NCBI GenBank assembly: GCA_009773455.1
Contig: WSXU01000001.1
Location: forward strand, 117,186-181,185
DNA: 64,000 nt
Source: Bacteroidota bacterium
GTDB taxonomy: Bacteria; Bacteroidota; Bacteroidia; Bacteroidales; Lentimicrobiaceae
Reading direction: 5' to 3'
Shown: positions 1 to 64,000 of the stretch, in pieces
How positions within the stretch are numbered: position 1 is the first letter of the stretch
Layout of the letters: every line of letters begins with the position of its first letter
Program-made: the position numbers and the translations under genes
The notes under the pieces: generated by a model
Databases searched by the model: none
The model's input: the letters and a program-made list of their open reading frames with translations, nothing else
What the model was told of the DNA's origin: nothing

Positions 1-2625
1 AATTCCATAACTGCAGTTCTGGAAAGTAAAATAGGCGACAATATTGGCAGTACCGATACATCCTGTTTCCGGATTGATCACACTGACATCAAATTCCTGG
101 AAGTCGAAACTCAGACCAGAGGTCTGAATACTAATGGTCTGATCATTTGAACCATTGCTCCAGAAGTAGGCAGAGCCCGGGTTACCGGCATCAAGGTTAA
201 CCGTGTCAAAAACACAAATCCCTATCTCAGTCGGACTAATAATCTCCACCCTTGGATTATTAGCCGGCAATAAATTAACCTGTGGCGGTTGGTTTACGAT
301 AACTGTAACGACAGCATTGGCAGTGTTATATCCATCGTTCACAGTAACAGTGTAAACAGTTGTATTGGAAGGTGATACCTCAGGATTGGCCAGGGATGAG
401 GTGAATCCCGGAGGATTGGATGTCCATTGGAATGTATAATTATTGGTTCCTCCATCCGGCATTGTGAACAACGTAGCCAAACTACCTGAACAAATAGTAT
501 CCGGCTGGGCTGCAGGATGAGCGATTACAGCATAACCATCCAATGAAACCGTGACAGAATCGGGCTGTTCAGAAACACATCCTGTTCCCAGATCGGTGAC
601 GTAAAGAGTAAATATGGTAGATTCATAGAGATTCATCGTTGTGGGGTTCTGCACGATTGCCGAAACCAGCTTATCTGAAGGTTCCCACTGGTATTGAAAA
701 GGCCCCGCACCCTGCAAAACACTGCCATGCAAAGTCGTTGGTGTACCATAGGTGATCACCTGATCAGGACCTGCTATGGCAGTAAGCTGAAATATGTTGA
801 CAAACAAACAATCGGTAAGCGTGTTACCGCAATTGTCAGTGACTTCGACACAATACTGCCGTGAATCGGGAGGTGACACTGTAATCGATCGGCCATTGTA
901 TGTAGCCATAGTGGTCATATCGGTCCATATCCAGGTTCCACCCGGAGTATCGTTGGCTGTTAATGTAACCGGCTGACCTAAACAGATATCTTCATCGGCA
1001 CCCGCATCGGCAAAAGGTTCGTCAACAAAGACGGTGACCTCGTCGGTACTGGAATTCCCGCATGCATCAAATACCGTCAGGGTATAGGTGGTGGTAATCA
1101 GCGGGCTAACGGTAATGGCCTGGTCTGTCAGGTTACCCGGCTGCCATAGCCAGCTTGTTCCGCCTGTCGCCGTGAGCACCGTTGACTGATTCAGGCAGAT
1201 CGGTATATCTTCGCCAGCATAGGCTACCGGCCCCTGTACAACGACCTCAATGGTTTCGACCTTCTGTGAACCGCATTCATCGGTGATGGTCACCGTATAT
1301 GTTGTAGTGACCATCGGACTCACATCCAGCGTATCGGTGGTCTCCCCGGTATCCCATTGATAATAATAAGGGGGGATTCCTCCATAGCCTGTTGCCTGTA
1401 GTTTTCTGACTTCCCCGCACACCATGTTCTGATCACCTGACGCAACAGACCCAAGAATCGGATAATCCTTGACATAAACGGTCAGTGTATCCATATCCAC
1501 CCCACAAATAGAGGAGTTGAAGATCAGTGTCACCGTTTCCGTGATGTATTCATAGATTCCATCTTCTATCGGAATAATGGGTAAAACAACCATGGTATCT
1601 CCCATCGGGATGATGATCTGATCTTCAATAAATTCATAATCCACCCCGTTCTCGGCGGTTCCTCCTATTTCAAGATTGATGGGATAATCGAGTGAAGCGA
1701 TCTCGAAAAGTTCAAATGCAACCTCGGCATTGTTGCATGCCTCCACAGCCGTATCCACAGCGGCATGGGTGAATCCTACATTAGCGCCAAGGCCGACACT
1801 TGAGAAGCTGTTGGCTTCAAGAAATACTCCGGAATCATAGGCGCCATCGCCGATATCCGCTACTACTAACTTAATATGATAAGTAGAACAAGCCACAACC
1901 ACACTGCTGGCCACCATAACGGTGGTAAATCCATCATACTGGATGTAGGGGTTAGCGCTGGGTGTGGATCCGGTGCCATTGTTTACGTAAAACTGGCAAT
2001 TCTCACATGGTCCGTTGTTCGATGTGCCATTGTTGATGTTGTTGATCGACACATAAATCTGAGGGAAGGCCAGAACCGGAGCAATGGCTATATTCTTGGC
2101 ATCGTTTGCAAAACCCTGTCCGCCAGAAATTCCGGGCCCGCTGATAAAGAATCCGAAAACGTCGTTATACGCTGAGTTGGCATATTCAGGATATTCATCA
2201 GAACCAAATACATACCTGAATTCAACCATGTTTGACTGGGGAATGAAATCAAATTCAAGCACAGAAGCATCCTCAGTGGTACCGCCGGATAAAATATTCA
2301 GATCCGGGTCACCGGAGGCAGTATTGTCGAATCCTTTGTTTGCAGCATTGTTCGGACCAACAGAGTTTACCGCTTTCCCGGAAGTTAATAGCACCCCGGA
2401 AGAAATTCCCAGATTCGACTCGCCTGAAAATGAGCCTTCCGCATTCAGAGAACCAGTATATGTAATGTTGGATGTTGCAACGCCCTGCCCGATCAGATAC
2501 TGCTGAACCAGGGTGACAGGATCAATCCCTTCCTCAACCGAATAGTCGGGCTGTATCTGGCTAAAAACCGTGTTATTGCTAAGTAAAAAGATCAAAAACA
2601 GGGAAATGAAAAAAGGAAGCTTCAT
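1..2625 (-). CDS. Large secreted protein with N-terminal choice-of-anchor L domain and multiple PKD/Ig-like repeats (3' end runs off the window; absent from the ORF track)
   Basis: Manual translation: signal-peptide-like MKLPFFISLFLIFLLS, then DASVLEFDFIP..FRYVFGSDEY..YNDVFGFFISGPGI and YDGFT..YHIKLVVADIGDGAYDSGVFLEANSF (choice-of-anchor L motifs), then repeated A(Y/D)AGxD..IC..T(Y)TxTVxDxCG units; frame open to position 1. Alternative in-frame ATG at 2679. Confidence 0.85.
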   Translation of the reverse strand, partial: MKLPFFISLFLIFLLSNNTVFSQIQPDYSVEEGIDPVTLVQQYLIGQGVATSNITYTGSLNAEGSFSGESNLGISSGVLLTSGKAVNSVGPNNAANKGFDNTASGDPDLNILSGGTTEDASVLEFDFIPQSNMVEFRYVFGSDEYPEYANSAYNDVFGFFISGPGISGGQGFANDAKNIAIAPVLAFPQIYVSINNINNGTSNNGPCENCQFYVNNGTGSTPSANPYIQYDGFTTVMVASSVVVACSTYHIKLVVADIGDGAYDSGVFLEANSFSSVGLGANVGFTHAAVDTAVEACNNAEVAFELFEIASLDYPINLEIGGTAENGVDYEFIEDQIIIPMGDTMVVLPIIPIEDGIYEYITETVTLIFNSSICGVDMDTLTVYVKDYPILGSVASGDQNMVCGEVRKLQATGYGGIPPYYYQWDTGETTDTLDVSPMVTTTYTVTITDECGSQKVETIEVVVQGPVAYAGEDIPICLNQSTVLTATGGTSWLWQPGNLTDQAITVSPLITTTYTLTVFDACGNSSTDEVTVFVDEPFADAGADEDICLGQPVTLTANDTPGGTWIWTDMTTMATYNGRSITVSPPDSRQYCVEVTDNCGNTLTDCLFVNIFQLTAIAGPDQVITYGTPTTLHGSVLQGAGPFQYQWEPSDKLVSAIVQNPTTMNLYESTIFTLYVTDLGTGCVSEQPDSVTVSLDGYAVIAHPAAQPDTICSGSLATLFTMPDGGTNNYTFQWTSNPPGFTSSLANPEVSPSNTTVYTVTVNDGYNTANAVVTVIVNQPPQVNLLPANNPRVEIISPTEIGICVFDTVNLDAGNPGSAYFWSNGSNDQTISIQTSGLSFDFQEFDVSVINPETGCIGTANIVAYFTFQNCSYGI

Positions 2626-2963
2626 GGATTTAAAGCGCAGCCTGCCACAAAACCGATTTAACAAATCAGGTTCTTTCATGATTTTCAGTGTAAAGTAGTG
2701 TGTGATCCGACAGTAAATGCAGGTTAACAACCTGCAGCATAAAGAAAACGAAAAATCCCCCGGTCCCGCCAGTGACAAAAATAAACTTTTCCGCAAATAA
2801 ATCTACAGAAGAAGGCACTTTTATTAAAAAAAATTAAAAACGAATTTCACTCACTTTCGGGCTACCGTGAAGTGAAAATCGTTTAAATCTTTACCATTCC
2901 TGAGGCTGCAAAAGGATGAAATCTATATCTTTAGACCCGAAATCAAATAATGTAAGATATACC

Positions 2964-4325
2964 ATGGAGAACTTATCAAATTACCTGGAATCAAACAAGC
3001 AACGCTTTCTTGACGAATTGTTCGGATTGATCCGGATTCCATCCATCAGCTCTATTTCTGATCACAAGCCCGATATGCTGCGCGCCGCTGAGTATTGGAA
3101 AAACACCATAGTGAAAGCCGGGGCCGACAAGGCAGAGATTATCCCTACTGCCGGCAACCCGGTAGTTTACGGAGAGAAAATCATCGATCCGGCAAAGCCG
3201 ACCATTCTGGTGTATGGTCACTACGATGTGATGCCGGTTGATCCGCTTGACTTATGGAAATCGCCGCCATTCGAGCCTGAAGTCCGCGATGGGGTAATCT
3301 TTGCCCGCGGGGCCGACGATGACAAAGGACAGGCGTTTATGCACGCCAAGGCTTTTGAGGCTATGGTTCAGACCGGAACCCTTCCCTGCAATGTAAAGTT
3401 CATGATCGAAGGCGAGGAAGAAATCGGATCACCCAACCTGGAGAAGTTCTGTACCGATCATAAAGAGATGTTAAAAGCCGACATCATCCTCGTTTCAGAT
3501 ACCGGAATGATTGCTCAGGACATCCCATCTATAACCGTCGGACTAAGGGGACTTGCTTACCTGGAAGTTGAAGTTACAGGGCCCAACCGCGACCTGCATT
3601 CCGGGCTGTTTGGCGGCGCTGTAGCGAATCCGATCAATGTTCTTTCAAAAATGATCGCATCGCTGACGGATGAAAACAACAGGATTACGGTCGCCGGTTT
3701 CTATGACAAAGTGCTTGAGCTTTCTGATGAGGAGCGCGCCGAAATGGCCAAGGCCCCCTTCAACCTTGATGAGTATAAAAAAGCCATCGACATTGCCGAA
3801 GTTTCCGGCGAAAAGGGGTATACGACCATGGAACGCACCGGTATCAGGCCAACCCTTGATGTATGCGGAATCTGGGGCGGATACACCGGCGAGGGAGCCA
3901 AGACTGTGCTTCCGTCAAAGGCCTATGCCAAGATCTCCATGCGGTTGGTGCCACATCAGGATCACGAGGAAATTTCGAAATTATTTGAAGCGCATTTTCT
4001 GAAACTGGCTCCACCTTCCGTCAAGGTTAAAGTAACCAACCTTCACGGTGGCCAGGGTTATGTATCACCCACCGATACCAAAGCCTACCGGGCTGCCAGC
4101 AAAGCCTACGAAACAACTTTCGGAAAGAAACCGGTCCCTGTCCGCAGCGGAGGAAGTATACCCATTATCTCGACCTTCGAACGGGTACTTGGTGTCAAAT
4201 CAATTCTGATGGGCTTCGGACTCGAATCGGATGCGATCCATTCACCCAATGAAAATTTCCCGCTGTTCAATTTTTATAAGGGAATAGAAACAATTCCTTA
4301 TTTCTACAGGTTTTATTGCGAATAA
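2964..4325 (+). CDS. M20 family dipeptidase (ArgE/DapE-like)
   Basis: YGHYDV, ARGADDDKGQ, EGEEE and IHSPNE metal-binding motifs; ATG 2964 (MENLSNYLE) preferred over 2916. Confidence 0.92.
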   Translation: MENLSNYLESNKQRFLDELFGLIRIPSISSISDHKPDMLRAAEYWKNTIVKAGADKAEIIPTAGNPVVYGEKIIDPAKPTILVYGHYDVMPVDPLDLWKSPPFEPEVRDGVIFARGADDDKGQAFMHAKAFEAMVQTGTLPCNVKFMIEGEEEIGSPNLEKFCTDHKEMLKADIILVSDTGMIAQDIPSITVGLRGLAYLEVEVTGPNRDLHSGLFGGAVANPINVLSKMIASLTDENNRITVAGFYDKVLELSDEERAEMAKAPFNLDEYKKAIDIAEVSGEKGYTTMERTGIRPTLDVCGIWGGYTGEGAKTVLPSKAYAKISMRLVPHQDHEEISKLFEAHFLKLAPPSVKVKVTNLHGGQGYVSPTDTKAYRAASKAYETTFGKKPVPVRSGGSIPIISTFERVLGVKSILMGFGLESDAIHSPNENFPLFNFYKGIETIPYFYRFYCE

Positions 4326-4339
4326 TACAAAATAAGCAT

Positions 4340-4476
4340 GAGATTCCCCACTTCGTTCGGAATGACTGATCGTTAGCATTTCAGGTAGGGGGTGTGTTGC
4401 GGTTAATTCGACACACCTCCCCTCCCACGCATTAATCTTCTGAAAGTATGGTCATTCCGAACGAAGTGAGGAATCT
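4340..4476. repeat. REP/REPIN-like element: 26-bp inverted repeats around an 84-bp spacer that contains its own hairpin
   Basis: 4340-4366 GAGATTCCCCACTTCGTTCGGAATGAC versus 4451-4476 GTCATTCCGAACGAAGTGAGGAATCT (reverse complement, one mismatch in 26 bp); lies between convergent genes. Confidence 0.8.
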
Positions 4477-4509
4477 GTGGCAAATTAGCCGGACTGTAAT
4501 GATTAAAAT

Positions 4510-6954
4510 CTATACCCTTACCACCCTGATGATATCGGCAAAAATACCGGAAGCAGTCACCTCGGCTCCAGCACCGGCACCTTTGATAACCATTGGTTGC
4601 TGAACATAACGGTTGGTATAGAACAATACAACATTGTCCTTCCCGTAAAGGTGAAAAAGATCGTGATCCGGACCGATCTGCTGCAGTCCCACCGAGGCTC
4701 TGCCATTCTCCAGGCTTGCCACGAACTTGAGTTTACAACCTTTGTCTGCAGCACTTCTATACAATTCACTGAAATGCTCTTCATGTTTTCCCATTTCAAG
4801 GTAAAATGCTTCCACATCGCCCTGCATGCATGATTCAGGGAGAAAGGAATTGCTCCCGATATCATTCATTTCCATCCGTAAGCCTGACTCACGGGCAAGG
4901 ATAAGTATCTTACGCATGACATCCGTGCCGCTCAGATCGATGCGGGGGTCAGGTTCAGCATAGCCTTCGTCCTGTGCCTGTTTTACAATCCTGGCAAAAG
5001 GTACGCTGCCATCATAATTGTTAAACACAAAGTTCAGGGTTCCCGACAAAACCGCTTCAATTTTATTCACCCTGTCACCACTTCTGACCAAATCGTTCAG
5101 GGTGCCGATGATGGGCAGGCTGGCACCGACATTGGTTTCGAACAGATAGGATGTGTTGTATTCACGGGCCAGATTTTTCAGCAATTCATAGTTTTCATAG
5201 GGTGATGATGTCGCTATTTTATTGCAGGCCACCACGGCGACGCTTTTTCTCAGCAACCTGGCATAACAGGACGCGACCAGCTCACTTGAAGTGATATCTG
5301 CAAATACAGAGTTCCTCAGATTTTTTTCGGCTATGAATGCCATAAAATCATCCAGGTCCATTTTTATGCCATCATTCAGTTGCTCCATCCAGGAGCCCAG
5401 ATCAATGCCCTCTTCATTCAGCAACATTTTTCTGCTGTTGCCAATGCCCACCACACGAACCTGAAGACGAAGCTGATTGAGCAGGAATTGCTGCTGATCT
5501 CTCAACTGATCCATCAGGCGACTTCCGACATTGCCCACACCGATCACAAAAAGATTGACCTGTCTGAAGGCCGTTTCAAAAAACTCTTCGTGCAGCACAT
5601 TGATGGCTTTTTTCTCGTCCGGAGTGCTGATCACAGCAGAGATATTCTTCTCGGAAGACCCCTGTGCGATGGCCCGGATGTTGACATTGTTGCGTCCCAT
5701 GGCACCAAACATCTTTCCGCTGATGCCGGGATGGTTTTTCATATTGTCGCCTACCAGCGCTATGATTGATAAACCGGTCTCCACCTGGAGCGGCTCAAGT
5801 TTATTTGCCATGATCTCAATTGAGAACTCCTTATCAACCGCTGCTTTTGCTTTCCGGATGTTGATCTCATCGATGGCGGCACAGATGGAGTGCTCAGAGG
5901 AACTTTGCGTAATCAGGATTACATTGATCTTTTCCTCCGACAATGCGCCGAATAATCTTCTGGAGAACCCCGGAATTCCAACCATTCCACTTCCCTCAAG
6001 GCTGATCAGGGCAATTTTTCCGATGCTTGAAATCCCCCTCACGGTATTCATATTCTCCGAAACACTGCTTTCTACCAGTGTGCCGGCATCTTCAGGTGAA
6101 AAAGTATTTTTTATCCATAACGGAATGCCTTTTTGCATCACCGGTTGTATGGTAGGCGGGTAGATCACTTTGGCTCCAAAATGCGACAATTCCATGGCCT
6201 CTTTATATGAAATAAATGGAATTGACCTGGCATTCCCCACTACCCGCGGATCTGCGGTCATCATCCCGCTCACATCGGTCCAGATTTCAAGCCCGGCTGC
6301 CGATGTTGCCGCTGCCAGAATCGCAGCCGTGTAATCGGAACCACCCCGGCCAAGCGTGGTGGTCACACCTTTGCTGTCGGAGGCAATGAACCCCGGGACA
6401 ATATACAACTGCGCCAGGTTCAGGTTAAAGTAATTCCTGATGGCTTCCTGCGTTTTTTCATGATCGATGACTGCCGCCCCGTAAGCAGCATCTGTCCGGA
6501 TGATATCACGGGCATCTGCCCAAAGATTGGGAATATGACACGATTCAAATGCCTTCGAAATGATCAATGAAGAGAGCAATTCCCCCTGACTGACAATGCT
6601 GTCCTGGGTCCTGGGAGAAAGTTCACGCAAAAGATAAACCGCTTCGAGAATGCTGTCGAGTTCCCTGAATTTTTCCTCGACGGTTCCTTTCAGTGTATTG
6701 AAAAGATCACCAGTGAGCAATTCATCCAAAACCCTGAGGTGCCTGTTCCTGAAATCCCTTAATCTGTCTTTGTACCGCAGGTTATGTGAGGCAGCCAGAC
6801 GGCCTGCATCAATCAGGAGATCAGTCATACCGCCCATGGCTGAGACAACCACAACGGTTTTATCTTTTGACAAAGTTTTCTGAACAATGGAAATTACATT
6901 ACGGATGTTTCCGGCATTGGCCACAGAGGTACCGCCAAATTTGAGAACCTGCAT
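4510..6954 (-). CDS. thrA: Bifunctional aspartate kinase/homoserine dehydrogenase I
   Basis: VLKFGGTSV, TLGRGGSDYTAA, two ACT domains, GVGNVG Rossmann motif, GYAEPDPRIDLSG, KGAGAGAEVTA; 814 aa. Confidence 0.95.
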   Translation of the reverse strand: MQVLKFGGTSVANAGNIRNVISIVQKTLSKDKTVVVVSAMGGMTDLLIDAGRLAASHNLRYKDRLRDFRNRHLRVLDELLTGDLFNTLKGTVEEKFRELDSILEAVYLLRELSPRTQDSIVSQGELLSSLIISKAFESCHIPNLWADARDIIRTDAAYGAAVIDHEKTQEAIRNYFNLNLAQLYIVPGFIASDSKGVTTTLGRGGSDYTAAILAAATSAAGLEIWTDVSGMMTADPRVVGNARSIPFISYKEAMELSHFGAKVIYPPTIQPVMQKGIPLWIKNTFSPEDAGTLVESSVSENMNTVRGISSIGKIALISLEGSGMVGIPGFSRRLFGALSEEKINVILITQSSSEHSICAAIDEINIRKAKAAVDKEFSIEIMANKLEPLQVETGLSIIALVGDNMKNHPGISGKMFGAMGRNNVNIRAIAQGSSEKNISAVISTPDEKKAINVLHEEFFETAFRQVNLFVIGVGNVGSRLMDQLRDQQQFLLNQLRLQVRVVGIGNSRKMLLNEEGIDLGSWMEQLNDGIKMDLDDFMAFIAEKNLRNSVFADITSSELVASCYARLLRKSVAVVACNKIATSSPYENYELLKNLAREYNTSYLFETNVGASLPIIGTLNDLVRSGDRVNKIEAVLSGTLNFVFNNYDGSVPFARIVKQAQDEGYAEPDPRIDLSGTDVMRKILILARESGLRMEMNDIGSNSFLPESCMQGDVEAFYLEMGKHEEHFSELYRSAADKGCKLKFVASLENGRASVGLQQIGPDHDLFHLYGKDNVVLFYTNRYVQQPMVIKGAGAGAEVTASGIFADIIRVVRV

Positions 6955-7364
6955 AAAAAATGAATTTTAACAGAAAAACTGTAAAGATATGGACTAATTG
7001 ACATATGTACAAGCATACTAAATCCATCTCCGGCCAGTGATGCCCTGCAAAATAATCTCCCCGTTGTGATCTTACGGATTATAGCGTGATGGGTTTCCTA
7101 CCGGAATAAAGCTGGTCAAGAAAATTCCCGGGAACTATTGACTTTAGCGAAAGGTTCATTTCAGCGCTTTGGTTACTTAAAATCAGCTGACCTTTCTGTT
7201 TTTTGAAATCAGCATGGCTTCAGATGCTGCTCCTGGTAAACCCTTTTTTAGTATGATCGTTCCGGTGGAAGACAGGCCTGCATCAATGGCGTGGCCGTTC
7301 CATTTAGTGTAACTCAGGGGGGGGGTAATCCGGCGAAGGCGGGTGGGATAAAAAACGTCAGCCC

Positions 7365-8285
7365 CTAAAACAGCAAGAGCTTCTTTGTATAAATCACCCT
7401 CTTCTGATTCCGAACCACCAGAAAATACAAGCCTTCTGTAAATCTTTCAAGGTTAACTGTTTTCATTTCACCAAAAGGCAACCTGTCTTCCATCACTTTT
7501 TTACCATTCTCATCGTAAATAGACAGTCCGGCATCTGAGCCCATGTTATTCATTTTCAAATGCCGGTTTAACAAAGAGAATGAGACTTCGCCTTCATTCA
7601 ATTGATTTTCAGACATTCCCACTTCCCTCTCAACACGCTTGAGTACTTCCTGAACCCATTGAGCATACATCAGTCCGCTTGGATGAAGCCCGTCTGCAGC
7701 CACCAGTTCGGGCTGAGCCAGGCCTTTGCGTGATATCGGGGTAATGTCAATATAACTGACCTGATATTCTTCGGAGATTATCCGGTTGATCTCATTGAAC
7801 TCATCAATTGCATCACTGATGGCAGGATTTCCATTCCCAAAAGGCGTATAGGCGTAATCGGGGATAGACAATACAAAAACATGTGAAGGTGACCCTCCGG
7901 CCAGAAAAATCGCTTGCTGAAGCAGAGCCTCAAACTCATTCGCATAAGCAGCTTGACTACCACCCTGGAATTGATTGTTAACACCAATCAGTAGTGAAAC
8001 CAGATTGTATCCTGTAAGTGGCAATTGTTCACCAATTGCACTTTTTAAGTTATCTGTCCGCCAGCCGGTTTGCGCAATAATTTTCAGTTCATCAACATTG
8101 TATCCCAGATTCGTCAATCCGTTAATAAACTGAACAGGCCAGCGTTCGGTAATTGCAACGCTCTGCCCGATTGTATAGGAATCGCCCAGGGCAAGAAAAC
8201 GCACAGGTTCTCTCACCTTAATAGTACGGCCGGGGACTGTTAAAGAAGATAATAGCAGGAAAATGAATAAAAACCGCGGTCTCAC
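7365..8285 (-). CDS. SGNH/GDSL hydrolase with C-terminal T9SS sorting domain
   Basis: LGDSYT, GWRT, GVNN and DGLHP blocks; signal peptide; C-terminal GLYFLVV..KKLL. Confidence 0.85.
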   Translation of the reverse strand: MRPRFLFIFLLLSSLTVPGRTIKVREPVRFLALGDSYTIGQSVAITERWPVQFINGLTNLGYNVDELKIIAQTGWRTDNLKSAIGEQLPLTGYNLVSLLIGVNNQFQGGSQAAYANEFEALLQQAIFLAGGSPSHVFVLSIPDYAYTPFGNGNPAISDAIDEFNEINRIISEEYQVSYIDITPISRKGLAQPELVAADGLHPSGLMYAQWVQEVLKRVEREVGMSENQLNEGEVSFSLLNRHLKMNNMGSDAGLSIYDENGKKVMEDRLPFGEMKTVNLERFTEGLYFLVVRNQKRVIYTKKLLLF

Positions 8286-10009
8286 TGCCTGATAATTTTT
8301 CCAGTGACCTGTTTCCCTTCTTTCACCATCCTTACAAGGTAAACGCCCGATCGGAGATTCTCAAGCGACAAACTGAAATCGTTTTTGGTTATCTTTCCTG
8401 ACCAGACAACAGCGCCGGTAACTGAAACGATACTTACATCAGCATCTTCTGAACCGGTGTTTACTAATCTAAGCAAAGAACCATCAGTAAAAATTCCGGT
8501 AACCGGAGTTTCAACAGAGTTTACATCCGTAGAAAGAACCGTGAAACTTCCCTCGGTTGAAAATTCAGAACCTTCATAGGCCTGATCGATCGCCTGTACT
8601 CTGAAATAATAGTCACCAGGGTTAAGCGACCTGAACACCATAAAATCGTTGCTGCCCGTATTGCCGGTACCGGCTGTATATCTGACGCCGGTCTCAATAT
8701 CAGCCTGGGGACTTACCACATCTATGTTGCCACTTTCCGAGCCAACCATTACATTATAACTGATCGCCATCTGTGGAGATTGAAGGTCGGTGACCCGGCT
8801 CCAGCTGATAACAGCATAATCTCCTGAGGCATATGAATACAAATTGCCCGGGACACCCGGCGGGGTGTTCTGCTGAAAAGCGCCGGTTTGTATATCATTC
8901 CGATAAAGAATAGAAACCGGATCGCCCGATAAACCGGTGAGCAGCAGGTCATAATCCCCGTCATTGTCATAATCACCCCAGGCTGATGAAGCCCTTTCAA
9001 CAAAAGGCAATCCTGCCGGAAATTCATCAAAGCTTCCAACGCCGTTGTTGTTGTATAACCTGGTAGAGGCATTCCCGCATCCGGCATTTTCTCCGGCAAG
9101 CATAATGTCGAGGTCTCCATCGTTGTCATAGTCAATCCAGTCGGCAGGCCCCAGGGCAGTACCAACCAGGCCGGCATTTGCAAAACTGAAGGTTTTGTCT
9201 CCATTGTTCCTGTAAACGTAGGAAACCGGAACCAGAGAAACATCTTTTCCGGAGATCAGAATATCGGGATTACCGTCATTGTCGAAATCACCCCAGCTTG
9301 CAGTACCGCCCACAGCGCCTTCAACCGGTACTTCCAGCCTGCTGAAAATCCCGTTTTCATTCAGATAAATAAAAGTTTCGGCAACCGACCCGGCATCTCC
9401 GACCATCAGCAGGTCAGGATCTCCGTCGTTATCACAATCGCCCCAGTCAAGTGAAGGGGTGTTCATTATGGTCAGGCCAGCGGTAACTTCAGCAAATGTG
9501 CCATCACCGTTGTTGTGATAAAGCCTGGTATCCCAGTTTCCAGAAATCACAAGGTCAGGGTAAGCATCGTTATCATAATCCCCCCAGGCAACATCCCCGT
9601 CAGAACCGCCTGCGTTAAATAAATCATCGGTAAGTCCGAATGTTCCATCTCCCAGGTTACGATATAGTCTGGTTGCATTGCCGTTTATATCCCTGCCTGT
9701 CATAACTACATCAATATAACCGTCAAGGTCATAATCGGCAAGTGCGAGGGCACAGTTGTACAGGCCTGAAATCCCGGAGGCAGTATCACTAAAAACCCCC
9801 TGAGCGTTGAGAAATATCTTTCCCAGGGGTTGTGCTGATTCATCAAGTCCAACCATAACCAGGTCGAGATCGTGGTCGTTATCAAAATCGGCGAATGCCA
9901 CCGCACTACGCCCGATGGGCGGAAGTCCTGAAGAAACAGGAACAAAAGGCTGGGCCAGTGAAACTGAAAGTCCCGAAGATAGAAATAGAAACAGTATATA
10001 TGCTTTCAT
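8282..10009 (-). CDS. FG-GAP/VCBS repeat protein with FN3-like and T9SS C-terminal domains
   Basis: Repeated (W/F/L)xD(Y/F)DNDGDxD(L/I) units, YYFRVQAID FN3-like strand, LRSGVYLV..KII end; start 10009 gives a signal peptide (ORF track starts at 10090). Confidence 0.85.
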   Translation of the reverse strand: MKAYILFLFLSSGLSVSLAQPFVPVSSGLPPIGRSAVAFADFDNDHDLDLVMVGLDESAQPLGKIFLNAQGVFSDTASGISGLYNCALALADYDLDGYIDVVMTGRDINGNATRLYRNLGDGTFGLTDDLFNAGGSDGDVAWGDYDNDAYPDLVISGNWDTRLYHNNGDGTFAEVTAGLTIMNTPSLDWGDCDNDGDPDLLMVGDAGSVAETFIYLNENGIFSRLEVPVEGAVGGTASWGDFDNDGNPDILISGKDVSLVPVSYVYRNNGDKTFSFANAGLVGTALGPADWIDYDNDGDLDIMLAGENAGCGNASTRLYNNNGVGSFDEFPAGLPFVERASSAWGDYDNDGDYDLLLTGLSGDPVSILYRNDIQTGAFQQNTPPGVPGNLYSYASGDYAVISWSRVTDLQSPQMAISYNVMVGSESGNIDVVSPQADIETGVRYTAGTGNTGSNDFMVFRSLNPGDYYFRVQAIDQAYEGSEFSTEGSFTVLSTDVNSVETPVTGIFTDGSLLRLVNTGSEDADVSIVSVTGAVVWSGKITKNDFSLSLENLRSGVYLVRMVKEGKQVTGKIIRQ

Positions 10010-10107
10010 AGGAAACCATTGGTTATTGGGATGGTGAAAATACAATAAAACAATGAAACATATGCAGGTTAGGGTATATAAGATTTGCAATTTGCTGCAA
10101 GCTTATG

Positions 10108-10213
10108 GCAGGCAGAGCCTGCCGTCATATTCAGGCTGAGGCAGAGCCTCAGCCAACCCCTGGGTTAAGCCGGGGCTCTGCCCCGGCTTGCTATCATGGC
10201 AGGCTCCGCCTGC
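10108..10213. repeat. Composite REP unit 1 (106 bp, four GC-rich hairpins plus central palindrome)
   Basis: GCAGGC-AGA-GCCTGC, GGCTGAGGC-AGA-GCCTCAGCC, AACCC-CT-GGGTT, AAGCCGGGGC-TCT-GCCCCGGCTT, GCAGGC-TCC-GCCTGC; near-identical to units at 10292 and 11146. Confidence 0.9.
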
Positions 10214-10291
10214 AACTGCATTCCTGAACAAAAACTATATCCTTTCGACTTTGCTACGGAATTCGGGATTTTATATGACGGCAGGCTGCTT

Positions 10292-10396
10292 GCAGGCAGA
10301 GCCTGCCGTCATATTCTGACTGAGGCTGAGCCTCAGCCAACCCGGTGTTAAGCCGGGGCTCTGCCCCGGCTTGTTATCATGGCAGGATGTGCCTGC
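10292..10396. repeat. Composite REP unit 2 (105 bp, more degenerate)
   Basis: Same hairpin order as unit 1 with substitutions; shares the downstream tail AACTG(C/T)ATTCCT(G/A)AA(C/T)AAAAAC with unit 1. Confidence 0.88.
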
Positions 10397-10424
10397 AACT
10401 GTATTCCTAAATAAAAACAATTCT

Positions 10425-10982
10425 TTACGATTTTACTCCAAGATTCAGAATTATTACATCTAACAATGCATCTTTATCAGCATAATTTCGTGCACTTGAA
10501 TAGAGATAATCTTCAGGCTTTTCAACCAACCCGTTTTTTACAGGATTATAGTGGATATAGTTTACTTTTTGTTCGATAAACTTTTGACTGTATATAAGTT
10601 CCGCATGGTTATTATTTGTCCAGAATTGGTATTGTTGTTTAGCTTTATACTTTCCGTGATATTCGAAAATAAGTTTCATCCAATCTCTCCTGCTTTCACT
10701 CGATTTCAATATTTCACTCATAAACTGTTTACATGTATAACTTTTAAAATCACGGATAAATCCACTCAAATCTCCCTGGCCGCTTTGAGCAAGAATGTGT
10801 ATGTGATTCGACATAATCACATAAGCGAATATATTCAGAGATTTGTTTTTCCGGCAATACTCAAGGCTATCGATAACGATGTCGCGGTAGACTTTTCGGG
10901 TGAAGATATCAACCCACCCAACAATCTGGAAGGTAAGGAAATAAGCACCTTCCGTTTCTAAGATTTTGTAACCCGATGACAT
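10425..10982 (-). mobile_element. REP-associated tyrosine transposase (RAYT/TnpA-REP, HUH Y1 superfamily)
   Basis: YFLTF start, YVIMSNHIH (HUH), QFW, YIHYNPV (catalytic Tyr), YSSA; flanked on both sides by palindromic repeats; visibly AT-richer than neighbouring genes. Confidence 0.92.
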
Positions 10983-11145
10983 GATAAAATCAAATTACAA
11001 CATTGGATTCTTTCCTGGATTATTAGCAGAGTATATATTTCTAACGGGTGGTCTATTAATAGGAATAAATAGCAGATATAAAGTAATATAAAGTTACAAA
11101 AAAAATGTTTCGAATTCAAGTTCCTGTGTTCACTGAAAGCATTTC

Positions 11146-11251
11146 GCAGGCAGAGCCTGCCATCATATTCCGGCTGAGGCAGAGCCTCAGCCAACCCCTG
11201 GGTTAAGCCGGGGCTCTGCCCCGGCTTGCTATCATGGCAGGCTCCGCCTGC
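11146..11251. repeat. Composite REP unit 3 (106 bp), upstream of the RAYT
   Basis: Differs from unit 1 at only two positions (GCCATCATA vs GCCGTCATA; TTCCGG vs TTCAGG); same orientation. Confidence 0.9.
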
Positions 11252-11342
11252 GACTGGATTCAATAAATCAATGATGTATGCTTTTTCCTGCAATTAAAAT
11301 ATTCCGCTTTGCTTACCTTTGAAGTAGTCCAAATGATCCTTT

Positions 11343-12500
11343 ATGAGAATTTATGTATCCCTGATCATGATCTGTTTCTTCATGAAACTTACGTCGCCGA
11401 AAGCACAGCCATTCAGCAGTTTTCTGCAGCAGATCAACCTGCTGGAACAGGAAAAAAGACAGGAACAGGTAAACAGATTCCTGGTAGGAAAACCGGATAT
11501 TCCTGTGATTGAATCTGATACTGTTGTGTACTTCCTATACAGCGGAAATGCCATCTCCGTTGCCATTGCCGGTGATGCCACTGCCTGGATACCAACACTC
11601 AGCATGACCCGGATTATCGGCACCAATCTCTGGTATGTCAGCACTTCATATCAAAAAGACGCCAGGCTCGAATACAAAGTGGTGATCAATGATATGGACT
11701 GGAAGCTGGATTCACTTAACCGGCGGATTGTTGCCGGAGGCATGGGCAATAACTCAGAGCTGATCATGCCCGGTTACCAGGCCGGTAAATATAACATCAA
11801 ACGGCCATCCATTCCTTCAGGTTCGGTCTCGGATACCGTAATTCAAAGCAGGGTAATGAAGGAAAACCGCAAAATCCTGATATATCTCCCACCCGGATAT
11901 TCCGGCAGCCACGATCGTTACCCTGTCTGCTATTTCCATGACGGGATTGAGTTTTTCAACCTAACAGCAGCAAAAAATATCCTTGATAATCTGATATCCG
12001 GGAAACGCATACAACCGGTTATCGGGGTATTTATTGAACCTGTTCAACGGGATGAGGAATACTCAGGCTTCAGGCAGAGCGATTACACCCGTTTTGTAAC
12101 AGAAGAGCTTTCATCTTTTATCGATGCGACATACCGTTCCGAAACAAATCCGGAAAGCCGCGCACAGTTCGGCATTTCAAACGGAGGCAATATTTCCCTG
12201 TGGATAGCCGCTTCGCATCCTGAAAATACCGGGAAAGTTGCCGCTTTTTCAAGCAATGTTGAAAAGAGTGTTATGAAAGCAATTAAGAAATCAGAGTGCA
12301 ATAATCAGAAGGTCTACCTTGATCTGGGAGCCTATGACATACCTGCCCTGCTGCCGATGGTAAGGAATCTGAAAGACCTGCTGACGGAAAAGGGGTGCAG
12401 CCTAAGCTATCATGAATACCCTGAAGGGCACAACTGGGCTTTCTGGCAGAAATACCTCCCCGATGCCCTGATATTTTTCTTCCCTTCTGATTCCAGGTGA
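11343..12500 (+). CDS. Secreted esterase (enterochelin-esterase-like alpha/beta hydrolase with N-terminal Ig/CBM48-like domain)
   Basis: ARLEYKVVIN Ig-like strand, IYLPPGY, YFHDG, GISNGG nucleophile elbow, EGHNW; TACCTTTG -7 box at 11314-11321. Confidence 0.85.
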   Translation: MRIYVSLIMICFFMKLTSPKAQPFSSFLQQINLLEQEKRQEQVNRFLVGKPDIPVIESDTVVYFLYSGNAISVAIAGDATAWIPTLSMTRIIGTNLWYVSTSYQKDARLEYKVVINDMDWKLDSLNRRIVAGGMGNNSELIMPGYQAGKYNIKRPSIPSGSVSDTVIQSRVMKENRKILIYLPPGYSGSHDRYPVCYFHDGIEFFNLTAAKNILDNLISGKRIQPVIGVFIEPVQRDEEYSGFRQSDYTRFVTEELSSFIDATYRSETNPESRAQFGISNGGNISLWIAASHPENTGKVAAFSSNVEKSVMKAIKKSECNNQKVYLDLGAYDIPALLPMVRNLKDLLTEKGCSLSYHEYPEGHNWAFWQKYLPDALIFFFPSDSR

Positions 12501-12521
12501 ATACAAAGATGTTTTCATCAG

Positions 12522-12548
12522 AAAAAGGGAGCCGATGACTCCCTTTTC
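12522..12548. terminator. Bidirectional intrinsic terminator
   Basis: AAAAAGGGAG-ccgatga-CTCCCTTTTT between convergent genes. Confidence 0.75.
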
Positions 12549-12554
12549 TCTGCA

Positions 12555-14651
12555 TCATTTCCTCTTTTTAAATTCAGCCAGACCGCTGTCGAGAAACTCC
12601 AGGAACTTATCCACATCAAGGTCATAGGCTTTCGGTGAAACCAGCAGTTCACCCTTTGCATCCAACAGCACATAATAGGGCTGGGCATTGATGTTGTATT
12701 TGCTGATCTGGTAATCGGCATATTTCTTACCGATGGTTTTCTTCACCTTCCCATCATAGGTGGATGTAATCCATTCCGATTCGGGAAGTTCCGTCTTATC
12801 ATCCACATAAAGGGCGACAAGCACAAAATCTTCGCGGAGTTTCTTTAACACGCGTGGATCTGACCATACCCTGGACTCCATTTCCCGGCAATTGACGCAA
12901 CCATGGCCCGTGAAGTCAATAAATACGGGCTTCTGCTGTTTCGCTGCACAGGCCAGTGCCTGTTCATAATCAAAATAGCCTTCCAGACCATGAGGAAGAT
13001 GAAGTATATCACCATATTTGGGCTTATCGCAAAGGGTTGAACCACTGTGCTCAGTACCAGCCCCCCCGCCAGTACCATAGACCTGGATGTTGTCACGTAT
13101 AATTTTATTAAGGTCGAAATCGTGGGTTGCCTGAGGGGGCAGGTAGCCCGACAATGCCTGCAGTGGCGCGCCGAACATACCGGGAATCATATAGGCAACG
13201 AAAGTAAATGTTGCAATGGCCAGACCAAGCCGTGGCACGGCTATGTATTTCAGGTCGCTGTCGTGCGAAAACTTCAGCTTACCCAGCAGGTAAAATCCCA
13301 TCAGGGTAAAGATGACAATCCATAAGGCAAGGTAAATCTCACGATCAAGAATGCCCCAGTGGTAAGTCTGGTCTGCAATGCTGAGGAATTTCAGACCAAG
13401 CGCCAGTTCGATAAATCCCAGCACAACCTTCACTGAATTCAGCCATCCGCCAGATTTTGGCATATTGTTGAGCCAGCGTGGGAAAAAGGCAAATAAGGTG
13501 AACGGCAATGCAAAGGCAAGTGAAAAACCCAGCATCCCAACAATGGGTTCAAGTACTTCACCGCCTGCCGAAGCCACCAGAATGGCACCAACGATGGGAC
13601 CAGTGCAGGAGAATGAAACCAGTACCAGGGTAAAAGCCATAAAGAAGGCACCAATGATGCCTCCCCGGTCGGCCTGAGCATCTGATTTGTTGATCATCCA
13701 ACTGGGCAGTGTAATTTCAAACATGCCCAGGAATGAAGCGGCAAAGAACACGAATATCAGGAAAAACAGCACATTGGGAATCCAGTGTGTACTCAGGAAA
13801 TTCGCAAAATTGGCGCCAAGTGTCACTGCAACAACAGTTCCGATTACTGTATAAATCAGGATGATGGATATACCATAAATAAGTGCCTGTGCTTTCGCTT
13901 TCACTTTATCCTTTTCCTTGAGGAAAAAAGTAACCGTCATTGGAATCATCGGAAATACACAGGGAGTAAGAATAGCAGCCAGTCCGGCAAGAAAAGATAA
14001 GAAAAAGAGCTTCCAGAGCGATGAATTCTCATCCAGCCCGCCATTGCTTACAGGTTTGATCTCCGCCTGCTGCAACGAATCCGAGTGCCCTGCAGTGTCA
14101 GCAACAGCAGTGGATGTATCGGCCGGAGCTGTTTCGCCGGGAGTGGTGACAGGAACCACAGTCGCTCCTGCATCAGGGTTTCCTTTAATGTTGAATTCAA
14201 AATCCACCGTTTCCGGGGCAAGGCACTGCTTATCATCGCAGCACATAAATTCCAGGTAACCGGTAACCTTAAAATCTTTTGCCGAAAGCACACCGATGGT
14301 TTGGGTAAAAACAGCCTTATCGTTGAAGTACTTCAAAATGGCCTGAAACTGATTGTCAAACTCTTCAACGGATTTTGATTCCTTTACCTTACCGATGGTC
14401 TTAAAATCCCTGCTTTTTTCAAAGTTAAAGGAAGTAGCAACAGGGCCATCAGGAGGTGGTGGCACATCCTGCGAATATAAATGCCATGGCCTGTCGATGG
14501 TCGCTGTAAAGATCAGCTGAACCTCGGCCGGACTGATTTGTTTTGTGCTGAATGTCCACTTCACAGGTTTCATCACCTGGGCACCGGTGATCAGGGGTAT
14601 TGCCAGGGCTAAAGCCAGCAGCAATATGACATTTTTCAGTTTCTGGGTCAT
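12555..14651 (-). CDS. dsbD: Thiol:disulfide interchange protein DsbD family
   Basis: N-domain MCCDDKQC, membrane LTPCVFPM and SFSCTGP, thioredoxin DFTGHGCVNC. Confidence 0.9.
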   Translation of the reverse strand: MTQKLKNVILLLALALAIPLITGAQVMKPVKWTFSTKQISPAEVQLIFTATIDRPWHLYSQDVPPPPDGPVATSFNFEKSRDFKTIGKVKESKSVEEFDNQFQAILKYFNDKAVFTQTIGVLSAKDFKVTGYLEFMCCDDKQCLAPETVDFEFNIKGNPDAGATVVPVTTPGETAPADTSTAVADTAGHSDSLQQAEIKPVSNGGLDENSSLWKLFFLSFLAGLAAILTPCVFPMIPMTVTFFLKEKDKVKAKAQALIYGISIILIYTVIGTVVAVTLGANFANFLSTHWIPNVLFFLIFVFFAASFLGMFEITLPSWMINKSDAQADRGGIIGAFFMAFTLVLVSFSCTGPIVGAILVASAGGEVLEPIVGMLGFSLAFALPFTLFAFFPRWLNNMPKSGGWLNSVKVVLGFIELALGLKFLSIADQTYHWGILDREIYLALWIVIFTLMGFYLLGKLKFSHDSDLKYIAVPRLGLAIATFTFVAYMIPGMFGAPLQALSGYLPPQATHDFDLNKIIRDNIQVYGTGGGAGTEHSGSTLCDKPKYGDILHLPHGLEGYFDYEQALACAAKQQKPVFIDFTGHGCVNCREMESRVWSDPRVLKKLREDFVLVALYVDDKTELPESEWITSTYDGKVKKTIGKKYADYQISKYNINAQPYYVLLDAKGELLVSPKAYDLDVDKFLEFLDSGLAEFKKRK

Positions 14652-14678
14652 CCTTGTATAAATTTAGTACTCAGGCAG

Positions 14679-16013
14679 CTAATCAAGCCATTCTATTTTG
14701 AGAATCCTTTTTGTTTCATTTTTTATTCTGAAGGCGTTTCCGATGCGGTGTCCGACGAGCCAGGCTATTTCATTCCCACTGATCAGCAACCAGGCATTTT
14801 CCTTCTCAACGATTGAAAATTTATTGTCGATGAAAAAATCGCTGAGTTTCTTATGACTAGTCATGCCATAGGGTACAAAGGTATCACCTTCTTTCCATTT
14901 CCGGAGTCTGAGGGGCCATTCTATTCCCGAAACATCAAGCATGGCTATGTTTCCGCTTTTTGAAACAGCCAGACCCGGATGATTTTCAATATAAGTGAAC
15001 CTGAGCTGGATTGGCTTTTTCAGCTCAGGGTTCTCCTCATCGATAACTATTTCACCTGCCGGCGGTACACCCACCGGACCCAGTGCTGTAATCAGGAGCA
15101 ATTCACGGTCCTTGACCAACCGGTGTGTTTGTGAGAAATACTGCTTTCCTGAAATATCCTCCAGCCCGGCCGCCACCTCATCGGTGACACTCCGGTTAAA
15201 ATTAAAGGGTTGCAGTAACTCATACATATAGACTTCTAGCGGCCGTAGATTCAATAATTCACTGATTTTCAGCGTTGCGTAATCTTTTCCAAAGGTCCCG
15301 GATTTGTTCCATACCGCTTCCAGGTGATTGTGCAACAGCATTTCTGTTTCACGCATCCTGTCGATGGTAGACGTTATGGTTTTCCTGAATTCAGGGTTGA
15401 TCTCACCCAGGAGCGGTACCAGATCGTGCCTGATTTTATTTCTTACATACTTTGAGGAGCGGTTTGAACTGTCTTCGCGGTAACTGATCGCCTCATCCCC
15501 GGCAAACTCTTCAATCTGCCGGCGGAAGGCAAACATCATGGGATGCACTATCCGTGTCCGGTTGGGCAGGATTCCGTGCAACCCGCCTATTCCTGTCCCC
15601 CGAAGCACATTGATAAAAAATGTTTCAATCTGGTCATCAAGGTGGTGAGCTGTGGCAACGGCTTTGAATCCTTCAGCCTGAACCAGTTCATCGAACCACT
15701 CATACCGCAGTGTGCGGGCGGCCATCTGTACCGACATCTTATTAAAACCGGCATATTCCCTGGTTTTAAACTGCCTGACAAAGAACCTGACTTTATAAGT
15801 TTCGGCCATCGATGTAACAAAAGCCTCATCCTGGTTCGATTCACTTCCCCGAAGGTTGAAATTGCAGTGAGCAATGGCAAAGTTAAGACCGGCCCTGTGA
15901 TAGAGCTCAGCCATGACCATAGAATCAACACCCCCGCTGATGGCCAGCAATACCGGTTCTTCGGGTGAAAAGAGACGAAAGGATGAAATATATTGCTTAA
16001 ACTGCCCGAGCAT
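14679..16013 (-). CDS. tilS: tRNA(Ile)-lysidine synthetase
   Basis: LAISGGVDSMV PP-loop, TAHHLDDQIET, DSSN..KYVRNKIRH, C-terminal KKLSDFFID. Confidence 0.95.
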   Translation of the reverse strand: MLGQFKQYISSFRLFSPEEPVLLAISGGVDSMVMAELYHRAGLNFAIAHCNFNLRGSESNQDEAFVTSMAETYKVRFFVRQFKTREYAGFNKMSVQMAARTLRYEWFDELVQAEGFKAVATAHHLDDQIETFFINVLRGTGIGGLHGILPNRTRIVHPMMFAFRRQIEEFAGDEAISYREDSSNRSSKYVRNKIRHDLVPLLGEINPEFRKTITSTIDRMRETEMLLHNHLEAVWNKSGTFGKDYATLKISELLNLRPLEVYMYELLQPFNFNRSVTDEVAAGLEDISGKQYFSQTHRLVKDRELLLITALGPVGVPPAGEIVIDEENPELKKPIQLRFTYIENHPGLAVSKSGNIAMLDVSGIEWPLRLRKWKEGDTFVPYGMTSHKKLSDFFIDNKFSIVEKENAWLLISGNEIAWLVGHRIGNAFRIKNETKRILKIEWLD

Positions 16014-16017
16014 GCGA

Positions 16018-16025
16018 CAAAGTTA
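16018..16025 (-). promoter_or_regulatory. Bacteroidota -7 promoter box for tilS
   Basis: Minus strand TAACTTTG (consensus TAnnTTTG) just upstream of the ATG. Confidence 0.65.
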
Positions 16026-16397
16026 TAAAAAGATCATGATTGATAAAGACAGACTGGTTATCAGAAATTTACACTTTAACATATTTTAATAAGTGTACAT
16101 AAATCCATCCGTTGCCTGGCATTTCTATCTTTCTGTTTTTCATTACTTTAAAAGAGGATATCCTAAGCTAATCAACCCCGGAATTTACAATTATCAAAAG
16201 CTCCTATTTTCGATCCGGAAATTTTAATATTGAAATCGATTTATTGAAGGAAGTTGCTTCTGGGATCTAAAAACGGACGATTCAGAAAGCCATGTTCATC
16301 CGGCACTGCAAGCGGCTTATACTGCAGTCACAGCAAAAAACCCAAAACTATTTTCTCCGATTGAATCCTTCTTACATTCATTATGCAGGTAAAATCA

Positions 16398-18305
16398 CTA
16401 TTCGTACCATTTCATGAGATTTCTCCTGTTGCGGTCGTTCAATATAATCTTTGCAGGAGGTGAATAAAGAAAACCGATAGACTCCTGATAGGCTTCCGTG
16501 ATTTTGCCCCTGACCATTTTCATCGAAAAATTTATAAGATGATTCTGTTCAGTGAAAGCCTCCGGTAAAACGCAGATGGCTGAAGGAAGCCAGCGCTCGG
16601 GGAACAGCCCGGCATGGCGGCCATGGCTGTAGTAAGCATCTATTTCATGCTGTATGAGCCTTAAAGCGGCATCGATTCCTTCCACACTTCCGGGTTTCAC
16701 CCCTGATTGCACCAGAAAACGGTTGATGTCGGTCATTGACGGGACCAATAGGGCAACAGTGCATGGTTGCTGATTATTGTATAACATACACTGGCTGATA
16801 TAAACCGACTGATCGGTAATGGCTTCTTCTATTCCCTCCGGACTGTATTTCTCACCGTCGTTGGCAATAAGCAGGCTTTTATATCGCCCGAGTACGATCA
16901 GAAAACCATCCTTATCCATATATCCGAGATCACCGGTATGAAGCCAGCCATCCCTCAAAACTTCGGATGAAGCTTTCGGATTGTTCCAGTAACCTTTCAT
17001 CACATTTTCTCCCCTGATGACTATTTCACCGGTTTCGCCTTCAGGAAGCTGGTTACCCTCAGTATCGCAGATTCTGAGTTCAAGATAATCAACCAGACGG
17101 CCGGATGTCCCCATCTTGATGTTCTTCAATGAATTGGATGAGATTATAGGGGATGCTTCTGAAAGACCATAACCCTGACAGACAGGAATGCCAATGGCAT
17201 AGAAAAACCGCTGCAATTCCAGATCAAGCAGCGCTCCGCCACCAATAAAAAACTCCATTTCACCACCAAAAGCCATTCTGACTTTCCGGAACAGGATCCT
17301 GTCGTATAACAATACCAGGGGTTTCAACAATGACCTCCACCCATGCCCTTTATTAAAGCCTAAGCCATTATAAGCATAGGCAACAGACAGGGCATGTTTG
17401 AACATGGCAACAGCAGGTTTTCCTTTCGCTGCAATGGCAGATTCTATGTTTTTACGGAAATTTCTTGAAAGCGCCGGAACACTCATCATGATATGAGGCT
17501 TCAGCTCCCTGATGTTGACCGGAACATTTTTGATGGCCTCCATGGCGGACTTACCTGCCTGAACCGAACCAACCGCGGCACCCTTTGCCATAAAACAATA
17601 AAGGCAGGCTGTATGCGCAAAAGAATGGTCCCATGGCAGGATCGCAAGCGTACGGTGGGTGGGAGGAATATCCATCAGGGTGAGCGCCTGTTTTACATTG
17701 GCCACGTAATTCAGATGGGTAAGCATAATGCCCTTCGGATCAGCTGTTGTGCCTGATGTATAGGAAATGTTGGCCAGATCATCCGGCTTAACAGCCGACA
17801 TTCTCTGTTCCAGGACAGAACTATTGGTTTCAAGAAATTCTGAGCCTATTTCCAGGAGTTCAGAATAAGTGTGGTCGGTGTCTGTACCTTCCGGCTTGCC
17901 ATCAATAAATATCACTTTCTCCAGATCGGGCAGCTGCCCGCGGATTTCCAGAATTTTAGCTGCATGCAGACCAGATACAATCACCATTCGGGTACCGGAA
18001 TGCTGCAGGCGGAACTTCAGGTCTGTGGCAGCATCAAGCCTGACCGAAAGAGGCACACTGCAGGCTCCTGAATACAATATGCCAAGTTCACTGATTATCC
18101 AGGCATTTCTCGCTTCTGAAAGGATGGCCACCCGGTCACCGGGTTCAATTCCGAGCACAATTAACCCGGCAGCAACTTTACATACCTGATCGTAAACCTC
18201 AGCATATGTAGTTCCCTTGTATTCAAGCGTGGTTTTCTCATACAGATAGATATTCTCTGCATAATTCAACACACTCTCCCCGAAAAGATCGATGATGGTT
18301 TTCAT
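16398..18305 (-). CDS. Long-chain fatty acid-CoA ligase (AMP-dependent synthetase)
   Basis: YTSGTTADPKG, QGYGLSE, WLHTGDLG, GRYK; start 18305 (MKTII) preferred. Confidence 0.9.
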   Translation of the reverse strand: MKTIIDLFGESVLNYAENIYLYEKTTLEYKGTTYAEVYDQVCKVAAGLIVLGIEPGDRVAILSEARNAWIISELGILYSGACSVPLSVRLDAATDLKFRLQHSGTRMVIVSGLHAAKILEIRGQLPDLEKVIFIDGKPEGTDTDHTYSELLEIGSEFLETNSSVLEQRMSAVKPDDLANISYTSGTTADPKGIMLTHLNYVANVKQALTLMDIPPTHRTLAILPWDHSFAHTACLYCFMAKGAAVGSVQAGKSAMEAIKNVPVNIRELKPHIMMSVPALSRNFRKNIESAIAAKGKPAVAMFKHALSVAYAYNGLGFNKGHGWRSLLKPLVLLYDRILFRKVRMAFGGEMEFFIGGGALLDLELQRFFYAIGIPVCQGYGLSEASPIISSNSLKNIKMGTSGRLVDYLELRICDTEGNQLPEGETGEIVIRGENVMKGYWNNPKASSEVLRDGWLHTGDLGYMDKDGFLIVLGRYKSLLIANDGEKYSPEGIEEAITDQSVYISQCMLYNNQQPCTVALLVPSMTDINRFLVQSGVKPGSVEGIDAALRLIQHEIDAYYSHGRHAGLFPERWLPSAICVLPEAFTEQNHLINFSMKMVRGKITEAYQESIGFLYSPPAKIILNDRNRRNLMKWYE

Positions 18306-18442
18306 ACACCCGGAATGAGGGTGCAATTTACGAAGAATTCAGATCGATTGATCTGCCATGTAAGGCAAATAGCATTATCACACGTTTGATCAATCATTGT
18401 ATCACAACAAAATATTCACGAAAAAAAACAATAATGATTTTT

Positions 18443-18458
18443 GTTAGTATATACTAAC
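18443..18458. promoter_or_regulatory. Candidate MarR operator 1 (perfect 16-bp palindrome)
   Basis: GTTAGTATATACTAAC, directly followed by a TATATTTG -7 box (18459-18466), 12 bp before the marR ATG. Confidence 0.7.
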
Positions 18459-18470
18459 TATATTTGTTGC

Positions 18471-18881
18471 ATGAATACGCTGATAGAAATTGTTGCCGGA
18501 TTATCCGGTATGATCGGACAGATGGAAGAGTCTGCTAAAATACAGTTTAACCTTTCCAACCTCACACATACACAGATGCATTATCTGGAAACAATCAGCA
18601 GGCTTGGAAATCCGAATATAACTGAGCTTTCCGCCTCACTGAAACTCACCAAACCAACAGTTAAAGTGGCTGTTGACAAGTTGATTGAAAGAGAATTTGT
18701 TTCCAAGGTACAATCGGATGCTGACAGGCGCAGTGCCCATCTTCACCTGACTGAGAAAGGAAAACTGATCAATCAGATGCATGATTATGCGCACAGGAGG
18801 ATAGCCGAAACCATCAACAGGGCCCTGAATAAAGAAGAACTTGAATGCCTCACCAACCTGTTGGTTAAGGTGCTTTCATAA
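18471..18881 (+). CDS. MarR family transcriptional regulator
   Basis: Winged HTH: LTHTQMHYL, ITELSASLKLTKPTV..VDKL, DRR..LTEKG; start 18471 preferred. Confidence 0.9.
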   Translation: MNTLIEIVAGLSGMIGQMEESAKIQFNLSNLTHTQMHYLETISRLGNPNITELSASLKLTKPTVKVAVDKLIEREFVSKVQSDADRRSAHLHLTEKGKLINQMHDYAHRRIAETINRALNKEELECLTNLLVKVLS

Positions 18882-18905
18882 TAATATCATTTATTTAATC
18901 TTTTT

Positions 18906-18921
18906 GTTAGTTAATACTAAC
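18906..18921. promoter_or_regulatory. Candidate MarR operator 2
   Basis: GTTAGTTAATACTAAC, 14/16 identical to operator 1, same TTTTT prefix, 19 bp before the ATPase ATG. Confidence 0.65.
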
Positions 18922-18940
18922 GATTATAAAACGACTGTTT

Positions 18941-21514
18941 ATGCCCGATTCGCTCTATTCTGACAAATACAAAGGTCTCAGCCGGCAGGATGTTGCAGCC
19001 AGACTCATCTCTGAAGGATACAATGAATTGCCATCTTCAAAACCCAAAGGTGTATGGCAGATCGCCTTGGGTGTTATCAAAGAACCCATGTTCCTGTTAC
19101 TGGTCGCCTGTGGAAGCCTTTACCTTATCCTCGGCGATATCCAGGAAGGGTTAATGCTCCTTGGTTTTGTGTTTGTGGTCATGGGCATAGAATTCTATCA
19201 GGAGAAAAAGACCGAAAAGGCGCTGGATGCCCTGAAAGACCTGGCAAGTCCAAGGGCCCTTGTTATCCGCGGAGGTGAAACCATCCGGATCCCCGGAAGG
19301 GAAGTGGTGGTAGGCGACATCGTTGTTCTTCAGGAAGGCGACAGGGTTCCCGCCGATGCGCAGGTCTTGAGCAGTGTTAATCTGCTCGCGGATGAATCGC
19401 TTCTGACCGGAGAACCGGTACCTGTCCGAAAACGTGAATGGAAAGAAGATGATCTGACTTTCATACCGGGTGGTGATGATATCCCTTTTGTTTACTCCGG
19501 ATCTATGATCGTTCAGGGCAACGGTATTGTGAGGGTAACGGCCACCGCGATGCAAACCGAGATCGGTAAAATCGGCAAGGCTCTGGAGTCGGTTAAAGAA
19601 GAACCTACCCAGCTCAAGCGGGAGATGGGCACCCTGGTAAAACGTCTCGCCATCATTGGGGTTACCCTGTGTATCCTGGTAATCGCCATTTATACCATGA
19701 CCAGGGGAGATTTGCTGAAGGGTTTTCTGGCCGGAATCACCCTCGCCATGGCAATGCTGCCTGAAGAGTTTCCGGTTGTCTTAACCATCTTCCTTGCCCT
19801 GGGGGCATGGCGGATGTCAAAAAAGAATGTGCTAACCCGCAAACCTGCCGCAGTTGAGACTTTGGGCTCGGCAACCGTGCTTTGTACCGACAAAACCGGT
19901 ACATTAACACAAAACAGGATGACCGTTACCCGGTTATACAACGGAAAGGATTTTCATAAAGTAATAGCCGGAGGAGATTTCCCGGATCCCTTCCATGAAA
20001 TCATTGAATACGGAATCCTCTCGAGCCAGGCCAACCCCTTCGATCCGATGGAAAGGGCCATCATCAACACGGGTGATCAGTTCCTGGCGAATACCGAACA
20101 TATCCATACCGACTGGGCAATGGAAAAGGAATATCCGCTGTCGCGCGACCTGTTGGCCATGTCAAGAGTATTTTCAAATACCGGATCAAAGGAAAAGGTG
20201 ATCGCTGCCAAAGGTGCTCCGGAAGCCATTTTTGACCTCTGCCATCTGAGCAAAGCCACTACCGAAACTTATGAAAAAGCCATTGCTGAAATGGCTTCAG
20301 ATGGTTTAAGGGTTTTAGGGGTCGCAAGGGCTGCACTGACCCCCGGAAATCTTCCGGAGATTCAGCATGATTTTGATTTTGAATTCGTTGGACTGATCGG
20401 GCTTTCGGATCCTGTACGTGAGAACGTAACAGCAGCTGTAAGCGAGTGTTACAAAGCAGGTATACGGGTAATCATGATTACCGGAGATTACCCTGTAACG
20501 GCTGCTAATATAGGAAGAGAGATCGGTATAAGAAACCCGGGACTCTGCATCACAGGACCGGAACTTCAGGCTATGACCGAAGATGAACTGTGTGAACGTA
20601 TCAGGGAAGTGAATATATTCGCCCGTGTCGTTCCGGAACAAAAACTGAAAATTGTCAATGCCCTTAAAAGAAACAATGAGATTGTTGCCATGACCGGCGA
20701 TGGCGTGAACGATGCCCCCGCGCTGAAGGCAGCCAATATCGGTATTGCCATGGGAGAAAAAGGTACCGATGTTGCCAGGGAAGCTTCTTCGCTTGTGCTG
20801 ATGGACGACAATTTTGCTTCCATCGTCGGTGCAGTCAAAATGGGTCGCAGGATCTTTGACAACCTTCAGAAGGCGCTCGGATACATTTTCGCCATACACG
20901 TTCCGATTGCCGGTCTGTCACTCATTCCGGTTCTTTTTGCCGACCTTCCGCTTATTCTCTGGCCTGTTCATATCGTATTTCTTGAATTGATCATAGATCC
21001 GGCCTGTTCCATCATTTTCGAAGCGGAACGCGAAGAGAAAAATGTGATGTCCAGACCCCCGAAAGACATCAATGAACCCTTTTTCGGGGCGAAGAAAATA
21101 CTGCTGAGTTGTACACAGGGTATTGGAATCCTTGTCATCAGTCTGCTGGTATATTTTACCGGAATACGAATGGGATACACTGAAAACGCTGTCAGAACAT
21201 TGACTTTTGTAACCCTGATCGCTTCAAATATTGCCGTAATTCTTTCCAACCGTTCCTGGACAAACAACATATTCCGTATCCTCGTTACCCCAAACAGAGC
21301 TGTGAAATGGGTCGTTGGCGGAGCAGTCTTCTTTCTGATCCTTATCCTGAATATACCTTTCCTGCTTGATCTTTTCCAGTTTGAACGCATCTCTGTTATG
21401 GAAACCGGAATCTGCGCAGTTGCCGGATTATTCAGCATTACTTGGTTTGAGGTTTACAAACTTTACAATTATAACCATCAAAGGACACTTTCAATAAATC
21501 CTGTAAGAGAATGA
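18941..21514 (+). CDS. Cation-translocating P-type ATPase (P2-like, PEEFP variant)
   Basis: DESLLTGE, LPEEFP, DKTGTLT phosphorylation site, KGAPE, MITGD, TGDGVNDAPAL. Confidence 0.93.
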   Translation: MPDSLYSDKYKGLSRQDVAARLISEGYNELPSSKPKGVWQIALGVIKEPMFLLLVACGSLYLILGDIQEGLMLLGFVFVVMGIEFYQEKKTEKALDALKDLASPRALVIRGGETIRIPGREVVVGDIVVLQEGDRVPADAQVLSSVNLLADESLLTGEPVPVRKREWKEDDLTFIPGGDDIPFVYSGSMIVQGNGIVRVTATAMQTEIGKIGKALESVKEEPTQLKREMGTLVKRLAIIGVTLCILVIAIYTMTRGDLLKGFLAGITLAMAMLPEEFPVVLTIFLALGAWRMSKKNVLTRKPAAVETLGSATVLCTDKTGTLTQNRMTVTRLYNGKDFHKVIAGGDFPDPFHEIIEYGILSSQANPFDPMERAIINTGDQFLANTEHIHTDWAMEKEYPLSRDLLAMSRVFSNTGSKEKVIAAKGAPEAIFDLCHLSKATTETYEKAIAEMASDGLRVLGVARAALTPGNLPEIQHDFDFEFVGLIGLSDPVRENVTAAVSECYKAGIRVIMITGDYPVTAANIGREIGIRNPGLCITGPELQAMTEDELCERIREVNIFARVVPEQKLKIVNALKRNNEIVAMTGDGVNDAPALKAANIGIAMGEKGTDVAREASSLVLMDDNFASIVGAVKMGRRIFDNLQKALGYIFAIHVPIAGLSLIPVLFADLPLILWPVHIVFLELIIDPACSIIFEAEREEKNVMSRPPKDINEPFFGAKKILLSCTQGIGILVISLLVYFTGIRMGYTENAVRTLTFVTLIASNIAVILSNRSWTNNIFRILVTPNRAVKWVVGGAVFFLILILNIPFLLDLFQFERISVMETGICAVAGLFSITWFEVYKLYNYNHQRTLSINPVRE

Positions 21515-22161
21515 AAACAGAAATCAACAGGGAGATTAACTTCTGGAATTCTTTTTCAGGCAGATACGATAACTTTATAAGATATACACTTGGCAATACC
21601 TATCAGTTACTTTTTAAAAAACTGAAGGAAGATGTCACCGGCACGGAGAATATCCTTGAAATCGCTACCGGCACAGGTTTACTTTCGTTCGAAATCTGCA
21701 GAGTGGTGAATCACATCGATGCCATTGACATTGCCCCGGAAATGATCCGGATCGCACAGAAAAAGCAGGCAGAAATGCATGCCCTTAACATTGATTTCGG
21801 GGTTGGCGACACTTCCAATCTGCAGTTCAGGGATGGCTCCTTTGACAAAGTTATTGCATCTAATGTGCTGCACCTGCTCGAAGATCCCGATGAAGCGCTT
21901 TCTGAAATCAACCGCGTACTGAAACCGGAAGGGAAGGCCTTTCTGATCACATTCTGTCATGGCGAAAACCTCCGGAGCCGTCTTTTATCAAGGTTTATGG
22001 AACTTTCAGGCTTCAAAGCCAGAAACAGGTGGACTACAAAAAGCTATGCATCTTTCATCAAAGCCAATGGATTTGAGATTCTGACCATGGAAATCATGCC
22101 TGGTAAAATTCCCCTCGTTTATATTATTGCCTGCAAAACGACCATCAGGCAACCATCCTAA
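21511..22161 (+). CDS. Class I SAM-dependent methyltransferase
   Basis: ILEIATGTG, IDIAPEM, FDKV..NVLH, RVLKPEG; 4-bp overlap with the ATPase stop. Confidence 0.88.
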   Translation: MKTEINREINFWNSFSGRYDNFIRYTLGNTYQLLFKKLKEDVTGTENILEIATGTGLLSFEICRVVNHIDAIDIAPEMIRIAQKKQAEMHALNIDFGVGDTSNLQFRDGSFDKVIASNVLHLLEDPDEALSEINRVLKPEGKAFLITFCHGENLRSRLLSRFMELSGFKARNRWTTKSYASFIKANGFEILTMEIMPGKIPLVYIIACKTTIRQPS

Positions 22162-22311
22162 CAGCAACCCGAAAATGGAATAACGTTTTGGTCTGACCCC
22201 ATCCTATCAATGGGGAAATGACTATAATATGATATATTATTTATAATAATTCTAAATAACAATAATTTATACACTATCTTTATAATATTATTAACCTCAA
22301 AATCAATCATT

Positions 22312-23046
22312 ATGAAAAGAAGTTTATTCCTTGCAGGTATTGTTTTATTGCTTGTTGGCAATGTATTTCCCCAGCAGGCTGCCGATAAACCTGTGGTGGT
22401 TTTCGAAAATCTCTACCTGCTTCCCAAGCGTGGCATGGAAGACAAGTTTGAAGCTGCCATCAAAGCACATAATCAGAAATTCCATCCCGATGGCCCTTAT
22501 AAGGCAGTCCTTCGCAAAGTGGAATATGGTGAAAAGGCAGGGTGGTATGTCTGGGTTTTCGGTCCTGCAACATATTCAGCCCTGGACACCAGACCTGACA
22601 AAGAAAACGGACATGCCGACGACTGGTCGAAAACCGTCGACCCGCTCATCGAAACTTATGGAAATTCAACGTTGTGGGAGTTAAACGAGGATTTGTCGTT
22701 TGGCAGGGAAATCATGAAAAATTCGAATTATTATGAGGCCTGGATTGTTGACCTTAAACGCGACCAATACTACAGGTTCAAGACACTGACAGAAAAGCTG
22801 AAAAAAGCCTATGAATCTGCCGGAAAAACCGCCTTCCTGGTCTACAACAATCCGCTTCATACAGGGGATAATGCTGATGTAGCTATTCTCTGGAGTTTCA
22901 ATTCCTACGACGAGTGGTCGAAAGACCCGGGAGCAAAAGATTCCTATGAAAAACTCTATGGAGCCGGAAGCTGGCAGAATATGGTTAATGAATGGATGGA
23001 TATTACGGTCGATTATAAATCCGAAATAAGGAAAATAATCAAATAG
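22312..23046 (+). CDS. Secreted hypothetical protein, possibly two dimeric alpha/beta-barrel (NIPSNAP-like) domains
   Basis: Signal peptide MKRSLFLAGIVLLLVG; two similar halves; followed by a terminator. Confidence 0.7.
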   Translation: MKRSLFLAGIVLLLVGNVFPQQAADKPVVVFENLYLLPKRGMEDKFEAAIKAHNQKFHPDGPYKAVLRKVEYGEKAGWYVWVFGPATYSALDTRPDKENGHADDWSKTVDPLIETYGNSTLWELNEDLSFGREIMKNSNYYEAWIVDLKRDQYYRFKTLTEKLKKAYESAGKTAFLVYNNPLHTGDNADVAILWSFNSYDEWSKDPGAKDSYEKLYGAGSWQNMVNEWMDITVDYKSEIRKIIK

Positions 23047-23057
23047 ACCGGGACATT

Positions 23058-23097
23058 AAAAAGACAGCTGGAACAATTTGTTCCGGCTGTCTTTTTT
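23058..23097. terminator. Long bidirectional terminator hairpin
   Basis: AAAAAGACAGCTGGAACAA-T-TTGTTCCGGCTGTCTTTTT between convergent genes. Confidence 0.8.
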
Positions 23098-23173
23098 AAT
23101 GGGATTCCCCTTGATCTTAATCCTGACAATGTTCAGGTCATCAATAGCCGAATACGACGATTTTTGCCTGTGA

Positions 23174-25258
23174 CTATTGCTTTACAAATTTCTTCATCAT
23201 GACGTTGCCTGCTGCTTCACAACGCAAAAAATAGATGCCCCCGGGCAATGTTCTGACATCCATGGTTATGTTCTTCTGACCAGACACCTCTACCCGTTCT
23301 GTGGCAACAATCTTACCCAAAGGATTGACAATGGAAACTGCAACAACAGCCGGCTTTTTAAGGCTCAGACTGATGTTTGCCACGTCGGTGACAGGGTTGG
23401 GAAAAATCACCGGTTCCGTTTCAAAAATTTCACCATCGGCCAGACCCAGGAAGATGATCTCATTCGCAAGAACTACCATCTTTATTTCTGAGGCGGTCTG
23501 ATTTACCGCATCAAGCGAAACAGTATGGGGATAAACCGATTTACCGGCCAGTTCAGCATATACCTGGTAGGTACCATAAGCCAGATCAGGGAAACTGAAA
23601 GTACCATCGGTGGCAGTATAGGTCACCATGGCAATTCCTCCTGGTGCCTGGAGAATTACCGGAATACCCTCTGATTTTAAACCATAGACAATGGTTCCGC
23701 TGATGCTTCCGGGCCCCTGGGGTGCATTGGTTACTGCCACAAGGTGAATGTGTGCATCATCCGTACCGCCTGTCAGGTTGATTATACCGGCATCTTCCCA
23801 GTGGAGCACATCCCCATAATAGGTAGGCAGGTAATCACCGTAATAAACCGAACCGGGTCCGGGCTCTGCTTTGGTTATATACTGGGCTGCTGCAAGGCCG
23901 CTGAATTCATACCATCCCAGTTCGCCGACCATTTCGGCAAAAACATCCACCACTTCACCTTCCAGCATCTTATACCCATAGGCGAACCCGGTTTCAATCG
24001 GGTTCTCACCGGCATAAACACGTCCGGCAATAAAATAAAATCCGCTCAGGGCCACATCAAGTGTTGAAAAACCTTCAACAGCTGTGGTATCTTCTACGGT
24101 AAGAGTCTGATACCCGTTTTTTGAGAATGTCACATTGTAGCTGCCCGGTTCAAGTGGCAATTCATAGTATCCATTGTTGTTGGTAAACACCTGATGTTCC
24201 CCGACCTTCACTTTTGCTTCATTGATGGCATAGCCGGTTGCGGCATCTGTTATATAACCCCTGAAACCTGCTGTAACCGGGCTGGAAACATGCATCACAT
24301 TGTGGACAAAAAGTTCTGCAAAATCCGGCAGACTGGTCACGCATCTCAGTTCCTGTTCATAACTTCCCGGATTAAAACCTGCTGAACTGTATTTTATCCA
24401 GATGGTTTCCTGTGTTCCCGGCTGCAATGTCAGGGCTGAAGGCGTAACAGAGGTTATAAATCCCCTGTTCAGGTCGAAGCGAAGTGCCATTTCGGAATGA
24501 ACATAGGTTTCATTCATTGACACCTGAAGCCCGAGTTCAGGATTGTAAGACTGAATGCCAATGGTAGCGCTGTTGGTTTCGAAGTTCTCCGTAACCTGCC
24601 TGTACCTGATGAGAATGGTTCCATTCATCATCATAACTACCTGGGCTGTAATAAATGATTCAGTCCCGGGGTAATGAACCATTTTATTGAACTGAACAAT
24701 GGTCTTTTCTTCAAAATTCTTAAAATAGATCCTGGTGATGGCCGTATCGATGGCCAGGTCATCCCAGAACCATGCGATGAAATCGGTATAATTACTGTTG
24801 GTAGGGATCGAACCGTTGGCAAATGGCAGCAATTGCTGGTTGAAACCTATGCTGCCATTGGAATTAATCCAGAAGATATTTTTATTCTCCCCGTAAAAGG
24901 GGAAATCAATATCCATTTCATAAGGTCCCGCGACCATGTCATCACCCAGCCCTTCAACGGGTATACCGGTTTCAGCTATGTCGGTCCAGGCCCAGTCCGG
25001 CCCGTTGGGTTCATCACTGTCGATCCATGAATAGCCAAAATCATCGGGTCCGCCCTGTTCCCTACTGGTTAGGCCGGTAAACGAAAACTGCACCGGAATT
25101 TCCGAAACGTTCCTCAACACGGTATGAACAACAGCTGAATCATTGACTCCAACTGTAGCCTCAAGTGCCTGTGGATCAAAATATACCGGAGCCTGAGCTT
25201 TCAGGCTGACCGTTGAAATGCATAACATCAGTAAAAATAAAACGGAGAAGTTTTTCAT
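23174..25258 (-). CDS. T9SS cargo protein with carboxypeptidase-regulatory-like/Ig domains
   Basis: Signal peptide from 25258 (MKNFSVLF); GGPDDFGYSWIDS module; GYITDAATG..PGSYNVTFSKNGY; IFPNPV..LPGGIYFL..KKFVK CTD. Confidence 0.82.
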   Translation of the reverse strand: MKNFSVLFLLMLCISTVSLKAQAPVYFDPQALEATVGVNDSAVVHTVLRNVSEIPVQFSFTGLTSREQGGPDDFGYSWIDSDEPNGPDWAWTDIAETGIPVEGLGDDMVAGPYEMDIDFPFYGENKNIFWINSNGSIGFNQQLLPFANGSIPTNSNYTDFIAWFWDDLAIDTAITRIYFKNFEEKTIVQFNKMVHYPGTESFITAQVVMMMNGTILIRYRQVTENFETNSATIGIQSYNPELGLQVSMNETYVHSEMALRFDLNRGFITSVTPSALTLQPGTQETIWIKYSSAGFNPGSYEQELRCVTSLPDFAELFVHNVMHVSSPVTAGFRGYITDAATGYAINEAKVKVGEHQVFTNNNGYYELPLEPGSYNVTFSKNGYQTLTVEDTTAVEGFSTLDVALSGFYFIAGRVYAGENPIETGFAYGYKMLEGEVVDVFAEMVGELGWYEFSGLAAAQYITKAEPGPGSVYYGDYLPTYYGDVLHWEDAGIINLTGGTDDAHIHLVAVTNAPQGPGSISGTIVYGLKSEGIPVILQAPGGIAMVTYTATDGTFSFPDLAYGTYQVYAELAGKSVYPHTVSLDAVNQTASEIKMVVLANEIIFLGLADGEIFETEPVIFPNPVTDVANISLSLKKPAVVAVSIVNPLGKIVATERVEVSGQKNITMDVRTLPGGIYFLRCEAAGNVMMKKFVKQ

Positions 25259-25444
25259 GATGGATAGGGTTGGATTCTGAAGAAAAAAGACCGATAATGC
25301 ACACAAATATAAGCCATTCCAATAATTTGTCAAGTGGAATATATATAGAATCCTGAATTTCATAAAAGGTAATCCCGGCTCTGAAACTTTACAGGAATAT
25401 GTATGGAAAAAAGAATGTTACTGTAATAAAAGCTGATGGTTATT

Positions 25445-27013
25445 CTATATCCTGATAAAATCCCGCCAGTGACTTTGTCCTGAATAATCGACTGTTACCA
25501 TAGCTTTCGTATTAAATGACCAAGAATTCAAACGGCTGCTGAGTTCCTGGCGGAGCATGTCAAGGGTATTGGTAATCATGTCTTCGTGAAACCCACGGTT
25601 CCCGATCTCAATCACCATCTCCATCGAGATTATGCGTCCCAGAACTTTGCCCAGTTCAACCAGTTTCCGCTGGGGCAACTGCAGATTCAGGTCAAAGTTG
25701 ACCATCTCCTTCAACTGCTCGGCCGATTTTCCGGTAAGGCTGAAATCCTTAAGAAACCGGTAAAGATTGGTTTCTTTTGCCTGCTTCATCAGTTTAACGA
25801 CTGCCTCGGATATTTGTGCATACAGAATATCGTTCGAACCTTCGAATACCTGGAACGGCCGGCTGTCGACTATGGCACGTCCGGCAATGTGGTTAAGTCT
25901 GTACCCCTTTGCCCCCACCAGTTGAAACAGGTGCTGGGCCGATTCCTGCATCAGGTCGGTCGAGACCGACTTCACTGCATTGGCCTTCAGTCCCTGGTCT
26001 GCCAGATCGGTACCTGTTCCGGCATTTTCACCGGTATGGGCACAAATGGCTGAGGTGATGGTAAAAGCCGACTGAATGCTTGAGAGCCTGTGCTGAACCT
26101 GATCGTATCCAAAAAGACTCTTCGCACCGACAAACCGGCGCTGGCAGTGATCAATCGCTTCATCCAGCATTCGTTTGGTGAAACCCATAGCCATCGAAGG
26201 TATCTGCAGACGGCTCCTGTGCAGGCTGTCCTGCAGCATGGCGATGCCGTTGGTCCTTGGCTCCAGCCGGTAAACCTTCGGGATACGGACATCAATCTTA
26301 TTGCGTCCATAGGGAATCATGTACAATCCCAGGTTTTCGAAATACTCTTCCACCTCTATGCCCTGCCCTGGTTTGTTGTTGTCACTGATAAAGAATTCAA
26401 TGTCGCGCATCAGGTCACCCCCGGCTGTCTTCCTGCGGGCGGTGAGCAGCCAGTAATCGGCCCAGCCGGTGAGTCCGGCCCAGTGCTTGGTCCCCTTCAG
26501 GTGGTAATGCTCCTTTGCTTCGGTAAACGATGTCTGCATATTCAGTGCATCGCTGCCATGGTTGGGTTCGGTGATCATCAGCCCTCCCATTTTTTTATCC
26601 TCCACAAAGCCTTTAAAAACGGGGCCCTTGATCATATCGTTGCCGTATTTGGCAAGGGGCTGAAGAAACAGACCCCAGTTGATACCAAGGGTAAGACCGA
26701 GCGCCAGCGATTCATAAGAAGCTGTCGAAACCACCTCTATCCCTTCGTGCACATGTGCGCCTCTTCCTCCATAAGTTTCCGGAATAAAAGCAAGCATCGG
26801 GTCCGCTGCAAGGACCTCTCTCATAACAAAAGGTGGCAGACCACGACGGGTTCCAAGATCATCAGCAGTTGCCCGCTGATGAAAAACTGCCTCGAGGCGG
26901 TTCCTGAAATTCTGAATAAAAACCGAAAAAGGTAACTGAGGTGCTTTGATGCGTGTATTCAGGGATATAAGCGGTTGCGGAAGTTCCATGTCAGGGTTTG
27001 TTATAAATGTCAT
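25445..27013 (-). CDS. Acyl-CoA dehydrogenase family protein
   Basis: MITEPNHGSDA, LKGTKHWAG, VGAKGY, QVFEGSNDI. Confidence 0.88.
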   Translation of the reverse strand: MTFITNPDMELPQPLISLNTRIKAPQLPFSVFIQNFRNRLEAVFHQRATADDLGTRRGLPPFVMREVLAADPMLAFIPETYGGRGAHVHEGIEVVSTASYESLALGLTLGINWGLFLQPLAKYGNDMIKGPVFKGFVEDKKMGGLMITEPNHGSDALNMQTSFTEAKEHYHLKGTKHWAGLTGWADYWLLTARRKTAGGDLMRDIEFFISDNNKPGQGIEVEEYFENLGLYMIPYGRNKIDVRIPKVYRLEPRTNGIAMLQDSLHRSRLQIPSMAMGFTKRMLDEAIDHCQRRFVGAKSLFGYDQVQHRLSSIQSAFTITSAICAHTGENAGTGTDLADQGLKANAVKSVSTDLMQESAQHLFQLVGAKGYRLNHIAGRAIVDSRPFQVFEGSNDILYAQISEAVVKLMKQAKETNLYRFLKDFSLTGKSAEQLKEMVNFDLNLQLPQRKLVELGKVLGRIISMEMVIEIGNRGFHEDMITNTLDMLRQELSSRLNSWSFNTKAMVTVDYSGQSHWRDFIRI

Positions 27014-27338
27014 CTGGAAAAAGCCTTTGGTTCAATCTTCCCCTTCAGGGCTTCACTGAACATAGCAGGCAAAAGAACCGGGCCAATGATTCGAACAGGG
27101 AATAATCAACCCGGGCACGGCACATAAAAATACCCTGCCTGACCGTGATTGTCCTGTCTCCGGTAGTGCGGGGTGGATGTAAAAAGTCACAGAAAAAACA
27201 GAATGTGTCGTTGTATTATAAATAAACAACGCTTCGGTATTAATGTTTTACAGGCCGATCGGGCTTCAATGACAGACTTTGTTTTTATTTGATAAAAGTC
27301 ACCAAAACAGGAACAGACACAATGATGCTATCAGGAGA

Positions 27339-29561
27339 TTAGCTATTGGCCTCATGTTGGAGCAACCCCTCCACAAAATACATATCAACCGTGCCTTTGT
27401 TTTTGGCCTCAATCTTGCCACGGTGCGTGCACCTGAATCTGTCCGAAATCCTTTCGAAGGTCATCTGCGACACATTTACCTTACCTACTTCACCGCTTGA
27501 TTCCATGCGTGAAGCGAGGTTTACCGTATCGCCCCAGATATCATACTGGAATTTTTTAATACCAACGATGCCTGCCACGACAGGGCCGGTGTGAATGCCC
27601 AGCCTCAATTCAAAATATGGCCTGTTTTCCAGTATCCTCTGCTTTTTCATGTCAGCCATAAACACCTGTATTTCAAGGGCAGCATTCACCACATCGGCAG
27701 CATTGGTGCGGTTGGCCACCGGCAGGCCGCCTGCGCACATGTAGGCGTCACCGATCGTCTTTATCTTCTCAATGCCGTAGCGTGTGATGATCTCATCAAA
27801 CCTTCGGAAACAGATATCGATCTCCGTAACCAGTTCACCCGGGCTCAGTTGCTCGGCCATGGTGGTAAACCCCTTGAAATCGGTAAAAAGCACGGTAACC
27901 TCATCAAAATGACGTGCTTCTGCATGCCCCTTCAATTTCAGCTCTTCAGCAACTTCGGCGGGTAAAATGTTGAGCAGCAATTCTTCCGAACGGTCCTTTT
28001 CCTTCTGTATGATCGCCCTTGATTTACGGATATACCTGAGGCGGCTCAATAAACCTCCGGCCATGACCAACACACCAAGTCCGGAAAAGAGAAAGATGTT
28101 TTTCCGGTTTTTCTGTCGGTTGATCTCGAGCTCCGAAAGCAGTTTCTCCTCCAGCATCTTTTTATCAAACCCATACTGCAGCTCCTTCCGGGCTATTTCT
28201 TCAATGTTTTCCTGATTCAGGAGGGTGTCCTTCAAACTTGTAAACAGGCCCAGGTATTTGAAAGCGCTGTCATATTGTTTGGTGCCGGAAAATAATTCTG
28301 TCAGGCCCTGTAATGCATCCTTTTCGGGATAAAGCGCACCGATTTCAAGAGCCAGCGTCCTGGCCTTGCGCAGATAAACTGCACTTCTGACAAAATCGCC
28401 TGTAAGTCTGCTTACATCCCCCAACCCGACCAGGTTGTATATCATGCTGCTTATATCACCAATCGAATCGTTGATAGCAATTGCTTTATTATAATAATTT
28501 AAGGCTTCGGGGTAATTCCCTGAATCTTCATGCACCCTGGCGATGCTGTTGTAGGCCAGTGCGACCCCACCCTTATCACCTGCACCAGTTGAAATATCTA
28601 GTACCCGGTTAAAGTATTCCAGGGCTTTGGTGAAGTTGTTCTCTGCCGAATAGGTTATTCCGATATTGCCAAGGCTGTAAAGCAAGGCCCCTTCATTCCC
28701 TGATTTTGCCAGCAGGTTATAGGCCCGCAGAAAATAACTCCGCGCTTTGGCAAATTGCTCCAGGCTGAGATAAATAATACCGATGTTGTTGAGGTTATTG
28801 GAGATCTCCACATCATTTTTGATCCGTTCATTGATCTTAAGCGCAGCCAGAAAGTACTCCAGAGCTTTCGGGTGATTGCCCTGACTGGTCTGAATGTTGC
28901 CCAAATTGTTCAGGCATTTGGCCTGCTTCATTTCATCACCGGCAAGCCTGAACTGTTCATAGGCCTGCAGTGTATAGTCTTCCGCAGCATAATAATTACT
29001 CATATCCTGATAGGCACTTCCGATATGATAGAGGTTGATCCCTATATCCGTTTTGTTGCCCATATCCTTTTCCATCTTTAGCGCTGCCTGATATTCTGCA
29101 ATCGCCTTTTCCGGTTTTCCATAGATCGCCCAGATGCGTCCGATTTTAAACAGGACTTTTGCTTCCCCATTCCTGTCAGCTGCCTTTTGCCAGAGTTGAA
29201 TGGCAAGTGTGAAAACTGAATCTGCCTTTTTCTGCTGATCTGTAGTAAGATAACCTCTGCCTTTTAAAAGCTGAGCTGCAGAGAGGTAACGATTCCTGAT
29301 GGTTTTATAGTTACCATCTGGTTTTGAGCGTATCATCGCTTCCAGTTCTGTAACATAGCCGATGCTTGCCCCGGGATCCGAGAAAACCAACATATCGGCC
29401 AGGGTTACAAGCAGGTTGGCACGTGTGGAATCGCTGGCAGTATGCTTTTTCAGCAGTAATTTCAGGCTGTCAGCTTCCTGCTGTGCGGCAACCGGCTGGC
29501 TGAAATAAAACAACAGCAATAAATAAATGGCAGATATGCAAAACGGGGCCGGTCGGTTCAT
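27339..29561 (-). CDS. TPR-repeat, single-TM class III adenylate cyclase
   Basis: N-terminal TPR repeats, TM IFLFSGLGVLVMAGGLL, VLFTDFKGFT, EKIKTIGDAYM, YDIWGDTVNLASRMES (Lys/Asp pattern typical of ATP use); start 29561 preferred over 29642. Confidence 0.88.
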   Translation of the reverse strand: MNRPAPFCISAIYLLLLFYFSQPVAAQQEADSLKLLLKKHTASDSTRANLLVTLADMLVFSDPGASIGYVTELEAMIRSKPDGNYKTIRNRYLSAAQLLKGRGYLTTDQQKKADSVFTLAIQLWQKAADRNGEAKVLFKIGRIWAIYGKPEKAIAEYQAALKMEKDMGNKTDIGINLYHIGSAYQDMSNYYAAEDYTLQAYEQFRLAGDEMKQAKCLNNLGNIQTSQGNHPKALEYFLAALKINERIKNDVEISNNLNNIGIIYLSLEQFAKARSYFLRAYNLLAKSGNEGALLYSLGNIGITYSAENNFTKALEYFNRVLDISTGAGDKGGVALAYNSIARVHEDSGNYPEALNYYNKAIAINDSIGDISSMIYNLVGLGDVSRLTGDFVRSAVYLRKARTLALEIGALYPEKDALQGLTELFSGTKQYDSAFKYLGLFTSLKDTLLNQENIEEIARKELQYGFDKKMLEEKLLSELEINRQKNRKNIFLFSGLGVLVMAGGLLSRLRYIRKSRAIIQKEKDRSEELLLNILPAEVAEELKLKGHAEARHFDEVTVLFTDFKGFTTMAEQLSPGELVTEIDICFRRFDEIITRYGIEKIKTIGDAYMCAGGLPVANRTNAADVVNAALEIQVFMADMKKQRILENRPYFELRLGIHTGPVVAGIVGIKKFQYDIWGDTVNLASRMESSGEVGKVNVSQMTFERISDRFRCTHRGKIEAKNKGTVDMYFVEGLLQHEANS

Positions 29562-29907
29562 CGTCTCAGTATAAATGTGATTGAATAAATACAACAATGA
29601 GAAAAACAGGAAACGCTGGAAGTTGTCTGAGCTGAAACACATGACTGAATGATCAGAAATCCTGATTTTCAGATGGTCAAAAAAACTGTTTCAGTGACTG
29701 GCAGATGGTGGGTTCAAAAACCCCGGAGCATTTTTCCGGTACTCTGGCGCGGAAAACATGGTGAATAAAAATAACAAGCAATTGCAATTATATGTTCATA
29801 TGTCGGTATATATACTATGAATGCTTTATGCCGGGACTCAGACCGGCATAAAAAGTTCATCCTCAGAAATGTTGAAGATCGGTTTAAGGATGTGGAATGA
29901 TGATGAA

Positions 29908-30861
29908 TCAGGCTTTAATAAACTGTCTGCTGACCCTGTTCTTTCCAGTTCCCTCCACAAGTGTGATGATGTAAACTCCGGCAGCCAGTCCTGAAATATC
30001 AATTCCGGTGGTTCTCCCATCTAATTCACCCTGCCTGAGAAGTTTCCCGCCGGCTCCGGAAATTGTGAAATAAATCGTTCCCTTGTAATCTGAATCATAA
30101 ACTACTGAAAGGAGGTCTCCGGCAGGATTGGGAAAGACCGAGACCTTGTCCTCTGCTGATGCAGGCTGTTTCACCGAGACGATATCTTCGGGACAAACGA
30201 CCGGAGTGAAACCCAGTGTGCCTTCGTTTGTCATCACACCTCTCCAGCACTGCCCGTCGGGCGATTTCATAATGATACCCCGGTCAATATTTTCAATATA
30301 AATATCACCGTCGGCAATGTGAAGTTTTGAAGCAGGGGCGGCGGTACCCAGGCCAAGGTAACCGTTGCCTGCGAGCCTCATCCGCTCGGTATACACGGAT
30401 TCATTGGCAGCAGTGGTATTAAATACAATGTATGACGGATAGCTGTCATAGTCAAGCCCCTGCCCTGCATAAAACAGGATACTGGAACTAAAACGCCAGG
30501 CATCGTTTAAATACATGGCCGAAGTGATACCGGTCAGCCGGTCACCGGCCATGACATTCTGAGGATAATCAACGGTACCCCTGGCACGCCTTCCGTTGAA
30601 AAGGCTGGCGACATAATGAATATCACTGGCAGAATACCCATCGAACGTAGCGTAATGGTTGTTCATGATGTTCATAATCCCAAACGTGGGATAAGTAATC
30701 ACTTCATCACACTTAAGTGTAAATTTCGAGGAAGGATAAGTTGTTCCGATGCCCAGATTGCCATTGAACTGGTAAATGTTCTGTGAAATTGTATCTACCT
30801 GGGCGTTAATATTTAAGCCAAGAAAAGCAATGCAAGATAGTAGTAAAAAGGATCTTTTCAT
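29908..30861 (-). CDS. T9SS cargo with GxxGIGT (tail-fibre-like) repeats
   Basis: Signal peptide; GNLGIGTTYPSSK and GYLGLGTAAPASKLHIADG; VFPNPA..LAAGVYII CTD. Confidence 0.78.
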   Translation of the reverse strand: MKRSFLLLSCIAFLGLNINAQVDTISQNIYQFNGNLGIGTTYPSSKFTLKCDEVITYPTFGIMNIMNNHYATFDGYSASDIHYVASLFNGRRARGTVDYPQNVMAGDRLTGITSAMYLNDAWRFSSSILFYAGQGLDYDSYPSYIVFNTTAANESVYTERMRLAGNGYLGLGTAAPASKLHIADGDIYIENIDRGIIMKSPDGQCWRGVMTNEGTLGFTPVVCPEDIVSVKQPASAEDKVSVFPNPAGDLLSVVYDSDYKGTIYFTISGAGGKLLRQGELDGRTTGIDISGLAAGVYIITLVEGTGKNRVSRQFIKA

Positions 30862-31155
30862 TATGACAGGATTTAATGTTTTTGAATATTGAAGCCTTAA
30901 TAGTATGCCTTTTTATTAGATAATTGTGGACTGAAATTCAATAAATACGAATTGTTAAAGTTAGACGAAATAACCCAAAAAAAGTGTTGATTTAAAATAT
31001 ATTTGATCCAAAATACAGGAGAACCCCGGTTATACTGATTTTTCAGATTTGCGGGAATTAAATTATAAAATACTGCAATGAGGATAATGCAGCTTCATCA
31101 ATCGCTTCAACAAAACCGGCAACTCCTTTGTTATTGAATAAAGGAAACCACAACC

Positions 31156-31446
31156 ATGGAAATTAGCATTTTTGAAACTGAAGCCAATGGCATGGCTTTT
31201 ATCGGGGGAAATGAAGGTGAAGAAAATCTCGCTGAAATGACCTGGGTAAAAGAGAGTGATGACTACATCATAATAGATCATACCATGGTCAGCGATTCAC
31301 TTAAAGGACAGGGAATTGGTCGGAAACTGCTCGACCGCATCGTTGAAATGGCCCGTGAACGCAACCTCAAAATCCGGCCACTCTGCCCCTTTGTAAAAAT
31401 AACTTTCGACAGGGTGCCCGAGTTAAAGGAACTGCTCTACGAATAG
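31156..31446 (+). CDS. Small GNAT family N-acetyltransferase (YjdJ-like)
   Basis: IIDHTMVSDSLKGQGIGRKL..KIRPLCPF. Confidence 0.88.
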   Translation: MEISIFETEANGMAFIGGNEGEENLAEMTWVKESDDYIIIDHTMVSDSLKGQGIGRKLLDRIVEMARERNLKIRPLCPFVKITFDRVPELKELLYE

Positions 31447-31476
31447 CAATCAGTCATCACCAAACAGGATTTACCA

Positions 31477-31905
31477 ATGGAGAAAGAAATCATCAGACAT
31501 TACAGTAACGGCGAAGTCACCATAAAATGGCAGCCGGGCAAATGCACGCATTCCACCCTTTGTTTCAGGGGTCTGCCCGGTGTATTCGATCCTGCCAGGA
31601 GGCCCTGGATAAATGCAGACGGCGCATCGACCGAAGAAATGATTGAACAGGTTAAAAAGTGCCCTTCGGGCGCACTCAGCTATACATTGAACAGACCCGA
31701 AAAACAGGAACCTACAGTGAGTTCACCCGTCAGAATTGACATTATGCCCGGTGGTCCCATGATTCTGCGTGGAGAATGCAACATCCGCTATGCCGATGGA
31801 ACAGAGGGTGTCATCAACAACATCAGTTCGTTCTGCCGCTGTGGTCATACCACCAACAGTCCGTTCTGCGACGGCAGCCACTATGAAGCGGGTTTTAAAG
31901 GATAA
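31477..31905 (+). CDS. Divergent 4Fe-4S mono-cluster (YjdI-like) plus CDGSH iron-sulfur domain protein
   Basis: KCTHSTLC..VF..RPWI..CPSGAL, then FCRCGHT..PFCDGSH. Confidence 0.88.
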   Translation: MEKEIIRHYSNGEVTIKWQPGKCTHSTLCFRGLPGVFDPARRPWINADGASTEEMIEQVKKCPSGALSYTLNRPEKQEPTVSSPVRIDIMPGGPMILRGECNIRYADGTEGVINNISSFCRCGHTTNSPFCDGSHYEAGFKG

Positions 31906-32008
31906 AAAAGTACAGGCAGGTAAATAGTTCCGGTACTTCTGACCGGTACTTTGAGCAATACGCCTGCCTCAAAAAACTAAATTTGATTCCGGTAAATTAC
32001 AGATCCAG

Positions 32009-32617
32009 ATGCGTAAAATCCTCATTCTCTTTGCCCATCCCCGTTATGAACATTCTGTTGTCAACAGAACCCTGATTGATTCAGGCAGGCAAAATCCAGC
32101 GGTAACCTTCCATGACCTGTATGAAAAATATCCCGATTTCAACATTAACGTTGCCCTGGAGCAGGATTTACTGATCAGCCACGACGTAATCATCTGGCAC
32201 CATCCCTTTTACTGGTACAGTTGTCCGCCGCTGCTGAAGCAATGGATCGACATGGTGCTTGAATTCAACTGGGCTTACGGGCCCAAAGGGGATAAACTAG
32301 CCGGAAAGACGGTCTTCAACACCATTACTACCGGAGGCAACCGGGAGGCCTATCAGCCAGAAGGCCGCAACCGCTTCGCGGTGAACCAGCTGCTTCTGCC
32401 ATTCGAACAGACGGCTTTTCTGTGTAAAATGAACTACCTGCCCCCTTTCGCGGTCCAGGGCACACACCGGCTCAGCCAGGAAGAACTCAGCGGACATGCT
32501 GAAAACTACAGGCAATTGCTTCAATTGATTGCCGACGGTGATTTTGATCCCGGAAGTCTCAAAAATCATGAATTACTCAACGATTATTTCATAAATACCA
32601 CAAACTATGGGCGGTGA
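32009..32617 (+). CDS. NAD(P)H-dependent oxidoreductase, KefG/KefF-like ancillary protein
   Basis: FAHP, DLYEKYPDF, HPFYWYSCPPLLKQWID, TTGG; overlaps the next gene. Confidence 0.88.
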   Translation: MRKILILFAHPRYEHSVVNRTLIDSGRQNPAVTFHDLYEKYPDFNINVALEQDLLISHDVIIWHHPFYWYSCPPLLKQWIDMVLEFNWAYGPKGDKLAGKTVFNTITTGGNREAYQPEGRNRFAVNQLLLPFEQTAFLCKMNYLPPFAVQGTHRLSQEELSGHAENYRQLLQLIADGDFDPGSLKNHELLNDYFINTTNYGR

Positions 32618-34481
32618 TTTCCTGCTTCAGGCAACCATCTATATGGGCGCTGCCATCATCTGCGTACCCCTTGCCAAAAAGCTTGGCATGGGGTCGGTTC
32701 TGGGCTATCTGATGGCCGGAGTGCTGGTGGGGCCGTTTCTGCTGGGGTTTATCGGGGAAGAAGGTTCGGATATCATGCATTTCGCCGAATTCGGGGTAGT
32801 CATGATGCTTTTCCTTGTCGGTCTTGAACTTGATCCTTCAAGACTATGGAGCCTTCGTAAACTTATCCTGGGCACCGGATTGTCGCAGGTTGCCGGCACT
32901 ACCCTTCTGGTGTTCCTGGCAGCTCTGGCACTTGGAATGCACTGGCAGGGCGCCCTGGCCATCGGCATGTCGCTGGCGATGTCGTCAACAGCAATTGTGC
33001 TGCAATCGATGAAAGAAAAAGACCAGCTGAAAACAGAAGCCGGTCAGAACAGTTTCGCCATTCTTCTTTTCCAGGACATTGCCGTGATTCCCATTCTGGC
33101 TGTGCTCCCGTTGCTGGCAGTTCAGTCAGCAGGAAGTTCAGATGGTCATCACTCCCTGTTCGAATCACTTCCGGGATGGCTTTACACCCTAGCCCTGCTG
33201 GGGACAATCACTTCGGTCGTAATTATCGGACGGTTTCTGGTACCTCCCCTGCTGAGGCTGGTCGCCAAAACCAGGATCAGGGAACTTTTTACGGCTTCAG
33301 CGCTGCTGATCGTGGTAGGCATAGCCTTCCTGATGACCATGGCCGGTCTGAGTCCTGCGCTTGGAACCTTCCTTGCCGGGGTAATTCTGGCCAACAGTTC
33401 ATTCAGGCACGAACTGGAATCGGACCTTGAACCATTCAAGGGATTGCTGTTGGGATTGTTTTTCATGGCAGTCGGCGCCTCCATCAATTTCGGCCTGATT
33501 GGTGAAAATCCCGTTACAGTCCTTAGTTTATCTGTAGGAATTATTGTCCTGAAAACCATCATCATACTGATTATCGGGAAATTCTTCAGGATGTCGGTCG
33601 ATCAGAACCTGATCATGGCGGTAAGCCTTGCCCAGGTTGGTGAATTTGCCTTCGTAACCTTGTCATTCATCAGCCAGTTGAGCATACTCACCCCGGACCA
33701 GGTGGGCCTGATGATGGCTGTAACTGCAATCAGCATGGCCATGACCCCGGTGATGATCCTGGTGCTCGAAAAGTTGATTTTACCGCGTTTGGGCACAAAG
33801 ATCAACGAGGATAAACCTGCCGATGAAATTGATGAAAAACAGAGGGTCATCATCGCCGGCTTTTCGCACTTTGGAAGCACCCTGGGCCGTTTTCTGAGGG
33901 CAAACGGCGTGAATGCCACCATCCTGGACCATGACTCCGACAGGGTCGAATTGCTGCGAAAAATGGGATTCAAGGTGTTCTACGGCGATGCCACCCGTGC
34001 TGATCTGCTTGAATCGGCGGGCGCTGCTGAGGCCCACATCCTTGTCTCGGCGATCGACTCCCCCGAAACCAATCTGCAGCTGGTTGAGACTGCCCGGAAA
34101 CATTTTCCGCATCTCCGGCTGATGATCAGGGCCAGGAACCGATTTGATGCCTATGAACTGATGAACATCGATGTGATGAACCCCTACCGTGAACATCTTG
34201 ACACTTCGGTTCGCATGGGAGTGGATGTGCTGAAGGAACTGGGTTACCGTTCCTATACCCTGCACCGGGCTGCTCAGCAGTTTATCCGTTACGATGAAGA
34301 GGCCATGCATGATCTTTATCAGTTGCGGCACGACAGAAACCTGTATATTTCTGCATCACGCAAACAGATTGAAATGCAGGAAGAACTGCTGAACAACGAC
34401 TTCAGGCAACGACCCGACCTGAACGACCATGCCTGGGACAGCGGCGAAATGAAAAAAAGCACAGGCGGAACGGAGAAGTAA
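32607..34481 (+). CDS. CPA2 K+/H+ antiporter, KefB/KefC-like, with KTN domain
   Basis: HFAEFGVVMMLFLVGLEL, LLFQDIA, RHELESDLEPFKGLLLGLFF loop, VFYGDATR. Confidence 0.92.
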   Translation: MGGDFLLQATIYMGAAIICVPLAKKLGMGSVLGYLMAGVLVGPFLLGFIGEEGSDIMHFAEFGVVMMLFLVGLELDPSRLWSLRKLILGTGLSQVAGTTLLVFLAALALGMHWQGALAIGMSLAMSSTAIVLQSMKEKDQLKTEAGQNSFAILLFQDIAVIPILAVLPLLAVQSAGSSDGHHSLFESLPGWLYTLALLGTITSVVIIGRFLVPPLLRLVAKTRIRELFTASALLIVVGIAFLMTMAGLSPALGTFLAGVILANSSFRHELESDLEPFKGLLLGLFFMAVGASINFGLIGENPVTVLSLSVGIIVLKTIIILIIGKFFRMSVDQNLIMAVSLAQVGEFAFVTLSFISQLSILTPDQVGLMMAVTAISMAMTPVMILVLEKLILPRLGTKINEDKPADEIDEKQRVIIAGFSHFGSTLGRFLRANGVNATILDHDSDRVELLRKMGFKVFYGDATRADLLESAGAAEAHILVSAIDSPETNLQLVETARKHFPHLRLMIRARNRFDAYELMNIDVMNPYREHLDTSVRMGVDVLKELGYRSYTLHRAAQQFIRYDEEAMHDLYQLRHDRNLYISASRKQIEMQEELLNNDFRQRPDLNDHAWDSGEMKKSTGGTEK

Positions 34482-34538
34482 AGTGAAATTCTGATTGAAT
34501 GCCCTGTTCTTTGTGATCACGGATAAAATGAAGATTCC

Positions 34539-36092
34539 CTATTTGAGGAGCGGCATGGCCCAGCCGGGAAACTCGCCCGGGTTAATATCAAACACTGCTG
34601 AACCAATCAGGTAAAATGCTGCTGTTATAATAACTGCTCCGATCAGGTTCAGCCAGAATCCGGTCCGGGCCATTTCCAAAATGGTCACTCGCCTGGTACC
34701 GAAAATAATGGCATTGGGCGGAGTGGCTGCCGGCAACATAAACGCCATGGATGCCGAGAGGGTGGCCGGTATCATATAAAGTAACGGATGCGTGTGGGTG
34801 GCAACGGCCATTCCGGCCATCACCGGAAGTATCATTTCGGTAGTTGCCGTATTCGAAGTAAGCTCGGTCAGGAAAGTTACCAGCAGGCAAATGATCAGCA
34901 CAACCACAACCGGCGGCAAAACGGATATTCCCTGAAGTTGTTCCCCCAGCCACAGCGATAACCCTGAATCCCTGAAGCCATTGGCAAGGGCAAACCCTCC
35001 GCCAAACAACAGCACGATATCCCAGGGCAGATGACTGGCTGTATCCCAGTCCATAATCCTTGTTCCTTTACTGTCCTTAACAGGAATCATAAAAAGCGGC
35101 AAAGAAACAGCAATGGCAATGGTTCCGTCGTTGATAAATTCCGGTTTACCGAACAATGAAGCCCATCCCCTGATGGTTGCAGAGCCGATTTCCAGGTCTG
35201 ACCGGGTAATCCATAATAAGGCCATCAAAAGGAAAACAGCCAGCACAATTTTTTCCTCCCGGCTCATGGGGCCGAGATCCTTCTTCATCTGACGGATCGG
35301 AAGTTCATTCAGGACAGACTCTGACACTTTTACCCTGGCATACCGCTGGTAGAGAAGTATATAGGCGGCAGCAATCAGCAGAATCCCGACCGGAACAGCA
35401 AACAACATCCACTGGAGAAAGGTAACTGCCGGAGCCTGGGGAAACATCACCTGATAAATTCTTAAAAAGGATAGATTAGGGGGTGTCCCTACCAGTGTCA
35501 TAATGCCACCAATGGATGCGCTGTAAGCCACACCCAAAAGCAGCCCGGTTGAGAAAGATCTTTTTTTCGCCGGCTCCGGTTCTATCTGTGTCAGCACCGA
35601 CATCAGGATAGGAACAACCATCATGGCAGTAGCGGTATTCGACATCCACATACTGAGCAGGGCAGTAGCCAGCATAAAGCCAAGAAGTAACCGCGATTTC
35701 CCTGTTCCGGTAATGCTGAGAATATTAAGAGCAATGCGCCGGTGTAGTTCCCACCGCTGCATGGCCAGGGCAATCAGAAATCCTCCGATAAAAAGGAAAA
35801 TTACATGGTTAAAATAAGCGGATGAAACGGTTTGTCCGTCCATCACACTCAAAAGCGGAAAAAGCGCCACCGGAAGCAGTGAAGTAATGGCGAGTGGAAC
35901 CGGCTCCAGTATCCACCAGATCGCCATCCAGGCAGCTATGGCCAGGGTATACCCAATCTCCGGATGAGCAGGTTCCGGCTTGTAAAACAACATAAGCGAT
36001 GCAGAAACCACAGGACCCGCCCACAGGGCGAAGCCTTGCGACCTGAGGGTTGAAACACCCAGCGATATCTGAAACCGATCCTGATTTTTCAT
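34539..36092 (-). CDS. SLC13/DASS family anion transporter
   Basis: SMWMSNTAT, GTPPN, TELTSNTAT, FMLPAATPPNAI; start 36092 avoids overlap with the upstream gene. Confidence 0.9.
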   Translation of the reverse strand: MKNQDRFQISLGVSTLRSQGFALWAGPVVSASLMLFYKPEPAHPEIGYTLAIAAWMAIWWILEPVPLAITSLLPVALFPLLSVMDGQTVSSAYFNHVIFLFIGGFLIALAMQRWELHRRIALNILSITGTGKSRLLLGFMLATALLSMWMSNTATAMMVVPILMSVLTQIEPEPAKKRSFSTGLLLGVAYSASIGGIMTLVGTPPNLSFLRIYQVMFPQAPAVTFLQWMLFAVPVGILLIAAAYILLYQRYARVKVSESVLNELPIRQMKKDLGPMSREEKIVLAVFLLMALLWITRSDLEIGSATIRGWASLFGKPEFINDGTIAIAVSLPLFMIPVKDSKGTRIMDWDTASHLPWDIVLLFGGGFALANGFRDSGLSLWLGEQLQGISVLPPVVVVLIICLLVTFLTELTSNTATTEMILPVMAGMAVATHTHPLLYMIPATLSASMAFMLPAATPPNAIIFGTRRVTILEMARTGFWLNLIGAVIITAAFYLIGSAVFDINPGEFPGWAMPLLK

Positions 36093-36162
36093 AGCATCAT
36101 TGCGTTCATTTGTACTGATTAGCCGGCAACTGAAAACCAGAGCCGGGTGATTCGTGAAAATA

Positions 36163-37089
36163 CTATTGTTTTGATTCCGTCCTTTCAAGGAAGCTACCCA
36201 CCACCTTCAGATATTCATCAGGTTTTTCAATCTGGTGAGAATGTGATGCGCCGGTAAAAACATGCATTTCGGATCCCCTTATTCTGCTTTGAAAAAATGC
36301 AGTAGTGTGGATGGTCGATTCATCGAACTCTCCACAGGTCAGCAATAAAGGTACCCTGATCAGATTCAGCCTTTCTGTCAGGTCCGCGTCCCTGAGGGTT
36401 CCATTCATAGTGAATTCACTGGGTCCCCACATATGTCCGTAAACTTCAGCGCCCATCTTTTCCATGGTCCGGTTCAGGCATTCAGGCCAGGGATCCATCC
36501 GGCAGAGGTGTTTTTTATAGAAAACCATCATGGCGTCCTGGTAAGGAATGGAATCAAAATCTCCATTCTCCTCACACAACCTGATCGTTTCTTTTACCTC
36601 GTCAGGAAGCTGGGAAACCAGCATTTGCTGATCGGTCATCCAAAGGCCGGTACTCAGATATGGGGCAGATAATACCAGGCTTACTATACCCGGGTGATTT
36701 TCGCGGAGCAGGTATTCAACCGCTAGCATGGTTCCCCACGACTGACCAAGCAGGTGAAAACGGTCCAGTTTTAATGCCTTCCTCACCGATTCAAGCTCTG
36801 CGACAAACCGTTCTACCTTCCACAATGAAACATCGGAAGGCCTGTCAGAATTACCGCAACCCAGCTGATCGTAAAATATAACCGGCCGATTGGCCGACAA
36901 TGCTTCCAGTGGTTGAAGATAATCGTGGGGAGCACCGGGCCCTCCGTGGACCGTCAGCAGCGGAATCCCAGGTTTTTCGCTGCCGGCAATGCCGTACCAC
37001 ACCTTTCCGCCGGGTACTTCAATCCTACCTTCGGTTAGAATCAATGGTTCATTTAGCTTAATGCCCGAAGGAGAAACAACTTTAGTCAT
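36163..37089 (-). CDS. Proline iminopeptidase family hydrolase
   Basis: HGGPG, YDQLGCGNS, GQSWG, GEFDE, ASHS. Confidence 0.9.
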   Translation of the reverse strand: MTKVVSPSGIKLNEPLILTEGRIEVPGGKVWYGIAGSEKPGIPLLTVHGGPGAPHDYLQPLEALSANRPVIFYDQLGCGNSDRPSDVSLWKVERFVAELESVRKALKLDRFHLLGQSWGTMLAVEYLLRENHPGIVSLVLSAPYLSTGLWMTDQQMLVSQLPDEVKETIRLCEENGDFDSIPYQDAMMVFYKKHLCRMDPWPECLNRTMEKMGAEVYGHMWGPSEFTMNGTLRDADLTERLNLIRVPLLLTCGEFDESTIHTTAFFQSRIRGSEMHVFTGASHSHQIEKPDEYLKVVGSFLERTESKQ

Positions 37090-37143
37090 AAGATTCCGTT
37101 TTTCGATTTCTATAAAACAGGTTCTTTGGGAGGATACTGAAAA

Positions 37144-37995
37144 TTATCCCAATTCAAAGCTGGTCACACCGAATATTTTATCCATTGGAAGCTCAGGTGC
37201 TTTTCCCCTGTACATGCGTGCGGTTTCAAAAACGACCTGCATTTTATTATTTTCAGCAAGCAGAATGGCGACCCTGTTCACCTCCGGAACATCCAGAAAG
37301 AAAGCTGCACCTGCCGGTAAGCCTGAGATCAATGCCATGAACAGTTTTTCCGCTGTTTCAGAATTAACGGCAAACAGCGGGCCTATTTTGTAACCTGTCC
37401 GGCATTCCCTGATAACACCATATCCCCTCAGAACACGGTCTTTCACAAATCCCAGTGATGTACATCCCGGCTGCCGTATCCAGCACTTTATAAACTGCTT
37501 CCGCTCAGCGGGAAAGAAAAGCCTGTCGAAAGTGCAGATTTTACCGAACGGAACCTGCTGTAATCCGATGATACCTAAGTCATTCGGGGCCGGTATACCA
37601 CCAGTCCCCTGATACCGGATATTCCGGTGAGCAAGTGCAAAACCTGATTTCCGATAATCATCCTGCCGTTCCACCACCCCATCGAGACCTGTTGTTACAT
37701 TGCCAAGATATTCCATGCCCGCCTTCCACAATCGAAGTCCGTATCCTTTGCCGCGAAATGCAGGTTTAACAATATAGAAGCCAAGAAATCCGAAGTCAGC
37801 CCCATACTTTACCACAGAGATGGTTGCAACGGGCTCTCCGTCAACCAGCCCCACAAGAAATCCGCCGGGGTCGGCAGCATGAAAACAATGGGCGTCATAC
37901 AGGCCCGGATTCCAACCCTCCAGGGCTGCCCAACCGATGGCCACATCGATTTCGTCGCGGGTCATCTGTCTGATGGTATATTTATTCTCCGGCAT
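37144..37995 (-). CDS. GNAT N-acetyltransferase with YitH-like C-terminal domain
   Basis: WAALEGWNPG, FRGKGYG, YRKSGF, KIGPLFA, FETARMY; start 37995 preferred. Confidence 0.85.
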   Translation of the reverse strand: MPENKYTIRQMTRDEIDVAIGWAALEGWNPGLYDAHCFHAADPGGFLVGLVDGEPVATISVVKYGADFGFLGFYIVKPAFRGKGYGLRLWKAGMEYLGNVTTGLDGVVERQDDYRKSGFALAHRNIRYQGTGGIPAPNDLGIIGLQQVPFGKICTFDRLFFPAERKQFIKCWIRQPGCTSLGFVKDRVLRGYGVIRECRTGYKIGPLFAVNSETAEKLFMALISGLPAGAAFFLDVPEVNRVAILLAENNKMQVVFETARMYRGKAPELPMDKIFGVTSFELG

Positions 37996-38409
37996 GTTGC
38001 TGATTAATAATACCAAAATTTTTTATCTCCGAACTGAGTCATGCAAATACAGCCTGTATTATCCGTCATGGCTGAATAAGGGCTGACATGTATAGAACTT
38101 TTATTGAGTTAATCCATTTTTAGGATAAAAATAACCGGTTTAAACAGACTTTCTGAATATTTTTAATCCCCTTTTATGAGTCAGTATCCGTAAGGAGGGG
38201 TCGCTCAGCAACGGATTGCCGGTTGATAATCTTTCATGTGGTTTAAAACCGGATAGTTTCACAGGATATTTCAGCGGTTTATCCATCAGGATCAGATATC
38301 ATATTCCGGTCAGAAGGAGGACATTTCTACTGAAAAAACCTTATCTTTATTGTTCCCGGGATAACAGTAAATCAAGGTAATTTTCCGGCAATTAAATCCA
38401 GACAGCATT

Positions 38410-39333
38410 ATGAGAAGGTTCAATTCTTTTGCAGCACTGATTTTCATTTTCATCCTGGCCATTGGGGCAGGACTGGCATATTCAATCTACAACACCCCTT
38501 CCGACAGCGGAAAAAGTGCGGGCATTTTTATCCTCACTGTGCTGATTGCGATTGTAGTTTCGTCTTCCATCAAAGTGGCTGACCAGTGGGAGAAGGCCGT
38601 GATATTACGGCTTGGGAAATTCAATACCCTCAAAGGACCCGGTTTGTTTTTTATTATCCCTGTTATCGACGCCATCCCCTACTGGATAGATACCCGGGTG
38701 ATTACAACGACCTTTAAAACTGAGAAAACCCTGACCAAAGATACCGTTCCCGTTGATGTGGATGCCGTTCTTTTCTGGAAGGTAATTGACTCAAAGAAGG
38801 CGGCCCTCGATGTAGCCAATTACCAGACAGCCATCAGTTGGGCATCGCAGACTGCCCTCAGGGATGTTATCGGAAAAACCATGCTTTCTGATATGCTTGA
38901 AGGCAGGGAAAAAATCAGTTTTGAACTGCAGAAGATCATTGACGAGCGCTCAGAACCCTGGGGTGTAAATGTAATTTCAGTTGAGGTGAAGGATGTTCTG
39001 ATACCCCCGGCACTGGAGGATGCCATGTCGATGCAGGCTCAGGCCGAACGCGAAAGGCAGGCCCGTGTTATCCTCGGTGATTCAGAACGGCAGGTAGCCG
39101 AGAAATTCGGCGAAGCAGCCAAAACCTATGCCGACAATCCCACGGCATTGCATCTCAGGGCTATGAATATGCTGTATGAAGGTCTGAAGCAGAACGCAAC
39201 CATCGTAGTTGTGCCCAGTTCAGCGCTTGAGACGATGCAGCTTGGGGGCATCAGCGGTGTTACCGCGCTTACCATGGAACTTCAGAGAGACAGGCAAAAC
39301 AGGGATAAGGAAGCCGGCACCGCGCCAGTCTGA
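38410..39333 (+). CDS. SPFH/slipin (stomatin-like) protein
   Basis: QWEKAVILRLG, GPGLFFIIP, LTKDTVPVDVDAV, QTALRDVIG, QAQAERERQA. Confidence 0.92.
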   Translation: MRRFNSFAALIFIFILAIGAGLAYSIYNTPSDSGKSAGIFILTVLIAIVVSSSIKVADQWEKAVILRLGKFNTLKGPGLFFIIPVIDAIPYWIDTRVITTTFKTEKTLTKDTVPVDVDAVLFWKVIDSKKAALDVANYQTAISWASQTALRDVIGKTMLSDMLEGREKISFELQKIIDERSEPWGVNVISVEVKDVLIPPALEDAMSMQAQAERERQARVILGDSERQVAEKFGEAAKTYADNPTALHLRAMNMLYEGLKQNATIVVVPSSALETMQLGGISGVTALTMELQRDRQNRDKEAGTAPV

Positions 39334-39457
39334 TCCCCAAATTTTAATGCCTGTAATCTGTTTTAAATCGGAGATACGATTTTATATGAATTCCGGGTTT
39401 GAAACAGCGGCTTTGTGACTTCTTTATTAAATTTGTTATTCCAAAAATATATCTTCC

Positions 39458-39757
39458 ATGCCAGTTCCCCCGACAGGTGCCATCATTGCAGCAAGAATCA
39501 GAAAGAGTATCGATCAATTTATTAAGGCTGAAGCCTGGTCAGAAAGGAGCGCCAGAACCCCTGAAGAACTTGGTGTCAGAAAGAGTCTTATCTTTCAAAG
39601 GCTGGTAAATGCCGGCGTATTTGTTGAAACTTCAGGAAACAGGTATTTCCTGCACCGGGAGAACCTCAACATTTATCAGAACAACAGAAGAAAACGGGCA
39701 ACCATTGCCCTGATCGTAATTTTCGCGATCATTATACTTTATTCATTGTTGAGCTGA
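39458..39757 (+). CDS. Small hypothetical protein with C-terminal TM helix
   Basis: 99-aa ORF filling the gap; hydrophobic C-terminus IALIVIFAIIILYSLL. Confidence 0.6.
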   Translation: MPVPPTGAIIAARIRKSIDQFIKAEAWSERSARTPEELGVRKSLIFQRLVNAGVFVETSGNRYFLHRENLNIYQNNRRKRATIALIVIFAIIILYSLLS

Positions 39758-39942
39758 TTTTCATTATTACAGCTCTTTATTTTCATTCCTGGAGAAACCC
39801 TGGAATTAAAGTTTCATTCCTTTCATCTGAACTTTCTTTTTCTGCATGGGTTAATCTATAAAACGACCTGTTTCTCTCTCTTTTCCGGTGAGGCTTATCC
39901 TTTTTTATTCCTGTATATTTTATCATTTAAAATGAAACACTT

Positions 39943-40431
39943 ATGAAAAATGTTTCCACTGAAATCAAATGGGCCCTTATTTTTATCGCCATGTCACTGG
40001 TGTGGATGGTTCTTGAAAGAGTTGCCGGGCTGCACGATGTGCACATTGACAAGCATATGATTTATACCAATTTCATTGCCCTTCCTGCCATTGCAGTATA
40101 CGTTCTGGCACTGCTTGAAAAACGCCGGAAAGACTTCGGTGGGGTGATGACTTATAAGCAGGGCTTTATCAGTGGGTTGATCATCACGGCCATTGTTACG
40201 GTCTTTAGTCCGCTTACCCAGATCATTACTTCGCTTATAATTACCCCGCATTTCTTCACCAACGCGATTGCCTATGCCGTTGAGCATGGCAAAGTAACCC
40301 GTGAACAGGCTGAAAAATACTTCTCCCTCATAAGTTATATTGTACAGGGCCTGATCGGGGCACCGGTCATGGGCATCATTACCACAGCCATTGTGGCCAT
40401 TTTTACCGTTAAAAAAGCGAAGCCGGCTTAA
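39943..40431 (+). CDS. DUF4199 family membrane protein
   Basis: Four TM segments, GGVMTYKQGFISG motif. Confidence 0.8.
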   Translation: MKNVSTEIKWALIFIAMSLVWMVLERVAGLHDVHIDKHMIYTNFIALPAIAVYVLALLEKRRKDFGGVMTYKQGFISGLIITAIVTVFSPLTQIITSLIITPHFFTNAIAYAVEHGKVTREQAEKYFSLISYIVQGLIGAPVMGIITTAIVAIFTVKKAKPA

Positions 40432-40447
40432 AAGGTTCCGCAGCAGA

Positions 40448-40488
40448 AATAAAAAACCGGCCGCTTGCATTTCTGACAACCGGCCGGT
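40448..40488 (-). terminator. Intrinsic terminator for korAB
   Basis: Minus strand ACCGGCCG..CGGCCGGT stem followed by a T tract. Confidence 0.7.
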
Positions 40489-40515
40489 AAGGTCTGAGAA
40501 GAAAATTCCGGGAGC

Positions 40516-41559
40516 TTATTTAATTTCCCAGGTGTCGCCGCTGTTCAGCAGATCGTCAACATTTTTAATTTTCGCATTGGCCTTGCCATAGGCAATCTGT
40601 TCCTCAACAAGGTCATCGTAGGTAGGATAAAGGGCAGCCCTGATAACACCAAGAGCTACCGGATAATGCGGATAGGCCATCTTCGCAAGCATCAGGTGAA
40701 TGCCGGGATCCTGCTGGTAGGTATCGTGAACCAGCAGATCATCTTCCGTAATTCCATTCTCGCCCAGGGTGACCACTTCAAGCCGTGTTCCGTTAAGACG
40801 GATGCCTTTGTCCTTGTTTTTACCAAAAATCATGGGTTCGCCATTGCGCAGGAAGATCTGACGGTCGTCGCGGACATCCTTATTGGTGACCACATCGTGT
40901 GTCTTGTCGGCGAAGATGATACAGTTCTGCAGGATTTCAACAACGGAAGTTCCATCGTGCCTGGCGGCTTCAAACATTACCTCTGTCATCATCCTCGGGT
41001 TGGTATCAACCACGCGGGCAAAGAAGGTTCCCTGAGCCCCCAGTACCAGTTCTCCGGGATTGAACGGATGTTCAATGGTTCCCTGTGGGGAAGTTTTGGT
41101 CACACTGCCCATGGGCGTTGTCGGAGAATACTGTCCTTTGGTAAGACCGTAAATCTGATTGTTGAACAACATGATGTTCACATCAATGTTCCGGCGGATG
41201 ATATGGATAAAATGGTTTCCCCCGATGGCCATAGAGTCACCGTCGCCTGTAGCCATCCAAACGCTGAGATGGGGATTTGCAATCTTCACGCCTGAAGCGA
41301 TGGCAGCAGCCCGGCCGTGGATTCCATGAATACCGTAAGTATTTACATAATACGGGAACCTGGATGAGCATCCGATTCCGGAAACGAACATGAAATTCTC
41401 TTTCCGGTAACCTATCTTGGGAAAAACATTGGCAACAGCCGATAGAATGGCATGGGCACCACAACCCGGGCACCATTTTACCATCTGGTCGCTGACAAAA
41501 TCTTCCTTGGTGAGTTCTACAGAAGAACGCTCTATGGTTAAATTTGGTTGATTGATCAT
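40516..41559 (-). CDS. korB: 2-oxoacid:ferredoxin oxidoreductase beta subunit
   Basis: WCPGCG, SGIGCSSR, HGIHGRA, TGDGD, NNQIYGLTKGQYSPT; substrate specificity not determinable from sequence alone. Confidence 0.9.
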   Translation of the reverse strand: MINQPNLTIERSSVELTKEDFVSDQMVKWCPGCGAHAILSAVANVFPKIGYRKENFMFVSGIGCSSRFPYYVNTYGIHGIHGRAAAIASGVKIANPHLSVWMATGDGDSMAIGGNHFIHIIRRNIDVNIMLFNNQIYGLTKGQYSPTTPMGSVTKTSPQGTIEHPFNPGELVLGAQGTFFARVVDTNPRMMTEVMFEAARHDGTSVVEILQNCIIFADKTHDVVTNKDVRDDRQIFLRNGEPMIFGKNKDKGIRLNGTRLEVVTLGENGITEDDLLVHDTYQQDPGIHLMLAKMAYPHYPVALGVIRAALYPTYDDLVEEQIAYGKANAKIKNVDDLLNSGDTWEIK

Positions 41560-41561
41560 GA

Positions 41562-43412
41562 CTATTTCTCCTCCAAAGTTTGGTTAATGACACGGCTCAA
41601 TTCTGAAACCGTAAATGGAAGCCCCTGAACTTTATTGTACTTCTGATATTTAAACGAAGGATGGGTCATTCTGAGATAATTAACAAACTGTCCGCTGTTT
41701 AACTCGCAAACCAGGATTTTTTTGAACCCTTTTAAAACATCCTCTGTATTTTTTGGCAGCGGCATAATGTAATTGAAATGGGCATGGCTTACACTTCTGC
41801 CTTGTTTCTGAAGCTCTTCAACCGCTTCACTGACAGGCCCCAGCGTTCCACCCCAGCTTACAACCAGCAGATCGCCCTCTTTTTCACCCATGATTTCCTG
41901 TTCAGGAATGAAATCGGCCACTTTCTGCACCTTGGCCTCGCGAAGGTCAACCATTTTCTGATGGTTCAACGGGTCAGTAGATACATTGCCATATACATCC
42001 TCTTTCTCAAGACCTCCTACACGGTGACGGAGTCCTTCAGTACCGGGGATGGCCCATTTGCGCACCAGTGTTTCAGGATCGCGGCGGTAAGGCTTGTAAT
42101 CGGGATCGTTGGCCACGGCCATCGGCGGGGTTATGGATGGGAGGTCGGCAACCTTTGGGATACGGAAAAGCTGTGAACCATTGCCGAGGTATCCATCGGT
42201 GAGGAGAATAACAGGAGTCATGTGTTCCATGGCAATTTTTGCTGCCATATAAGCATAATAGAAGCAATTGGCCGAGGTGGAAGCGGCGATCACTACAACA
42301 GGACATTCCCCGTTACGGCCAAACAAAGCCTGATAAAGGTCGCTCTGTTCTGACTTGGTAGGCAATCCGGTGCTCGGTCCGCCACGTTGAACGTTTACAA
42401 TTACCAGCGGTAACTCTGTCATTACAGCCAGTCCGATGGCTTCACTTTTCAGCGAAAGACCGGGTCCGGAAGTGGTAGTTAGCGCCATTGCTCCGGTATA
42501 GCTGGCTCCTATGGCTGAACATATCCCTGCAATTTCATCTTCGGCCTGAAAAACTTTGGCACCTAGCGATTTAAACTTGGCCAGTTCAATCAGAATCTCT
42601 GTGGCCGGTGTTATCGGGTACGATCCGAGGAAAAGCGGACGGCCTGAACGTTCAGAAGCTGCAAGGAAACCCCATGCAGTAGCCACATTACCGGTTATGT
42701 TGCGGTAACGGCCCGGCTTCATAGCGGCTTTGCTTACCTGGTATACCGAATGCAGGGCTTCTACTGTATCGGCATAGCTGTATCCGGCTTCAAGCACAGT
42801 CTTGTTGGCTTCGATAATCTCGGGTTTACTTTTGAATTTTTTATTGAAAAAATCGTAGGTTGCATCAAAACTCCAGCTGAACAGGTGGTACATAATACCC
42901 AGCGCAAACATGTTCTTACTTTTGTCAACCGTCTTGGTATCGAGCCCCATCGGCTTTAGGCTGGCCCTGGTCAGGGTGGTGATGGGTGCTTTGACAAGGT
43001 TAAAATTGGCGAGGCTGCCATCTTCGAGCGGATCAGAAGCATAGCCGGCTTTCTTCACTGCAGCTTCCTCAAAGGTATCAAGGTCAACGATAATGGTGGC
43101 TCCCGGCTTGGCCCACTTCAGGTTCGACTTAAGAGAGGCCGGGTTCATGGCCACCAGCACATCACAAAGATCACCGGTGGTTTCTATTTTTTTTGCACCG
43201 ACATGAACCTGAAAGCCTGATACACCGGCAACAGTATTGTGCGGGGCACGGATTTCAGCAGGATAATCGGGAAAAGTGGCCAGGTCAAGACCTGCCAAAG
43301 CTGCAGTATCGGAAAACAGAGTTCCGGTCAGCTGCATTCCATCGCCGGAGTCGCCGACAAACTTGACGACCACCGCTTCCCTCTGGATGACATTACTTTT
43401 AGTTTTTACCAT
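41562..43412 (-). CDS. korA: 2-oxoacid:acceptor oxidoreductase alpha subunit (fused gamma-alpha)
   Basis: GDSGDGMQLTG, YPAEIRAP, SYPITPAT, QAEDEIAG, TSGPGLSLK, VQRGGPSTG. Confidence 0.92.
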   Translation of the reverse strand: MVKTKSNVIQREAVVVKFVGDSGDGMQLTGTLFSDTAALAGLDLATFPDYPAEIRAPHNTVAGVSGFQVHVGAKKIETTGDLCDVLVAMNPASLKSNLKWAKPGATIIVDLDTFEEAAVKKAGYASDPLEDGSLANFNLVKAPITTLTRASLKPMGLDTKTVDKSKNMFALGIMYHLFSWSFDATYDFFNKKFKSKPEIIEANKTVLEAGYSYADTVEALHSVYQVSKAAMKPGRYRNITGNVATAWGFLAASERSGRPLFLGSYPITPATEILIELAKFKSLGAKVFQAEDEIAGICSAIGASYTGAMALTTTSGPGLSLKSEAIGLAVMTELPLVIVNVQRGGPSTGLPTKSEQSDLYQALFGRNGECPVVVIAASTSANCFYYAYMAAKIAMEHMTPVILLTDGYLGNGSQLFRIPKVADLPSITPPMAVANDPDYKPYRRDPETLVRKWAIPGTEGLRHRVGGLEKEDVYGNVSTDPLNHQKMVDLREAKVQKVADFIPEQEIMGEKEGDLLVVSWGGTLGPVSEAVEELQKQGRSVSHAHFNYIMPLPKNTEDVLKGFKKILVCELNSGQFVNYLRMTHPSFKYQKYNKVQGLPFTVSELSRVINQTLEEK

Positions 43413-43443
43413 GATAATTAGGAGGTTGATTTACTACAGTCGG

Positions 43444-43472
43444 CAAAGTTAATTTTTTTAAGCACTACCAAA
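43444..43472 (-). promoter_or_regulatory. Probable korAB promoter
   Basis: Minus strand TAACTTTG (43451-43444) with TTTG 17 nt upstream. Confidence 0.55.
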
Positions 43473-43692
43473 AACAAGCAATTGCATAAAAATTTGTCAT
43501 GAAGTGCAATCGATTGCTGTATATAGTTCAGGGGCAATCATTTCATTGATTTTAAGCGTTATAACACCTTTTGTTAAATAACTCTTATTTAGACAGTTTA
43601 AAAAATAGTGAGCAGACCGGATATTTGAAAGAATAAGGCATATATTTGCACCGGATAGATCAATTCCAAATCATTAACTAAACAATATAGCC

Positions 43693-43860
43693 ATGGCTTA
43701 CGTAATTTCAGATGACTGCACTGCTTGCGGCACCTGCATTGATGAATGTCCCGTTGACGCTATTTCTGAAGGTGATATCTATAAGATTGATCCGGATGTT
43801 TGCACCGACTGTGGTTCATGCGCCGATGTTTGCCCTGTAGAAGCAATTCATCCTGCATAA
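43693..43860 (+). CDS. 2[4Fe-4S] ferredoxin (55 aa; below the ORF-track cutoff)
   Basis: MAYVISDDCTACGTCIDECPVDAISEGDIYKIDPDVCTDCGSCADVCPVEAIHPA: two CxxCxxCxxxCP motifs; TATATTTG box at 43641-43648. Confidence 0.95.
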   Translation: MAYVISDDCTACGTCIDECPVDAISEGDIYKIDPDVCTDCGSCADVCPVEAIHPA

Positions 43861-43884
43861 GCAGTTTTGCTTAAACTGATTCTG

Positions 43885-43913
43885 AAGCTCCGCCAAAGGC
43901 GGGGCTTTTTTTT
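43885..43913 (+). terminator. Intrinsic terminator after ferredoxin
   Basis: AAGCTCCGCC-AAA-GGCGGGGCTT plus T tract. Confidence 0.85.
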
Positions 43914-44100
43914 ATTGTTTCATGACAGTATTAGGAAGTTTTCAGATCTCAAAACCATCTTTTAATTTTATTCAGATTTAATAGTTTCATAGATTTAGTG
44001 GTGCTTAGTGTCTTAGCGCCTTAGTGGCAAAAAATAACAGCGCATCTTTATTAAACTACCCCAGAAACATTATTATTTCCTGATTGTTTGTAGTGCAGGT

Positions 44101-44131
44101 TTTGACAGACCTTCCTTTTCAACTATATTTG
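44101..44131 (+). promoter_or_regulatory. Canonical Bacteroidota promoter for sucAB
   Basis: TTTG (44101-44104)-N19-TATATTTG (44124-44131). Confidence 0.75.
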
Positions 44132-44162
44132 CATAAACTGCGCTTCAACCAATCAATCTAAA

Positions 44163-46958
44163 ATGGATAAATTCTCCTACCTGTCGAACGCGGAGAGCGA
44201 TTTTATCGAACAGCAATACAATCAATACCTTCGTGACCCGGCTTCTGTTGATCAGGGGTGGCAGAAATTTTTCGAAGGCTTTGAATTTGCTCGTAAAAAC
44301 TTTGACCCGAAGTCCGAACAACTCACCGTTCCCGCGGAGTTCAAGGTAATCAACCTGATCAATGCCTACCGGCAGCGCGGTCATCTATTCACCCTGACCA
44401 ACCCCGTCCGTACAAGGAGAAAATACAGCCCTACCCTTGACATTGAAAACTTCGGCCTTACCAAAGAGGACCTGAACAAGGAATTTCAGGCCGGCAGTGA
44501 GATCGGCATCGGACCGGCTCCCCTGTCAAAAATCATCGGCCACCTTCAGCAAACCTACTGCCAGTCTATCGGCGTCGAATTTGCCTATATCCGAAATGAA
44601 GCAATCTACCACTGGCTACGCAACCGTATGGAATCGCACCGCAACGAACCACGTTACGGAAAGGCCTTCAAAATGTCGATCCTGCGCAAACTGAGCGAGT
44701 CGGTTTTCTTTGAAAAATTCCTGCACAAACGATTCCCGGGTCAGAAGCGTTTCTCCCTCGAAGGAGGCGAATCACTGATCCCTGCACTTGATGCCATCAT
44801 CGAAAAGGGAGCGGCCCTCGGGGCGGAAGAGTTCCTGATCGGGATGCCCCACCGCGGCAGGCTCAATGTGCTGGCCAACATCATGGGCAAACCCTACAAG
44901 GATATTTTCAACGAATTCTCCAACAAGGTCTTTGACGACGAATTTGTACTGGGCGATGTAAAATATCATCTCGGAGCCACCTTTCAGCGGCCAACCTATG
45001 CCGGTAAACCGGTGAACCTTACCCTGGCTCCCAATCCCTCGCACCTCGAAACCGTAGGCCCTGTGGTCCAGGGGATTACCCGTGCAAAAATCGACCAGAT
45101 TTACAAAAACGATACCGACAAGGTAGTTCCGATCCTGATCCATGGTGATGCCTCCATTGCCGGACAGGGTGTGGTGTACGAACTGGTGCAGATGTCGGAA
45201 CTCGAAGGATACCGTACCGGAGGAACCATCCACCTGGTAGTCAACAACCAGATCGGCTTCACCACCAATTACCTCGATTCACGCTCCAGTGTTTATTGTA
45301 CCGATGTGGCAAAGACCATACAGTCGCCCATTTTTCACGTGAATGCCGATGATGCCGAAGCTGTTGTCTACGCCATTGAACTGGCCATGGAGTACCGTGA
45401 GAAATTTGATAAAGACGTGTTTATCGACCTGTTGGGTTACCGGCGCTACGGTCACAACGAAGGCGACGAACCCCGGTTTACACAACCCATCCTGTACAAA
45501 GCCATCGAAAACCATCCCGATGTCAGGCAGCTTTATGTTGATAAACTGCTGAACGAAGGGTTGATAACAAAGGAAGATGCCGATAAGGTTGAAAATGAGG
45601 TCGCAGCCATCCTCGAAGAGCACCTGGCTGCTTCAAACCTCTCGGAAAAAGCAAAAGTAACGCCATTCCTCGGGCCTACCTGGAGCAACATCCGGGTGGC
45701 GGTAAGCTCCGATTTTGAACGTTCACCCGATACCGGAGTAAGCCAGAGCATCCTGAATGAGATCGGTGCTAAAATCACCCAATTGCCTGCCGATAAGGCA
45801 TTCAACCGGAAGCTGATCAGGCTGATGCAGGACCGTAGGGCCATGCTGGAGCCGGGAGGAAAACTCGACTGGGCCATGGGCGAGTTGCTTGCCTACGGAA
45901 CCTTGCTGAATGAAGGCATTCCTGTGAGACTCAGCGGGCAGGATTCGCAGCGCGGAACCTTCTCGCACCGTCATGCCGTGCTCACCATTGAAGATTCCGA
46001 AGAAAAATATACCCCTTTGAAGAACCTCGGCCCCGGCCAGGCTGCCTTCAATGTGTACAATTCACCCCTGTCGGAATATGGCGTACTGGGGTTCGACTAC
46101 GGTTATTCCCTCGCCTCACCCGAATCGTTGACCATCTGGGAAGCCCAGTTCGGCGATTTCTTCAACGGCGCCCAGATCATCATCGACCAGTACCTCAGCA
46201 GTGCCGAAGACAAATGGCGGGTCATGAGCAATCTGGTGTTGTTTCTGCCCCACGGTTATGAAGGTCAGGGCCCGGAGCACTCCAGCGGACGAATCGAACG
46301 CTTTCTGTCACTGTGTGCCGACAACAACATGCAGGTGGTCAACTGTACCACCCCGGCCAACTTCTTCCACCTTCTGCGGCGGCAGCTGAAACGGCCTTTC
46401 CGCAAACCACTGGTGGTGTTTACCCCAAAAAGCCTCCTCCGGCATCCTTCCTGTGTATCACCGCTTGAAGAGCTGAGCCGTGGCGGTTTCCGCGAAGTGA
46501 TCGACGATGACCAGGTGGATCCCGAAAAGGTAAACCGCGTGATTTTCACCAGCGGAAAACTATATTATGAACTGCTTGAAGAACGGACCAAACGCGGTAC
46601 CGGTGAAGCCATCGTACGCATCGAGCAGCTTTATCCCTTCCCGAAAGAACAGGTAAAAGCCTTACTGGCCCGTTACCCGAATGCCAACCGTCATGCCTGG
46701 GTACAGGAAGAGCCGGCCAACATGGGTTCCTGGTCATTTATCCTGCGTAATTTCAAGGAAACCGATATCCTGCTGGTGGCACGCCCCGAAAGCGGCAGCC
46801 CGGCGACGGGTTCAAGCAAGCTGCACGCCATAAGGCAGCGTAAAATCGTAGAAAAAGCCTTTGGTGAATGCACCTGTCCGAATGCCAATCTTGTATGTAA
46901 AATGGTCTGCGCCCCGCATGAGTGGTCATATATCGCAGAACCCGTCAAAACCGAATAA
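44163..46958 (+). CDS. sucA: 2-oxoglutarate dehydrogenase E1
   Basis: [68 protein letters not shown]. Confidence 0.96.
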
Positions 46959-46969
46959 AACAGTCTCCG

Positions 46970-48244
46970 ATGATCATCGAAGTTAAAGTACCCAGCCCTG
47001 GCGAATCCATTTCTGAAGTGCAACTGGCCAGCTGGCTCGTCAGTGATGGCGATTTTGTGGAAAAAGATGCCGAGATAGCCGAGATTGACTCGGACAAGGC
47101 AACCCTAACCATCAACGCAGCGGCGGATGGCATCATAAAAATCCTGGTCGAAGCCGGCGAAACCATCAAAGTCGGCGCTGTGGTTGCAAACATCGATGCA
47201 TCGGCTGCAAAGCCCGCCAAAAAGGATCAGCCGGCCAAAGCACCGCTTAAGGAAAAGGCTGCCACTGTTGCCCCACCAGTTCCACCAATGGCTGAAAAAA
47301 AACCTGTTGAATCAAAACCGGGACCTGTGGAAGAAGCCGCACTTCACATCTCGCCCCTGGCCCGGAAACTGATGCAGGAGAAAAACATTACGACCGACGA
47401 TATCATCACCTACTTCTCGAACCTGCGCATCAGCAAAGCCGATGTGGAAGAGGTGGCCGCCGGCAAAGGCACGGCTGCTCCCCGTCTGCAGATACCTGCA
47501 TCAAAGGAAACCACGCGGAATACCGAACGCAAAAAGATGACCACCCTGCGGACAAAACTGGCGCAGCGCCTGGTAGCCGTAAAGAACGAGACCGCCATGC
47601 TCACCACCTTCAACGAGGTGAACATGAGCCGCATCATGGAGGTAAGAAAAAAATACAACGACAAATTTAAGGAGAAGTATGCTGTTTCGCTCGGATTTAT
47701 GTCGCTGTTCACCAAGGCCGTTACCATTGCCCTGCAGCAGTTTCCTCAGGTCAATGCCATGATCGACGGCGACGAGATGGTTTACCACGACTATGCTGAT
47801 GTGGGCATAGCGGTCAGTGCTCCGAAAGGGCTGGTGGTACCCGTGGTGCGGAATGCCGAAAGCCTCAGCCTGGCACAGCTCGAACTGGCCATCAAGGAGC
47901 TGGCCATAAAAGCCCGCGACAATAAAATTACCCTGGAGGATATGACCGGTGGTACCTTTACCATCACCAACGGCGGTGTGTTCGGTTCCATGATGTCAAC
48001 CCCCATCCTCAATCCGCCACAGAGCGCCATCCTGGGCATGCACAACATCATTGAAAGACCCATTGCCGTAAACGGACAGGTCGTCATCGCCCCGATGATG
48101 TATGTGGCCCTCTCCTACGATCACAGGGTCATCGACGGGCGTGAGTCGGTCGGTTTCCTGGTTAAAGTAAAAGAGCTGCTCGAAAACCCGGAAAGAATGC
48201 TGTTTGACGGGTTGGATCCGGTGCAGGCGTTGCTTGAGGTTTAG
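46970..48244 (+). CDS. sucB: Dihydrolipoyllysine succinyltransferase E2
   Basis: Lipoyl [37 protein letters not shown]; start 46970 (MIIEVKVP). Confidence 0.95.
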
Positions 48245-48416
48245 GGTTGGACGTTCGGGGTTAGAAGTTGGGCGTTGGACGTTAAATGTTGTTCAATCGC
48301 TTCGCGGTTCAATAACCTTCGGCTGTTCAATCGTTTAATACGCTCTGGCGTTCAATTGGTTGTATCGCTGCGCAGTTCAGAAAGTTCAATTGCTTCGCGG
48401 CTCAATCGCCTTCGGA
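48239..48416. repeat. Intergenic heptamer run (GTTNNNN x7) followed by GTTCAAT units separated by mini-hairpins
   Basis: GTTTAGG GTTGGAC GTTCGGG GTTAGAA GTTGGGC GTTGGAC GTTAAAT; GTTCAAT at 48291, 48307, 48325, 48350, 48384 and GCTCAAT at 48400. Confidence 0.7.
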
Positions 48417-48522
48417 TGCCTGCCTGCCAGCTTGCATGTTGTATTCAGGAAGGATTGATCAAACCAGCGTTTAAAACCTTCAAACAGGGAATGAAATTCT
48501 ATCTGCCAGATGCGACAGAGGG

Positions 48523-49725
48523 TCACATTTTCTCAAATTTTACAACTTCCGAACCCTGGGACTGAATAGTCTTTAAAAAGTAAATTCCCCGGGGAAGTTT
48601 TTGCAAGTCAATACCTGATTTCCTCTTGAGCAAATCCTGTTGCAGTATCAGCTTTCCTGATATGCTATATATCTGAATGTTTGATTTCCCCTGTGGCAAA
48701 TAACTTAATTCTACCATTAATACATCAGTAACAGGATTTGGATAGATTTTAACAGGTTTACTCCTTACATCCGGCCCGGAAACTGTCAATCCGCCATTGG
48801 TTGTTTTTAAAATGATTCCGGATCTGCCAGCCACATAACCGGTAATGGAATCGGTAAAGAATATTGATGTTAAAGCTGAATTCACCCCGGAATTTAAACT
48901 TGTCCAATGATCACCTGCGTCCGTAGTTTTTAAAATACTTCCATCCAATGCTGTAATGTAGCCAATATTGTTATCCGTAAAAAAAACGCATGACAACCAT
49001 TTGCCAAGATTTAGCAGGGTACTTGTCCTTGTAACACCTCCGTCAACAATTTTAGCGAAAAAAGTGAAAGTGTTGCCCTGAGCCCATCCACCCCCGGCAA
49101 AATATCCTGTATTGTGATCGGTAAAAAAGATGCTTTCCATGCTACCGTATGAAATATTTGGAATCAGCACGTCCCAGTTAACCCCTCCATCCATACTTTT
49201 CATGGTCAGGAAATCTGATCCTCCCATGTACAAAGTTTGAGCGTCAGTAGCCCAAAAGCTATCCACACCAAAACAACCAAATCCGGCTTGTTTAATCCAG
49301 GTTTCGCCATTGTCGGTAGTTTTCAGGATTCTTCCGGTTCCGGCAACAAACCCGGTATCGGGTCCGATAAAAAAAACAGAAGACAGCCCTGAATTTAATA
49401 CAGTATCCTGGATAACCCAATGCTCGCCTCCATCGGTAGTTTTTAACAATTCCCGATAACTCACCGCAAAACCTGTCTGCGGGTCTGTAAAATAAACAGA
49501 GTTCAAACCATTCGTAACTCCGGATGATTTCAGTGTCCAGATTTCACCTCCGTCTGTTGTTTTAAGAATGGTTCCCTCTGAGCCAACCGCCCAACCAAGA
49601 TCCGGATTGATAAAAAAGACTGAACTCAGATCAGCATTTGTATTGGTCTGCTGCTGAATCCAGTCCTGAGAATAAGCATTCAGTAACAGGATGATTCCGA
49701 TTGCTGTAAAAAAAAGCCTTTTCAT
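48523..49725 (-). CDS. YCF48-related/BNR-repeat beta-propeller protein with T9SS CTD
   Basis: Repeats of SVFF..G(W/F)AVG..ILKTTDGGxxW; IYPNPV..LPRGIYFL; signal peptide from 49725. Confidence 0.88.
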   Translation of the reverse strand: MKRLFFTAIGIILLLNAYSQDWIQQQTNTNADLSSVFFINPDLGWAVGSEGTILKTTDGGEIWTLKSSGVTNGLNSVYFTDPQTGFAVSYRELLKTTDGGEHWVIQDTVLNSGLSSVFFIGPDTGFVAGTGRILKTTDNGETWIKQAGFGCFGVDSFWATDAQTLYMGGSDFLTMKSMDGGVNWDVLIPNISYGSMESIFFTDHNTGYFAGGGWAQGNTFTFFAKIVDGGVTRTSTLLNLGKWLSCVFFTDNNIGYITALDGSILKTTDAGDHWTSLNSGVNSALTSIFFTDSITGYVAGRSGIILKTTNGGLTVSGPDVRSKPVKIYPNPVTDVLMVELSYLPQGKSNIQIYSISGKLILQQDLLKRKSGIDLQKLPRGIYFLKTIQSQGSEVVKFEKM

Positions 49726-50130
49726 CGTTGCCAAAAGTTAAAAAGATGAATAAAAAACTTAATCGAATAGTGTTTATATAATTCAGAATCAATGAGTAAA
49801 AAATTCAATTTAAATATAACTGATTTATATAGTTTGTGTAAATTATAATCAAGAGATTCTTATATAAGACAATCAAAATTCATTTTACCCCTAATCTGAT
49901 CCTAAAAAACAAAATTGAACACTCTCTGGCTATTGAGATAAAAAATACAGTTTAGATGAAATGCCAAATGTTAAAATCGTAATTGTTTAATAAGTACTTC
50001 ACAACCCTGAAAGGGCCATGAGATAAAGTTTACACCGAACATGATTCAGTCCCCGATTCAGCTATCACTGAAAATCGTGCAGGATGACCGTATTATATAT
50101 TAATTTTGAAGTCTGAAAAATACGCATCAA

Positions 50131-51714
50131 ATGCGAAAAAAAGTTGATTTCCTGGTCATAGGCACAGGTATTGCCGGTTTGAGTTATGCGCTGAAAGTAT
50201 CGGCCTATGGCAAGGTTTGTATCGTTACCAAGAGTGAAGCCCAGGAAAGCGCCACCCGATATGCCCAGGGCGGTATCGCCGCAGTAATGTACACACCCGA
50301 TACTTACGAAAAACACATCCGTGATACAATGATCGCCGGGGACGACCTGAGCGACCCTGAAATCGTACGCATCACCATTACCGAATCAACCGACCGTGTG
50401 AAAGAGCTTGTTGAATGGGGCGTGGCGTTTGATAAAAATCCGACCGGAAAATATGACCTGGCCAAAGAAGGCGGCCATTCCGAATTCAGGGTGCTCCACC
50501 ACAAAGACCAGACCGGGGCTGAGATTGAGAACAGCCTGCTGCAAAGGGTGAAGGAAAATAAAAACATCGAAATCCTCGAAAACCACTTTGCCGTCGACAT
50601 CATTACCGAACACCATTTTGAGAACGGGAAGAGCCCGGACAGCGACAGCATCACTTGTTACGGGGCCTATGTGCTCAACAAATCGAACCACCACATCATT
50701 ACCATTCTTGCCAAAACAACCATGATTGCCACCGGTGGGGCCGGCAACGTGTATGCCACCACCACCAACCCTCCGGTAGCCACCGGCGATGGCATTGCCA
50801 TGGTGAAACGGGCCAACGGTGACATTGAGAAAATGGAGTTTATCCAGTTCCACCCGACATCCCTCTACAACCCGGCCGAGAAACCCTCCTTCCTGATCAC
50901 CGAAGCCCTCAGGGGCTCGGGGGCGGTGCTGAAAACCCGCCAGGGAAAGGAGTTTATGCAGAAATACGATGCGAGACTGTCGCTGGCTCCCCGTGATATT
51001 GTCGCCCGGGCCATCGACAACGAACTGAAAATCAGCGGAGACGATTTTGTGTGCCTCGATGCCCGCCACCTCGATATGCAGGTGATCCTTAACCACTTTC
51101 CGGCCATTTACGCCAAGTGCCTCAGCATCGGCATCGACATGACAAAAGTGATGATCCCGGTTGTGCCGGCCGCCCACTACACCTGCGGCGGAATCAGGGT
51201 GGATGCCTATGCCCGTTGCAAAATCAGGAATCTTTACGCCTCCGGTGAATGCGCCTCTACCGGTCTGCATGGTGCCAACCGCCTGGCTTCCAATTCACTG
51301 CTCGAATCATTGGTATTTTCACACAGGGCCGCGCTCGACGCAGTTACGCTGGCCAAAAGACTCCAGTTTATGAATGAAATACCAGACTGGAATGCATCAG
51401 GAACCGTATTCAACGAGGAAATGATCCTGATTACCCAGTCGCTGAAGGAACTGCAGGGCATTATGACCAATTATGTCGGTATTGTCAGGTCGAACCTGAG
51501 GCTCAAACGGGCTTATGACAGGTTGCAGATACTCCAGGAAGAGACCGAAGACCTTTATGAAAAGTCGGTACTGACCGAAAAAATCTGTGAATTGAGGAAT
51601 ATGATTACTGTGGCCGGCCTGATCATTCAAATGGCCATGGAACGAAAAGAAAGCCGGGGGCTGCATCATAGCATCGATTACCCGAAGCAATACAAGACCG
51701 AAGGTGCGAACTAA
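50131..51714 (+). CDS. nadB: L-aspartate oxidase
   Basis: GTGIAG, AQGGIA, EGGHS..RVLH, IATGG, QFHPT, LITEALRG, LAPRDIVARAI, PAAHYTCGG, HGANRLASNSLLE, ESRGLH. Confidence 0.96.
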   Translation: MRKKVDFLVIGTGIAGLSYALKVSAYGKVCIVTKSEAQESATRYAQGGIAAVMYTPDTYEKHIRDTMIAGDDLSDPEIVRITITESTDRVKELVEWGVAFDKNPTGKYDLAKEGGHSEFRVLHHKDQTGAEIENSLLQRVKENKNIEILENHFAVDIITEHHFENGKSPDSDSITCYGAYVLNKSNHHIITILAKTTMIATGGAGNVYATTTNPPVATGDGIAMVKRANGDIEKMEFIQFHPTSLYNPAEKPSFLITEALRGSGAVLKTRQGKEFMQKYDARLSLAPRDIVARAIDNELKISGDDFVCLDARHLDMQVILNHFPAIYAKCLSIGIDMTKVMIPVVPAAHYTCGGIRVDAYARCKIRNLYASGECASTGLHGANRLASNSLLESLVFSHRAALDAVTLAKRLQFMNEIPDWNASGTVFNEEMILITQSLKELQGIMTNYVGIVRSNLRLKRAYDRLQILQEETEDLYEKSVLTEKICELRNMITVAGLIIQMAMERKESRGLHHSIDYPKQYKTEGAN

Positions 51715-51951
51715 GCGAGGGAGTGAGGGGGCGACCAGGTAATAGAGTGAAGGAAAACGACTTCAGCGATCTGTCAATATCCGGGTTATAAGGGTTCTAA
51801 AAGATTGGTTAGCATGAATGTTGGACATTGAACGTCAGGAATGGGAAATTGGGATTTTGGGTTTAGAAATTAGAAATTGTCATTCCTTCCTTTCATTATG
51901 CTTTTTCAAATAATTATCCAGGTACAAAAAATAAATCAGGAGACTTACAAG

Positions 51952-52485
51952 ATGGCACTGATCAGAGATGTAAAGGGAATCCACCCAAAAATCGGAAAAA
52001 ACTGCTATTTCGCCGAGAATGCAACCATCGTTGGTGAAGTTGAAATGGGCGACAACTGCAGTGTGTGGTTTAACGCAGTGGTGCGCGGGGATGTGCATTA
52101 CATTAAAATCGGCAACAATGTCAATATTCAGGATGGGGCCATCATTCACTGCACTTACCAGAAAGCACCGGTGAACATCGGCAACAATGTTTCCATTGCC
52201 CACAATGCCATTGTGCATGGTTGCACGATACACGACAATGTGCTGATCGGCATGGGTGCCATTGTAATGGATGGCGTAGTGGTTGAAAGCAACTCCATCA
52301 TCGCCGCCGGTGCCGTGGTTTCGCAGGGTACCCTGGTTGAATCAGGCAGTGTGTACGCCGGGGTCCCTGCCAAGAAAATCAAATCCATCGACACCAAACT
52401 GCTCGAAGGACAGGTAAACCGCATATCCAAAAGCTATACCATGTATGCCAGCTGGCACGACCCTTCGATTGAACCGGTTATTTAA
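51952..52485 (+). CDS. Gamma-carbonic anhydrase family protein (hexapeptide repeats)
   Basis: WFNAVVRGD, NIQDGAIIHC, IAHNAIVHGC (three His ligands); start 51952 preferred over TTG 51877. Confidence 0.9.
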   Translation: MALIRDVKGIHPKIGKNCYFAENATIVGEVEMGDNCSVWFNAVVRGDVHYIKIGNNVNIQDGAIIHCTYQKAPVNIGNNVSIAHNAIVHGCTIHDNVLIGMGAIVMDGVVVESNSIIAAGAVVSQGTLVESGSVYAGVPAKKIKSIDTKLLEGQVNRISKSYTMYASWHDPSIEPVI

Positions 52486-52494
52486 AAAGAAAAT

Positions 52495-53114
52495 GGGACG
52501 GGGGACGGGAAAATGGGAAGGGGGACGAAATTCCTGCTTCTTTGGACCAAGGGACTAGGAGAATGGGAGACAAGGTGGCTGAGTGATTTGCCTTGAATAA
52601 CACGGTTGTTAAATTCTATGTTGCAAATCGTATCGAAGACACCGGGAGTGGGTAATCCTGCTTTTATTGACAAGGGGACGAGAAACGGGAAAATGGGACG
52701 AGGGACGAAATTCCTGCTTCTGTGGACCAGGGGACATGGAGAATGGGAGACAAGGTGGCTGATTGATTTGCCTTGAATAACACGGTTGTTAAATTCTATG
52801 TTGCAAATCGTATCGAAGACACCGGGAATGGCTAATCCTGCTTTTATTGACAAGGGGACGAGAAACGGGAAAATGGGGCGAGGGATGAAATACCTGCTTC
52901 TGTGGACCTGGGGACAAGGAGAATGGGAGACAAGGTGGCTGAGTGATTTGCCTTTAATCACATGGTTGTTAAATTCTATGTTGCAAATCGTATCGAAGAC
53001 ACCGGGAATGGGTAATCCTGCTTTTATTGACAAGGGGGACGGGGGACGGGAAAATGGGACGGGGGACGAAATTCCTGCTTCTTTGGACCAGGGGACAAGG
53101 AGAATGGGAGACAA
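52495..53114. repeat. Tandem array of about 3.4 copies of a 180-bp unit
   Basis: Blocks starting at 52501, 52681 and 52861 align without gaps; partial fourth copy from about 53042 (one extra base); copies 1 and 2 differ at 12 of 180 positions. Confidence 0.95.
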
Positions 53115-53206
53115 AGAGATTGGAAATTCCTGTTTTCTGACATCTGACTTCCGACTTTGAGCCCGCCAAAGGTGGAAAAACTTTGGGCCCTCCATAGGCG
53201 GGTAAA

Positions 53207-53237
53207 CTTTGAGCTTTGGACTTTAGACTTTGAGCTT
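53207..53237. repeat. Heptamer run, left arm of an inverted repeat around the YugP-like gene
   Basis: CTTTGAG CTTTGGA CTTTAGA CTTTGAG CTT; 53220-53237 is the exact reverse complement of 54011-54028. Confidence 0.8.
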
Positions 53238-53317
53238 CCAGATACTGCCATTCTGTCAACCAAACCTTATGGCAGACTTTTTGTTGAATATTGACAAACC
53301 AAAAAAAGAAGATAAAA

Positions 53318-53995
53318 ATGGGATATTTAATAATTTTCGGAGTTTTTATGTTGCTGAGCTGGGTCATCGGTGCCCGTCTGAAGTCAAAATTCAGACAGTT
53401 CAGCCAGATTCCGGTCAACAATGGATACAGCGGGGCTGAGATTGCCGAAAGGATGCTCCGCGACAATGGTGTTTTTGATGTGCAAATAGTATCGGTCCAG
53501 GGTGAGCTCACCGACCATTATAACCCCCAGAACAAGACGGTTAACCTTAGTCCGGATGTTTACCATGGGCGGAATATATCAGCGGCTGCTGTGGCTGCCC
53601 ACGAATGCGGACATGCAGTTCAGCATGCCAATGCCTATGCCTGGCTTCAGATGCGTTCTTCGCTGGTTCCGGTGGTCAGTTTTGCCTCCAACTGGGTGCA
53701 ATGGGTATTGCTTGCCGGAATCCTGCTGGTAAATACCTTTCCCGGATTGTTGCTGGCAGGTATTGTCCTGTTTGCGATGACCACCCTGTTCAGCTTTATC
53801 ACACTTCCTGTTGAGATTGATGCCAGCCGCCGCGCCATTGCCTGGCTTGATGGCAGCGGAATCACCACCACCGCCACCCTTCCAAAAGCACAGGAGGCCC
53901 TGCGCTGGGCAGCTTATACCTATGTGGTTGCAGCCCTAGCTTCACTGGCTACCCTGCTTTACTACATTATGATTTTTATGGGGAGAAGGGAATAG
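53318..53995 (+). CDS. Membrane zinc metallopeptidase (YugP-like, Zn_peptidase_2)
   Basis: LTDHYNP, LSPDVY, AAHECGHA (HExxH), TLPVEIDAS, WAAYTYV; start 53318 preferred. Confidence 0.9.
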   Translation: MGYLIIFGVFMLLSWVIGARLKSKFRQFSQIPVNNGYSGAEIAERMLRDNGVFDVQIVSVQGELTDHYNPQNKTVNLSPDVYHGRNISAAAVAAHECGHAVQHANAYAWLQMRSSLVPVVSFASNWVQWVLLAGILLVNTFPGLLLAGIVLFAMTTLFSFITLPVEIDASRRAIAWLDGSGITTTATLPKAQEALRWAAYTYVVAALASLATLLYYIMIFMGRRE

Positions 53996-54002
53996 GAAGC
54001 GT

Positions 54003-54033
54003 AAAGCTTAAAGCTCAAAGTCTAAAGTTTAGA
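54003..54033. repeat. Heptamer run, right arm of the inverted repeat
   Basis: AAAGCTT AAAGCTC AAAGTCT AAAGTTT, starting 8 bp after the peptidase stop codon. Confidence 0.8.
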
Positions 54034-54266
54034 GTTTAATATTTAAACGGGACTCACCCGGACTTGATGGGTAATAAGTTTAAGCCTGAATTAAATTCAG
54101 TATAGTCAATTCAATAATCGCCGCAGGAAATCCCTGTGGCGGTTATTTATTCTGAATGGCAAGATGGAATTGCACCAGCACTTAATATCTTTGCTCCGGT
54201 AAATCCGTAATTCATAAATGATTCACGGAAAATTCCTGATTTTACACACACATTTGATTTCATTTC

Positions 54267-55190
54267 ATGGAGATACATCTTATACACTGGATTGCATTCC
54301 TCGTTTTTGTCTTTCTTATGCTGGCGCTCGATCTGGGCGTTTTTCACCGGAAATCACACGAGGTAAAAATAAAGGAAGCCCTTTTATGGAGCCTGGTATG
54401 GATCCTGCTGGCCCTCGTGTTTAACTACTTTGTTTACTTCTACATGGGGAAGGTTAAGGCCCTGGAATTCCTGGCCGGTTACCTGATTGAGAAGTCACTC
54501 AGTGTAGATAACCTGTTTGTGTTCCTATTGCTGTTTGGCTATTTCAATGTTGAACCAAAGTACCAGCATAAGGTGCTTTTCTGGGGAATCCTTGGGGCAC
54601 TGATCATGCGTGCGGTCTTTATATTCGCGGGTGTAGCCCTTCTCAACAGTTTCCATTGGCTTATCTACGTGTTTGGCGCATTCCTGGTATTTACAGGGAT
54701 AAAGATGCTATCACCCGGAGATGCTAAGGTAGAACCCGAAAAAAATGTACTGGTAAGACTCTTTAAAAAAGTATTTCCTGTTACAAAGGAGATGAGGGGT
54801 GGAAATTTCTTTGTCAGGGAGAATTCGAAACTTTTTGCAACCCCGCTTTTTGTTGTGCTGATTGTTGTTGAGTTTACCGACCTGATCTTTGCAGTCGACT
54901 CAATTCCTGCCATCCTTGCCATTTCAAAGGATACCTTTATCATCTTCACCTCCAATGTTTTTGCGATTCTGGGTCTGCGGGCGCTCTATTTCGCCCTGGC
55001 CGGTATCACGAGGTATTTCTTTTATCTGAAGTATGGCCTAGCTATAATCCTGGCCTTTGTCGGATTGAAAATGCTGGTAAGCGGATATTATAAATTTCCT
55101 GTCACCTGGTCGCTGGCTGTTATTTTCGGCATCCTCCTGCTGACAATCATAGCTTCTGTCATTTTCCCTAAGAAAGAGAAAATCGTCTGA
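54267..55190 (+). CDS. TerC/Alx family metal homeostasis membrane protein
   Basis: LALDLG, GYLIEKSLSVDNLFVF, TDLIFAVDSIPA, SNVFAILGLRALYF; TATCTTTG box at 54186-54193. Confidence 0.93.
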   Translation: MEIHLIHWIAFLVFVFLMLALDLGVFHRKSHEVKIKEALLWSLVWILLALVFNYFVYFYMGKVKALEFLAGYLIEKSLSVDNLFVFLLLFGYFNVEPKYQHKVLFWGILGALIMRAVFIFAGVALLNSFHWLIYVFGAFLVFTGIKMLSPGDAKVEPEKNVLVRLFKKVFPVTKEMRGGNFFVRENSKLFATPLFVVLIVVEFTDLIFAVDSIPAILAISKDTFIIFTSNVFAILGLRALYFALAGITRYFFYLKYGLAIILAFVGLKMLVSGYYKFPVTWSLAVIFGILLLTIIASVIFPKKEKIV

Positions 55191-55739
55191 TCAATGATCC
55201 GGCAACGGAAGGTACATATCCAGGTTTGGACCATCGTGCTCAAATTCACCGGCAACCCTGAAACCCCTTTTCTGATAAAAAACCAGTGCCCTGGAATTCG
55301 ATGACTGTACCCCACCCCAGAGTATCATTGTTCTAAAATCTGACTGACGAATATCGTTCAGGATAAACTCAAACATGTTGCTGCCCAGGCCCGAGCCTTG
55401 CCATTGATCAGCAACTGACGGCGCATAAGTGCAAACTGCTGATGCCGGGAGTTGAAAACCATAGCCGGAATACCTGATACCATCGGCTTCCAGATAGCCT
55501 GCCTTAATAAGCGAATAGGCAATGATCTGATCCGTTCCGGCCTCAAGCGCAATATAACCCCTGATTTCACATGATGAACCAAAAACTTTTTCTATCCCAT
55601 CCGGCGTAAATGGGTGGGGTCCGAAGCGGGCTTTGCTTTCCCCGCTCAGGTTCACCAAATAACTGAGAAGCTGGTCAGCGTGAACCGGTTCAAATTTCAG
55701 GAGCTCTGCATTCCGGCCATCTTTGGTGAGAACAATCAT
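55191..55739 (-). CDS. GNAT family N-acetyltransferase
   Basis: SVADQWQGSGLG, NSRALVFYQKRGF. Confidence 0.82.
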   Translation of the reverse strand: MIVLTKDGRNAELLKFEPVHADQLLSYLVNLSGESKARFGPHPFTPDGIEKVFGSSCEIRGYIALEAGTDQIIAYSLIKAGYLEADGIRYSGYGFQLPASAVCTYAPSVADQWQGSGLGSNMFEFILNDIRQSDFRTMILWGGVQSSNSRALVFYQKRGFRVAGEFEHDGPNLDMYLPLPDH

Positions 55740-55831
55740 ATACTGGCTTATACTTTAGGGTCGTCGACTATTTCTGTATACAAGGTAATCTGCCTTTCCG
55801 TCAGGAGAATCCTGCACCCCGGGACAACAGG

Positions 55832-56365
55832 CTACATAGAACATAATTTCACAATGGTAGCCCAGTTCCGGGTTGTAGCACTGACCTTTAGCTTATTCTC
55901 AAAAAATGTGTTGGTCAGTTTTGTCCTTCCATAACCATCCGGACAATGGAGATAAATCGCTTCCCCCCGGATGATAAATTCATCAGGCTGGTAAACTCCC
56001 TCAGCAATCTTCTGAACAAGATCGGGATCAGGAATACTGGATATCAGTGTAAGATGAAGCTTGTCTTCAGGCAGGTGATGATGTTGAATAAATGGATTGT
56101 CATCGCGGATGTGCTTCAGTTCGGTTTGCTTCAGAACCCGGACCGGGACACTGAATCCAAATTCTTTCCTGATACTCTCTGCAATCAGCAATCCGGCACC
56201 CCCATCATCTTTTGTGTCAGATTCAAATGCGATGTTACCACTCTGAATGTAGGTGCGAACATTCCGGAGTCCGGCCATGGTCAATACCTCTGCAAGAGGC
56301 CCCATTTTAATCAGGTTTTTTCCACTGACGTTGATACCTCTGAGCAGGGCGATAAAAGTTTGCAT
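55832..56365 (-). CDS. DUF1697 domain protein
   Basis: ALLRGINVSGKN, VRTYIQSGN, ATTRNWATI. Confidence 0.9.
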   Translation of the reverse strand: MQTFIALLRGINVSGKNLIKMGPLAEVLTMAGLRNVRTYIQSGNIAFESDTKDDGGAGLLIAESIRKEFGFSVPVRVLKQTELKHIRDDNPFIQHHHLPEDKLHLTLISSIPDPDLVQKIAEGVYQPDEFIIRGEAIYLHCPDGYGRTKLTNTFFENKLKVSATTRNWATIVKLCSM

Positions 56366-56399
56366 AGCTATTGATTTCGGACGCTTAATTTAACTGATT

Positions 56400-57296
56400 T
56401 CATTGAAAAGGAAAGAGATGATTATAGAAATATCCTCCGGCAATTACCACCAATCCGTACAAAATCAATGATCCGTCAAGGAGCAATGAGTACCGCAAAG
56501 GATTTTCAGAATCTGACCTCCTGTATATGAACCACAATACCGGGAGGCTCCAGAGGATGGCCGGCACAAAATGGGAATGAAAATCAAAAGTTCCTGTAAC
56601 AAGAGGATATATGAATATGAACAGCAATACAGTTCTCACAACCAGTTTCCGGGTCATCTTTTCTCCGAATACTACAGGAATGGTCCGGATGCCTTCCTCC
56701 CTGTCCTGAACCATATCAAGGATATCGAACAATAGAGCCAGCGGGAATATCAGAAAGAACCGTTCAATAAAAATCCATGATATCTTCCCTTCGGGAATTC
56801 CACCGGAGTTACCGGCAAGAGGAACCAGCACTGTTGTGAGGGACCAGACCAGGGCCACCAGAAACGTTTTCAGAAAAGGGATTCCCCTCAGCGACAGAAA
56901 ACCGGCCGGCCCCTTCAATGGCAAAGAGTAGAGCAGCGCTATCAGACCCGAAATCAGGATAATCCATCTTATTACGGTATTAACGTAAAAAAATGAGATG
57001 GCAAAAGCTGTCAGCGGGATTAGAAAAAAGAGCCAGACCACCGGCTGATTTGAAAACATCCACGGACTGCTCACCTTCCGTCCGGTCCTGCTCAGTGAAT
57101 AATACTTTATAAGACGGTGAAGGCTATACTCCGAAAGGGTCCCGGAGAAAATCAGCAGATGAAAAGATTGAAGATGTGGCTCAAAACCCGCCTGCACCTG
57201 TGATGCCAGGCATAGTGAAACCGCAGCAAAAGCAACGATCAGGTTGCCTGGCAGAAAGCTCATGAAATGGCTGTCTATTTGTCTCTTCACCTTCAA
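56400..57296 (-). CDS. UbiA prenyltransferase-like membrane protein
   Basis: Multiple TMs, LRGIPFLKTFLVALVW, FDILDMVQDREEGIRTIP Asp-rich motif. Confidence 0.75.
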   Translation of the reverse strand: MKVKRQIDSHFMSFLPGNLIVAFAAVSLCLASQVQAGFEPHLQSFHLLIFSGTLSEYSLHRLIKYYSLSRTGRKVSSPWMFSNQPVVWLFFLIPLTAFAISFFYVNTVIRWIILISGLIALLYSLPLKGPAGFLSLRGIPFLKTFLVALVWSLTTVLVPLAGNSGGIPEGKISWIFIERFFLIFPLALLFDILDMVQDREEGIRTIPVVFGEKMTRKLVVRTVLLFIFIYPLVTGTFDFHSHFVPAILWSLPVLWFIYRRSDSENPLRYSLLLDGSLILYGLVVIAGGYFYNHLFPFQ

Positions 57297-57485
57297 TTAA
57301 CAAACGGAACCCCGGAATTATTAAAATCTGACAATGGAAATAAAATGTTCCTCCGGGAAATTATCCTTGTTAAATCTGCCTGCGACAGGTTCCGGATATC
57401 AATGGCCTGATTTTGTAAAATTCCGCATGCGTGCGAATGACTTACAATTGACAAAGGTACCATTGACTGGTTTAACAGGGAGATT

Positions 57486-58658
57486 TTACCGGGCACCTGG
57501 GTAAAAAACATATTCCAGCCTGATCTCCCTGGTTATCAGCCCTCGGTCATCCATAACCTTGATGGCATTGATATTCCCCTTCTCATTGTAACCAAATAAC
57601 CAACGGGTTTCAGGATTCTCTATCATTGATTCCTTGGCTATGGTAATGTATTCAATGCCGGCCAGCTTTCTGCCTGCATCTGAAGTAAACACAAAATGTC
57701 TCCGGAATGACTTCATCTTGTCATCGATCTCCAGGTCGGAAATCAGTCCGTTACTATAGGAATAATCACTGGTATAATTACGGACCGGAGACTTGACGGT
57801 TTTTACTGAAAGTTTCCCGTTCCGGTTATACACAAAAGAAATGGAAAGCCTTTCTGAATTGCCGCTGAAACTCTGATAGTGAACGAGGTTTGTACCATCG
57901 TAATAATAATGGGTTGAATCGGTCACCCTGCCCTTCCGGTTGAGTGTCTGTTTAAGCGCAGGTTTGCTGATTTCGTTCATATAATACAAGTCCTTCGACG
58001 TCAGTTGCTCTTTTCCTGAAATCAGGTTAAAAAAAGAAGCCTCAGTAAGAAATCCGTTCTTATAATGCATCGTTGATCTGGTATTCTTTCCTGTTTTCCC
58101 GTCAATCATTCCTGAAATTCTTAAAGTATCCCCCTGTAGAGTGCTGAAGTAATTGATTTCCCTTTCTGTATCGGAATAGGAGACTGAAATCACCTTGCCC
58201 ATAGCAAAGCCAACGGTCTTATTCCTGCTTCTTTCAGCATCGGTCTGCATAAAAATCAGGGTATCGCCCTTCCGCATAAATTTAAGCTCAAAAAGCAGCT
58301 GATTTCCTTCAATCACCCTGGCCTGCATAATAGAGTCGGCAGGGATATAATTGATAAATCCGGCATCCACCACATCGAATATCTCTTTCTGGTAATAGGA
58401 AGATGTCTTTATCAGTTCATCATTTTCATAATAGATGCTCTCATTGAAAAGCGGGTTTTTAGAATAGGTCAGATTTCCGACATAGAAATAGCCCGGTGCA
58501 AAAAGTACCAGAGGGATGGTCCGGTCAAAGTCATTCAGCACCTGGTACAACAAGGTGCTGTTAACAAGCCGGGTCAGTGATTCCGGATGCTTTATCTGTG
58601 CCCGGGTCTGAGTCACCATCAGGAGAACAATGCCAGCCAGCAAACATTTTTTAATCAT
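57486..58658 (-). CDS. Secreted hypothetical protein with Tyr-rich beta-hairpin repeats
   Basis: Signal peptide MIKKCLLAGIVLLMV..AQ; YYYDG, FVYNRNG, YSYSNG, FGYNEKG units. Confidence 0.65.
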   Translation of the reverse strand: MIKKCLLAGIVLLMVTQTRAQIKHPESLTRLVNSTLLYQVLNDFDRTIPLVLFAPGYFYVGNLTYSKNPLFNESIYYENDELIKTSSYYQKEIFDVVDAGFINYIPADSIMQARVIEGNQLLFELKFMRKGDTLIFMQTDAERSRNKTVGFAMGKVISVSYSDTEREINYFSTLQGDTLRISGMIDGKTGKNTRSTMHYKNGFLTEASFFNLISGKEQLTSKDLYYMNEISKPALKQTLNRKGRVTDSTHYYYDGTNLVHYQSFSGNSERLSISFVYNRNGKLSVKTVKSPVRNYTSDYSYSNGLISDLEIDDKMKSFRRHFVFTSDAGRKLAGIEYITIAKESMIENPETRWLFGYNEKGNINAIKVMDDRGLITREIRLEYVFYPGAR

Positions 58659-58847
58659 GGTAAATACTTTTATTTATTGATGAAACATAAAATCAGGCAA
58701 CGATGAATGATATTTGTGCTAAGAGTCTGAAGCGGCCGGCAAAATTCCGGTTCAGGCAATACAAAGCTATGACATCTGCCGTGAGGCGCATTCATAAAAG
58801 ATCAATAATTCAGGTAAATTCCCGAAACTCTGCCAGATAAGCCAGTA

Positions 58848-59330
58848 CTAGGCAATCAGACCCATGATCACCACATAATTTTTACCATACTTTTTAGCGC
58901 ATTTCGGACAGGTTGTGTACCACATATACCACTTTTTAATCTCATGGCCACGTTCCGTTGCGGCTTTTTTGAATTCTTCCGTCCATTTCCCGGTATCCCC
59001 GAAGGGACCTTCATACACTTTACTGAAAAATTTTCCGCTGAGTGTCACTCTGTCTGCACCCTCTATTTCCCGGTCAACTGCCAGTAAAACATCCATGTTC
59101 CATTTCGAGGTGTGGTCCGAAAGACATAGCCAGTCGGGTACCTCAGCCCCCGTTTTTTCCACCTTTCCCATCAGACGTTTCATTGCACCACCAAAGTTCA
59201 CAGGCATGTAGAATATTGTGAACACTTTGTCGCGGATGAATAACTTATTGTTCCATTCAATAACCTGGTCATCCCAGGCAGCCGGGTTGAACTCAGGGCA
59301 ACATTCCGGTTCTTGTTTCTCTTTTTCCAT
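58848..59330 (-). CDS. Conserved hypothetical protein (GyrI-like / 'bacterial hydrolase' type)
   Basis: ECCPEFNP..WD, SKVYEGPF, YMWYTTCPKCAKKYGKNYVV. Confidence 0.7.
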   Translation of the reverse strand: MEKEKQEPECCPEFNPAAWDDQVIEWNNKLFIRDKVFTIFYMPVNFGGAMKRLMGKVEKTGAEVPDWLCLSDHTSKWNMDVLLAVDREIEGADRVTLSGKFFSKVYEGPFGDTGKWTEEFKKAATERGHEIKKWYMWYTTCPKCAKKYGKNYVVIMGLIA

Positions 59331-59353
59331 CGCTGATGAAATTAATGCGGTTA

Positions 59354-60928
59354 TCAGAATTTATTTGTTGATAAAAAACCTAATATTATCTTATTTGCCA
59401 GTATAAGAATGTATTCCATTTTCACAAGGTCTGATTTTGCATACACATCGCGCGGGCTGTGGTAATCGTCATGAAATCCGGAAAAGAAACTCATTACCGG
59501 GATTTTTTCCATGGCAAAAGGTACATAATCGCTGCCGCCGTGTCCCGAAGTCTCCCAAATATCAAGGTTAAATGGTTTCTTAAGATCACCATTGTACTTT
59601 ACAGCCATTGTTTTCAGATGATCTGTTCCCCTGAGGAAACCAATGCTGATCACCTTTGCATCAGCATCAGAAGGGGCACTCCTTGAGATCATATCAAAAT
59701 TCAGGTTTAATAAGATCTTCTGTTTCCCTGACGGATGGTCGCGCATAAACCGGCTGCTTCCCAGCATTCCCTTTTCTTCGGCAGTCCAGGCCGCAAAGAT
59801 CATATTGTATGGAGGCCTGATGCCTGACCTTTTCCAGTTGGCAGCAATAGCCAGCATTCCCGATACCCCGGATGCATTGTCATCTGAGCCGTTGTATATG
59901 TGATTGTAACGCATCCCCAGATGATCATAATGAGCCCCGATTACAATGCTACGCGTAGTATCCTCACCCCGGATATGCCCGATAACATTTCGGACCAGCA
60001 CAGGTTCTGCATTAATCTCAGCAGCCAGGTATACCTTCTTGCCCTTAATTTCCAGGGATTCAGGCACAAGCCGTTCAGAAATCCTTTTTTCAGCTTCTTT
60101 CAGATCAAGGCCGGTATCTTTCAGCAATGCGGCAACAGCCTCCCTTCGCGGTCTGCAGACAGGTATCAGGTAAGGATCATCGGGAAGGGCATAATTATAG
60201 TCTTCGTATCCGGCTTCTTCTGCCTTCACGAATGCCGACTGCGCAATGCTTTTATTAACCTCTTTCCCCTCAGTCATATTTTTACCTCCTTCACGGGAAA
60301 CCACAATCATGGCAAGTGCACCGTTTTCCATGGCATTCCGCTGTTTGCTCTCCAGACGGTGAAACTCATTCATTGCATCGTTGCCAAACTTTTTCCAGCC
60401 TATGGATGAGGTATCGTTTTCGCCGGGAAAACCATCCAATACCAGCACAATGCACCCGTTAACATTAATATTTCCATAATCGTTGTAGCCTTCCCTGGGC
60501 GCATTTATGCCATAGCCGGCAAAAACAACCGGTGCCTCAAACTGAAAACCTGACGGTCCTGATTCAATAACAAAATCAACATCAGGTATAAAGTACCTGC
60601 GCGACAGGGCTTTCAGCGACTGGTCTGTCAATGCGAACTCACTCTTTACAGATTTATATCTGATGATGCCAAAATTCTGAAAAAACTGTTTGCTGGCCTG
60701 AGTTCCGGCTCCGGGTTCCAATCCCATCTGCAGCATCTGTGAAAGGATAAAATCAGCGGCCATAAAGCTGCCCTTTGATCCTGCTTCACGACCTTCCATC
60801 CAATCGGACGACAGAAACCCCAGAGTTCCGGAAAAATCGGCCCTGCAGGGATCGGGCACCACGGCCTGGGAAGAAACATGAGAGGCAAAAAGAAAAAAAA
60901 CAAATGTAATGAGGGTAGAGTTTCGCAT
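59354..60928 (-). CDS. M28 family peptidase with PA domain
   Basis: MEGREAGS, VVFAGYG PA domain, GAHYDHLG, GSDDNASG, TAEEKG, GSDY, DYHSPRD. Confidence 0.9.
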   Translation of the reverse strand: MRNSTLITFVFFLFASHVSSQAVVPDPCRADFSGTLGFLSSDWMEGREAGSKGSFMAADFILSQMLQMGLEPGAGTQASKQFFQNFGIIRYKSVKSEFALTDQSLKALSRRYFIPDVDFVIESGPSGFQFEAPVVFAGYGINAPREGYNDYGNINVNGCIVLVLDGFPGENDTSSIGWKKFGNDAMNEFHRLESKQRNAMENGALAMIVVSREGGKNMTEGKEVNKSIAQSAFVKAEEAGYEDYNYALPDDPYLIPVCRPRREAVAALLKDTGLDLKEAEKRISERLVPESLEIKGKKVYLAAEINAEPVLVRNVIGHIRGEDTTRSIVIGAHYDHLGMRYNHIYNGSDDNASGVSGMLAIAANWKRSGIRPPYNMIFAAWTAEEKGMLGSSRFMRDHPSGKQKILLNLNFDMISRSAPSDADAKVISIGFLRGTDHLKTMAVKYNGDLKKPFNLDIWETSGHGGSDYVPFAMEKIPVMSFFSGFHDDYHSPRDVYAKSDLVKMEYILILANKIILGFLSTNKF

Positions 60929-61316
60929 GGTCAGGGTTCAGAAAGATTAATTAAAAATAAACATATTTCAGGAAAACAGGAATATCATACGGTTAAAAAT
61001 AACAGCTCACAATTGATGATTCTTGTCATCACCATTAACTATGAACTAAAAGACCCGATATTGACCTTCCGATTCAGTAATTTCAGGATATTTCATTGAT
61101 GCTGTCAGAATAATACCTGTCTCCGGCACAGGTTTTATCAGATTTAAAATTCCCTGTAAAAACAATCACATAGGGTGCTGATCAATACATCCGGATGTTT
61201 CTCCCTATATCCGGAAGACGCCGTAGAAAAACTTTTCTCACTGATTTACAAATAAAAAAGAAAAAGATGGATTATTAAATGTACCTTTGCCCCAATCAAT
61301 ATTAAACAAAAACATC

Positions 61317-61508
61317 ATGAGTAAAGGAACAGTGAAATTCTTCAATGATTTGAAAGGATTTGGATTTATTAAAGACGATGCATCAGACAAGGAATATTTT
61401 GTACATGTATCGGGTCTGATCGACGAGATCAGGGAAAATGACCAGGTAACCTTCGATCTTCAGGAAGGAAAAAAAGGATTAAATGCAGTAAATGTTAAAG
61501 TGATTTAA
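61317..61508 (+). CDS. Cold-shock protein
   Basis: KGTVKFFN..KGFGFI (RNP1), YFVH (RNP2); TACCTTTG box at 61282-61289. Confidence 0.95.
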   Translation: MSKGTVKFFNDLKGFGFIKDDASDKEYFVHVSGLIDEIRENDQVTFDLQEGKKGLNAVNVKVI

Positions 61509-61532
61509 TATATCTACAGGACATAATTCTTT

Positions 61533-61561
61533 AAAAGCTCTGCAGTTTGCAGGGCTTTTTT
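61533..61561. terminator. Bidirectional terminator between csp and tolC
   Basis: AAAAGCTCTGCA-GTT-TGCAGGGCTTTT. Confidence 0.8.
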
Positions 61562-61628
61562 ATTGACCATAAATTGCACGTAACCTGATTAAAGGGTGAA
61601 CAACCTGGCAAAAAGTTCCTTAAACTAC

Positions 61629-62936
61629 TTAGAATTCCAGACTGTAGGTCAGCTGCTTTAATCCTATTTCAGCAACTTTCGCCGAAAATTTCAGGTTGTC
61701 GAGCAGATAGGCAGCATTTTCGAAACTCGTCTGGGCGGCCTTAACATCAAGTATCGTTGCCTGACCGAGGTTAAATTTCTGCATAACGACTTCCACCAGT
61801 TGTCGGGCCAGTTCAAAATTCGTCTCCTGCGATTTTATCTGGTAGAGGGTTGTTGAATAAGACAGGTAGGTTTTTAAAGCCATGGAATTTAATGAATTGA
61901 TCAGGCTTTCTTTCTCAAGAATTGAATTCTCAACCCTGATTTTTGCCAGATCTTTCTGGTTTTTATAAATAAAGCCGTTGAATACAGGCACCTGGAGTGT
62001 GATACCGGCCACCGGACCATAAAACCTGTTCATCAGAAGATTCCCCTTATTCACATCGGCCTGATAGAAATCGTAACCTGCATTGAGTTTCACTGAAGGA
62101 TAACGCTGCGCTGATACCTCCCTGACAAGTTGTTCCTCAATAAGCACTTGTTGTTCCGCGTTCTGAAATTGTGGATTCATACCAAGCCTGTTCAGAATTG
62201 ATTCAAGTCTGAGTGTTGTATCAATCTCAATTTTATCATTGGCTTCAAATACGAAGGGATGTTTCACACCAAGGATCAACAACATTTCCATCTTTGTCTG
62301 CCTGATGACCATTTCCTGGCTTTCGAGCAGTTGTTTTGCTGAATTCACATCGGAAACGGCCTGTAACATGGCTGCCGCATCTGCCATACCTACCCTGTTC
62401 CTGACTTTTACTATTTCGAGCTTCTGTTCCGAAACACCCAGTAAATGGTTGATTGTTTTAAGATAATTCTGCTGCCTTACAACATCACTATAGGAAATCA
62501 TGACATCGGCCATCACATTCTGGATCTGCAGATTCAATGCTATTTCACTCTGATTCTGCAGCCGCTCCAGTCTTTCTTTGGTTGCAATCACCCTGAATCC
62601 GTTAAACAATACCATGCTTCCCGTTACACCCGCATTGATGACATTTTCACGCTGATCAACTATATCTGACTCCGTTCCGTCAGCAAACTGCTGATTTATA
62701 TAGGTATTTGAGATGTTATCACCGGCATTGACCGAAACAACTGGTAACCCACCAGCCATTCCGAATGAATTGCTGATTTTCGCCATTTCCAGATTATTCT
62801 TTGCAATCCGGATATCAAAATTATTCCTGAGCGCTGTGTCAATGGCCTGCTGAAGGGTGAATGGCACTTGTGCCTGAACAACAGATGGCATGATAATTAT
62901 GATCAGCCTGAGAATATGCAATATATTTACCTTCAT
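61629..62936 (-). CDS. TolC family outer membrane efflux protein
   Basis: TLQQAIDTALRNN, twofold OEP repeat architecture; downstream of an RND permease. Confidence 0.9.
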   Translation of the reverse strand: MKVNILHILRLIIIIMPSVVQAQVPFTLQQAIDTALRNNFDIRIAKNNLEMAKISNSFGMAGGLPVVSVNAGDNISNTYINQQFADGTESDIVDQRENVINAGVTGSMVLFNGFRVIATKERLERLQNQSEIALNLQIQNVMADVMISYSDVVRQQNYLKTINHLLGVSEQKLEIVKVRNRVGMADAAAMLQAVSDVNSAKQLLESQEMVIRQTKMEMLLILGVKHPFVFEANDKIEIDTTLRLESILNRLGMNPQFQNAEQQVLIEEQLVREVSAQRYPSVKLNAGYDFYQADVNKGNLLMNRFYGPVAGITLQVPVFNGFIYKNQKDLAKIRVENSILEKESLINSLNSMALKTYLSYSTTLYQIKSQETNFELARQLVEVVMQKFNLGQATILDVKAAQTSFENAAYLLDNLKFSAKVAEIGLKQLTYSLEF

Positions 62937-63023
62937 GGTTTTGACTTATTAAACAGAATGATTTTCATGGCAGTCCTGAGTTATAAATACATCAGCTTGT
63001 CCATTTGCAAAACAGGATCCCGA

Positions 63024-64000
63024 TCAGCTGATCTCACCCATTTCATCTGCGGTTCTTTCTCTTCGGCCTGTAATGTAGGTATACACAGCAGGAATAACAA
63101 ACAGGGTCAATACAAGCGAAAACATGATTCCGCCAACCACCACAATACCCAAAGGAATCCGGCTGGTGGCTGCCGATCCCAGACTTAATGCAATGGGCAG
63201 GGCTCCAAGAGAAGTAGCGAGGCTGGTCATCAGGATCGGGCGTAAACGGAGAGTGGCCGCTTCGATTACAGCCGCCCGTTTTTCAAGCCCTTCTTCACGT
63301 TTTTTATTGGCAAACTCCACAATCAGGATACCATTTTTTGTAACCAATCCGATCAGCATAATCATGCCTATCTCTGAAAAAATATTCAGCGTCTGTCCGA
63401 ACACCCACAAACTCAGGACAGCCCCGGCAATGGCAAGTGGAACTGTCAGCATAATGGTCAGTGGATCCCTGAAACTCTCAAACTGGGCTGCCAGTACGAG
63501 GAAAATCAACACAAGCGCGAGAATAAAAGCAAATGCAGTATTTGATGAACTTTCGGCATAGTCGCGCGAAGGGCCGCTGAGCGAGGTCTGATAGCTTTCA
63601 TCCAAAAGCCTGTCGGCAATTTTCTGCATCGCGTCCACACCATCGCCAATGGTCTTTCCTTCGGATAGAGAGGCCGAAATTGTTGCTGATTTATAACGGT
63701 TAAAGTGAAACAACGATGGCGGATTGGCATTTGAAACAATGTTTGTTACAGAGGCCAGCGAAATATTTTCACCCTTGTTGTTGCGGACGTACAGGTTGGA
63801 GATATCGGCAGGTACCTGTCTGTTTTTCAGACTCACCTGGCTGATTACCTGGTACTGCCTGCCATTCATAATGAAATAAGCCAGACGCCTTCCGCTGAAA
63901 GCACTCTGAAGTACGCTGGCTATATCGGTTACCGTAAGTCCGAACTCGCGTGCCTTAATCCTGTCGATCGTAATATCAACTTCGGGTTTGTTGAATTTCA
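63024..64000 (-). CDS. RND efflux transporter permease (AcrB family), C-terminal part; 5' end outside the window
   Basis: Frame open to the window end (KFNKPEVDITIDR..); LAAQFES, IGLVTKNGILIVEFA, RLRPILMT. Confidence 0.93.
   Translation of the reverse strand, partial: KFNKPEVDITIDRIKAREFGLTVTDIASVLQSAFSGRRLAYFIMNGRQYQVISQVSLKNRQVPADISNLYVRNNKGENISLASVTNIVSNANPPSLFHFNRYKSATISASLSEGKTIGDGVDAMQKIADRLLDESYQTSLSGPSRDYAESSSNTAFAFILALVLIFLVLAAQFESFRDPLTIMLTVPLAIAGAVLSLWVFGQTLNIFSEIGMIMLIGLVTKNGILIVEFANKKREEGLEKRAAVIEAATLRLRPILMTSLATSLGALPIALSLGSAATSRIPLGIVVVGGIMFSLVLTLFVIPAVYTYITGRRERTADEMGEIS

Follow-up and report, generated by a model that had tools for sequence, protein, structure and literature searches.

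A probable REPtron-type locus in Bacteroidota: a single-copy RAYT gene between copies of a quasi-palindromic hairpin repeat devoid of the GTAG foot

We analysed a window of 64,000 nt from the genome of a Lentimicrobium-like member of the Bacteroidales (Bacteroidota), in which a RAYT gene of the HUH-Y1 class is surrounded by copies of a hairpin-rich repeat. The locus is probably of the REPtron/TIRtron type: a single-copy, vertically inherited RAYT lying between copies of its cognate single-stranded DNA (ssDNA) hairpin repeat. It represents a well-preserved example of an enzyme-repeat pairing already described for Bacteroidota, and not a new kind of system.

Results

The window carries three direct, same-strand (+) copies of a quasi-palindromic unit of about 106 nt, at positions 10108-10213 (U1), 10292-10396 (U2) and 11146-11251 (U3). 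The RAYT gene is on the minus strand, so that U1 and U2 are located downstream of it and U3 upstream, exactly as the initial annotation had placed them. The covariance model R1 scores the three units at 119, 107.8 and 119.4 bits, respectively, and over the whole unit U1 and U3 are 97% identical, U1 and U2 91%, and U2 and U3 89%. In U1 and U3, four perfect hairpins enclose the centre AACCCCTGGGTT: H1, GCAGGC-AGA-GCCTGC (10108-10122 and 11146-11160); H2, GGCTGAGGC-AGA-GCCTCAGCC (10134-10154 and 11172-11192); H3, AAGCCGGGGC-TCT-GCCCCGGCTT (10167-10189 and 11205-11227); and H4, GCAGGC-TCC-GCCTGC (10199-10213 and 11237-11251), with the central palindrome at 10155-10166 and 11193-11204. U2 is a worn copy. 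Next to H1 (10292-10306) and H3 (10350-10372), it has a TGA loop in H2 (10320-10336), AACCCGGTGTT as its centre, and an H4 (10382-10396) that has degenerated to GCAGG-ATGTG-CCTGC. The outer 22-nt arms of the units are 86-92% complementary, in agreement with the earlier view of the outer pair as inverted copies; the mutual complementarity of H2 and H3 is only 71%. As had also been remarked, GTAG, GTGG, CTAC and CCAC are absent from all three units and their 12-nt flanks, and the units do not show the 5′ GTAG/GTGG at 0-2 nt from the hairpin foot that defines canonical (group 2/3) REPs.

The folding of the units is not due to chance. As ssDNA, their folding energies range from -38 to -51 kcal/mol, with z between -6.4 and -10.3, and none of 200 shuffles does as well. 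The minimum-energy fold is not the four-armed cloverleaf initially proposed, since an outer stem of about 20 bp, pairing the H1 region with the H4 region, closes a junction which bears H2, H3 and a 4-bp central stem.

The region between U1 and U2 (start-to-start spacing of 183-184 nt) contains, at 10216-10278 (+), a decayed duplicate of the stretch following U2. It comprises the counterpart of the 26 nt past the RAYT stop codon and of the ~35 nt with which the RAYT reading frame ends, and its local alignment with 10399-10460 scores 52, for a mean of 20 and a maximum of 42 in shuffles. The stretch 10216-10278 is the remnant of a partial tandem duplication that involved the unit and the RAYT 3′ end. 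Partial duplications of this kind, associating the RAYT 3′ end and the module described below, recur in the window and at three related loci (L049, L066 and L087). An inverted 15-nt fragment, ATATGACGGCAGGCT (H1 3′ arm and spacer), lies at 10273-10287 (+) and abuts U2; it is 100% complementary to 10116-10130 and to 10300-10314.

The gene itself (10425-10982, minus strand) is intact and encodes 185 aa. Its product passes the NCBIfam REP_Tyr_transpos model (NF047646, 113.5 bits for a cutoff of 80) and matches Pfam Y1_Tnp, whereas it fails the NCBIfam IS200 model (NF033573, 17.4 bits for a cutoff of 55). The HUH motif corresponds to H60-I61-H62, the conserved tryptophan to W121 and the catalytic tyrosine to Y142, within YIHYNP. 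The alignment to 4ER8 spans both the HUH and the Y motifs, and 38 orthologues show little or no variation at H60, H62, Y142, N146 and P147. The best Foldseek match of the AF2 model (pLDDT 91.5) is the E. coli TnpAREP (4er8_A; E 4.3e-8, TM 0.63/0.70), followed by the IS608 and ISDra2 TnpA proteins (2vih and 2xo6; E ~1e-4). The model shows an extra helix at residues 99-110, and the protein has about 23 residues more than 4ER8. Family model, motifs and predicted fold all identify the protein as a RAYT/TnpAREP, as had been annotated. The gene is under purifying selection (dN/dS of 0.11 at a dS of 0.40, against the orthologue of the congener G007). The cassette sits between divergently transcribed genes, and the genes beside it carry T9SS sorting tails; together with the labels of related contigs (Bacteroidales, Lentimicrobium), these tails support the Bacteroidota host that had been deduced. 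There is one gene copy of this RAYT clade per genome. The source genome (G000) also contains two paralogous RAYTs, 37-40% identical to this one, each of which bears its own, different flanking hairpins, in line with the rule stated for REPtrons in PMC6006769.

The most suitable description of the unit is a pair of two-hairpin modules of about 53 nt, inverted relative to each other (half-module example, GCAGGCAGAGCCTGCCGTCATATTCAGGCTGAGGCAGAGCCTCAGCCAACCC). Each is composed of CAGGC-ANA-GCCTG, a 4-5-nt spacer, ATA, a variable-stem hairpin with an AGGC-ANA-GCCT apex, and (G/C)AAC. The outer hairpin is sequence-invariant, while in the inner hairpin the lower stem varies and the apex is kept. Because of the symmetry of the modules within the unit, both DNA strands show the same module at their 5′ half. 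The initial annotation had spoken of a tetrameric REPIN-like substrate; the unit is better described as a dimer of the two-hairpin module. The element conserved across relatives is the RAYT-proximal half alone. In these relatives, the start codon is preceded by the inner hairpin at about -85 nt and by the outer one at about -55 nt, and the stop codon is followed by the outer hairpin at +12 to +16 nt and by the inner one at +41 to +46 nt.

The R1 model matches the immediate RAYT flanks at all 31 loci where protein identity is 61% or higher, and at only 1 of the 47 loci below 60% (Fisher p = 6e-21). With the different hairpins of the paralogues, this is the specificity of flanking palindromes for a RAYT lineage that characterizes REPtrons. 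The comparison of repeats at orthologous RAYTs suggested in the initial annotation returned the same module at the 31 loci and supports its proposal that the repeats are cognate to the gene.

Both sides are altered in 6 of 9 H2 pairs and in 5 of 9 H3 pairs. The H2 and H3 alignment cells are paired at 93-96%, compared to 25-49% when the partners are slid, and the covariation score is 0.296 versus 0.125 in shuffles; none of 500 shuffles attains 0.296. These paired-side substitutions and the covariation in H2 and H3 imply that the hairpin structure is selected. As for unpaired positions, ATA and the AAC of GAAC are each conserved at 90% or more over 84 non-redundant sites, and A26-T27-A28 is invariant. 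The tetranucleotides ATAT, ATAG or ATAA, previously pointed out 5′ of the inner hairpins, are indeed present there, ATA being their invariant part. Its conservation makes ATA a candidate guide.

The same FG-GAP/esterase-DsbD neighbourhood surrounds the RAYT gene in G000, G007 and JADJEQ01, and the gene has diverged to about the same extent as its neighbours (91% versus 90% for FG-GAP). At this locus in G011 the RAYT gene is deleted, leaving one unit and a ~70-nt remnant of the gene 3′ end, and G011 keeps units elsewhere in its genome despite this loss. The locus is not syntenic in G021 nor in 30 other loci, and an orthologue-grade match is found in 10 of the 41 genomes of the genus. Single copy, syntenic and under purifying selection, this RAYT behaves as a domesticated-type gene.

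The genome-wide search for the unit proposed in the initial annotation found no further full copy in the 4.8-Mb source genome, where the three full units are all at the RAYT locus, and none at contig ends. It did find about five half-units (C12:173.6 kb, C12:176.0 kb, C49:393.5 kb with two copies, C153:36.1 kb and C34:65.3 kb). Full and half units are also present on other contigs of the congeners G007, G011, G012 and G021, with at least roughly 25 sites on 7 contigs in G021; covariance-model scoring took in 89 of ~1000 first-look candidates per genome. The family is therefore low-copy, its counts being well below classical REP numbers and coming from MAG assemblies, which may under-represent repeats, and in G000 there is little sign of RAYT-driven spread. 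A REP-like abundance of the GGC-AGA-GCC hairpin alone was rejected: G000 has 13 perfect hairpins of this type, 8 of which belong to the three units, and its 3-nt-loop hairpins show no excess of AGA/TCT loops.

Stand-alone full units and half-modules occur without any gene remnant. One such full unit occupies an intergenic site of G011 (C60), and the aligned spacers of G000 (C136) and G007 (C43) are empty; the corresponding spacers of G006 and G013 also have no unit, but are too diverged to align. The junctions of the filled site are ragged and the direction of change is not firmly polarised. No target-site rule could be derived from this comparison of G011:C60 with G000:C136 and G007:C43, because the left junction is ragged and the spacers have diverged too far.

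Units are 89-98% identical within a genome, compared to 85-91% between G000 and G007 and 61-71% between G000 and G021. They thus evolve in concert, being homogenised within genomes, and such homogeneity could stem from gene conversion without any RAYT activity.

We also noticed a hybrid hairpin, GCAGGCAGAGCC|TCCGCC, in G000 (C153:36763), and H3/H4 fusions at the loci L026 and L034. Nicking inside hairpin loops was considered as their source and set aside, since slippage explains them equally well, the shared apex forming direct repeats of 9-12 nt.

Discussion

How did these repeats come to surround the gene? The [inner][outer]-RAYT-[outer][inner] arrangement could be that of an autonomous IS200/IS605-like or 'TIRtron' transposon with the modules as its ends, the 106-nt units then being either end junctions of (once-)tandem copies or gene-less derivatives. 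We consider this unlikely, although several observations go in its direction. In most relatives the inverted modules keep a fixed spacing to the start and stop codons, and the inverted similarity between flanks is significant at 45 of 63 loci. The patchy presence of the gene in the genus, its lack of synteny in G021 and 30 other loci, and the recurring duplications of the RAYT 3′ end with the module would all be expected of such an element, as would the head-to-tail array of L026, whose ~75-nt spacers resemble, by eye, leftover RAYT ends. However, there is one clade copy per genome, at the same chromosomal site in three genomes and with a deletion relic in a fourth, and the RAYT diverges at much the same rate as its FG-GAP neighbour. 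Moreover, the left and right ends of IS200/IS605 elements are not mutual inverted repeats, full units and half-modules also stand alone with no trace of the gene, and the RAYT model is passed where the IS200 model is not.

The hairpins could otherwise serve mainly to regulate the RAYT and its neighbours at the RNA or DNA level, as terminators, mRNA stabilisers or translational occluders, and be copied solely by ordinary duplication, the RAYT taking no part in their spread. The conserved spacing between the outer hairpin and the start (-55) and stop (+12 to +16) codons, and the position of the cassette between divergently transcribed genes, fit this possibility. The covariation would suit an RNA equally well, and IS200 is known to control its expression through hairpins at its ends, as discussed in PMC3733652. 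Nevertheless, none of the hairpins of the units is followed by a T-run, and the presence of the same module on both strands points to a strand-symmetric function at the DNA level. Identity with a known RNA family is rejected, as no Rfam family reaches its gathering score (best, 30.6 bits versus 100); at permissive E-values there are only miRNA-like, sub-threshold matches of at most 31 bits, for gathering scores of 60-330. Copies are also present at a distance from any RAYT, on other contigs and in genomes from which the gene has disappeared, and regulation leaves the association of the module type with the RAYT clade at 31 of 31 loci without explanation. We regard a mainly regulatory role as quite improbable. 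It is harder still to believe that the copies merely reflect local tandem or segmental duplication, beside the gene by coincidence. The restriction of full units to the RAYT locus in G000, and the nature of U1 and its spacer as a partial duplicate of U2 and the RAYT 3′ end, would agree with it, but it is already contradicted by the compensatory substitutions in the module, by the copies on other contigs and by the same module flanking orthologous RAYTs at 31 other, non-syntenic loci.

A REPtron/TIRtron-type locus remains our preferred reading. A match to an already catalogued REP class, which the initial annotation had named as counting against its proposal, does apply in part. Quentin, Siguier, Chandler and Fichant (2018) described the TnpAREP/TnpAY1 subclass 2.6, equivalent to Bertels group 5, which is mostly found in Bacteroidetes and has 'atypical secondary structures' (PMC6006769). 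Its members (e.g. AFM02882.1, AFL82922.1 and AEA44309) are ~179 aa long, with NH[LIV]H and YIH[QN]NP motifs and a helix inserted between alphaC and beta4, and in Bacteroidetes their flanks carry atypical hairpins that have no GT[AG]G (PMC6006769). Table S1 of that paper includes hairpins with 3-nt TCT/TCC loops, among them GCTG-TCGCTTGGC-TCT-GCCGAGTGAC of Flexibacter litoralis, and a 122-nt composite palindrome of Belliella baltica. The F. litoralis hairpin has the same GGC-TCT-GCC apex as our unit. The RAYT studied here has 185 aa, NHIH and YIHYNP (YIHNNP in most orthologues; the residue after YIH is N in 32 of 68 relatives), the extra helix at 99-110, Bacteroidales-labelled relatives and no GT[AG]G. 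Judging from motifs, length, taxon and repeat type, it appears most like subclass 2.6. On the other hand, this clade has W-T in place of the 'WQ' motif listed for 2.6, and the paper gives single hairpins per locus and does not contain the bipartite module, the CAGGC...GCCTG-N4-5-ATA arrangement, the shared apex or the four-hairpin doublet (PMC6006769). Belliella relatives of our RAYT (51-52% identity) have flanking hairpins unlike the published B. baltica one: this palindrome had no match in the B. marina and B. pelovolcani loci, whose flanks share the two-hairpin layout but with a different pair of hairpins.

The TIRtrons of Di Nocera, De Gregorio and Rocco (2013) associate RAYT-like genes (TIRYTs) with non-GTAG terminal inverted repeats at a fixed distance, and our RAYT is likewise flanked, at a fixed distance, by non-GTAG palindromic repeats. 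As far as the accessible part of that paper goes, TIRtron repeats are moderately abundant, some being self-complementary or 'double palindromic', and occur as singles, dimers and clusters, and its named examples are from Acidobacteria, Stenotrophomonas and Pseudomonas, with neither Bacteroidales nor GGC-AGA-GCC among them (PMC3733652). Compared to what is described there, the TIRs of our locus are extended by distal halves into full quasi-palindromic units, which stand as direct repeats. With the E. coli REPtron (TnpAREP/YafM, 4ER8; REP/BIME) and the Pseudomonas REPIN-RAYT systems, the locus shares a single-copy HUH-Y1 gene of the same fold, cognate flanking palindromes that also occur as inverted doublets, housekeeping-like synteny, purifying selection and repeats that outlive gene loss (PMC8266576, PMC5581495). 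It differs from them by the lack of the 5′ GTAG/GTGG foot, by two hairpins per module rather than one, by a family of tens of copies at most and not hundreds, and by its location, which is between divergent genes and not at the 3′ ends of genes. The inverted halves, the predicted ~20-bp outer stem and the lone full unit of G011:C60 recall REPINs, the 71% complementarity of H2 and H3 and the half-modules found alone having to be set beside this likeness. Finally, the locus has in common with IS200/IS605 elements (IS608, ISDra2) the HUH-Y1 core and subterminal ssDNA hairpins with nearby guide or cleavage motifs. However, its flanks are inverted or direct copies of one module instead of distinct ends, and its gene is single-copy, syntenic and without tnpB; with the NF033573 score below cutoff, we rejected an IS200/IS605 identity.

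By analogy with the TnpAREP proteins of E. coli, Stenotrophomonas and Marinomonas and with IS608, a mechanism can be proposed in which the 106-nt unit would act as a REPIN-like doublet of two inverted modules. The RAYT would bind the hairpins in ssDNA, for example at the replication fork, cleave near them using Y142 and the H60/H62 metal site, and rejoin the strands. Such cleavage and rejoining may maintain and homogenise the modules, and occasionally copy and disperse them. The invariant outer hairpin and the apex are likely recognition determinants, and the invariant ATA and GAAC are candidates for a guide or cleavage role. It is possible, though we hold it only tentatively, that this constitutes a novel Y1 substrate, a bipartite ssDNA module recognized through its outer hairpin and shared apex, with ATA or GAAC taking over what GTAG/C|T does in proteobacterial REPs. 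If so, the duplications of the RAYT 3′ end and module in the window, L049, L066 and L087 would be footprints of strand transfer.

In conclusion, the locus leaves the overall picture of RAYT-repeat systems unchanged. The biochemistry of RAYTs and REPs rests on the proteobacterial groups 2 and 3, the only ones assayed (PMC8266576), in which the GTAG foot is essential, and the Bacteroidota subclass has so far been known only by its 'atypical secondary structures'. Together with its 31 relatives, the locus cleanly defines such an atypical substrate by an invariant outer hairpin, ATA, a shared apex and co-varying stems, and this alignable definition makes a cleavage-mapping experiment easy to design. 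In addition, the gene is intact in G000 and G007 and deleted with a unit left behind in G011, and the repeats are expanded in G021, which offers a natural series on the dependence of the repeats on their RAYT.

The RAYT gene and its flanking units

The RAYT (TnpAREP, an HUH-Y1 enzyme) is encoded on the minus strand of the window (G000:C49:117186-181185, in a 4.8-Mb assembly of 159 contigs) by an ORF of 185 aa (10425-10982). Its protein passes the NCBIfam equivalog REP_Tyr_transpos, with 113.5 bits for a cutoff of 80, and fails the IS200 model, with 17 bits for a cutoff of 55. The alignment with the E. coli TnpAREP (4ER8) spans the HUH and Tyr motifs, and H60, H62, W121, H144, N146 and P147 are invariant in 38 orthologues, Y142 being nearly so. 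The AlphaFold model (pLDDT 91.5), which shows an extra helix (99-110) between alphaC and beta4, has 4er8_A as its best PDB match (E 4e-8, TM 0.63/0.70), with the IS608 and ISDra2 TnpA ranking behind. Compared with its 91% identical orthologue in the congener G007, the gene has a dN/dS of 0.11 at a dS of 0.40. The Bacteroidota host given in the initial annotation holds, in agreement with the labels of related contigs (Bacteroidales and Lentimicrobium MAGs) and with the Por_Secre_tail domains of neighbouring genes.

As noticed at the outset, three repeat units of about 106 nt surround the RAYT in the same orientation, all on the plus strand: U1 (10108-10213), U2 (10292-10396), which is a worn copy, and U3 (11146-11251). 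U1 and U3 are 97% identical, and U2 is 89-91% identical to the others. The four perfect hairpins around a central AACCCCTGGGTT that had been described are exact in U1 and U3; the absence of a GTAG-type tetranucleotide also holds, as none of GTAG, GTGG, CTAC and CCAC is found within or beside any of the three units.

Folded as ssDNA, the units reach -38 to -51 kcal/mol (z = -6.4 to -10.3), a value equalled by none of 200 shuffles. In the predicted minimum-energy fold, an outer stem of about 20 bp, formed between the regions of hairpins 1 and 4, closes a junction bearing hairpins 2 and 3; four independent arms are not the minimum-energy shape. Among 17 units from 10 genomes, two-sided changes affect 6 of the 9 pairs of hairpin 2 and 5 of the 9 pairs of hairpin 3; 93-96% of their cells are paired, versus 25-49% with slid partners, and the observed covariation was reached by 0 of 500 shuffles. 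The secondary structure of hairpins 2 and 3 is under selection. Hairpins 1 and 4 are sequence-invariant in the same set, and covariation is therefore uninformative on local hairpins versus the long outer stem.

A two-hairpin module cognate to the RAYT lineage

The unit is cognate to this RAYT lineage. When relatives were scanned with one genome per species (80 loci), R1, the covariance model of the unit, matched the immediate gene flanks in 31/31 loci where protein identity is 61% or higher, versus 1/47 loci below 60% (Fisher p = 6e-21). Across related loci, the inner hairpin lies at about -85 and the outer one at about -55 before the start codon, and after the stop codon the outer hairpin lies at +12 to +16 and the inner one at +41 to +46; the pairs on the two gene sides thus form two-hairpin modules in inverted orientation. 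A second, inverted module completes each gene side into a four-hairpin unit in the window, G007, G021 and the loci L026, L031, L034 and L046. The module consensus (84 non-redundant sites) is CAGGC-AnA-GCCTG, N5, ATA, N5-6, a stem with an AGGC-AnA-GCCT apex, and GAAC, with CAGGC, GCCTG, ATA and AAC each at least 90% conserved. Flank similarity is significant in inverted orientation in 45/63 loci and in direct orientation in 37/63.

In more distant relatives (Belliella, for instance, at 51%), the layout of two hairpins is retained with hairpins of unrelated sequence. Each end of L076 and L079 (Belliella marina and B. pelovolcani; RAYTs at 51-52% identity) carries two different hairpins, at 1190-1460 and 2060-2350: AAGCGTAGAT-TGC-ATCTACGCTT next to the gene and GGTGTAGTT-(T/G)(A/C)AA-AACTACACC farther out. 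G000, the genome of the window, also encodes two RAYT paralogues (37-40% identity), each flanked by a different set of hairpins that is confined to its own locus: the one at C68:121169-121717 is flanked by the repeat TTGCCGCACGAGTCC..., and upstream of the one at C141:76616-77146 are 6 or more copies of TTCGCGCGCATC-N9-GATGCGTGCGAA.

Copy number and evolution of the units

An exhaustive nhmmer scan of G000, a search proposed initially, returned half-length copies elsewhere and no full unit beyond U1-U3. Of the half-length matches, two are on C12 (173.6 kb and 176.0 kb), two in tandem on C49 (393.5 kb) and one on C153 (36.1 kb). The pattern CAGGC-N3-5-GCCTG-N4-6-ATA has 13 matches in this genome, 11 of them family members and none at contig ends, and the GGC-AGA-GCC hairpin, sought across G000, is no genome-wide feature. 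The family is therefore low-copy in G000. Among 40 relatives, with both strands counted and only 89 first-look candidates scored per genome, R1 has at least 17 matches in G007, at least 13 in G011, at least 11 in G012 and at least 49 in G021 (roughly 25 sites on seven contigs); five more distant genomes give weak matches.

Two half-module copies on C153 (36127-36200 and 36751-36800), about 620 bp apart, share a 12-nt 5' flank, ACTTTCCGGAAA. The second has lost the 30 nt between two GGCAGAGCC apexes, leaving a hybrid hairpin, GCAGGCAGAGCC|TCCGCC, which the fusions of hairpins 3 and 4 in L026 and L034 resemble. These hybrid or fused hairpins probably arose by slippage between shared apex repeats.

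The cassette has the same FG-GAP/esterase-DsbD neighbourhood in G000, G007 and JADJEQ01; in the window, its neighbours are an FG-GAP/T9SS-tail gene (8285-10009), which runs leftward, and an esterase gene (11343-12497), which runs rightward. The esterase gene is present in G000, G007 and G011 and absent at the syntenic JADJEQ01 locus (L023), where a DsbD-like gene directly adjoins the cassette. In the congener G011, the locus orthologous to window 9800-12650 (L014, C22:102755-105860) holds one unit and a remnant of about 70 nt of the RAYT 3' end between the FG-GAP and esterase genes. The RAYT gene has been deleted there, yet other units persist in G011. One occupies an intergenic site whose alignable counterparts in G000 and G007 are empty; the G006 and G013 spacers, too diverged for alignment, also lack a unit. 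No target rule was obtained from the filled and empty junctions (G011 versus G000 and G007), which are too ragged.

The units undergo concerted evolution: they are more alike within genomes (89-98%) than between them (85-91% for G000/G007, 61-71% for G000/G021). The last 25-30 RAYT codons and the downstream module are repeated in tandem, with a period of about 143-184 nt, in the window, where a decayed copy of the RAYT 3' end makes up the U1-U2 spacer (10216-10278), and at independent loci (L049 2124-2210; L066 2118-2192 and 2261-2335; L087 2205-2291). An intergenic spacer of the G006 locus L104 (C5, about 1260-1335) carries a different short tandem motif, GGGCGACTTTAGCGACGGGGCGA, twice.

Relation to known systems

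The mostly Bacteroidetes TnpAY1 subclass 2.6 (Quentin et al. 2018, listed there as Bertels group 5) comprises proteins of about 179 aa with NH[LIV]H and YIH[QN]NP motifs and an insertion between alphaC and beta4, whose genes have "atypical secondary structures" on their flanks, devoid of GT[AG]G and with further copies in the genome (PMC6006769). Its Table S1 lists hairpins with 3-nt TCT/TCC loops, a 122-nt composite palindrome for Belliella baltica, and a Flexibacter litoralis hairpin whose GGC-TCT-GCC apex is that of the window units. In Di Nocera et al. (2013; PMC3733652), TIRtrons are RAYT-like genes with TIRs at a fixed distance, some "double palindromic", and their repeats form families of moderate abundance only, as singles, dimers and clusters. 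Judged by these published descriptions, the window locus fits subclass 2.6 and the TIRtrons on every compared feature except the "WQ" motif listed for subclass 2.6, which is W-T in the window RAYT.

In conclusion, the initial observation is confirmed, and there is support for the substance of its reading as a REPtron, a RAYT with cognate flanking REPs. A REPIN-like dimer, built from a bipartite module of two hairpins, is a better description of the unit than "tetrameric cloverleaf", and the "new guide" is so far just the invariant ATA, as a candidate. The locus is a well-resolved example of an already described RAYT-repeat pairing. The RAYT enzymes assayed belong to groups 2 and 3 only, both GTAG-dependent (PMC8266576), and the main value of the locus is a precise, testable substrate definition for a RAYT subclass without biochemistry to date.

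Follow-up and report, generated by a model that had tools for sequence, protein, structure and literature searches.

Intergenic minisatellites, or VNTRs, are non-coding tandem arrays with units of ~10–200 bp and with copy numbers that differ between strains. In mycobacteria, the MIRU-VNTRs are composed of intergenic, head-to-tail units whose number varies between strains through slippage or unequal recombination, and one family of MIRU units is dispersed at about 40 loci per genome. A tandem array can also be a source of RNA: NsiR1 of Nostoc consists of ~12 tandem promoter–sRNA–terminator units and yields an abundant, discrete RNA. In CRISPR arrays, two kinds of segment alternate regularly. 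Intergenic direct repeats of heptamers are known as well, an example being TAACTGA, which is found in Beggiatoaceae, Cyanobacteria and a few Bacteroidetes (PMC4679880). Polymerase slippage is the accepted source of such heptamer repeats (PMC4679880, citing Mrazek 2007).

The array described here is located at 52495–53114 of the window, which is the whole stretch of 64,000 nucleotides that was analyzed. It is laid out head to tail, with four purine-rich linkers of ~80 bp and, between them, three cores of ~100 bp. The most probable reading, with a probability of about 0.68, is that the array is a hypervariable, non-coding intergenic minisatellite, which is resized by recombination or slippage between its linkers and in which the core is a passenger. 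All of the properties that define a generic intergenic VNTR are present. The likeness to the MIRU-VNTRs lies in non-coding tandem units that are placed between co-oriented genes and vary between strains. Unlike a MIRU, however, the core is not a dispersed family: it was found at a single locus and in a narrow clade when the window, the related loci and the sequence collections were searched. In addition, the unit has two tiers, a degenerate heptamer tract and a core of unique sequence, and in a sister species another core occupies this locus. The array resembles NsiR1 in having near-identical, non-coding units of 100–200 bp head to tail upstream of a gene, but it has no promoter box, convincing terminator, structure support or detected RNA. 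The regular alternation of two kinds of segment recalls CRISPR, but here the "spacers" are near-identical and the "repeats" are long, degenerate and purine-rich.

The linkers resemble the heptamer repeats of the LSSR or STRR type. Together with the rest of the spacer they are strictly intergenic runs of 7/8-mers, the heptamers differ between lineages and the length of the array varies between strains, so that the linker can be counted as a repeat of this type. The differences are that the window linkers are degenerate and that a 180-bp higher-order repeat is built on top of them, an arrangement that is not described in PMC4679880 and Mrazek 2007. The array adds one more case to a class already known, that of bacterial intergenic minisatellites nested in heptamer repeats, and on present evidence it reveals neither a new RNA nor a new genetic system. 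Its one unusual aspect is that the arrays of two sister species carry unrelated cores on the same tract.

Genomic setting and layout of the array

The gene upstream of the array belongs to the gamma-carbonic anhydrase (gamma-CA), hexapeptide-repeat family (51952–52485, + strand), and its TAA stop codon is at 52483–52485. Pfam Hexapep/LbH was matched on the identical gamma-CA protein in eight related loci (L001–L008). Downstream is a YugP-type zinc metallopeptidase gene (Zn_peptidase_2; 53318–53995, + strand), followed by TerC at 54267. These are the two neighbors that had been named from the sequence alone, and the Pfam matches bear both of them out. The genes within ~3 kb of the array are nadB-like, gamma-CA, the YugP peptidase, TerC and an acetyltransferase. 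The array itself is downstream of the gamma-CA stop codon and upstream of a candidate promoter/operator-like element of the peptidase gene (53246–53284, + strand; CTGCCATTCTGTCAACC-N9-TGGCAGACTTTTTG), which is conserved in at least 15 lineages. Between the array and this element, the spacer (53115–53245, + strand) holds pyrimidine-rich heptamer runs, TTCTGAC and ACTTTGA/G, and a 26-nt repeat of 2.3 copies; the repeats of this region belong to a family dispersed in related metagenomes. The related loci assign the organism to Lentimicrobiaceae (Bacteroidales), and their sources are groundwater, subsurface, freshwater and sludge habitats.

TRF places the tandem repeat at 52505–53114, with a period of 180, 3.4 copies, 93% matches, no indels and a score of 1064. 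The sequence-only reading had divided each unit at GACAAGG, which occurs at 52569 and 52669, into a 100-bp core and an 80-bp linker. Recomputation confirmed this division, as it did every number given for the 180-bp array of three cores between four linkers. A repeat search recovers the linker as four 79-nt copies with spacings of 180, 180 and 181 and with identities to linker 1 of 89%, 85% and 96%. A 63-nt core pattern, allowing three mismatches or fewer, has three matches in the window and none in 100 shuffles.

All segments are given on the + strand. Linker 1 (52486–52568) is 74% A+G, is made of degenerate 7/8-mers and contains GAAATTCCTGCTTCT. It is followed by core 1 (52569–52668), which is 100 bp of AT-richer, unique sequence. 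Next are linker 2 (52669–52748), with the variants AGAAACGGGA and TGTGG, core 2 (52749–52848), which is 97% identical to core 1, and linker 3 (52849–52928), which is of the same variant class as linker 2. Core 3 (52929–53028), 96% identical to core 1, and linker 4 (53029–53114), 96% identical to linker 1, complete the array. Overall the linkers are 73–74% purine and the cores are AT-richer. The 3′ end of each core (52643–52668, 52823–52848 and 53003–53028, + strand) forms a weak terminator-like hairpin with a T-rich tail (CGGGAnnnnnnnnTCCTG CTTTTATT), and the motif (A/T)TCCTGCTT, which is present at this hairpin and tail, is found again in each linker.

The units are 3–7% apart from one another, and pairwise variation is 4% in the cores versus 11% in the linkers. 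Units 1 and 2 differ at 12 positions, nine of which are in the linker and the remaining three in the core, and a stretch of 44 nt (52604–52647) is invariant in all three cores; both statements had been made beforehand and were reproduced. The same is true of the claim that variants are shared crosswise, with GGGGACGGGA and TTTGG in linkers 1 and 4, and AGAAACGGGA and TGTGG in linkers 2 and 3. The differences of 3–7% are a point against the preferred reading, as they exceed the expectation for a very recent duplication.

The whole 64 kb, with both strands counted, contains just two canonical G4 motifs, and both are in the outer linkers (52495–52517 in linker 1 and 53034–53058 in linker 4). These motifs might stall forks and promote exchange, but they cannot be the general cause, as the linker of the sister species is without four G-tracts. 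Period-7 runs were detected by TRF at 52495–52509, 53034–53068, 53135–53157 and 53206–53232 and, in the window but outside the spacer, at 48246–48283 and 53997–54039. These tracts are degenerate, with 68–100% matches over 2–5 copies.

Copy number in populations and close relatives

Copy numbers were derived from k-mer depth and from assemblies; a look-up of sequencing runs listed none with long reads. Three independent metagenomes from groundwater or the subsurface (X1–X3) were examined as Logan unitigs, and the depth of the core piece that the copies share was compared to that of the flanks. The values are 31 versus 6.7–7.5 in X1 (~4.4x), 19–21 versus 7 in X2 (~2.9x) and 9.5 versus 3.8 in X3 (~2.5x). 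Reads do not, as had been considered, collapse the array to one copy; the multiple copies are real, and an assembly artefact is excluded by unitig depth. X1 contains all of the window-specific junction unitigs with 0 differences, and in addition one further linker variant, while its depths fit ~4 cores, which is one above the window. Because of this extra variant and this depth, the three copies of the window are a minimum for the X1 population. Three other metagenomes (X4, X5 and X8) yield a contig of 210 nt, which is a 180+30 (180+k-1) cycle unitig and for which the depth of ~1x is the sole informative feature.

Short-read assemblies of the same strain (L004, L005 and L006) all terminate in linker 1 or core 1, and L005 agrees with the window and breaks inside core 1. 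The array and similar loci break short-read assemblies of Lentimicrobiaceae: L004–L006, L091 and many Logan contigs end inside them.

Orthologous spacers were located by exact look-up of the gamma-CA protein. With this protein identical, there are yet 0 cores in L001–L003, a remnant of 20 nt in L191, one core in L007 and ~3–4 in the window and X1–X3. L001–L003 are three MAGs with contigs of 242–988 kb, and their spacers of 272–292 nt hold one linker-like tract and no core. In L007, two linkers enclose a single core, which shares 86% identity with that of the window and has 1-nt indels. The flanking genes of L007 and L002 differ at only 1/534 and 5/504 positions, and the core is present in the former and absent from the latter. 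Here, L002 equals L007 minus everything between two GGACAWGGAGAA repeats. In L191, the core is reduced to its final ~20 nt (CCTGCATTTATTGACAAGGGG), joined at CCTGC to the GAAATTCCTGC of the linker. The motif (A/T)TCCTGC occurs once per linker and once per core end, and L191 is, judging from its junction, a deletion between two copies of this microhomology.

The window lineage and the L007/L001 lineage differ at ~30% of 4-fold sites. On parsimony, the ancestor shared by the two lineages probably already had the core at this locus, and the "empty" alleles would be deletions. Comparison of the alleles shows whole-unit gain or loss between near-identical strains, and the losses end in short direct repeats of the linkers. 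Within the array the linker variants form a mosaic, with more variants common to X1–X5 and X8, and a mosaic of this sort is what repeated unequal exchange or conversion should produce. That the array was amplified by recombination in the octamer runs had been one of two proposals of the sequence-only reading, and it is this one that fits: copy numbers are 0, 1 or ~3–4, deletions end in short repeats of the linker and a parallel array exists in the sister species.

Between close strains, copy number ranges from 0 to ~4, and these gains and losses most likely result from recombination of the purine-rich linkers with one another. The proposed mechanism begins with the linker, a purine-rich 7/8-mer tract that would have been downstream of gamma-CA since before the split of the sister species. 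A higher-order duplication seeded in this degenerate heptamer tract would give an array of the form (linker–core)n–linker. As two similar 80-bp linkers flank each core, exchange between them could add or remove whole units of 180 bp, by unequal homologous recombination or by replication slippage; the enzymatic route may be either RecA-type unequal exchange or polymerase slippage. The core would be a passenger of ~100 bp of non-coding sequence. Heptamer tracts can, on this evidence, give rise to higher-order repeats that are altered within the time in which strains diverge, and the array is a possible strain marker (VNTR typing) for groundwater and sludge communities.

Coding, mobile-element and RNA readings of the core

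A sequence-specific function of the core as RNA, protein or mobile element was not detected. A protein could be encoded by an open frame of 237 aa on the minus strand (52482–53195), which spans the whole array as a repeat gene or as its remnant. This frame is open through all three units, and the unit lengths of the window (180) and of the sister species (168) are both multiples of three. However, the frame has no homologue among 5.8 billion protein clusters, Pfam assigned no family to it or to the other array ORFs (four in total), and in L007 it is broken by 1-nt indels. The 19 variable sites are spread 7/6/6 over codon positions in every frame, and stop codons interrupt the + frame in cores 1 and 2. 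The 237-aa frame is judged spurious, and a coding repeat or gene remnant was rejected on the grounds of homology, Pfam, the frameshift and the missing codon-position bias; the probability of such a reading is practically negligible. Exclusion of a gene remnant had been called for by the sequence-only reading, and no known CDS was matched in the protein clusters or in Pfam.

The core was also considered as a mobile element. A 22-base core pattern (TTGCAAATCGNNNCGAAGACACCGG) has 0 matches each in 185,579 species genomes, in JGI metagenome contigs and in IMG/VR, and two units compared to phage and plasmid collections with blastn at a distant setting gave no match. Within 1.06 Mb of related loci, nhmmer and blastn find the core in the window, L005, L007 and the L191 remnant only. 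The search for homologues at other loci, which had been suggested at the outset, came back empty for the window, the related loci and the collections searched, so that the core is restricted to this locus in a narrow clade. Seven of eight metagenomes carry the core, and in these none of the core-containing unitigs runs into foreign sequence, and the ends of the core have no terminal inverted repeats. A MITE or other small mobile element was rejected on account of the single locus and of the missing inverted repeats. CRISPR had been dismissed from the outset, and rightly so: the "spacers" (cores) are 96–97% identical to one another, and the "repeats" (linkers) are 80 nt long and 85–96% identical.

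The second proposal of the sequence-only reading was a multi-copy cassette of a structured, non-coding RNA. Here, each core would be a small RNA that is either transcribed on its own or processed at the linkers from read-through. The invariant 44 nt and the lower variation of cores than of linkers speak for this, as does a core that diverges less than synonymous sites. A further point in favor is that folding recovers the GATTTGC/GCAAATC helix in each of the three window cores; one pair of it is broken in L007. Core 3 has private changes at 52955, 52959 and 52963, which are in or beside the inner hairpin and disrupt two of its pairs.

Other tests of structure do not favor an RNA. Rfam 15, searched on both strands at E≤10, has no match in the array and only chance matches outside of it. 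The three window cores fold with z-scores of −0.74, +0.06 and +0.59, and the L007 core with −1.27; on the minus strand the scores are no better. The RNAalifold consensus has 25 pairs, of which 0 are compensatory, and a covariation term of +1, in a comparison whose power is low as it comprises just four sequences from two lineages. Of the predicted pairs, four are disrupted, three of them in L007 only and the fourth in core 3 of the window only. The proposed check of the core by covariation thus yielded no compensatory pairs.

Primary-sigma promoters of Bacteroidetes use a TAnnTTTG −7 box, and no box of this type occurs in the array on either strand, even in relaxed form. Matches to a sigma-70-like TTGACA-N16-GAAAAT are present at the core/linker junctions; since the promoters of this phylum rely on the −7 box, which the array lacks, these matches were set aside as promoters. 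The hairpins at the core ends are weak, with five pairs, one of which is a wobble, and a T-rich tail. The units do not each have a promoter and a terminator of their own, as those of a tandem sRNA array do. Four freshwater metatranscriptomes (X22–X25) contain near-exact contigs of the peptidase mRNA and nothing over 52483–53265, in communities that may or may not carry the array, the DNA run matched to one of them (X9) being too thin to tell. No RNA run with words of the core is listed in the index. The core is, moreover, deleted in several lineages and restricted to a narrow clade. Taken with the missing Rfam match, compensatory pairs, promoter box and RNA contigs, this makes the RNA cassette decidedly unlikely, and the claim is not upheld.

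The sister-species array and the pace of change

Further support for a tract-driven minisatellite came from a sister species. Its loci were reached by look-up of a peptidase variant (P0003, from the same 90% cluster), which gave ten places, and 43% of the 4-fold sites of its gamma-CA gene differ from the window. The same spacer holds 0, 2 or 5 units of a 168–170-bp repeat. In most alleles it is 278–300 nt long and contains one linker, whereas L183 reaches 860 nt and L177 1197 nt; the greater lengths are due to the tandem 168–170-nt units, of which L177 has ~5 copies. The flanking genes of L177, L183, L178 and L179 are only 0–1 nt apart. As in the window, each unit is a purine-rich tract plus a unique segment. 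The tracts are homologous: GACAAGGGGACACGGTGAATGGGGGACAAGG and GACCAGGGGACATGGAGAATGGGAGACAAGG are identical at 27 of 31 positions, a score that was reached by 0/300 shuffles. By comparison, the window core and the unique segment of the sister species show no similarity above chance, with 89/500 shuffles reaching the score. As the linkers are homologous and the cores unrelated, what the two arrays have in common is the linker tract and not the core. One unit in L177 and L183 includes a further, unrelated insert of 182 nt with two GACCCCGCTGGGGTC hairpins, and L091 has a shorter version of the sister-species core. The persistent feature of the locus is a repeat-prone tract and no particular core. 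The two arrays on the same tract represent a small natural experiment on the origin of bacterial minisatellites.

Unrelated tandem cores at the same tract in two species would also be explained by site-specific capture, in which the purine-rich tract is an attachment site that integrates small circles or fragments carrying a linker. Two non-homologous cores do adjoin a homologous linker at one locus, the "empty" alleles keep exactly one linker, and the 182-nt insert of L177 and L183 could be a third captured sequence. But neither the window nor most relatives have a recombinase or transposase next to the locus, the cores are absent from everything else that was searched and they lack terminal inverted repeats. 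The two cores also begin at different offsets from the shared 31-mer, and the empty alleles and the L191 remnant are more simply accounted for by deletions between short repeats. Capture of this kind is highly improbable. A bolder version, which we regard as very improbable, makes the tract a dedicated recombination site that independently captures and amplifies unrelated sequences. This would be a minimal locus, either protein-independent or dependent on a recombinase acting in trans, possibly with RNAs derived from the 3′-UTR whose dosage is set by copy number.

The rate of change bears on whether the core is a passenger. Between the window and L007, divergence is 14% in the core, 11% in the linker, 11% in the remaining alignable spacer and ~30% at 4-fold sites. 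Compared to the X8 strain, three differences are listed in the ~100-nt core versus ~15% at third codon positions. The spacer evolves at ~0.4–0.5 of the synonymous rate. This is a point against a passenger, as an unconstrained core should diverge faster than seen in these alignments. As linker and the rest of the spacer are equally slow, however, the slow rate is not specific to the core; constraint on intergenic DNA in general, conversion or gene flow may be behind it.

A slow spacer as a whole keeps a cis-regulatory role in contention. The array could be a regulatory spacer whose effect depends on copy number, with weak + strand terminators, insulators or distance modules that separate the gamma-CA transcript from the promoter/operator of the peptidase and TerC genes and tune read-through or promoter isolation in the manner of a contingency locus. 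Consistent with this, a terminator-like hairpin and T-rich tail close each core on the + strand, the array has a stop codon directly on one side and a promoter-like element of strong conservation on the other, and the same spacer is repeat-rich and variable in length in many lineages. On the other side, the few pairs of these hairpins make them weak and the T-tail is interrupted in L007, coreless alleles in several populations indicate that the modules are dispensable, and nothing like this hairpin and T-run is seen in the unrelated sister-species core. A dedicated regulatory spacer is accordingly unlikely. If the minisatellite has a function at all, array length or copy number is the likely means, for example by spacing or weak insulation of gamma-CA read-through from the peptidase promoter.

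Other lineages of Lentimicrobiaceae have runs of different 7/8-mers in the same spacer, including GATTGCG, GATTAGC, GACTTCC, AATCCGA and CTCCTTA along with others. Degenerate heptamer tracts, known chiefly in cyanobacteria and in few groups besides, are thus seen to shape intergenic DNA in an environmental family of Bacteroidales as well. Higher-order duplications and strain indels occur in these spacers as well. One example is a 72-nt unit in L186, L188 and L189, which is not detected as a repeat in L187, where the spacer is 16 nt shorter.

Candidate control elements of the peptidase and TerC genes

The gene for the YugP-type peptidase (53318-53995, forward strand) is preceded by a CTGCCATTCTGTCAACC-N9-TGGCAGACTTTTTG element at window positions 53246-53284, approximately 45 nt 5' of the ATG, which is kept in at least 15 Lentimicrobiaceae lineages. 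The element combines a TGyCA-N3/4-TGwCA palindrome with TGGCA-N6-TTG, and the latter has the register of a sigma-54 -24/-12 element in which the GC at -12 lacks its C. This is likely to be the promoter or operator of the peptidase gene.

Further downstream, TerC probably has its own promoter, because a -7 box of the Bacteroidetes type (TAnnTTTG), TATCTTTG, sits at 54186-54193, approximately 75 nt 5' of the TerC ATG (54267). This is the sole exact TAnnTTTG match within 51700-54400. No yybP-ykoY riboswitch was found in the TerC leader.

Linker motifs and a dispersed repeat family

Canonical G-quadruplex motifs, defined as (G3+N1-7)x4, occur in the two outer linkers of the array, at 52495-52517 and 53034-53058, and these are the only two in the 64-kb window when both strands are counted. 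In the inner linkers, the motif is disrupted by G-to-A changes. Separately, a 33-nt linker piece (the GACCAGGGGACATGGAGAATGGGAGACAAGG region, window 52725-52757) was seen in a second context in the loose ends of the metagenome run X1, where different purine-rich 7/8-mers surround it. This or a related genome therefore has linker-like tracts at further loci.

Downstream of the array, the stretch at 53168-53255 has a CCCGCC...GGCGGG hairpin and heptamers of the ACTTTGAG type, both of them members of a dispersed repeat family. In the sludge run X13 these repeats reach a depth of up to 370x versus 21x for their flanks, and in the other runs the figure is 2-4x. Many contigs leave the repeats into unrelated sequence, with GCCTGCCTGCGGCAGGCAGGC+TTTTT terminators preceding several of them.

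Inserts and tandem repeats in neighboring and related spacers

In the sister species with a parallel array (L177 and L183), one array unit contains an insert of 182 nt that includes two GACCCCGCTGGGGTC hairpins (L177:1628-1809 and L183:1796-1977). Both contigs have it in identical form and the other loci lack it; it may represent a small insertion resembling a REP or MITE element. At L190 (1-1256 and 1979-2501), on a Lentimicrobium contig of 3.7 Mb, the place of the nadB-like gene 5' of gamma-CA is taken by a gene for a DDE_Tnp_1 transposase, and the spacer has an insert with inverted repeats GGATGACACAGATG...CCGTGTCATCC amid GATTGCG and GATTAGC heptamers.

In another lineage, the spacer 5' of gamma-CA holds tandem repeats of 99-108 nt and of 40 nt, each present twice (L188:78-394, L189:204-495), and repeat-rich spacers are therefore found beyond the one between gamma-CA and the peptidase gene. 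Within the window itself, six copies of AAGCTTA (53997-54039) lie directly 3' of the peptidase stop codon, and five copies of GTTGGAC, followed by GTTCAATCGCTTCGGCG-type units (48246-48420), lie directly 3' of a gene ending at 48244.
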